From contig CAZVGK010000033.1 in assembly GCA_964626665.1 (NCBI GenBank), positions 1 to 30,350 of the forward strand: a DNA stretch of 30,350 bases, read 5' to 3'. The DNA is from an uncultured Gemmatimonadota bacterium. GTDB lineage: Bacteria > SM23-81 > DAOVCL01. A model generated the notes under the pieces. The model did no database searches. It saw nothing but the letters and a program-made list of their open reading frames with translations, and was not told the DNA's origin. Below, one piece after another: positions 1 to 30,350 of the stretch. The position numbers and the translations under genes were made by a program. How positions within the stretch are numbered: position 1 is the stretch's first letter; every line of letters starts with the position of its first letter.

Positions 1-215
1 ATAAGCCTACCTTCTGCAGTTTCGGGCTCTAGGCTTTAATATACAAGGGACAGGTTTTGAGACCTGTCCGCAGGGGCTCCTGGGCTAAAGCCGGGCAGAA
101 GTGCAGGGATCGCATTTATGCGACTATCCATTCGTGTTCTGCAACCCATGACCCTTGTTTGGTTGCGGCTTTGCCGCCCTGTGGATTCAGCGACCCTCCT
201 ATCCTCTCTGTCACT

Positions 216-1244
216 TCAATCGATTATCAGGACTTTCGCTCCTCGAATTTTTCCCTCCTTGAGCTCGACCAGGGCCTTATTTGCCTCTTCCAAAGAGAAT
301 TCTTGCACTTCCGGTTTAATGGGGATCGCGGCGGCCAGCTCCAAAAATTCGCTTATATCCCTTCTGGCCACGTTAGCTACGCTCTTCATCTCCTTTTCCA
401 GCCAGAGATGGGTGGGGTAATCCAATTTCATCAGGTATTCCTTATCTGTCTCCTCTTTACGGATGGCATTTATTACCAGTCTCCCCCCACTTTCTAAATT
501 TCGCAGGGCTTCCACTATTGGTTTCCAAACCGGCGTGGTGTCGATGATAGCGTCCAGTTTTTCAGGGGATTCCTCTCCCGTGTCTCCCGCCCAAACCGCG
601 CCAAGCTCTCTGGCAAACTCCCTTTCCTGCGCACTTCTGGCAAAGACGAAGATCTGAGAGTGGGGATATTTGTGTTTGGCCATCTTAATTACCAGGTGAC
701 CAGAAGCGCCAAAGCCGGTAAGCCCCAAATTCTGTCCATCTTTGATCTCAGTTAATCTCAGGGACCGATAACCGATGGCCCCGGCACATAAGAGGGGGGC
801 AGCCTCCGAATCGGTGAACACATCGGGAATGGGGTAGGCGAAGTCCTCTAAAACGGTCATATACTGGGCATAGCCTCCCTGGGCATCCCTGCCGGTTGCC
901 CGGAAATCCGCACATAAGTTCTCCTCGCCTGCTCGGCAAAACTTGCATCTTCCGCAAGCCGAGTAGATCCAGCCAATTCCTACCCTATCCCCAATTTTAT
1001 GTTTTTCTGCTTTGCTTCCTGCTTTTTCCACCCTTCCCACGATTTGATGGCCTAAGACAACGGGCAAACGCGGCGGGGGGGTGCGTCCCTCGATTTCATC
1101 CAACTCGGTGTGACAAACCCCGCAGGCGGAGATCTTTACCAAGATCTCCCTCTCCCCAGGAACAGGATCCGGCAGATCCATAAGCCTCAAGGGATTCTTG
1201 TTTTCCTTTAGGCTACAGATCTGATTTAACACCATCGCCTTCAT
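216..1244 (-). CDS. Zinc-dependent alcohol dehydrogenase family protein (MDR superfamily)
   Basis: CGVCHTE and GHQ catalytic Zn motifs, CxxCxxCx7C structural Zn site, GFGASG Rossmann motif. Confidence 0.92.
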   Translation of the reverse strand: MKAMVLNQICSLKENKNPLRLMDLPDPVPGEREILVKISACGVCHTELDEIEGRTPPPRLPVVLGHQIVGRVEKAGSKAEKHKIGDRVGIGWIYSACGRCKFCRAGEENLCADFRATGRDAQGGYAQYMTVLEDFAYPIPDVFTDSEAAPLLCAGAIGYRSLRLTEIKDGQNLGLTGFGASGHLVIKMAKHKYPHSQIFVFARSAQEREFARELGAVWAGDTGEESPEKLDAIIDTTPVWKPIVEALRNLESGGRLVINAIRKEETDKEYLMKLDYPTHLWLEKEMKSVANVARRDISEFLELAAAIPIKPEVQEFSLEEANKALVELKEGKIRGAKVLIID

Positions 1245-1380
1245 TTGCTTCTCAGCTCCTTTCTAACCTGAAAGGTTTATATGGGCACCAATTCTCACAG
1301 TGTCGATCAAATACAGGTTGTGCAAATGTTTAGTCTTCCGAGAGACTTTATTGCCTTATGGCAAGTTTAAAGCATAATAT

Positions 1381-1406
1381 AACCTAAGGCGTTGCGGGTA
1401 AGAAAT
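1381..1406 (-). other. Degenerate half attC-like remnant
   Basis: aacctaaggcgttgcgggtaagaaat resembles gcctaacggacggcgggtaagcgaat at 12908; lies next to the stop codon of the 1411 gene. Confidence 0.45.
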
Positions 1407-1410
1407 AAAT

Positions 1411-1896
1411 TCATCTATCAAAGCCATCGATTACGGTTTTTAGATAAATGGCCATCATTCCCTTACTCTTGTCCCTGATCAGAGATTCTTCATCCGATCC
1501 CTCCATCAGTGCTTCCACCACATATTTTAAGACCTCTTGCTGATTATAATTCTCAACAACCTTTTCTACAGTTTCTATAAAACCCGCCTCAGATTCGTCC
1601 TCCAGATATTCGATCATTTGCATGTTTGACTCTTCCGCCTTATCCAAAATTTTCTCTGTAACCTTGGGCAACCGAGTAGTTCCCTGTGACATCATCTGCC
1701 AAACCACCATTCCCAGATAAAGCAGCAACTCCCGCTCATCCTGATTGAAGAGATCACTCCCTATGCCCATAAGATAGGTAAAGACAAATGGCTGTTCTTT
1801 GCTCATCTGGTAAACAAGTTTAGGCATCTCTTGGAGGGATATCCCCCCCATTCTTTTCCAGGTTTTTTCTACAACCTCTGAAGATATGGGATTCAT
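1411..1896 (-). CDS. Hypothetical acidic helical protein (cassette gene)
   Basis: ORF of about 161 aa; AAGGGAG RBS upstream of the ATG at 1896. Confidence 0.75.
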   Translation of the reverse strand: MNPISSEVVEKTWKRMGGISLQEMPKLVYQMSKEQPFVFTYLMGIGSDLFNQDERELLLYLGMVVWQMMSQGTTRLPKVTEKILDKAEESNMQMIEYLEDESEAGFIETVEKVVENYNQQEVLKYVVEALMEGSDEESLIRDKSKGMMAIYLKTVIDGFDR

Positions 1897-2024
1897 CAGC
1901 ACTCCCTTAATTTACAACTTTTCACCACGCCTAATAATGGCATCAGAATTTTAGATGAAGATATAGGGGTAAAAGGAAGTCCCTTACCTTTCCCTCGGAG
2001 GGGTATATGAAATTGTCATTGCTT

Positions 2025-2471
2025 TCAACTATTCTTAAGCTCTTTATCAACGGCTTCTTGTAACCGACCAAAGGATAACGACTTTTGCCCTCCGATAGCT
2101 GCCAAATACCCCTTTGTTAAATCTTCAACGGTTGATTCCAAAAGCACCATAAATTGGGTGTAAGCAAACTCTCGCTTTGGATCTTGCTCCTTCTCCCCAA
2201 AGACAATGGATAGGAGGTCCTCAATCATTTGGTCCATCCCGTATAGTTTCAGATGAAGCAGCTCGTGAACCACCAATTCCTCAAGGTTCGTGCACTTTGG
2301 GGAATGGTTCACCAAGATGCAAGCCTTCTTATCCTCCAGATCAATTTTTATGTCCCCAGATTTTCTCCATTTGGTTTTAACGATTTCGATCGCTATATCC
2401 CAATCCCTTAACCTGAGAATCTCCTTCCACTTTTCTAAGTATTTCTTTACCTCTTCCTCGCTGACATTCAT
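2025..2471 (-). CDS. Putative HEXXH zinc metalloprotease-like protein
   Basis: VVHELLH motif; AGGAG RBS; flank ggtatatgaaattgtc (~2002-2017) resembles the cassette-end motif at 9723. Confidence 0.7.
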   Translation of the reverse strand: MNVSEEEVKKYLEKWKEILRLRDWDIAIEIVKTKWRKSGDIKIDLEDKKACILVNHSPKCTNLEELVVHELLHLKLYGMDQMIEDLLSIVFGEKEQDPKREFAYTQFMVLLESTVEDLTKGYLAAIGGQKSLSFGRLQEAVDKELKNS

Positions 2472-2517
2472 TTTCGTATTCTCCTAAACAGAACTTGGCC
2501 GCCTGTGATGGGGCTCT

Positions 2518-2704
2518 TCTGACAGGACAACAGCGTTTACAGGATTAAAAAAAGCACCGAACGACACCGAAACTACAGAAAAATTAGAATACACATTCTT
2601 CCTTAAAATTTCTTGTCATACCAGTGGCTTTCGGTGTTTAATGTAAGGAGGCGTTTATCTTATTCATCCTGTCAATCCTGTCTAAAAATGGAAATTCTTA
2701 TGCC
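2518..2704. repeat. 9-mer periodic inverted-repeat element (ACAGGAT/ATCCTGT family), copy 1
   Basis: gacaggacaacagcgtttacaggat...atcctgtcaatcctgtc followed by taaaaatggaaattcttatgcc; similar to 22247-22366. Confidence 0.7.
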
Positions 2705-2710
2705 CTTATC

Positions 2711-2754
2711 TGACGGCGAGATAGGAGGTAGCAGAACCCCGATTCTGCCACCTC
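2711..2754. repeat. REP-like hairpin, copy 1
   Basis: gaggtagcagaa-cccc-gattctgccacctc; second copy at 28164-28208. Confidence 0.65.
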
Positions 2755-2777
2755 GCTTTCAACTGTTTACCATAAGG

Positions 2778-3029
2778 TTAAGACTCCCTGCCTCGTCGGG
2801 CCCCGGACAGTCCAGCAAGTACAGCAACGAAGATGGCCACTTTAAGGGAGGTTAACCAAGATATCGACCGGGCTATCAGGCCTTGCTGCACGGCTCCTGG
2901 GAAAAGATCCGGAATCGTCCAAGCCCAGAGCAATTTTACCAAGAACAGGGCTACTACAAAAGCTCCTACAGAAAACACGAAAATGCCAGGTCCAATGGCG
3001 ATCCACCAGGATTTCCTCATTGGTCTCAT
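2778..3029 (-). CDS. Small two-TM membrane protein
   Basis: Two hydrophobic segments; AAGGAGG RBS. Confidence 0.75.
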   Translation of the reverse strand: MRPMRKSWWIAIGPGIFVFSVGAFVVALFLVKLLWAWTIPDLFPGAVQQGLIARSISWLTSLKVAIFVAVLAGLSGARRGRES

Positions 3030-3046
3030 CCTCCTTTCACATCTGC

Positions 3047-3233
3047 TCAGCGAATTGCCGATAGCAGATCAACTTTTAAGTTCCGGCTTGCCCAATTTGG
3101 TCGTAGCGATAGCGAAACCGCTTACTCTACAGTTAGGTCAATTAGCGCTGGCCCCGACTCTGTCGGAGTGAGACCTCTGTCCCTAAGCGAGACGAAGCCT
3201 ATTTGCTATCGCTTACCCACCACCCCGTTAGGT
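3047..3233 (-). other. Long degenerate attC-like site
   Basis: Ends cgcttacccaccacccc-GTTAGGT overlapping the TAA stop of the 3228 gene (compare 9706-9729); internal stem agcgatagcgaa/tttgctatcgct; outer core not recognisable. Confidence 0.55.
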
Positions 3234-3755
3234 GTTGGTCCCCGTACCCTGGTGTATACTTGCGACCAGCCCAGTCTGCTCAACTATAGCATCTAACTCT
3301 TGCATGGGGATCGTCTTCAAGAAATAGAGCTCTAAGGATTCATAATGCTTGTCCTGCAGGAACGCACCGGTCAGAAAAATGATTGATAGCCCGATTAGAC
3401 TGCAGCCCAGGGCTGTCCTGTCGCTGGTCAGGTTCCAGATTCCGAAGGGTAGGGCCAGGACACCTACCAAATAGAGTAGATGCACTCCCGATGCCATCGT
3501 CTGGAGAGTGCCATACTTCTCCTTGAATCGTTCCTCCCGGATGAGCCTCCACAGAACTATGGCCTCGGTGGCCGTGATCCTGTACCTGGTCTTCAGGAAG
3601 GTTCGATAGTTATTCGATCTCAGCCGCGCCCAGTCCTGCAGATGGATGATTACAGCATCATAGATGAACGGACGGTACACTAAGTAAAGCAATGTACCCA
3701 CAGCGATTAAAATGAGCGGGAAACCGAGAACGCCCAACGCTTTTGAAAGGTTCAC
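3228..3755 (-). CDS. Hypothetical membrane protein (start uncertain, possibly N-terminally disrupted)
   Basis: Three hydrophobic segments; stop codon embedded in an attC core. Confidence 0.65.
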   Translation of the reverse strand: MNLSKALGVLGFPLILIAVGTLLYLVYRPFIYDAVIIHLQDWARLRSNNYRTFLKTRYRITATEAIVLWRLIREERFKEKYGTLQTMASGVHLLYLVGVLALPFGIWNLTSDRTALGCSLIGLSIIFLTGAFLQDKHYESLELYFLKTIPMQELDAIVEQTGLVASIHQGTGTNT

Positions 3756-3865
3756 CGCAGCACCGGATCTGACAAATAGAAAAACAAGAAAGCAACTACT
3801 CCGGAGAGCATATAACGGAAGGCCTCCGCTAGATTCAACTTGGTCATAAGGACTCTCTGATATAT

Positions 3866-3968
3866 CGTCTAAGGGACTGGCGCCCCTATTGTACCCCTTG
3901 ACTCGTATTGACTTTCAGGTTTGGTTACACCTTGGCTTCATAGTGTAACCAGCGACAGTTAGCTTATC
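3866..3968. repeat. 103-bp attC-abutting element, copy A (left IR degenerate)
   Basis: Right 60 bp collinear with 4941-5043; ends ttagcttatc. Confidence 0.7.
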
Positions 3969-4027
3969 ATCACGAGCGTATCTGATGTAGCGGTGGAGCA
4001 GGATAAGATTTCGTCTTTTTGTTATTC
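3962..4027 (-). other. Degenerate attC-like site with GAT core
   Basis: atc-atcacgagcgtatctgatgt resembles aac-gttccgagcgtagctgaagt (12162); ends GTTATTC over the stop of the 4022 gene. Confidence 0.55.
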
Positions 4028-4870
4028 CTCATCATCCTCAAAATATTCCCCATATTCTTCATCAAATGTGTCTTTCCATCCTAATTTCCCACCCGATAGT
4101 GCATCCATAATGGCTCCTGAGGGTAGCGCACTCTCCAACGCTTCTAAGGGTAGATAACCCTCGTCAGGCCTCCCTTTTTTTATTCTACCGATGGCGATTT
4201 GACACATCTTATAGTCTGTGTAATTTTCTGGAAAGAAATCTCTTGCCTTTCTGATATGAGGGATTGCCCTTTTATCTTGCTGCTTTACCATACAGTTTAA
4301 CAGATGGAAAAAGTCTATATTTCTATATTTCCAATCGCGTTTTGTTGGATCAAAAGCTTCGTCAGGCATTTCCGACATATAGTCGTCCAACAATTTATTT
4401 AGAAATTCAACTGATTTATCGCATCTTATCTCTCCTATGGTACTCAATGCGTATGCCGTTATAAGATCTATCCCCCTCCCTTCTTTAATTGGGTTTTTGA
4501 TTCTATACTCTACCTTTTTAATCACAGCTGGAACGCAAACAGGGCCAAATTTCTTAAGCGCTTTCTTGGCATTTTCACCAAGTTCTGGTTCCTCTATGGC
4601 ATCTGCCAGTGGTGGGATAGCTCTCCTATCACCAATCTCTCCCAGTGCGTCCGCGGCATACCAACTGCTTTGCCATTTATGTTCATTTAATACTTCTATC
4701 AACTGTGGAACTGCAGGTTTGCCAATAGCCACCAATTTGTTTCCAATTCTTTTTAGTTCTTCTTCCCCCTTTTCTGAATAATCCATACCATCATATTTTT
4801 TCAACTCTTCAGTTAAACTTTTGATTTCCTCTCCCATCCCTTTTCGCGGTCTTCCCTCTTTTTTGGTCAT
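4022..4870 (-). CDS. HEAT/PBS-lyase repeat protein
   Basis: AADALGEIGDRRAIPPL-type repeats. Confidence 0.8.
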   Translation of the reverse strand: MTKKEGRPRKGMGEEIKSLTEELKKYDGMDYSEKGEEELKRIGNKLVAIGKPAVPQLIEVLNEHKWQSSWYAADALGEIGDRRAIPPLADAIEEPELGENAKKALKKFGPVCVPAVIKKVEYRIKNPIKEGRGIDLITAYALSTIGEIRCDKSVEFLNKLLDDYMSEMPDEAFDPTKRDWKYRNIDFFHLLNCMVKQQDKRAIPHIRKARDFFPENYTDYKMCQIAIGRIKKGRPDEGYLPLEALESALPSGAIMDALSGGKLGWKDTFDEEYGEYFEDDEE

Positions 4871-4940
4871 TTTATTTACCCCCTTTTCAATCTTGTATTA
4901 TATCCTGTGAGTGTAAATACAAACTTTTCCAAAACCGCTT

Positions 4941-5043
4941 GATAAGCTAAACAACGCTCCTATATTAGGATGATGGGCTATATAAGCACCAAAGTCTGGT
5001 TATACCTCAGTTCCATGGTGTAGCCAGCAACGTTTAGCTTATC
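4941..5043. repeat. 103-bp attC-abutting element, copy B (intact IRs)
   Basis: Perfect 12-bp terminal IR gataagctaaac/gtttagcttatc; inner hairpin ctggttatacc/ggtgtagccag. Confidence 0.85.
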
Positions 5044-5121
5044 GGAATAGAGACAAAAGAAGTTCCGCTGCAAACAGAATTTGGGGGAATCCTCGCTTTC
5101 CCCTTTTATCCGTTGCTATGT
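5037..5121 (-). other. Degenerate attC-like site with GAT core
   Basis: Shares aaaagaagttccRctg...gaatttggg...ccttttat with attC 7185-7273; overlaps the stop of the 5116 gene. Confidence 0.6.
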
Positions 5122-5859
5122 GAAGTTGATACGGCTTTTCCCGTTTTCTAACAACCATTTCTTCCATCTCTTTTTAAAATTCTTAAAATCTTCACTAAGT
5201 ATTTCAAATACATTTCCATTATCACACTCTCTCACAATTTTCAATATCATCTCTTTGCCATAGGTATTTTCAATGAACATAACCATCGTCCATCCCCAGT
5301 CATAACTTAATTCTATATTACCTTGAATCTCTTTAATATCAGGGATAAGCTTTTCCTTAATACCTTTTAAGACAGGCTGTCTAAATTGGTCCTCATCCTT
5401 CCATTGTCCAGATAAATAAACGGCCAGTCCTTCACTCCACCATCTTGGAGTTGTTTCAATGTCAGGGGTAAGATACTCCTCAAAGACATGAGTTAATTCA
5501 TGGAACACAAGTCGCCTATATTCATCCGACTTATATCTATATGTAGAATGATCTTTATACGCAGAAGGGGAAAGAAAAACCAGATCGGTTTTTTGAGCCT
5601 GTGCTACCCTCGCGGGATTAGAAGGTGTTTCTATCTCAACCCTCAACAAATTTATTACGAGATGGTCATATTCTCTTCTATTGGGAACCAATATCGCTCT
5701 AATTGTTGGAGGAAAGGGCTTTTTTGGGCAAAAATATCCTGAAAGAAAGACAAGCGCCTCTTTTGAAGCTATAAAGGTTTCCTCGGCAGACGGTTTGTCT
5801 CCTTCTATATATCTAACTTCTATATTACCTTCACCAAGCACTAAGTAATTATCTAACAT
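5116..5859 (-). CDS. Peptidase MA-clan-like zinc metallopeptidase domain protein
   Basis: HELTH plus downstream WWSEGLA gluzincin-like motif. Confidence 0.8.
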   Translation of the reverse strand: MLDNYLVLGEGNIEVRYIEGDKPSAEETFIASKEALVFLSGYFCPKKPFPPTIRAILVPNRREYDHLVINLLRVEIETPSNPARVAQAQKTDLVFLSPSAYKDHSTYRYKSDEYRRLVFHELTHVFEEYLTPDIETTPRWWSEGLAVYLSGQWKDEDQFRQPVLKGIKEKLIPDIKEIQGNIELSYDWGWTMVMFIENTYGKEMILKIVRECDNGNVFEILSEDFKNFKKRWKKWLLENGKSRINFT

Positions 5860-5880
5860 CTATATGTCCCAAAGAATTTC

Positions 5881-5959
5881 GTCTAACGCATCCCAGATAT
5901 ACGAGGTGGTGTAAGGCATTTGGGCGTAACGCAGTGAAGCCGTATATCTGGTGTTATCC
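5881..5959 (-). other. attC recombination site
   Basis: GTCTAAC...ccagatatacg/cgtatatctgg stem...GTTATCC; GNAT stop codon inside the core. Confidence 0.85.
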
Positions 5960-6520
5960 GATGTTGCCGGTCTTCAACCGCTCCCATTCGTGGTCGAGAA
6001 TAGCGAACAAAAAAGAATCACGCCATCTTCCCTTTGCCCACTTGTGCTCCCGGAGGTGCCCCTCACGTTGCATGCCGATTTTCTCCAAAACACTTATGGA
6101 CACAATGTTCGCCGGATCGCACGTAGCAAAGACCCGATGCAACTTGAGCCTGTCAAAGCCAAACGTAAGGAGCGCCCTTGCGGCCTCAGTCGCATAGCCC
6201 TGTCCCCAGAAATGGCGATTGAAGCAATAGCCGATCCACCCCTCTCGACTATCTGGGTTTGACACATGAATTCCACAACCGCCAATGAGCCGATCTCTTG
6301 CCTTCAAAACTACTGCGAACTCGTAGTTCCTCCGGGGCTGTTCCTGCTGATAAGCAATTGCTTGACGAATGAAGTTCCGGCTCTCATCCTCTGTATTAGG
6401 CCCCCATTCCATGTAGCGAACAACCTCCGGATCAGAGGCGTACTCATGCACAGCTTGCCAATCGAGTTCGTCAAACTCTCGCAGCACAAGGCGCTCCGTT
6501 GTTAGTGACAGGTGCTTCAT
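5954..6520 (-). CDS. GNAT family N-acetyltransferase (RimJ/RimL type)
   Basis: TERLVLREF, WGQGYATEA, NIVSISVLEKIGMQREG motifs. Confidence 0.92.
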   Translation of the reverse strand: MKHLSLTTERLVLREFDELDWQAVHEYASDPEVVRYMEWGPNTEDESRNFIRQAIAYQQEQPRRNYEFAVVLKARDRLIGGCGIHVSNPDSREGWIGYCFNRHFWGQGYATEAARALLTFGFDRLKLHRVFATCDPANIVSISVLEKIGMQREGHLREHKWAKGRWRDSFLFAILDHEWERLKTGNIG

Positions 6521-6544
6521 AATTCCACTTGTATTGGCTGTTTG

Positions 6545-6565
6545 GTATAACGGACGGCGTTATCT
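6545..6565 (-). other. Collapsed 21-bp attC (internal deletion)
   Basis: GTATAAC-ggacggc-GTTATCT: both cores kept, 7-nt remnant identical to the start of the 12908 attC. Confidence 0.65.
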
Positions 6566-6582
6566 GCCGTAGCCAGTTTGCT

Positions 6583-6975
6583 CTATGCAGATTCAATCGG
6601 GATCTCGTACTTTACAGGCAATAGTCTTTCTAAATTCAAACGCTTGGAAGCATCAAGGATCTCAATGCCCACAATTCTGTCACCTTCCCCCACATCCAAC
6701 ACAATGTCCTCAGAAAGCCGCTTGTTAATCACAGGCTGTTTCCGGTCATCTAAGCGAATGTAAAGCAAATCAGTCTTGGCATTATACCCCGTATTCCGGA
6801 AAATCAGTTTTTAGATTCGTAACTCATTGATTTTTAAAGATAAATTTCCCGGATTTTTATGGACTACATTTTTATTGGTGGTTGTTAAAAAACTGTTCAA
6901 CTGGTTGATATTATTGTAGTTTTTCGTATTCAATCTTAAATTTTTTCCGGAATGTGGGTTATACAGTATCTGCAT
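6583..6975 (-). pseudogene. DUF2283-like TA partner gene interrupted by a MITE
   Basis: Near-identical to 11635-11850 but split a few codons after the start by the 6788-6958 insertion. Confidence 0.88.
6788..6958. mobile_element. 171-bp MITE with 16-bp TIRs and 6-bp target duplication
   Basis: CCCGTATTCCGGAAAA...TTTTCCGGAATGTGGG flanked by TTATAC at 6782-6787 and 6959-6964; empty site seen at 11834-11839. Confidence 0.92.
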
Positions 6976-7141
6976 CTTCTCCCTGTCGTTTCCGCTTAAA
7001 ATCATAAACTTTGGCTTTCCCCATACGACCATATCTCGCCGGAATAGGGAACCCCGTATTGACCACATCTTTGATTTCATCTTCATTCGTGCCGCGTTCC
7101 TCAGCACGTTCCAGAGTATGGAGATCGATCTGGATTCCCAT
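6959..7141 (-). pseudogene. DUF4258-like toxin with a 33-aa in-frame deletion
   Basis: Copy of 11834-12115 lacking KYYEQ...GKWEG. Confidence 0.85.
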
Positions 7142-7184
7142 CTCCTGTTCTCCTTGAGCTCCCCTTGTAAGTGCTGGCCATAGT

Positions 7185-7273
7185 AGGCAACGTTCTCAGC
7201 ATAAAAGAAGTTCCACTGAAGGCGGAATTTGGGTGAGTGCCGTTAGGCACGAACCTTTTATGCTGTGTTAGGC
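7185..7273 (-). other. attC recombination site
   Basis: AGGCAAC...cagcataaaag/cttttatgctg...GTTAGGC. Confidence 0.85.
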
Positions 7274-7285
7274 GATGAGGTGGCA

Positions 7286-7918
7286 TCATTTTCCCTTCAA
7301 TCTCTCAATTTCCTTTCTGATTTCTTCGACAACCTCGGGGTTATGGATAATCTTCTTTTTCCCTTCCTTAACAGAGAATACGATAAAGACCTTCCCACCG
7401 AACTTTTTCTGGAATTTACGATGGGATGTTTCCTGCATCTCTTTCCATTTATAGTCTTCAAATGTATGCTTGAAGGTAGTGGGTTTTATTTGCAAGCCGA
7501 TATATTTACCGTTTATCTCGATAAAGAAATCCACGTTGTAGAGTCGGTCCCATTCATCTGGTGCTGGTTTTATCTGGATACCCAGGATATTTTGTAACTG
7601 CCCATAAATCGTTTCTATTTCGGTCATATAACCGTCAAAAGTCCTTTTGATTACTACTTCTTTGATATAATCAACACAGTCTGCTTCTGTCACCTTCGCA
7701 ACTTCACATTGGATTACCTCGGTAACCTTTACATACAGTTTTCTGCCAAGTTCATCCAAATACTCTTCAGGATAAACATTTTCATAATAATACACCTCCC
7801 AATCTTCCAATTTCTTTGGGACACATTTTCTGATGAATTCCGAAACAGGGCCAACAGAACGCTTTTTGTTCAACCCCCATCTATTCATCGCTTGGTTTAA
7901 CACCCATTCCTTTGCCAT
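7286..7918 (-). CDS. MjaI-family type II restriction endonuclease
   Basis: MAKEW..N..MNRWGLN N-terminus; VDFFIEINGKYIGLQIKP PD-(D/E)xK-like core; close to an MTase. Confidence 0.8.
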   Translation of the reverse strand: MAKEWVLNQAMNRWGLNKKRSVGPVSEFIRKCVPKKLEDWEVYYYENVYPEEYLDELGRKLYVKVTEVIQCEVAKVTEADCVDYIKEVVIKRTFDGYMTEIETIYGQLQNILGIQIKPAPDEWDRLYNVDFFIEINGKYIGLQIKPTTFKHTFEDYKWKEMQETSHRKFQKKFGGKVFIVFSVKEGKKKIIHNPEVVEEIRKEIERLKGK

Positions 7919-7946
7919 TACTTCCTTACTTGAGTTTAGGTTTACA

Positions 7947-8303
7947 TTAGAGTTTGTTTAATACCCTCAACACTTCTTTTGTATCCTCTAAACTATCTTT
8001 CATTGGGGATGGACATTGTATGTAATCTATAAGATCGAACATTAGCTGAAACTTGAGGCAGTCCTTGATAGATAGTCCCCAGATCGTTGTGACTCCACAG
8101 TTCAGGCAATCCTTGTTACATTTTTCAACAATAGCATAGAGTTCATCTGCACACTCATAGCAGACTTTTTCATAGGGTTCCAATGGAGTTAGTTTACCAT
8201 CTTGTGGTGATGGTTCTTCCTCAACGAGAACAACCCCGCTCTCTCCATATTCCAAATCAAATTCCCTTCCACACCTTTCACAAACCCATTTTGACTCATT
8301 CAT
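7947..8303 (-). CDS. Cys-rich putative zinc-binding protein
   Basis: CERC, CYEC, CNKDCLNC motifs; overlaps the MTase stop. Confidence 0.7.
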   Translation of the reverse strand: MNESKWVCERCGREFDLEYGESGVVLVEEEPSPQDGKLTPLEPYEKVCYECADELYAIVEKCNKDCLNCGVTTIWGLSIKDCLKFQLMFDLIDYIQCPSPMKDSLEDTKEVLRVLNKL

Positions 8304-9615
8304 TTCTTATCTCCTTTCTATATCCTAAAAATTTAGATTTATGCTTATAGTCAAAAGTGGTATCTACATCAACTAATCCATTTCTTATCAGGTGTGCATT
8401 GATAAAGGTTTTGTTTCTCAAATAGAGATAGCAAAACAGCTCATTCTCTTTGTCATATTTTTCATTTTCTTTTTCGTATTTTATGGTATCAAAGTTTAAA
8501 AATACTTTCTGTCCACAAGTTTTCTCCTTTAAGAACTTAATCGCCTCCGTATTTTTCTTAGGCTTTTCTTTTACCCCTATCAATCTAATTCTCAAACCGT
8601 TATCTAAAACCAATACTTCCGGACTGACAATCTCCTTCACAGAATAATAATCTTCTCTTTCGGAATGAGAGTTATCTATTTTTGATCCAAATCTCAATTT
8701 TCTTGGGTCAACTTTCTTATCAAACTTTATCGGATCTTTGAAGATATAGGGGAGTTTTTTAATTTTATCCGTAAAATCAGTATCTGTCTTATCCTGCTCG
8801 ATTATCTCAAAGACCACATCTTCAAAAATCGTCTTTTGCCTTAACCTTAGCTTTTCTTTTATGATTGGGAGAAAATCCTTATTGATTTCATACCCGATAG
8901 AATTTCTGCCTAATTTTCTTGCCGCCAACGATGTTGTTCCACTGCCCAGGAATGGATCGAGGACGGTATCGGAAACAAAACTAAACATTTTGATAAGCCG
9001 TCTTGGTAATTCTTCTGGAAACATCGCCAGATGTTTATGCTGTTTCTCTCCCGGAAAATTCCAGTGTCCAGTAAAATATTGATTCCATTCTTCTTGGGTC
9101 AATTTCGACTGTTCTTTAACTTCATGGCTTACTTTCGGCTGAGTACCATATTTTTTGAAAATCAAGATAAATTCATAATCTAATTTAAGAATCCCACTTC
9201 TTGGATAAGGGAAGGAACCCATTACTGTTGCCCCACCCGTGGTATGGCAAGTAGTGACTTTTTGCCAGATAATGGCACCCATATAATCAAACCCAGCGCT
9301 TTCGCAAAACTTAATTATCTCTGTTCTTATCGGAATGACTTTATACCTTCCATAATATACAGAACGGGCAAACTGGTCTCCGATGTTAATGCACAAACGA
9401 CATCCCTTATGCAAAACCCTATGGGCATCATTCCAGACCAAATTTAGATTATTAATATACTCCTCATAAGTGTCATTGAACCCTATCTGCTTTCCATTTC
9501 CATAATCCTTTAATTGCCAATAGGGAGGAGAGGTAATAATGAGATGGACAGATTCATCAGCAACTTCCTTCATTCCTCTTGAATCGCCAATGATTATCTT
9601 ATGTAGTATTTTCAT
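8296..9615 (-). CDS. Beta-class N4-C/N6-A DNA methyltransferase with C-terminal thermonuclease-like domain
   Basis: TSPPY precedes DPFLGSGTT; C-terminal IRLIGV...LFCYLYL...FINAHLIRNGLV resembles the SNase fold. Confidence 0.88.
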   Translation of the reverse strand: MKILHKIIIGDSRGMKEVADESVHLIITSPPYWQLKDYGNGKQIGFNDTYEEYINNLNLVWNDAHRVLHKGCRLCINIGDQFARSVYYGRYKVIPIRTEIIKFCESAGFDYMGAIIWQKVTTCHTTGGATVMGSFPYPRSGILKLDYEFILIFKKYGTQPKVSHEVKEQSKLTQEEWNQYFTGHWNFPGEKQHKHLAMFPEELPRRLIKMFSFVSDTVLDPFLGSGTTSLAARKLGRNSIGYEINKDFLPIIKEKLRLRQKTIFEDVVFEIIEQDKTDTDFTDKIKKLPYIFKDPIKFDKKVDPRKLRFGSKIDNSHSEREDYYSVKEIVSPEVLVLDNGLRIRLIGVKEKPKKNTEAIKFLKEKTCGQKVFLNFDTIKYEKENEKYDKENELFCYLYLRNKTFINAHLIRNGLVDVDTTFDYKHKSKFLGYRKEIRNE

Positions 9616-9659
9616 CTTACATTCTCATATGATTGTGTTTTATTTAAAGCCACCGTTTC

Positions 9660-9729
9660 GCTTAACGAGCGGCGGGTAAGCGAATTTGGGCGGAGTAAAC
9701 TCCGCCGCTTACCCGCAGCCCCGTTATAT
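9660..9729 (-). other. attC recombination site
   Basis: GCTTAAC...gcgggtaagcg/cgcttacccgc, inner ggcggagt/actccgcc...GTTATAT. Confidence 0.9.
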
Positions 9730-9743
9730 GAAGTTGCCGATAT

Positions 9744-10646
9744 CTATTCCAATCCATAAACTTGTCTTGGTGCAAGATACTTTGGAAATTTATCTAAAAG
9801 GGCTAAGCGAACAAGATAGCAGAAATGACACGCGTCAACATACTTATCCTCATGTTTAACATTGTATTCTTTGGCTAAAAGAGCAGGCCCTCCTCTAACC
9901 AAAGGCCCACAGATCGGATGTGAATCAGCATTATAGTTCTTAACTATCATTGATAGGGGGGTTTCCCACATATTGCCCATACTCAACCCCTGACAGAGGT
10001 GGACGTTACCATATGGATCGAGATGAACTCTCTCTGGTTCTTTTAAATCTTCATACGGACATTCTGTGAATTCTTCCCACCTTCTTTGCGGAAGCCCTTC
10101 TACCAACTTTTCAACTGCCCTCCCTCTAAACATAGCGCCACCACCAATAACTGGCGCTCCTTTATTTTGCTCCTTATCTATATCTGCTTCAACCGTAGGC
10201 TTCTCAATGCAAATTGAATCGACAGGCATGCCTAATCTTTTTGCCGCAGCTAAAGCCCGTTTGGCAGGATTATCTTTTTCATCTTCATAATGGAATGAAT
10301 CGTCACTTATACTAAGGTCAGAAATTCCTAATTCAAGAAGAGGTTTAAGCCAAAGTTCTGCGTCTTCCTCGGATACTGCAAAATATGCATTAGTTACAAT
10401 ACCTACTTTGAAGCCGATCTTTCGAGCAATTTTGATTCCTTCAATCATTAGAGGGTAGAATAAAAACGGCTCACCACCTTCAAAGTATATCCATTTTATT
10501 GTACCAATCTTAGTTGCTTCATCAAGAGCCATCCGTATTTGGCTCAAAGTGAAAGTACCCTTGGCATCCGGGGCGCTGTATACAAAACAATGGTCACATT
10601 TTAAATTGCACATGTAAGTTAGAAGAAAATGGATTCCAGTTAGCAT
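9744..10646 (-). CDS. Radical SAM protein
   Basis: CNLKCDHC, GGEPF, C-terminal Cys cluster (SPASM-like). Confidence 0.92.
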   Translation of the reverse strand: MLTGIHFLLTYMCNLKCDHCFVYSAPDAKGTFTLSQIRMALDEATKIGTIKWIYFEGGEPFLFYPLMIEGIKIARKIGFKVGIVTNAYFAVSEEDAELWLKPLLELGISDLSISDDSFHYEDEKDNPAKRALAAAKRLGMPVDSICIEKPTVEADIDKEQNKGAPVIGGGAMFRGRAVEKLVEGLPQRRWEEFTECPYEDLKEPERVHLDPYGNVHLCQGLSMGNMWETPLSMIVKNYNADSHPICGPLVRGGPALLAKEYNVKHEDKYVDACHFCYLVRLALLDKFPKYLAPRQVYGLE

Positions 10647-10873
10647 GATACACCACCTCTACTAGCGAAGCTTCGCCTCAAACCGTCCAGCTATGGCAGC
10701 ATAGCCTGGGCGAAGCTTCGAATGTAAAATTAAGAATTTAGAATTAAGAATGAAAAAACTGAAGGCGAGGGGCCTGGGTCTAAGCTCATTGTCCATCTCT
10801 TTCTTCAGGCCCCAAAACTTGACACAAATTTTAAGATCTTGCCTTATGAAAATGACTAGATACAGACAATTTC

Positions 10874-10948
10874 ATATAACGGGGCGGTGGGTAAGCGAAT
10901 TTGGGCGGAGCCGTTTACCTGCTAATAGGCGAAGTGACGCTAGCCCCG
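10874..10948 (-). other. Degenerate attC site
   Basis: ATATAAC-ggggcggtgggtaagcgaatttgggcggag (same family as 9660); distal GTT core missing after gccccg. Confidence 0.7.
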
Positions 10949-10950
10949 AC

Positions 10951-11199
10951 CTAAAACCTATCAGGCATCGTTTGAGCAACTGGTATAGATTCTGTTCTCG
11001 CAGGAGGTCGTTTGCCCTCGGCGATTTCGTCGACTCTTTTCAGTATCGTTGAATGATAATATCGGTAGCCACACTTATTGCATATTCCTACGGGCACATT
11101 TTCAAGCATAACGAAGCCATTTTTGTGTTTGAAGACTTCCTTTTTCACCAGTCGCTCTTTGACAGTGCCCCCGCAATATTCACAACTATAGCCATACAT
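10951..11199 (-). CDS. YgiT-type zinc finger protein (putative antitoxin)
   Basis: CEYCGG...ENVPVGICNKCG. Confidence 0.85.
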   Translation of the reverse strand: MYGYSCEYCGGTVKERLVKKEVFKHKNGFVMLENVPVGICNKCGYRYYHSTILKRVDEIAEGKRPPARTESIPVAQTMPDRF

Positions 11200-11215
11200 T
11201 CCCCTTTCCCTCCTG

Positions 11216-11500
11216 TTAAGTAATTGCGTAAACCGTTATGATTAAAAAAGTTTCTGTTTCCTTAAACCGACCTACTACTCCTACTGGTGTAGATTGGTCA
11301 CTACTTACTCCTTTTATTACGTATTTGACACCACGAGGATCACCTTTTTCTTTCTTTACAATCTTACCACTTAAAATAGCACTCTCCACATCAAAGATTC
11401 CAAGCCTATCCTCTGCCATTTCTTCAACAGCATGATGTGTCATGTCGTAGTTCCCCGTTCCGATCGCATAGCGTATCTTATCAATTATACGTCGAGACAC
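11216..11500 (-). CDS. DUF4258-like putative toxin
   Basis: THHAVEEM...IITVY motifs; upstream of the YgiT finger gene; GTG start after AGGAGG. Confidence 0.82.
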   Translation of the reverse strand: MSRRIIDKIRYAIGTGNYDMTHHAVEEMAEDRLGIFDVESAILSGKIVKKEKGDPRGVKYVIKGVSSDQSTPVGVVGRFKETETFLIITVYAIT

Positions 11501-11542
11501 TTAGTGTCCTCCTATTGTGATCACTAAATCATATTATATCCC

Positions 11543-11628
11543 GACAGGCTAAATGACGCTCCTATTTTGCCTGGTGGCCTATATAAGCTCCGAAGTCTGG
11601 TTATACCTCAGTTCCATGCCGTTGCCAG
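11543..11628. repeat. 103-bp element copy C (right end lost)
   Basis: Highly similar to copy B up to ttccatg, then runs into the TA-cassette end sequence. Confidence 0.8.
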
Positions 11629-11634
11629 TTTGCT

Positions 11635-11850
11635 CTATGCCGTTTCAATTGGAATCTCGTACTTTACAGGCAATAGTCTTTCTAAATTCAAACGCTTAGA
11701 AGCATCAAGGATCTCAATGCCCACAATTCTGTCACTTTCCCCCACATCCAACACGATATCCTCAGAAAGCCGCTTGTTAATCACAGGCTGTTTCCGGTCA
11801 TCTAAGCGAATGTAAAGCAAATCAGTCTTGGCATTATACAGTATCTGCAT
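11635..11850 (-). CDS. DUF2283-like protein (TA partner)
   Basis: YNAKTDLLYIRL...IVGIEILDAS signature; 71 aa from the ATG at 11850. Confidence 0.85.
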   Translation of the reverse strand: MQILYNAKTDLLYIRLDDRKQPVINKRLSEDIVLDVGESDRIVGIEILDASKRLNLERLLPVKYEIPIETA

Positions 11851-12115
11851 TTTCTCCCTCCCATTTTCCATAAAAGACATATACCGTCACGGTTATCATA
11901 ATCTCTTTTTCTGTGGTGTAGATTACCTCGACTCTCTTCTGCTCATAATACTTACCGTGGCGTTTCCGCTTAAAATCATAAACTTTGGTTTTCCCGATAC
12001 GACCATATCTCGCCGGAATAGGGAACCCTGTATTGACCACATCTTTGATTCCATCTTCATTCGTGCCGCGTTCCTCAGCACGTTCCAGAGTATGAAGATC
12101 GATCTGGATTTCCAT
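11834..12115 (-). CDS. DUF4258-like putative toxin
   Basis: HTLERAEERG...ITVTVY; 93 aa; overlaps the DUF2283 start. Confidence 0.8.
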   Translation of the reverse strand: MEIQIDLHTLERAEERGTNEDGIKDVVNTGFPIPARYGRIGKTKVYDFKRKRHGKYYEQKRVEVIYTTEKEIMITVTVYVFYGKWEGENADTV

Positions 12116-12157
12116 CCCTGTTCTCTTTGAGCTCCCCTTGTAAGTGCTGGCCATGGC

Positions 12158-12244
12158 AGACAACGTTCCGAGCGTAGCTGAAGTCGACGAAGGGGAATGT
12201 GGTCGGAGTGCCGAAGGCACGCAGCCAGATATACTTTGTTAGGC
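12158..12244 (-). other. attC recombination site (partly degenerate)
   Basis: AGACAAC...agcgtagctg/cagatatact...GTTAGGC; shares the gagtgccg..aggcacg hairpin with the 7185 site. Confidence 0.75.
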
Positions 12245-12253
12245 GAAGCCTTT

Positions 12254-12883
12254 TTATTCATATCTTACCTCTATGCCACTAGTTTTACTCAATTTATAAA
12301 AGGAAACGAATCGCTTTATGGAATCACTAGCTGATTTGACCTTCTTACTCAGTTTCTTATACCTCCTAAGAAGATATTCTTCTAAGTCACCGGAAAACAC
12401 GAAAGATACGCCGGAAGTCATATTGAAATTTTTAAATGGAATGAGTCTAATAAATAATAATAATCCGGGAATAGCGGTTTTACTGAATGCAATGTCTATT
12501 ATCTTCATGTTATCTTTTTTGTTCAAAATGTCATTTAAGAGTAATGTATTTTCTGCTTCAGAGATAGAAGCAACTTTGAATAGAGAAGTATATGACGAGA
12601 GTAAAGCATGCAATATGTCTTTCTCTACCTCATTTTGCCAGCCTATCTTCTCCCGATAAATCTCGATGGTATTCTTATTATTCACTCTATATTCGTTAAG
12701 AGCAAAATCCATTAAAACGCTTGTTTCATCCTCGCTATCAAATACAAAGGTATCTCCTCGAGCAACACCAAGTAATCTCGCTGATCTCATCAATACATCA
12801 CGATCAAGGCAGGAATCCATTATTTTATGATTTAATTCTCTGCCAATTTTTCTATATGCTTTATATTTTTTCACAAGAGTCAT
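12254..12883 (-). CDS. Hypothetical protein (cassette gene)
   Basis: 209-aa ORF bounded by matched cassette ends. Confidence 0.8.
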   Translation of the reverse strand: MTLVKKYKAYRKIGRELNHKIMDSCLDRDVLMRSARLLGVARGDTFVFDSEDETSVLMDFALNEYRVNNKNTIEIYREKIGWQNEVEKDILHALLSSYTSLFKVASISEAENTLLLNDILNKKDNMKIIDIAFSKTAIPGLLLFIRLIPFKNFNMTSGVSFVFSGDLEEYLLRRYKKLSKKVKSASDSIKRFVSFYKLSKTSGIEVRYE

Positions 12884-12907
12884 GGCAATCTTTCCTCATA
12901 AGGTTTC

Positions 12908-13040
12908 GCCTAACGGACGGCGGGTAAGCGAATTTAGGCGGAGTGGAGCAAAGTCACTTATCCTCCTAAATCCGTGCATTGATTCTGTTAAACTCGATTC
13001 CGGAGAAAACACAGTTCTTCAATAGATTCAGAAGTTAGGC
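12908..13040 (-). other. attC-like site, possibly chimeric
   Basis: GCCTAAC-ggacggcgggtaagcgaattt ... GTTAGGC; arms pair poorly. Confidence 0.65.
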
Positions 13041-13056
13041 GATCCAGCGAACTCGC

Positions 13057-16000
13057 TCACCTAAGAATCCCTTTGACTAACGCGTCAATTTCTTTCAATT
13101 CGTCTTTCAGCATCTCCCGTACCATTCCGCGCAGTTTGCCAATGCTCTTAATTTTTCCTGGGCCACCGCTTGCCAGCCATTGGTCTACTTTAGCGCTGCA
13201 TTCCCTGCCCGACTTTGCCAGCCGCTGATGGACGGCGTTCTTCGCATCGAATTGAGGGATGGGAAGTTCGAGAACCTTTTTGCAGATGTCACGCGGACCC
13301 CACAAACCGCGGCTCTGCATCGGTTTAATCAGCTTGTCAACCACGGGCGCGTTGAGAACAGCCGCCAGGTAAGGGGCCTCGTAGCTGTTGATTGTATCGT
13401 AGTAATAAGTCTTGTAATCCGCAAGGAATCCATGCGCCGTGAGACACTGCCCATCGATTTCAAACTCAATTGGCTCGTTTTCAACGACTGCCGCGGTCAG
13501 AAATGTGCCAGAAGTATTGTAAATGATCCGATACTCGGCTTGTAAACTTTGTGCCGTCAGCGCATGAAATCGGTCAAGCCGTTCGTAGACGTTCATACGT
13601 GCTGCTTTTGCACTGCGCCGCCTGGCCCATTCTTCCTCCGCTTTCTCCAGCCACTGCGCCAGATGCAAGAAGCCGCGTTGACGGGCTCCGTTAGCATCAA
13701 TCAGCTTATAGTGGTCTCCTTCTGGCTCAATTGGCAGCACGAGAAGACGGTAATCAAGATGCCCAAAGGGAAGCAAGTCTGTTGAGAGAAGGGTCGCATA
13801 GAGAAAGCGATTTTCCACCATATCTTGGAAAAATACACTTTTATATGCATCCTTAGCTTGCTCTTTTGCCTGGTCAGCCGTTTCCAGCGGTGGCAAATTA
13901 GGGTTGAATCCGAGCGGTGATGGTCTCAATTGTACAAACCAGAACGATCGGGGGAAAATCGTTGCGCCCAGCATAAATTGCTTCTTGTAGTAGCTCTCCC
14001 CTCGCGTGATCATAGCGGTCCCCGTGGCCCAGAAGGAACGCTGGCCCCGAATATGAACCGAGAACTCAACATCCTCCACCGTGAGTGCACTCTCAGCCTC
14101 GGCAAGCAAGGCGTTTTTCCGTTTCAGTTTTCCGTTCAGGAGTTGCCCCGCGACGGGATACTTAACTTTCGCGGTTTGGCTCTTCTCAGCTATCAAAACA
14201 CAGGCAGGCACATTGAACAGTGGCTTAACGTTCTCGCAGTCCCAAACCTCACCCCAAAAGAGATTTCGCCTTGCGTCTTCGCTGAATTTGAAGGCACGCT
14301 TGCGCAGTCCGTCGTGCTGGTCGGCGCTGAACAAACTCCTGGGCAAAACGAATGCAATCGTCCCACCGCTTTTAAGATACAAGTCCGCCGCTCTCACCAG
14401 GAACAGCGTCGCCACCTCCATCTGGGTAATAAGTTCACCCCGTCCGGTAAGGAGTTTGTACTCCTGCGTGATTTGCCGTTTCAGAAAAGCCTGATAGACG
14501 GGTTCCATGAAGCGGAAGGCGAGCCACGGTGGATTGCCCATAACAAAATCAAATCTGCGTTTGAAAAAGAGCGGTTTGTAGATGTTTTTCAGGACGAACG
14601 CCCAAATCGTGTCGCGATCGCTATCAATAAAGTGTTTCAATACCTCCGCAATAGCATAGAGTGAGAGAACGAGACCATCATCGTCGATTCCGGGAAAATG
14701 TTGTGCCACGAGGAAATTACGAAATGGTTCCAATGTGATAGGTTTGCCCTTGTTTTGCCGTGCGAACTCTTTCGCCAGTTCAATCGCTTGATCAAAGAGT
14801 CCAACATCCTTAACCAGCAACTCAGGCAGATGGATTTCTTTCCCGTCAAGTTCAACGCGGTAGCCTGGCAACTGCTCTACCAGGGCTCCATTTGTTACAC
14901 CTATTTTTTGCTGTTTTACTAACTCCGGTAACTTGATCGCGTCTGCAAGGTAGACGGGGATTGTAACCGTGCCCCTCCGTTTCTTCAGCAAGTCACCGAG
15001 AGCAAGGATATAGTTGGTCTTGGCAATGATAACCGCGAGGGGGTGAATGTCCACGCCATACACCGAGTCGAGAATATGGCGGAGCGTCTGTAACGAGCCT
15101 CCGAGCCTTTCACGCTTTTCGCGGATGGCTAAATAGAGAAATGTGCCTGAACCACAGGCGGGGTCAAGCATCGCTCCGTGCGGGTTGGCATCAAGCAATT
15201 TGCGGACCATGCGGTGGGCAAGCCAATCGGGGGTGTAGAACTCACCCAGGTCGTGCCGCGTTTCGGGATCTACCAGTTCTTGATACAGTGATTTTAACAC
15301 ATCTTCCGAGAGTTCACGCAGATTGTAATTCTGCAACAGGCTAAATAACCAGCGCACCACACTGACACCAATTTTTACGGCCTCTGCACGTGCCAGCCAG
15401 GAGAAGAAATCCTCCTCGATGAAATTCTCAATCCCCTGAGCCTTGAACAATTGCCCTTCAAGCATCTCGACGATTTGCGCGTCTTCAGGCAGTCTCGTGC
15501 TTTCGCTGATGCGCATCCACGACATCAGTTTCGCCAGAGTGGCCAGGTAGGTGTGACGAACAAAGAGTTCATCGCCAGTTACCTCACTACCATACACGAT
15601 ACGGAGATACTTCTCCCAACTATCATAAATGACCGCGAAGGCGCTCTGTGCCTTAATCTCTTGCCACAGTATTAGAAGAGCGCTCGTGGCGGTTTGAACG
15701 GCGTGGCTTTTCACGCCGAAATCACGCACAATTATCTCGCTGGTCGGATGTAGAATCTCTTTGCGTAAGAAATAGCGGTCGAGCCAGTAGAAAATCTCTT
15801 GAGGTTTGAGTTTTGTCCAATCCGCTTCTTCAAGCACTTGTAAGCACACATCATCTGGCGCCACATCTTTGGTGATGGCGTTGACGAATGTCGGCGAATA
15901 GGTTATGAAGTGGACACCATCTGTGGCGATACAGAGGTAGGGTGTGCGGGCATCGGGGGGTTCCTGGGACCAGAGAATCGCCACATAGCGGCGCAATTGC

Positions 16001-16329
16001 TCTTCGGCTTCGCCGCGCTTTTTGGGAATATTTACCTCAAACTCAATAATGATATTGCCAAAGAGGTTGTCCGCTCTGCCTTTCAGAATACGATCTTTCT
16101 GCCTCACCTTCAGATATTGCTCAATGCCAGTGCTATAGGTCTCGATGAAGTTGGGTTCAATGCTGAGGAGTTGCTGGACAAGCATCGCAAAGCGGTGCGA
16201 GCGTGCTGATTCTTTGTTCAGTTGCCCCACTTCGCGCAAATATTGTGGGATAGTATCTTCCCATTGCACCTGGCGCGTTTCAGGGATACGGACGGCTTTT
16301 TCGGTGAGTTTCGTTTTTTTTCTCACCAT
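13057..16329 (-). CDS. Type IIG-like fused restriction-modification enzyme (gamma-class N6-adenine MTase)
   Basis: GEFYTP, DPACGSGTF, NPPW motifs; N-terminal ADNLFGNIIIEFE nuclease-like region; C-terminal TRD-like region. Confidence 0.88.
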   Translation of the reverse strand: MVRKKTKLTEKAVRIPETRQVQWEDTIPQYLREVGQLNKESARSHRFAMLVQQLLSIEPNFIETYSTGIEQYLKVRQKDRILKGRADNLFGNIIIEFEVNIPKKRGEAEEQLRRYVAILWSQEPPDARTPYLCIATDGVHFITYSPTFVNAITKDVAPDDVCLQVLEEADWTKLKPQEIFYWLDRYFLRKEILHPTSEIIVRDFGVKSHAVQTATSALLILWQEIKAQSAFAVIYDSWEKYLRIVYGSEVTGDELFVRHTYLATLAKLMSWMRISESTRLPEDAQIVEMLEGQLFKAQGIENFIEEDFFSWLARAEAVKIGVSVVRWLFSLLQNYNLRELSEDVLKSLYQELVDPETRHDLGEFYTPDWLAHRMVRKLLDANPHGAMLDPACGSGTFLYLAIREKRERLGGSLQTLRHILDSVYGVDIHPLAVIIAKTNYILALGDLLKKRRGTVTIPVYLADAIKLPELVKQQKIGVTNGALVEQLPGYRVELDGKEIHLPELLVKDVGLFDQAIELAKEFARQNKGKPITLEPFRNFLVAQHFPGIDDDGLVLSLYAIAEVLKHFIDSDRDTIWAFVLKNIYKPLFFKRRFDFVMGNPPWLAFRFMEPVYQAFLKRQITQEYKLLTGRGELITQMEVATLFLVRAADLYLKSGGTIAFVLPRSLFSADQHDGLRKRAFKFSEDARRNLFWGEVWDCENVKPLFNVPACVLIAEKSQTAKVKYPVAGQLLNGKLKRKNALLAEAESALTVEDVEFSVHIRGQRSFWATGTAMITRGESYYKKQFMLGATIFPRSFWFVQLRPSPLGFNPNLPPLETADQAKEQAKDAYKSVFFQDMVENRFLYATLLSTDLLPFGHLDYRLLVLPIEPEGDHYKLIDANGARQRGFLHLAQWLEKAEEEWARRRSAKAARMNVYERLDRFHALTAQSLQAEYRIIYNTSGTFLTAAVVENEPIEFEIDGQCLTAHGFLADYKTYYYDTINSYEAPYLAAVLNAPVVDKLIKPMQSRGLWGPRDICKKVLELPIPQFDAKNAVHQRLAKSGRECSAKVDQWLASGGPGKIKSIGKLRGMVREMLKDELKEIDALVKGILR

Positions 16330-16330
16330 A

Positions 16331-16633
16331 TCAGTGCTTTTTCCGATCCATAAAACGGCGTGCTAATTCAAAAGCTGCGGCAATACGAATGATTTTTACA
16401 TCGGACAAGCCCTTGATCTCCAACAATTTCTCAAGCGGTTGATTCGCCAGCCCCTCAAGCGAACCAAATTCTTCGAGAACCTCTTCGGCTATTTTATCTG
16501 CAGGTTTCCCTCGAATGCCCGTTGAGATCAGAATAGCAAGAAGCTCTGCATCGGTGAGGCTGTCTGCACCTTGCTCTCTCAGTTTCCCCCCAGGGTGCTT
16601 CCATTTGGTTATCAAGAGTTCATCTCCTCCCAT
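16331..16633 (-). CDS. UPF0758/RadC N-terminal HhH domain-only protein
   Basis: KLREQGADSLTDAELLAILISTG...IKGLSDVK...AAFELARR; no JAB/MPN domain. Confidence 0.85.
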   Translation of the reverse strand: MGGDELLITKWKHPGGKLREQGADSLTDAELLAILISTGIRGKPADKIAEEVLEEFGSLEGLANQPLEKLLEIKGLSDVKIIRIAAAFELARRFMDRKKH

Positions 16634-16664
16634 TGATTATCTGGCAAAGTCGCTGTTTCGCCAC

Positions 16665-16767
16665 AATAAGCTAAGTAACACTTCCTTTTCGTCAGTTGGC
16701 TTGCACTAGGAACCAAGTTTGGTTACACATCTGCTTCGTGGCACACGCCAGCGCCATTTAGCTTATC
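16665..16767. repeat. 103-bp attC-abutting element, copy D
   Basis: ataagctaa/ttagcttat IR; same length as copy B; followed by ggacggcgggtaagcg (attC arm). Confidence 0.8.
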
Positions 16768-16795
16768 GGACGGCGGGTAAGCGATGTACCCACTC
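16761..16795 (-). other. Half attC remnant with GAT core
   Basis: gcttatc-ggacggcgggtaagcga matches gcctaac-ggacggcgggtaagcga (12908) except in the core. Confidence 0.7.
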
Positions 16796-17080
16796 TCATT
16801 GATATTCAGGAAAATAATCAGCTATATTCTCCCCATTATAGTAAACATCACATAGTAAGCGACCATAGGTAATCCTGATGGGGTTCTTAAGTTCAACTTC
16901 CTTGTTGAGTATCAAGCTTGTAAGTCTGTCCTTCGCGGTTTGATACCCTGGTTCACCTTCCTCAGGGGTATCATAACCATTCGCCCTTACGACACTTCCC
17001 GTCTGCTCATTCCATTTCCAATTAGGTGATACTTCAAAAGTATCTCCATCAATTACTTTTATCACTGTAAAACTCATCAT
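16796..17080 (-). CDS. Thermonuclease (SNase-like) family protein
   Basis: VIDGDTF, RANGYDTPE, YGRLLCDV motifs. Confidence 0.88.
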   Translation of the reverse strand: MMSFTVIKVIDGDTFEVSPNWKWNEQTGSVVRANGYDTPEEGEPGYQTAKDRLTSLILNKEVELKNPIRITYGRLLCDVYYNGENIADYFPEYQ

Positions 17081-17094
17081 TGTCCTCCTTTTTG

Positions 17095-18072
17095 TTATTC
17101 TGCGAGTATCTCTTCTTTAAGTATTTCTTCTGCTGGTCTTTTTGTAACTTTAAGAGTCAAATCAAGATACTTAGATTCAATGTTTTCCGCTTTAATAAAG
17201 GTCCCTATTTTGTAGTCACCTTTTTTGAGTGGTGTAATAATTAAAGAGCCCAATACTAAATATGTATCTCCGTGGATTAAGGGCGCTGTATAACGAACAA
17301 TCTGATTCGTCTTATCAGTATAGATTGAATAGTAACCAGTTTTTTCAATGATAAAATCATACGGGAAAATAAAACCGATTTCTATATTTTTTGCCATTCG
17401 GGGTTCACTATTTCTTATTCCTACTTTTAATTCTTGTTTCTTATTGGCTGATATTGCAATTTTACCTGCATCATTTTTAATGTCCTCGTCATCTATGGTT
17501 ACATAAACATTCTCTAAAAAGTATTGAGCTCCCTCTTCCGCTTTTTCCACTAATGTTGATAATAATTCTATTGTTTTCATATCCATATCCTTTTTATCAT
17601 CATCGATAGTTTTTCTTACTTCAATTATGATACCTAACAACTTCCACAAAGCAACTATGGCATAGGCAAAACATATTAAACTTACTGCGATGGATAATCC
17701 TACACAATAAATATTGGTTTTAGTTAAAATGGCTAATATTGCTCCTAAAAAGGAAATCAAAAGGGGTAGAAATAGCCGGAATATTTGCTTTTTAGGATTT
17801 AAATAAGACAATTTAGTTTCTGCGGTTTTTTTGATGGCTTCCAGTTTTTCTAAACCCTGTTTTATCTCCGCCACATCTGTCTTTTCTGCTTCTCCTATCT
17901 TTTTGAGCTGTTCCTTGATATTTTTTTCACTTTGGGACTTTTCATTTTTATATTGGGTAGCTAATTTTAATGTTCCTTCTCTGAACATAGATAATAGAAC
18001 TACTAAAATGGGAGCTACAACCCCCACGAATGTAAGTATTAGATAACCAAATAATTGAATAGCCAGTTCCAT
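17095..18072 (-). CDS. Membrane protein with TM helices, coiled coil and C-terminal beta-rich domain
   Basis: Three TM segments; GGAGGTG RBS before the ATG at 18072. Confidence 0.8.
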   Translation of the reverse strand: MELAIQLFGYLILTFVGVVAPILVVLLSMFREGTLKLATQYKNEKSQSEKNIKEQLKKIGEAEKTDVAEIKQGLEKLEAIKKTAETKLSYLNPKKQIFRLFLPLLISFLGAILAILTKTNIYCVGLSIAVSLICFAYAIVALWKLLGIIIEVRKTIDDDKKDMDMKTIELLSTLVEKAEEGAQYFLENVYVTIDDEDIKNDAGKIAISANKKQELKVGIRNSEPRMAKNIEIGFIFPYDFIIEKTGYYSIYTDKTNQIVRYTAPLIHGDTYLVLGSLIITPLKKGDYKIGTFIKAENIESKYLDLTLKVTKRPAEEILKEEILAE

Positions 18073-18154
18073 TATTTCACCTCCTAAGATCGGAAAATGA
18101 TAGGTATCCACATTTCATGACATAAAACTGTTCACAAAAAAGAGCTACCGTTTC

Positions 18155-18231
18155 GCCTAACTTCTTTATATCCGCAGTTGATTGCGGATATACCTCCAAT
18201 TTGGAGTTATATCCGAAGTACGTCGGATATG
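18155..18231 (-). other. Putative attI-like array-proximal recombination site
   Basis: First G|TTAGGC core of the array preceded by three palindromes instead of an attC stem. Confidence 0.6.
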
Positions 18232-18256
18232 CATCTCTATAGTTGACCAACAACCT

Positions 18257-20323
18257 CTATCCCTTCTGCCTTCCCAGCAGGACCTCTATGGCTAAGATGC
18301 CCAGGACCAACCAGAGCGCTGACCTCCAGAGCTCCCTCCCATGCCTCGCTTCCTGAATCTCCTCCTCCAGATCTGCCTTCCAGGGGATAAAGAAGGTTTT
18401 CCCTCCCCTGATTAGCCCCTCCACCTCCTTAGGCTTTAGTTGGGAGGGGTCGGACTCCCGCGGGTTAGGATTGACGGAAAATATTTCTATCTCCTGCCCA
18501 TCGGAGGAGAGCTCCCATATCCCCTTTTGGTCCACCTCAGGAATGCGGACGAGGAAGTTCGTCCCCCGGACGACCGGTTTTAAACCTACCCTCTCCCCAT
18601 CTGGGCGCAGGCAGGTTATCTTTCCCTTTTTTCCCTTCAGGGTTACCTCCACCCTATCCCCCACGAGGTTCTTCTTAGATGATTGGAACTTGCCGGCCGC
18701 CAGGTAGCGCATAGCCCTCTGCAGGAGGGGAACGATGAATCCTGATCGAGGCAGATCCGACCATTCCAGGTCTAAGGCTGAGGTAAAAACTATTACCCTT
18801 CCCTTCCCCACTTTCCCCTCCACCAGGGCGGGGAGTCCATTGGAGAACCAGGCCAACCCCTGACCTTCCTTCTTTGTTTCCCCTTGATAGGCCAGGTAGA
18901 AGGAAGGAGGGGCAATCTTCTTTCCTTGAAATATGCTGAAGATGGGGTGGGAGTAGTTCAGCTTCTCCAAGGAGAAGTAGATCTCCTTCTGGTGGGGTAT
19001 TCCCACCAGTGGCCCTAAGGTCAAGGGGAAGATCTCGCCAAAGGAGCCCTGGTTAAAGAGACGTGGATCTATCCCCCCCCCCAGGGAGATGAATACCCCC
19101 CCTCCCCCCTGCAAGAAACCAGTAATTGCCGCCACCCGATCCGGGTTGAGATCTCCCACATTGGCTAAGGCCACCACATCAAAGTCGGAGAGGAGAAATC
19201 CAGAAAGCTCTCTCGCCTCACAGGGAGTTGTCCCCACAGAGAACCCCTTTTCCTGTAAGGGGTTTAAGGCCAACTGCAGATAGAAAACATCCTCCCTTTT
19301 GCCCCCCACACAGAGGACCTTTATCCTCTCCGGGATGGTGAAGTTGAAGTATCTTCTGTTGTCCTTGTTTAGCCCGTCATCGGGGAGCTGCACCCATCCC
19401 CAATGGTTCCCCCCACCCTCAGGGGTTATGGCAAACTTAACTTCCCCCTCGCCTCCTGGTTTGAGGTCGATGTTCTTCTGATCCACCCTTTTTCCGTCCA
19501 GGAAGAGCTCAGCCGTCAGGTTGACAAAGGGGAAGGAGGAGTTGTTCTTTACCTTGGCAACTAACCATAAGGGTTTCCCTTTCTCCATCATTCCACCGCC
19601 CTTTAAGTTTACAGATTCAACGGTGGCATTTCTGGGTTGGTTGGGCCCGGGATGAATGATGTATAGCCTCACCCCGGAAGGTATTTCCAGGCCGCGGGCG
19701 AGGAGCTTTCCCCATCCGTATCGGTGCAGATCGGTGATTAGATAGATCTCCCGGTTGAGGTTTTTGGAACGAGAGATGATGGAGATGGCTTTGGTAAGCG
19801 CCTCCTTAAGGTTTGTTCCCCCATCGGAGAGCTGCAGCTTGGCTAGCCCTTTCTCCACCAGGGAAAGGTTGTGGCTGGGAGAGGGAAGAAGTGAACGGGG
19901 GTGGTCGGAGAAGCTAACCAGAACAGCCTCATCCCCCTCTTTGAGCATACCCAAAAGGGCTTCTCCCTTGACCTGCGCCTCACGGAAGAGCCCCCCTGCC
20001 CCCATACTCAGAGAGTTGTCCAAGAGGAGCACCGCCGAGAGCTTGGCGTGTGCCCCTACCAAACCAGAGAGGGCCCCCTTTATTGCCGGACGGGCAAAGG
20101 CCAAGGCCAAGAGGAGGAGGGCTAAGGTTCTCAAGATGAGGAGAATTATCTGCCTGATCCTTACCCTCTTCATTCGTGTCTTCTGCAGAAGGTGGAGATA
20201 CTTGAGGGTGCTGAAGTAAACCCTCTTCACCTTCTCCCTGTTTAAGAGGTGGATAAGCAGGGGGAGGACGCCAACAGCAAGGGCAAAGAGGAATGCCGTA
20301 TTTAGGAAGGTGAGATTAAACAT
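18257..20323 (-). CDS. BatA/double-TM + vWA domain protein with CARDB-like and glutamine-amidotransferase-like regions
   Basis: LPLLIHLL...FSTL...LAFARP, DNSLSM MIDAS motif, C-terminal TM. Confidence 0.9.
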   Translation of the reverse strand: MFNLTFLNTAFLFALAVGVLPLLIHLLNREKVKRVYFSTLKYLHLLQKTRMKRVRIRQIILLILRTLALLLLALAFARPAIKGALSGLVGAHAKLSAVLLLDNSLSMGAGGLFREAQVKGEALLGMLKEGDEAVLVSFSDHPRSLLPSPSHNLSLVEKGLAKLQLSDGGTNLKEALTKAISIISRSKNLNREIYLITDLHRYGWGKLLARGLEIPSGVRLYIIHPGPNQPRNATVESVNLKGGGMMEKGKPLWLVAKVKNNSSFPFVNLTAELFLDGKRVDQKNIDLKPGGEGEVKFAITPEGGGNHWGWVQLPDDGLNKDNRRYFNFTIPERIKVLCVGGKREDVFYLQLALNPLQEKGFSVGTTPCEARELSGFLLSDFDVVALANVGDLNPDRVAAITGFLQGGGGVFISLGGGIDPRLFNQGSFGEIFPLTLGPLVGIPHQKEIYFSLEKLNYSHPIFSIFQGKKIAPPSFYLAYQGETKKEGQGLAWFSNGLPALVEGKVGKGRVIVFTSALDLEWSDLPRSGFIVPLLQRAMRYLAAGKFQSSKKNLVGDRVEVTLKGKKGKITCLRPDGERVGLKPVVRGTNFLVRIPEVDQKGIWELSSDGQEIEIFSVNPNPRESDPSQLKPKEVEGLIRGGKTFFIPWKADLEEEIQEARHGRELWRSALWLVLGILAIEVLLGRQKG

Positions 20324-20329
20324 AACCGC

Positions 20330-21226
20330 TTAAAAGAGGTGTTTCCTCTTCTGTAGGTAGGCGAAGAGGGCATAGTCTAAAGGGATGGAGGTGTCCAGGG
20401 AGACATATTCAATCCTGCTCTCCCCGCATTGGGTCTTGTAGAGCTGGACTAAATCCCTGATCTGCCCCTGATACTCTCCCCTGATCTGCCAGGGCTGGGT
20501 GAGGATCTCCTCCCCGGTTTCCATATCCACAAATATGGCCTCCCTCTGGTAGGCAAAGCTCTTCTCCATAGGGTCCAAGATGTGGAAGACGATAACCTCG
20601 TTCTTTTTATACCTGAAATGCTTAAGGCCCATAAGGATATCCTCCGGCTCAGAGAAGAGATCGGAGATGATCAGGACCAGTCCCCTCCTCTTAATCCTCT
20701 CGGCCAACTGGTGAAAGGTTGAGCTCACCTGAGTGGCGTGGGAGGGCTCCAGCCTGACCAGCTCCTTCAGCAGATCATGTAGATGGCTTCTGGCTGAACG
20801 AGGGGGGAGGTAGCTGCGCATCCCTTCATCGAAGACGGCTAAGCCCACAGCATCCTTCTGTTTGAGCATCAGGTAGCTGAGGGCGGCCGCTAAATAGGAG
20901 CCATACTCCAACTTTGTTATCCCGTTTGATCTATAGCCCATAGAGGCACTGGCATCCAGGAGGATATAGGCCCTGAGGTTGGTTTCCTCCTCGTATTCCT
21001 TGATATAGTACCGATCAGTCTTGGCATAGGCCTTCCAGTCGATGTCCTTTATGGGATCGCCGGGCATATACTGGCGATGTTCGGCAAACTCCACTGAGAA
21101 GCCATGATAGGGGCTGCGGTGCAGGCCGATGAGGAAGCCTTCCACCACAAACCTGGCCTTTATCTCCATCTTAGAGAGCCTGGAGAGAAATTGGGGGGAG
21201 AGGAACTTGCGATAGTCTTGGGCCAT
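20330..21226 (-). CDS. DUF58 family protein
   Basis: GLHRSPYHGFSVEFAEHRQYMPGD; downstream of MoxR. Confidence 0.93.
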   Translation of the reverse strand: MAQDYRKFLSPQFLSRLSKMEIKARFVVEGFLIGLHRSPYHGFSVEFAEHRQYMPGDPIKDIDWKAYAKTDRYYIKEYEEETNLRAYILLDASASMGYRSNGITKLEYGSYLAAALSYLMLKQKDAVGLAVFDEGMRSYLPPRSARSHLHDLLKELVRLEPSHATQVSSTFHQLAERIKRRGLVLIISDLFSEPEDILMGLKHFRYKKNEVIVFHILDPMEKSFAYQREAIFVDMETGEEILTQPWQIRGEYQGQIRDLVQLYKTQCGESRIEYVSLDTSIPLDYALFAYLQKRKHLF

Positions 21227-22233
21227 TACTCCTTCACTACCTCCAAGAGCTTGTCCACAATTTGATCTGGGTTCACCCCATCTGCCTCGGCGGTGAAGGA
21301 GGTAACGATGCGGTGCCGCAAGACGGGCTTGGCCACGGCCTTGATGTCCTCACAGGAGGGGGAATAGCGGCCATCGAGCACCGCCCTGGTCTTGGCCCCC
21401 AAGATCATATACTGGGAGGCCCGCGGGCCGGCTCCCCAGCTAACCCAGTTTTTGATGAAGTTCGGCACCTCATCCTCAACTGGTCTGGTCTTCCTGGCCA
21501 GCCTCACCGCATAGCCAATCACATGGTCGGAGGCGGGGACCCTCCTCACCAGGGATTGCAGCCCAATTATCTCCTCCGCCCTCATCACCGTGGATAGCTC
21601 CTGAGAATAGGCACTGGTTGTCGTCTTCACGATGGTGTTCTCCTCCTGGTCTGAGGGGTAGTTTACATAGATATTGAACATAAACCTGTCCAACTGGGCC
21701 TCAGGCAGAGGGTATGTGCCCTCCTGCTCTATGGGGTTTTGGGTGGCCAGCACATAGAATGGTTCCTCCAGCTTGTAGGTAGTGCCAGCAGCGGTGACCT
21801 CATGCTCCTGCATAGCCTGCAGCAAGGCAGCTTGGGTTTTGGGGGGGGTGCGGTTAATCTCATCGGCCAGGATGATGTTGGCAAATATAGGCCCCTTCAC
21901 AAATTTAAAATCTCTCCTTCCACTGGCCTTGTCCTCCTCAATTATCTCCGTCCCGGTAATGTCCGAGGGCATAAGATCGGGGGTAAATTGAATTCTCTGA
22001 AATTTCAGGTCAAGTATGCGGGAAAGGGTGCTGATCATTAAGGTCTTGGCCAGGCCAGGGACGCCAATGAGTAGGCAATGACCCCCAGCGAGAAGGGCGA
22101 TAAGCAGTTCCCCGATAACTTGGTCCTGGCCGACAATGACCTTTCTCATCTCCGTTATTATCCCATCCCGGGCCTGGGCTAATCTCTCTACCGTTTTCAG
22201 GTCCTCTTTTTCCTTTACCATCTCCACCTCCAT
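21226..22233 (-). CDS. moxR: MoxR family AAA+ ATPase
   Basis: GVPGLAKT, RIQFTPDLMPSD, DEINR, ATQNPIEQEGTYPLPEAQLDRF. Confidence 0.95.
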   Translation of the reverse strand: MEVEMVKEKEDLKTVERLAQARDGIITEMRKVIVGQDQVIGELLIALLAGGHCLLIGVPGLAKTLMISTLSRILDLKFQRIQFTPDLMPSDITGTEIIEEDKASGRRDFKFVKGPIFANIILADEINRTPPKTQAALLQAMQEHEVTAAGTTYKLEEPFYVLATQNPIEQEGTYPLPEAQLDRFMFNIYVNYPSDQEENTIVKTTTSAYSQELSTVMRAEEIIGLQSLVRRVPASDHVIGYAVRLARKTRPVEDEVPNFIKNWVSWGAGPRASQYMILGAKTRAVLDGRYSPSCEDIKAVAKPVLRHRIVTSFTAEADGVNPDQIVDKLLEVVKE

Positions 22234-22246
22234 TTCTCTGAACTTA

Positions 22247-22366
22247 TCTGACAGGATAAACAGGATTTACAGGATCTTTACCACAAACTATACAAGGAAA
22301 CACTGAATGAGGTTGTTTGTCCTGTTCATTCTGTCAATCCTGTCTAAAGATGGGAATTCCTATGCC
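22247..22366. repeat. 9-mer periodic inverted-repeat element, copy 2
   Basis: gacaggataaacaggatttacaggat...gtcctgttcattctgtcaatcctgtc-taaagatgggaattcctatgcc. Confidence 0.7.
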
Positions 22367-22527
22367 ATCAAGTTGTGATTGTTCACCACTGATAACCACT
22401 TTTAATTTTCAACTTTTAATTGTTTTTCTCTGTGGGACTCTGTGGTAAACTGTTGCCCCCAATTTAATGATTAAAAAGCCTAAAGTCAACCCGATTCTAA
22501 GCTTCTTCGGGAAAGGTCAGATCTGAC

Positions 22528-22556
22528 TTGACTTAGGGGTCTTTTTTAAGTATAAA
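22528..22556 (+). promoter_or_regulatory. Sigma70-type promoter for the ECF gene
   Basis: TTGACT-N17-TATAAA. Confidence 0.6.
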
Positions 22557-22559
22557 AGG

Positions 22560-22586
22560 TGAAACAATCCTTAATTGTTCACCGTA
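22560..22586 (+). promoter_or_regulatory. ECF (SigW-like) autoregulatory promoter
   Basis: TGAAAC-N17-CGTA, ending 7 nt before the ATG. Confidence 0.65.
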
Positions 22587-22593
22587 AATAGAG

Positions 22594-23160
22594 ATGAAAG
22601 AGGAAGAGACAGAGGTTATCAAAAGGGCCATCTCCGGTGACCAGGAGGCTTACTCCCGCATCTTGAGAAGCTATCGGGATGCGGTCTTCGGCTTGGTATA
22701 TCGGATGATCAGGGATAGGGAAGAGGCCGATGATATCACCCAGGAGACATTCATCAGGGCCTTTAAATCCTTGCGCTATTATAGGCCCGAGTATGCCCTT
22801 TCTACCTGGCTCTTTAGGATTGCCACCAACAGATGCATTGATCACCTGAGGAAAAGGAAGATAAAGACTGTCTCTCTGGATCAGGGAATGGAGACGGAGA
22901 CAGGAGAGTTGCATCGAGAGATCCCGGACACCTCCACCCGTCCTGATGAGATTTTTTTTCAAAAGAGGAGGATGATCTCCATTGAACGGGCCATTGGTTC
23001 ACTTCCGCCCAAATATAGGGATGTTATTAGCTTGAAACACAAGGAGGAAAGATCCTACGAGGAGATAGCCCAAATCTTAGATCTTCCCTTAGGAACGGTA
23101 AAGGTGAGGATATTCCGCGCCCGTGAGCTCTTAAAGAAGAAGCTAAAAAGTTTCTTATAG
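22594..23160 (+). CDS. ECF sigma-70 factor (SigW/RpoE-like)
   Basis: ADDITQETFIRAF, STWLFRIATNRCIDHLRK, SYEEIAQILDLPLGTVKVRIFRAR. Confidence 0.95.
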   Translation: MKEEETEVIKRAISGDQEAYSRILRSYRDAVFGLVYRMIRDREEADDITQETFIRAFKSLRYYRPEYALSTWLFRIATNRCIDHLRKRKIKTVSLDQGMETETGELHREIPDTSTRPDEIFFQKRRMISIERAIGSLPPKYRDVISLKHKEERSYEEIAQILDLPLGTVKVRIFRARELLKKKLKSFL

Positions 23161-23307
23161 CAGGTGGATGAAGCTTTGAATCAACTGGGCGATCAGATCT
23201 CCTGATCTGGTCAGAGGAAGAGCCAGGACATAGTTGGGCAACCTCAAGGGATGAAGACGGTCAACAACAACAAGGGTTAACAGCCAAGTAAAACCAAAGA
23301 GGAAAAG

Positions 23308-24360
23308 ATGCAATGGCGTGAAGTTCTCTTTTTTATAACAGTTTTTATCCTCCTGACCTCCCAGGGGGTAAGAGCAAGGAGTAGATACGAGTATCCCTTC
23401 TCCCAAAACCTTAAGATTGAACCTGGGGCCAAGGTAATCATAGAGAATTTATCAGGCGACATCAGGATGAGCCAGGGGGCTCCAGGCCAGCTAATCATAG
23501 GGGGAAAGAAGGTGATCAAGGTCCCTTCCGAACGAAGTGCTGAGAAGGAGGCCAAGAGGATAAAAGTAGAGGTGAAGAGGGAGAAGGGAAAGGTCCGTAT
23601 TTGGGTAAAGGATGGGCGCCACGGGGATAGGGTCTTCTTTGGATTTTGGAAGAAGGTCTCCAGTTGGGTCGATTTTAATCTCCTTGTCCCTCCGGGGACA
23701 GACTTAGAGGTCAGCTCCACCAGTGGGGATATAAGGGCAGAAGGAGTAAAGGGAGAGATAGCTATTAAGCTAACAAGCGGTGATCTCTGCTTAGAGGGTT
23801 TTGTGGGGTCGACTAACGTGCATACTACCAGTGGTGACATAAGCTTAAAAGGGATAGTGGGGCGGGTCAATATAGAGGGAACCAGCTCGGATCTGGAGCT
23901 TTCAGGCATCAAGGGGGATGTAGATATAAGCGTTACCAGCGGAGACATAGAGGGCAGGGACATTGAAGGTAACCTGACGGTGGGAGGAACAAGTGGGGAT
24001 GTGGAAATAGTTAGACTGAGAGGGGACTTGCAGATATTTCTTCATTCCGGGGAGGTAAAAGCTAATGAGGTCCAGGGTGGGGTGAGGGTGGAGACAACCA
24101 GTGGGGATGTCAACATAAAGGCTGCCCTTCAGGAGGGCAAGGACTACCAGGTGGACACATCGAGCGGGGATGTTGGCTTTAAGGTAATGGGAAACAATCC
24201 ATTTAACCTAATAATCGATACCGCCAGCGGTGATATCAATGTTAAAGCCCCCTTGATTATAAACTCGATTTCCAGGAACCACTTGGAGGGGAAAGTAGGA
24301 AAAGGAGGATCAACGGTGAGGATAACTACCTCAAGCGGGGATATTGAACTTTCCCAGTAG
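23308..24360 (+). CDS. DUF4097 beta-strand repeat protein, secreted
   Basis: Signal peptide; repeated TSGDI motifs. Confidence 0.9.
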   Translation: MQWREVLFFITVFILLTSQGVRARSRYEYPFSQNLKIEPGAKVIIENLSGDIRMSQGAPGQLIIGGKKVIKVPSERSAEKEAKRIKVEVKREKGKVRIWVKDGRHGDRVFFGFWKKVSSWVDFNLLVPPGTDLEVSSTSGDIRAEGVKGEIAIKLTSGDLCLEGFVGSTNVHTTSGDISLKGIVGRVNIEGTSSDLELSGIKGDVDISVTSGDIEGRDIEGNLTVGGTSGDVEIVRLRGDLQIFLHSGEVKANEVQGGVRVETTSGDVNIKAALQEGKDYQVDTSSGDVGFKVMGNNPFNLIIDTASGDINVKAPLIINSISRNHLEGKVGKGGSTVRITTSSGDIELSQ

Positions 24361-24399
24361 GAGGATTCTGCGACAAAACCGCGATTAAGAGAACGGTGG

Positions 24400-24594
24400 A
24401 GTTACTACTGGGAGCGTAAAGTAGATTATATGTCATTGCGAGCGAAGCGAAGCAATCTCAAAACACCGAATACATGTTGAGACTACGGGATTGCTTCGAC
24501 CAGTTCCCTCGCTTGCGCTCGGGACAAGCCTCGCAATGACACTTGAAATAGCAAATAGCAATGTGCAAACTATAATGTGACCGAAGTAGTAACT
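24400..24594 (+). mobile_element. MITE-like element containing a TGTCATTGCGAG palindrome, copy 1
   Basis: Terminal IR agttactact/agtagtaact; inverted homolog at 27987-28154. Confidence 0.7.
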
Positions 24595-24740
24595 TTATTT
24601 CATATCATCAAATTTGGGGGCTCCATGCAATCTGACATTAGGCAATACTTTGTTTTGCAAGGTGAGAACAGGTAGAGGCAGCAATATCTTTGTAAGGGTT
24701 AGAGTTAACGGCATTCGTTGTTTCTAATAAGGAGGGAATT

Positions 24741-26432
24741 ATGCGCAAAGAGAGGAAGTTAATGGTGGCAGTCTTGACAGGATTGCTGATAGCAAGTTTT
24801 GTCGGCTGTGCCACTACACAGAAAGTAAGGGAAACAGAGAAGGCAGCGGTTAAAGTAGAGAAAGCTTCGGGAAAAAGGCTTTCTATTACCGTGGACCCCC
24901 GAATTGAGTTATTGACTGTAGTTCAGCACTTCACTTCCTGGGCTCAAAAAGGGCATATAAAGAGCGAGACTGCATACAAGGATGACATCGACCATTATTT
25001 TGGAAGGTTTAAAGATCATCCAGCCGTAGATTACGTTGAAAATTTGATTAATTCTAATTTTGCTTACGATGCGCCAGTTCAGTTCATGCTCTACCATAGT
25101 AATCCTCCGGCGCTTGTGCAAAAAACTCCATACTCGGACTACCTGATTAAAAGAGCGGGCGGCGAGGAAAATCTGATGGAGTTCGCCGATAAACTCAGAG
25201 ATTTTGCTCGCAAGACAGGCTTTATGCAGTTCTATCAGGCCCATAAACCTCTGTATGACACCTTGATTGCCGAAGTGGAGTCTTTATTTGAAGGGAAGAG
25301 TTATGTTCAAGCCCTCGAAGATTTCTATGGTGAATCGAGGAATAGCTATAATCTTATTCTCTCGCCTCTGTTTTCAGGGAACTATGGGATACCAGTAAAG
25401 GCCGAAGAAAAATATGATCTCTATTCTGTAATCGGCCCTTGTTCACTTAAGGGCAAGCGCACAACATTTGCTTGCCTCAACTACCTTGAAAGTATGACAT
25501 TACACGAATGGAGCCATCCTTTTATCAATCCTATGGTGGACCAACACTATGAGCTTTTTAAGAAATCTATTGCTTTATTTAGACCTATCAAAAGAATGAT
25601 GCAAAGGCAGGCTTATCCCAATTGGAGGGTTACTCTTTATGAACATTTAGTGCGTGCTTGTGGCGAGATTCATCTTCGAGCCAAACTCCACAGAGATTTC
25701 AAGAAGGAGAAATCCCTAAAATACCACGAAGGAAAGGGGTTCTGGTACATTAGATATATTGAAAGTTTGCTTGACGTTTACGAAATCCACCGCGAGCAAT
25801 ATCCGACCTTCAGCCAATTTGTGCCAGTCATTGCTAAAAGACTTAGTCAAATTTCTGTTGAAGACCTACCAGATAGGATAACAGACTTTAGAGGTCCCTT
25901 AGATGCTATTTTCAATCGCACCGATTGCATCCATATTGTATATCCAACAGCCGTTGATGAAGAATCAATCGACATGTTAAAGAAAGAACTGAAAGGCTTT
26001 GCGGGATTTCTAACTTCGACTCGTATAGAGCCTGTAATCGTGAGCGATAAAGAGGCGCTAAAGCTCGACTGGCAGGATAAGGTCGCCTTTATTTACGGCA
26101 ACGCGAGGGACAACTTGTTCCTTGCCCAGCTTGAAACTGGGATTCCGTTGGGTTTTCGTGAAGATGCCATAGAGTTTAGAGGAAAAAGATACGAAGGCGA
26201 AGGGATAGTTTTTATTTCCTGTATGCCGAATCCATTCAATAAGAAACTTCCTTTTACTTTGTGCGTTGCTAACAGACCAGAAGATCTGATCGGAGCCGGC
26301 TCGAGGATTAGTGGCCCAAGCGAGTGGTATGTAGATTATATACTCTATCGTGGTGATGAGAAATTGAATACCGGCCTGTATCATAAAGAGAAAGGCAAAT
26401 GGTTTTTAACTCCTCAGGAGAAAAAAGATTGA
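24741..26432 (+). CDS. DUF4932-like lipoprotein, putative zinc metallopeptidase
   Basis: Lipobox-like FVGC, VDPRIELL, HEWSHPFINP, YEHLVRA. Confidence 0.8.
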   Translation: MRKERKLMVAVLTGLLIASFVGCATTQKVRETEKAAVKVEKASGKRLSITVDPRIELLTVVQHFTSWAQKGHIKSETAYKDDIDHYFGRFKDHPAVDYVENLINSNFAYDAPVQFMLYHSNPPALVQKTPYSDYLIKRAGGEENLMEFADKLRDFARKTGFMQFYQAHKPLYDTLIAEVESLFEGKSYVQALEDFYGESRNSYNLILSPLFSGNYGIPVKAEEKYDLYSVIGPCSLKGKRTTFACLNYLESMTLHEWSHPFINPMVDQHYELFKKSIALFRPIKRMMQRQAYPNWRVTLYEHLVRACGEIHLRAKLHRDFKKEKSLKYHEGKGFWYIRYIESLLDVYEIHREQYPTFSQFVPVIAKRLSQISVEDLPDRITDFRGPLDAIFNRTDCIHIVYPTAVDEESIDMLKKELKGFAGFLTSTRIEPVIVSDKEALKLDWQDKVAFIYGNARDNLFLAQLETGIPLGFREDAIEFRGKRYEGEGIVFISCMPNPFNKKLPFTLCVANRPEDLIGAGSRISGPSEWYVDYILYRGDEKLNTGLYHKEKGKWFLTPQEKKD

Positions 26433-26484
26433 GAAAAGGTCAAGCACTTATTAGAGCTAATTTCAGCCCTATGTCTTAACTTGC

Positions 26485-26514
26485 TTGACAGCATTAGAAT
26501 TTTTGGAGTATACC
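26485..26514 (+). promoter_or_regulatory. Sigma70-type promoter
   Basis: TTGACA-N18-TATACC. Confidence 0.45.
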
Positions 26515-26539
26515 TAAATTGTGGCTTTGAAAAGACTTA

Positions 26540-26690
26540 CTCAGAAGCAAGCCCGTCGCTTGTGGCAGGAAAAGTTTGCGGGGGAGTCTAAGGGGATGCA
26601 ACACTCCCCTCCGGCGACGGGTGGGGTTCAAATCCGGCCGACGAGTGTCGGCCGCTGAGACAGGTGGTTAGATGGAGATCAGCTAACTGC
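26540..26690 (+). ncRNA. Putative structured RNA/leader or palindromic repeat (unassigned)
   Basis: Nested stems ctcag/ctgag, gcccgtcgc/gcgacgggt, ggggagt/actcccc, cggccgac/gtcggccg. Confidence 0.35.
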
Positions 26691-26740
26691 CCAGCAACGA
26701 CTTGATTATCAAATATATAGATATTAAAAAAGGGGGGATA

Positions 26741-27910
26741 ATGAGAGGAAAATTTTTTAAAGGAAGATATTGGCTATTTTTGCTTTTCCTAACTCCCTTG
26801 ACTGTGGTTGGCCAAGATTCAGGCCTCCAGGATTCCGTTTCAGACACTACCTTGGGAATAGCGACTGAGGTTCACATTGGAGACGGTGGGATAACCATTG
26901 TTAAGGAGAAGAGGGGAAGGGCCTCCACGCGGGTTTACATTGATAAGAAAAAGCTATCCAAATTGAGTTCTATTCACCCCTCTAAATCGGAGAGTGGAGA
27001 CATTGTCAGGTTTGGTGAGGACATCATCATAGAGGTAGGAGAGGTGGTAAGTGGGGATGTGGTGGCCATAGGAGGGGACATTCAGATAGCTGGCACTGTA
27101 GCTGGTGATGTAGTAGCCGTGGGGGGAGATGTGGTAGCCAAATCCACAGCCGTGATCAGGGGTGATGCGGTAAGTGTAGGCGGTAAGGTAACCAAAGAGC
27201 CTGGAGCCGAGCTAAGAGGTTCCAGGATTGGCACCCCCTTCCCCCCCAAGTTCTTATTTCGCTGGGGCACTAAAGGTTGGAGAGGTCCTCCTCCCTGTCC
27301 CCATCCTCGCTTCACCCCAGGGGCTGGATTCACCCTTGTCCTCTTCTTCGTCTTCCTCTGCCTCTCTCTCTTGATCACCCTCTTTTTGCCAAATCACATT
27401 AAGAGGATAAATGCCTCCATAGAGGGGGGATTTTTGAAAGCCGGTTTAGTGGGCTTCTTGGTCGATATACTCATCTTGCCGGTCTTTGTTATGCTCTGCA
27501 TCACCATTATAGGGATTCCTGTGGCCTTTTTGGTAGAGCCAATCGTCCTCTTTGTAGCTATGATCCTGGGTTTTGCCGGAATCAGCCTCTTCTTAGGGGA
27601 AAAGATAAACCAAACCACCAGTCTAACTCTCTCCTCCCCTCTAACCAAGGTATTAGTAGGAGGAGTAATCATAGAACTCCTTCCCTGCTTGGCCATCCTG
27701 ACGGGAATAGGAGGGGGGATTCTTGCTCCTCTCTCCTCGGTTTTGCACATTATAGGCTGGCTAACCCTCTATATCGGGTGGACGGTAGGATTTGGGGCTG
27801 TATTTCTCACCAGATTTGGCACGAGGGCTCTATTATCGGAAAAGACTCAGATTCAAGAGGGAAAAACCACAGAAACTTCAGAGCAGACCAAAGAGGCTTC
27901 AAGAGATTAG
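26741..27910 (+). CDS. Membrane protein with N-terminal beta-helical (polymer-forming/bactofilin-like) repeats
   Basis: GDVVAIGGDI repeats followed by about 5 TM helices; AGGGGG RBS before the ATG at 26741. Confidence 0.85.
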   Translation: MRGKFFKGRYWLFLLFLTPLTVVGQDSGLQDSVSDTTLGIATEVHIGDGGITIVKEKRGRASTRVYIDKKKLSKLSSIHPSKSESGDIVRFGEDIIIEVGEVVSGDVVAIGGDIQIAGTVAGDVVAVGGDVVAKSTAVIRGDAVSVGGKVTKEPGAELRGSRIGTPFPPKFLFRWGTKGWRGPPPCPHPRFTPGAGFTLVLFFVFLCLSLLITLFLPNHIKRINASIEGGFLKAGLVGFLVDILILPVFVMLCITIIGIPVAFLVEPIVLFVAMILGFAGISLFLGEKINQTTSLTLSSPLTKVLVGGVIIELLPCLAILTGIGGGILAPLSSVLHIIGWLTLYIGWTVGFGAVFLTRFGTRALLSEKTQIQEGKTTETSEQTKEASRD

Positions 27911-27986
27911 GGTAATCCCTTGGTCAAAATTTATGGTCGATAGCCCGACTTTACTATGAATTTCTAAGCGGTCAGTTGGCGTAGGC

Positions 27987-28154
27987 AGTTATTCCTCCGG
28001 CCACATTATAGTTTGCACATTGCTATTTCAAGTGTCATTGCGAGGAGCGTAGCGACGAAGCAATCCCGTAGTCTCAACAGGTATTCGGCGTTTTCAGATT
28101 GCTTCGCTGCGCTCGCAATGACATGCACCCTACTTTACGCTCCCAGTAGTATTT
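27987..28154 (-). mobile_element. MITE-like element, copy 2 (inverted)
   Basis: Reverse complement of 24400-24594 with indels. Confidence 0.7.
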
Positions 28155-28163
28155 CCTAAAAGT

Positions 28164-28208
28164 GAGGTGGTAGAACCCCGATTCTACCACCTTCTTCTCC
28201 TACCGTCA
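28164..28208. repeat. REP-like hairpin, copy 2
   Basis: gaggtggtagaa-cccc-gattctaccacctt. Confidence 0.65.
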
Positions 28209-28300
28209 GGCGAAGCACTTGACGGTTCGTCAGGGAATGGTTAGATGAGGGTATCTGACCTTTAATCGTTAATTTGGTTCCCTAACAAAAGGAGGATCTA

Positions 28301-29122
28301 ATGTTTTGGAGAAAAATAAATTCCACATTTGCTTTTTTGGTTCTCCTCTCCTTCGGAGTTCAAACATCATTTGCTCACCAGTATGAGGAAACCTTGGATA
28401 GGACTTTCGCTCTAAAGCCCGGAGGTGAGCTCATCTTGATCAATACCAACGGTAAGGTCACCGTTAGGGCGTGGGATCAGGAAAAACTGCGGTTGAGAGC
28501 AGAGTTGAGGGTTGAGGCTCAAAATAGAGAAGAGGCGAGGAAGATAGCAGAGGAGGCGATAGCGATCGATCAGACACCTGAACAGATTCAGATCGAGACG
28601 AAGAGGGAGAAAGTGATCAGCCTGTGGAAATCGCTCTTTGGGAAGAAGAAGAGGTCAAAGGTGTGCAGAGTGGACTATGAGCTTACCCTCCCCCGCAGGA
28701 CTGATCTGGATATAAGATCGGTAAACGGGGGAATCGGGATAACCGATATCGAGGGAGGAATAGAGGCAAGGACCACCAACGGGGGGATTGGAATCTCAGG
28801 GGTTTCCAGCTCTGTAAATGCTCACACCACAAATGGTGGCATCAAGGTGGAGTTAAATGAAGTTAGCCCTGATGAATCAATGAGCTTTACTACCACAAAC
28901 GGTGGTATAAAAGTCTGTCTTCCCCAGACCATTAAAGCTGATATTTCGGCCCGCACCACCAATGGAAGGATTCACACTGATTTACCCCTGGAAGTCAAGG
29001 GTAGTTTTAACAGCAGAAATATCAAGGGAAAAATCAACGGAGGAGGTGCTCTAGTTAAGCTTAACACGACCAATGGGGGGATAAGCATATTGTCGGTTAG
29101 TGAAAAAGGGGATAAACATTGA
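28301..29122 (+). CDS. DUF4097 beta-strand repeat protein, secreted
   Basis: Signal peptide; repeated TTNGGI motifs. Confidence 0.9.
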   Translation: MFWRKINSTFAFLVLLSFGVQTSFAHQYEETLDRTFALKPGGELILINTNGKVTVRAWDQEKLRLRAELRVEAQNREEARKIAEEAIAIDQTPEQIQIETKREKVISLWKSLFGKKKRSKVCRVDYELTLPRRTDLDIRSVNGGIGITDIEGGIEARTTNGGIGISGVSSSVNAHTTNGGIKVELNEVSPDESMSFTTTNGGIKVCLPQTIKADISARTTNGRIHTDLPLEVKGSFNSRNIKGKINGGGALVKLNTTNGGISILSVSEKGDKH

Positions 29123-29470
29123 AAAGGAGGGGGGAAGAACCTCGCTCTTCTTCACACATTTCACCTTTAGCCTTCTAAGATCTTGAAGTTAGAACTTCTT
29201 CTTAAATCCCCTAAGATGGATTCCTGGGTGGGGATAGAGCTCGGCCCAGTACGCGCCCAATTTCCTTTTTGGATAGACCATCTCCCAGCAGGAGAGAAGA
29301 AAGCCGCCTTCCGCTGGCTGGTGGATCTCAATCTCCGTGCCCTGGCACCGTTTTAGGCAGATGAGAACAGCCCAGCAAAGCCGCAACTAAAAAAGGCCAC
29401 AGATTACACAGATTTCAGTGAATCCTTAGAACACGAATAACACTCATTAAAATCCCAGTCTATCATCTCT

Positions 29471-29542
29471 GCATAACGACAAAGCTTACCTGCTGCTATG
29501 TAACACAGCGGAATAGCGGTCAGGTGCAGTGCCTTGTTAGCC
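29471..29542 (-). other. attC recombination site
   Basis: GCATAAC-gacaaagcttacctg...caggtgcagtgcctt-GTTAGCC, 72 bp. Confidence 0.88.
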
Positions 29543-29546
29543 GTTA

Positions 29547-29747
29547 TCATGCTACCTTGTGTTTTGCAATTAGCTCGCGTATTTTTGGTACTAGCTCTCT
29601 TGGGACTTCCATCACCGTTTGACCCAACTCCTCAAGTGCTGCCTCGTCTTCAGCAACGGCTTCTTCTTCAGACTGTGATTCATAATGAGCTATCACCCTT
29701 TTTACACGTTCAGAGTCCCAGCCTGGTGGGAATTTACTTTGTTTCAT
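29547..29747 (-). CDS. Small acidic protein, putative antitoxin
   Basis: FPPGWD...HYESQSEEEAVAEDEAA; 4-nt overlap with the upstream gene. Confidence 0.75.
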   Translation of the reverse strand: MKQSKFPPGWDSERVKRVIAHYESQSEEEAVAEDEAALEELGQTVMEVPRELVPKIRELIAKHKVA

Positions 29748-30028
29748 TTTTTCTTTCTCCTCCTACGGCGACGATATGCAATTAATGGCTTACCTCGTAG
29801 TTCATAAGCTGTGATTACAAAAACGCTATTCGGAGCTGGGTCGGGAACATAGATTACTCTAAGGTAAAGTCCGCCTGATGTTCGTCCAATAGCAACTCTT
29901 GATCCTTCTCGGCCTGGTCGATCTTCTCCAGGATTTGAGAGAAGCTCTTCCACTTCTGTTTCCTCAACATCATGTCCGCAGATATGAGGTAATTCTGTTT
30001 CTGGATCAATGTAATAACGAATATTCAA
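29744..30028 (-). CDS. DUF4258/BrnT-like putative toxin
   Basis: HDVEETEVEE...GRTSGG.YLRVIY...FVITAY; basic tail; TTG start. Confidence 0.72.
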   Translation of the reverse strand: MNIRYYIDPETELPHICGHDVEETEVEELLSNPGEDRPGREGSRVAIGRTSGGLYLRVIYVPDPAPNSVFVITAYELRGKPLIAYRRRRRRKKK

Positions 30029-30057
30029 TATGCTACCTTTCCTGTCATTATTTTATC

Positions 30058-30130
30058 AGCTAACGACCAAGCTCACCTGCTGGCAATGAGCGCTAGCGAA
30101 TTGCCAGTCAGGTGGAGCGATTTGTTATCT
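30058..30130 (-). other. attC recombination site
   Basis: AGCTAAC-gaccaagctcacctg-ctggcaat..attgccag-tcaggtggagcgattt-GTTATCT, 73 bp. Confidence 0.92.
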
Positions 30131-30349
30131 GCCAGTATTATTCTTTGATATTTCATCGAGTGCCCAAGAAGCTCTCTTCCGAACTTTCCGATCAGGGTCT
30201 TTTGATACCTTTTGTAAAGCTGGGACAGCAGCTTTAGCATCTGGACCTATCATTCCGAGTATTTCAACAGTATAATACCTAATCCGCCAATCATCATTCT
30301 CTAAGTACCGTATAAGGTCTGGAATTATTTCCTTTGCCTTTGGCCCCAG
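30125..30349 (-). CDS. HEAT-repeat protein, C-terminal part (runs off window)
   Basis: My translation ...ILGMIGPDAKAAVPALQKVSKDPDRKVRKRASWALDEI...; TAA inside the attC core. Confidence 0.82.
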   Translation of the reverse strand: MGPKAKEIIPDLIRYLENDDWRIRYYTVEILGMIGPDAKAAVPALQKVSKDPDRKVRKRASWALDEISKNNTGR

Positions 30350-30350
30350 C

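Follow-up and report, generated by a model that had tools for sequence, protein, structure and literature searches.

A ~102-nt Non-Coding Palindromic Unit at Gene-Cassette Junctions of an Uncultured Salt-Marsh Bacterium

Results

The Repeat Unit and Its Copies in the Window

The window, i.e., the whole stretch of 30,350 nt analysed here, belongs to an uncultured salt-marsh bacterium and harbors, at the junctions between gene cassettes, a non-coding palindromic unit of about 102 nt. The four copies reported in an earlier note on this DNA are present at the positions that it gave, all on the + strand. Copy A (3866–3968; nhmmer E 1.9e-23) has an intact right end (GCTTATC at 3962–3968) and a degenerate left inverted end (CGTCTAAGGGAC). 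Copy B (4941–5043; E 3.7e-26) is full length with both inverted ends and lies, in the gene direction, 70 nt upstream of a HEAT-repeat gene (4022–4870, − strand); it is spanned without differences by a contig of a public DNA run (X21 record 2, 4618–5458), a run that is not marked as a possible source of the window. Copy C (11543–11628; E 1.2e-21) has lost its right end after 11628, the adjoining sequence being a duplicate of 6565–6787, and is located 42 nt upstream of a DUF4258 gene (11216–11500, − strand). Copy D (16665–16767; E 1.6e-24) is full length; it had been thought to abut the start of a type IIG cassette, but a RadC-N-like ORF of 100 aa (16331–16633, − strand) stands between, with D 31 nt upstream of it, and is followed by the type IIG gene (13057–16329, − strand). 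A possible lone left end (AATAGGCGAAGTGACGC, 10924–10940, + strand) was seen by eye at the R″ position of the attC site at 10874–10930; as a candidate fifth fragment its score of 14.7 is borderline, 42 hits of at least 14 being observed vs. 22 in the shuffled genome.

Copies B and D both measure 103 nt, as had been noted, and some other features ascribed to the family hold for part of it. The inverted ends GATAAGCTAA / TTAGCTTATC are those of copy B, but D begins with AATAAGC and the left end of A is the degenerate one mentioned above; similarly, the proposed inner hairpin (tggttaYacc...gtgtaRccagc) forms well in A and B but poorly in D.

The E-values above were obtained with an nhmmer profile built from the four window copies (3.7e-26 to 1.2e-21 for these copies), and a covariance model based on nine full-length copies, including three of the window, gave E 2.9e-10 to 2.5e-20. 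Since sequences used for model building score themselves, independent support comes from the further copies found elsewhere.

Distribution of the Family

The family is larger than the four copies first described: 14 copies were retrieved from the source genome (nhmmer E < 1e-3, among the 16 matches listed) and 11 from two genomes of the same genus (four and seven, respectively), with no copy in the 58 other relatives searched. The model search covered roughly 215 genomes, and the 25 copies of the three genomes, with their flanks tabulated, were found only at cassette junctions. The mean column identity of the copies is 65%, and by this measure they appear old and diverged. Two truly dispersed repeat families of the source genome behave differently from the unit.

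No Rfam family matched at gathering score over the whole window, and at E up to 1 the region 3800–5150 gave one weak and unrelated match, to sR52 (E 0.4), which falls within the HEAT gene; the Rfam search proposed earlier thus yielded no relevant family. No tRNA or tmRNA was found, and a full copy had no match in the plasmid and phage collections (blastn, distant mode). A search for orthologous cassettes lacking the unit found no counterpart of any of the four unit-carrying cassettes in the sister genomes. Homologues of the HEAT gene were retrieved from 13 metagenome loci, 12 of which have no model match at E up to 1, suggesting that the unit is an add-on rather than a part of the gene cassette; two of these (L057 and L052) begin with a canonical attC and have G|TTAT about 92–96 nt before the ATG. 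Among the public runs listed as containing this DNA, none was of RNA. None of the joints listed for the contigs of four DNA runs corresponds to the loss of a unit or, at the edge of a unit, of a cassette. Joints touching 16747, 16715, and 11548 have short sides (20–26 nt) and were read as other copies of the family mapped onto the window.

Two genomes of the phylum, reached via loci titled "candidate division WOR-3", contain elements with unit-related ends: in one, a 37-nt hairpin (GATAGGCAAAATG / CATTTTGCCTATC) and, in the other, a unit of 108 nt whose ends are almost unchanged but whose interior differs. The two elements lie directly beside attC-like arms, and an attC with ATC and GAT cores also occurs there without the unit.

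Anatomy of the Unit

The unit consists of 17-bp inverted ends enclosing two inner hairpins. It is non-coding, each reading frame being free of stops in at most 4 of the 25 copies, and its body is ~90 nt long. The predicted pairing is satisfied in 71.5% of the cells vs. 27–40% when the partners are slid, and the two ends co-vary, GATAAGC occurring with GCTTATC and GATAGGC with GCCTATC; at pair 12–116, GC is found six times, AU four times, and GU four times. The heptamers at the two ends are GTTRRRY-like at the 5′ end and RYYYAAC-like at the 3′ end, on both strands. In the source genome, the orientation of the unit relative to the neighbouring genes is identical in all 14 copies. A 199-nt circle made of the attC and the unit of one copy (G001_C205) folds into an almost fully paired rod with a predicted energy of −52.3 kcal/mol vs. 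−22.4 ± 3.6 for shuffled sequences, a result that follows partly from the construction of the circle.

attC Sites and Junction Cores in the Window

Twelve junction cores were recognized by eye in the window; nine of them are AAC (at 18155, 12908, 12158, 10874, 9660, 7185, 6545, 5881, and 3810) and the remaining three are ATC, each one being the end of a unit. In agreement with the earlier note, in all three copies that keep the right end ...GCTTAT|C stands in place of the RYYYAA|C of an attC R′ core, and the three arm families said to follow it turned out to be real repeats. The site beside D (16761–16783, + strand) is half an attC, in which the arm GGACGGCGGGTAAGCG comes after the core GCTTATC and agrees in 16 of 16 bases with 12915–12930, no partner arm following. 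The attC upstream of B (5037–5118, + strand), belonging to the cassette of a Peptidase_MA-like gene (5116–5859), uses the last seven nt of B, GCTTATC, as its R′ core (bottom-strand form) and GTTGCTA as R″; its arm is homologous to that of the attC at 7185–7273 (82% identity to 7203 over 34 nt), its arm complementarity alone being weak (score 6.0). Beside A, a short attC-like site of the HEAT cassette (3962–4021, + strand) has the right end of A as its first seven nt and an arm resembling 12165, with a weak arm score (5.0).

Two canonical sites of the same array, both on the + strand, served for comparison. The reference attC at 9660–9729 (GCTTAAC ... GTTATAT) has an 11-bp perfect inner stem, and the attC of the MjaI cassette at 7185–7273 (AGGCAAC ... 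GTTAGGC) is the reference for the arm family beside B. The first attC-like site of the array (18155–18248, + strand; GCCTAAC ... GTTGACC) contains three hairpins and is located directly after a BatA-like housekeeping gene; its family also adjoins the unit in contig C19 of the source genome.

Flanks of the 25 Copies

In each of the 23 copies that keep it, the right end occupies the R′ core position, with ATC in 20 of them and AAC, GTC, and CTC in one each; the GCYTAT|C of the unit takes the place of the RYYYAA|C core of the attC of the upstream cassette. At the opposite side, at least 6 of the 25 copies have a second complete attC, with the left end of the unit (GATARGC) exactly where its R″ box is expected. 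In the six clear cases (C14, C16_22770, C3_174238, G001_C205, G002_C93, and G002_C59), this left attC combines GGGTAAGC-type arms with a canonical or near-canonical 5′ core of its own, and it ends at the first base of the unit with canonical spacing (...CCGCC.CCCC|GATAGGC vs. ...CGCAGCCCC|GTTATAT), while another, different attC begins at the last base of the unit. The two flanking sites are co-oriented in C14 and G001_C205, both sites carrying an AATTTGG-type motif. About four to six further copies are doubtful in this respect, and a second attC is not clearly present in the four window copies; in B, C, and D an own attC is absent and the gene start follows after the 70, 42, and 31 nt given above.

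The arms on the right-hand side belong to at least six families, and nearly all the left-hand sites have CGCTTACC-type arms, the pattern predicted for a left site that is carried along with the unit and a right site that belongs to varying neighbours. The arm-complementarity score exceeds the 95th percentile of random genome positions in 4 of 25 right and 4 of 25 left flanks; on account of these low scores, the assignment of most flanks to attC relies on visual reading and on likeness to known arm families, not on an objective fold. A stem-plus-triplet attC detector applied genome-wide did not beat its null, with 81 AAC/GTT candidates vs. 127 in the reversed sequence, and its ATC/GAT candidates lay mostly inside genes. 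The profile of the commonest arm family found only 13 half-sites in the genome, which points to diverse attC sites. An 8-mer arm motif tried as a marker of arrays was too unspecific and was discarded.

Integrases

None of the copies has an intact integron integrase nearby, and what the integron-integrase model retrieved are fragments. The one full ORF, of 363 aa on contig C52, scores below the cut-off of this model and lacks about 40 positions in its middle. Relatives of this recombinase in three other genomes have no unit in their flanks, and the sole match of a whole-genome search in these three was a short hairpin, present in one of them, whose ends are related to those of the unit.

Discussion

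A Proposed Gene-Less Cassette with a GAT Core

The anatomy, the copy number, the fixed orientation, and the junction positions of the unit are direct observations. What they mean is best captured, in our opinion, by the first of the three readings offered earlier, an ORF-less cassette, since at least 6 of the 25 copies lie between co-oriented attC sites and supply the R″ of the second one. Because the left end stands at the R″ of a second complete attC, the unit plus this attC reads as a gene-less cassette, and we put at about one half the probability that the unit represents, apart from the attC, the body of gene-less (ORF-less) integron cassettes that form a family with a GAT core. If the + strand of the window is taken as the bottom strand, the last seven nt (GCYTAT|C) are the R′ core in common with the attC of the preceding cassette, with the crossover expected between T and C, and the first seven (GATARGC) supply the R″ core for the attC that belongs to the cassette itself, in the copies that still have one. 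As the middle base is changed in the same way in the two cores (ATC/GAT for AAC/GTT), R′ and R″ would still pair in the excised circle; the core helix and ten further complementary bases make up the 17-bp inverted ends, the two inner hairpins filling the rest. The integron integrase would then move the unit like any other cassette, exchanging strands at G|AT. In about half the copies, among them B, C, D, and probably A of the window, the attC of the cassette itself may have been lost by deletion, so that the unit has become a 5′ leader joined to the following gene cassette, and candidate effects on the neighbours might be promoter activity or the sequestering of shared cores in competition with attC folding.

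A change at the middle base is compatible with what is described for integrases studied elsewhere. The second base of GTT is tolerant in IntI1, for which a change from T to A with the complementary change raised recombination, compensated GAT sites being recombined at wild-type or higher frequency (PMC2811028); the two ends of the unit present the same compensated arrangement as these mutants, with the proviso that the published GAT data concern IntI1 and not the enzyme of the host organism. Moreover, IntI1, IntI2, and IntI3 are described as inserting cassettes at genomic 5′-GWT-3′ sites (10.1101/2022.09.11.507474), which G|AT fits, so that the earlier appeal to a GWT consensus agrees with both accounts. 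Those findings come from the three enzymes in the E. coli laboratory, whereas the unit is a fixed natural variant of both cores in another phylum.

Gene-less cassettes are a known class (PMC11014356). Like those described from Vibrio chromosomal integrons (PMC11014356) and oral Treponema integrons (PMC6557892), the unit is devoid of ORFs, lies between attC sites in an array, and precedes gene cassettes in a fixed orientation. Compared by description, it differs from them in being much smaller (body ~90 nt) and a conserved multi-copy family, in having a body that is a hairpin whose stem is made of the cassette's own R′/R″ plus ten pairs, in its GAT/ATC core triplets, and in its frequent fusion to the next cassette without an attC. 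The function described for gene-less cassettes in PMC11014356 is promoter activity, which for the unit is a candidate role; its four window copies share no match to the sigma-70 consensus on the gene strand.

Alternative Readings

With attC sites (59-base elements) the unit has in common an imperfect palindrome of ~100 nt with heptamer cores at both ends, adjoining the crossover point. An attC, however, has RYYYAAC at its 5′ end and GTTRRRY at its 3′ end, with the AAC/GTT triplets facing the inside of the hairpin, whereas the unit has ATC/GAT at its outer tips, facing the arms of its neighbours; from this arrangement, the unit looks like what lies between two attC sites and not like an attC. 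An attC with inner heptamers (GCTAAAY ... RTTTAGC, 5 nt inside the ends) acting as R″/R′ might be imagined, as copy B has a perfect canonical pair (GCTAAAC ... GTTTAGC) and the leaders of the HEAT homologues align with their G|TTAT core near the inner heptamer of B. Against this, AAC/GTT occurs there in B only, the consensus being AAT/ATT with A for G before TT in most copies, and the flanking arms begin right after the outer heptamers and not the inner ones, which makes the idea highly improbable.

A different origin, the third of the earlier readings, would be a MITE-like non-autonomous element with 17-bp terminal inverted repeats, mobilized in trans by an enzyme, either a transposase or a recombinase, with the conserved 7-bp core of attC sites as its target. 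IS1111-attC insertion sequences, to which such an element might be compared, occur at attC sites in one orientation. Group IIC-attC introns (see PMC3001079) do likewise. The inverted ends, the many copies, and the uniform size fit this origin, as do the flanks of D (left, GTTTCGCC-AC; right, GGACGGCGGGTAAGCG), which resemble one canonical junction split by an insertion and rebuild it minus 2 bases, and the two C16 copies, which have a complete canonical core (GTTTCTAAC) just outside the end of the unit, beside it rather than in its place; the genome also encodes two IS110-family transposases. However, the flanks of the 25 copies were read without finding direct repeats or a target duplication, taking the unit out of the six copies with an attC on both sides yields two coreless attC sites instead of an intact target, and the divergence of the copies is unlike a recent burst. 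The search for longer copies encoding a recombinase between the same inverted repeats found none: no hit in any search exceeds about 109 nt, no gene is enclosed by inverted ends separated by more than 300 bp, and the IS110-family genes (C4:21687–22160 and C36:18901–19329) are not near any match to the unit ends. Moreover, unlike IS1111-attC elements and group IIC-attC introns, no copy of the unit carries a transposase or reverse-transcriptase gene or ribozyme domains, and those elements split their site while the unit replaces the core; the source genome has no RVT_1 match and the window no Rfam intron match at gathering score. MITEs and REP/BIME palindromes are likewise short, non-coding, and multi-copy with inverted ends, but the unit shows no target duplication and occurs only at cassette junctions, not genome-wide. 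Hence, such an element appears to us rather unlikely.

The second of the earlier readings, an acceptor site for the integrase, would be a double-stranded site (attG- or attI-like) in which cassettes are inserted at G|AT and the unit marks the point where an array is seeded or extended. It predicts the same right-hand junction, since an attC arm followed by G|ATAAGC is the product of an insertion at a GWT site. The many attC families adjoining the right end and the position of the unit at the edge of the array in contig C19, beside a V-type ATPase gene, are in line with it. It leaves unexplained the opposite end, located at the R″ of a co-oriented attC in at least six copies, as well as the spread of four units within one array, and the CRGM right-hand motif described for E. 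coli hot spots, which may be specific to IntI1 (10.1101/2022.09.11.507474), is absent, the unit having CTAA; we hold it to be improbable. To a similar extent we doubt that the unit is conserved because it serves to express the cassette downstream, as an RNA element acting in cis or a signal for transcription (promoter module, structured 5′ UTR, small RNA, or terminator), its likeness to attC cores being incidental. Its fixed orientation relative to genes, the distance of the window units from start codons (31–110 nt upstream), and the conserved inner hairpins would suit such a signal, and most of the Vibrio gene-less cassettes tested are described as having sense promoters that in-silico prediction fails to find (PMC11014356). 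On the other hand, a scan for the sigma-70-type consensus, which may not be that of the host, gave no match on the gene strand in any of the four window copies, the sole match being on the opposite strand of copy B; the hairpins are not followed by a T-run, wobble pairs show no strand bias (87 G-T vs. 98 A-C cells), no Rfam family matches the unit, and in the relatives of WOR-3 type the ends are kept while the interior differs or is absent.

Biological Meaning

It might finally be speculated, as an unlikely extension of the gene-less cassette reading, that the units are "rod" mini-cassettes, i.e., purely recombination structures with compensated GAT/ATC cores that behave as selfish or regulatory passengers of integrons. 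The 10-bp clamp would extend the core helix, so that the excised single strand would be an almost fully paired circle, and would pull the shared cores from the two neighbouring attC hairpins, leading to less excision and more cassette fusion. If this were true, the unit would shape which cassettes stay mobile and would seed integrase-lacking arrays beside housekeeping genes; if it were only a decaying leader, it would be an ordinary curiosity.

Of all parts of an integron array, the gene-less cassettes are the least understood, and this family would offer a natural case in which both core triplets are changed together (GAT/ATC), matching the tolerance revealed by the mutagenesis of IntI1. The unit with its attC, being about 200 nt long and present in many copies, may serve as a test object for the influence of core pairing, helix length, and neighbouring hairpins on excision and fusion, and the unit itself as a marker for integrase-less cassette arrays in poorly known phyla.

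Structure and Distribution of the Palindromic Unit

The non-coding palindromic element found at gene-cassette junctions (hereafter, the unit) occurs in the window in four copies, A (3866-3968), B (4941-5043), C (11543-11628, whose right end is lost) and D (16665-16767), exactly where the earlier note had placed them and far beyond chance. The family, regarded there as four-copy, is actually larger. In the source genome, nhmmer retrieved 14 copies at E < 1e-3 among the 16 matches listed, an iterated profile search retrieved the identical 14, and a covariance model built from nine full copies (R1) yielded 15 matches at E up to 0.1, the lowest two of which are weak. The same model gave 4 and 7 matches in the two other genomes of the genus and none in the 58 other genomes sampled; the lineage is sparse, the genomes searched including only these two from the genus and four more from the phylum. 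The Rfam search suggested in the earlier note returned no family match, and neither did plasmid and phage collections. A position matrix of the 17-nt ends gave 42 matches at score >= 14 versus 22 in a shuffled genome, only the high scorers being meaningful; it disclosed additional end fragments on three other contigs (C2:244, C12:37504 and C29:419) and at position 10924 of the window.

The consensus is about 102 nt long and consists of 17-bp inverted ends, GATARGCTAAATGGCGC ... GCGCCATTTAGCYTATC, enclosing a short hairpin (P2) and a 10-pair hairpin (P3). Two window copies depart from the earlier description: A has a degenerate left end, and D starts with AATAAGC and has a poor inner hairpin. 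In the 23 aligned copies, standard pairs fill 71.5% of the pair cells, and 27-40% when the partners are slid by 1-3 columns. The covariation score was matched by 4 of 500 shuffles, a result that kinship among the copies can inflate. At position 5, A/G co-varies with its partner T/C (GC 6, AU 4, GU 4); wobble-type cells are balanced (87 G-T vs 98 A-C), so that no strand is favoured. The unit is non-coding, any given frame being open in at most 4 of 25 copies.

Organization of the Cassette Array

The source genome (3.17 Mb) is split into 63 contigs, one of which is the entire window. Between about 1,400 and 18,250, genes lie on the minus strand, with imperfect palindromes bearing RYYYAAC ... GTTRRRY ends in between (for example, 9660-9729, 7185-7273 and 5881-5959). 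This region is an integron-type cassette array reading from high to low coordinates, and the plus strand is therefore the attC bottom strand. It contains restriction-modification genes (MjaI, type IIG and others), as well as GNAT acetyltransferase, DUF4258 and DUF2283 genes. Many of the cassettes adjoining the unit carry genes of restriction-modification or of another defence type (MjaI, ThaI, Mrr-like, type IIG, N6/N4 methylases, SNF2-related), both in the window (7286-9615 and 13057-16633) and at the loci L005, L007 and L010.

No integrase gene was found within the window, and the matches to the integron-integrase model elsewhere in the genome are fragments, spread over several contigs and with stop codons. 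The sole full-length integrase-like ORF of the genome (C52:467-1558, locus L012, 363 aa) scores 230.6 bits against that model, under its cut-off of 265, in a two-piece match leaving about 40 middle model positions unmatched, and 238.6 bits against the XerA/integron-integrase NCBIfam model, above its cut-off of 220; its relatives at 59-71% identity come from records titled WOR-3 and Thermodesulfobacteriota. Since the window lacks an integrase and the matches in the genome are fragments or fall below the cut-off, the array looks like an attC-site cluster without an adjoining integrase.

The array edge is marked by a three-hairpin attC-like site (stems of the TATATCCG type around AATTTGG), present at 18155-18248 of the window and at 4444-4530 of contig C19; it comes directly after a BatA-like housekeeping gene in the former and after a V/A-type ATPase subunit in the latter. 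Sites of this family also abut the unit in one of the same-genus genomes (G001) and at locus L050 of a WOR-3-type genome. Such a site may represent the entry point of integrase-less arrays. Two dispersed repeats were observed. An intergenic one of about 190 nt (10647-10873), directly to the left of the attC at 10874, has 74 blastn matches on 34 contigs of the source genome, and dozens in the two sister genomes; in metagenome runs, its summed contig depth is very high. It probably forms a family apart, either MITE-like or made up of gene-less cassettes. The other one (2472-2760, also 22315-22366), embedded in a 756-nt gap between ORFs, has 112 blastn matches on 42 contigs of the source genome, is also frequent in the two sister genomes, and occurs outside cassette arrays as well.

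Junctions of the Unit with attC Sites

The flanks of 25 copies were tabulated. Most attC calls in these flanks were made by eye and by resemblance to clear attC sites; a stem-plus-triplet detector failed its control, and the arm-pairing score exceeds the 95th percentile of random positions in 4 of the 25 right flanks and in 4 of the 25 left ones.

The 23 copies retaining the right end terminate with ATC in 20 cases, and with AAC, GTC and CTC in one case each, and are directly followed by an attC 5' arm belonging to one of at least six families. The arm of D is the same as that at 12915-12930, those of B and A resemble 7203 and 12165, respectively, and those of the C19 copy and two G001 copies resemble the family at 18162. 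Twelve junction cores of the window were read by eye; AAC occurs in nine of them and ATC in three, every ATC core being the end of a unit.

On the left, a complete attC ends at the base just before the unit in at least six of the 25 copies (C14, C16_22770, C3_174238, G001_C205, G002_C93 and G002_C59). The own 5' core of this attC is TAAC in most of the six and TAAT in one, and the first heptamer of the unit lies exactly at the canonical GTTRRRY position (GATARGC in three, GTTAGGY in two, CATAGGC in one). The left-hand arms are nearly all of the CGCTTACC type; in C14 and G001_C205, both flanking attC sites carry an AATTTGG-type motif and are co-oriented. In the direction of the genes, the order is therefore upstream attC, G|ATARGC (the bar marking the crossover point), unit, GCYTATC as R'', own attC arms, G|TT and next cassette, which corresponds to the layout of a cassette having the unit as its body.

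Copies Lacking an attC of Their Own

In other copies the left end lies close to a gene start (70 nt in B, 42 nt in C, 31 nt in D). The neighbour of D, previously taken for the type IIG cassette, is instead a RadC-N-like ORF. Eight copies are cut on the left, at differing points, and two on the right. One is C, whose right end was lost because a duplicated block begins inside it at 11617 (6565-6787 and 6981-7211 vs 11617-11839 and 11955-12184; 95-96% identity), carrying a DUF2283 gene and an attC.

The sequence of B and its junctions is confirmed by a contig that spans 4618-5458 with zero differences and comes from a run outside those marked as possible sources. In a relative with about 7% differences, from a hydrothermal-vent run, the order is unchanged, with the right half of A followed by an attC, the HEAT gene (4022-4870, minus strand) and the start of B. 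No gain or loss variants of the unit are listed in the contigs of four runs. Homologues of the HEAT protein (55-100% identity) were found at 13 metagenome loci; R1 matched the one identical to the window and none of the other 12 at E up to 1. Two of these 12 (L057 and L052) have, about 92-96 nt upstream of the ATG, a canonical attC and G|TTAT, and their leaders align to that of the window as far as the last bases of B. This suggests that the unit was added ahead of an ordinary cassette and that the attC expected between them has been lost. Next to the left end of D stands GT-GGCGAAAC, which usually continues G|TTAGGCGAAAC; this would fit a collapsed attC as well as an insertion that split a canonical core.

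Nature of the Unit

The ORF-less cassette considered in the earlier note is the reading favoured here: with a probability of roughly 0.5, the unit is the body of a gene-less integron cassette, whose R' and R'' would be the two ends of the unit, which would account for their being inverted repeats and for the co-variation at position 5. The earlier note had also considered a non-autonomous element, and an insertion element would likewise possess inverted ends; the flanks of D and the C16 copies adjoining a complete core can be read in the same sense. Nevertheless, this explanation is rather unlikely, as the copies show no target duplication, neither a long copy nor a distant inverted pair of ends was found, the IS110-family genes of the genome are located elsewhere, reverse transcriptase is absent from it, and removing the unit from the doubly flanked copies leaves no intact target. 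Even less probable is an acceptor site for the integrase, a reading that predicts the right junction and leaves the left one unexplained. The unit is very unlikely to be an attC itself, its triplets facing outwards and AAC/GTT occurring at the inner heptamers in B only.

Variant Core and Its Relatives

As for the GAT core, a study on IntI1 describes the second base of GTT as "quite tolerant" and reports more recombination when T is changed to A together with the complementary change (PMC2811028); another reports cassettes inserted by IntI1, IntI2 and IntI3 at genomic 5'-GWT-3' consensus sites, cut after G (10.1101/2022.09.11.507474). Related ends directly beside attC-like arms were found in two genomes of the phylum reached via 'candidate division WOR-3' loci (two weak matches among the 151 genomes of that phylum sampled): one harbors a hairpin of 37 nt (GATAGGCAAAATG / CATTTTGCCTATC) and the other a unit of 108 nt in which the ends are nearly identical and the interior is unrelated. 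At L050 (G132:C31, 520-590, minus strand), an attC has AGATATC ... GATAGGC cores and no unit beside its 5' core, so that the ATC/GAT core occurs in attC sites as such. The ends and the variant core are therefore of greater age and wider distribution than the interior, the latter being genus-specific among the genomes searched.

Possible Roles

Gene-less cassettes are a known class; among 29 Vibrio members tested, the majority carry promoters on the sense strand, and in-silico prediction of these promoters fails (PMC11014356). A consensus scan, a kind of prediction reported as unreliable for gene-less cassettes, found sigma-70-type sites on the gene strand in none of the four window copies; one site lies on the opposite strand, in B only. 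Among the public runs listed as containing this stretch, none is an RNA run. A 199-nt circle formed by attC and unit (G001_C205) is predicted to fold into a nearly fully paired rod (-52.3 kcal/mol vs -22.4 +/- 3.6 for shuffles), a difference partly built in by the circle construction. The candidate roles may be ranked with a cis effect on the next cassette, through a promoter or through folding, before that of a functionless passenger. The 17-bp helix of the unit and the attC hairpins on either side of it would be competitors for the common cores; such a competition would lower the excision of both neighbouring attC sites and could favour the fusions observed.
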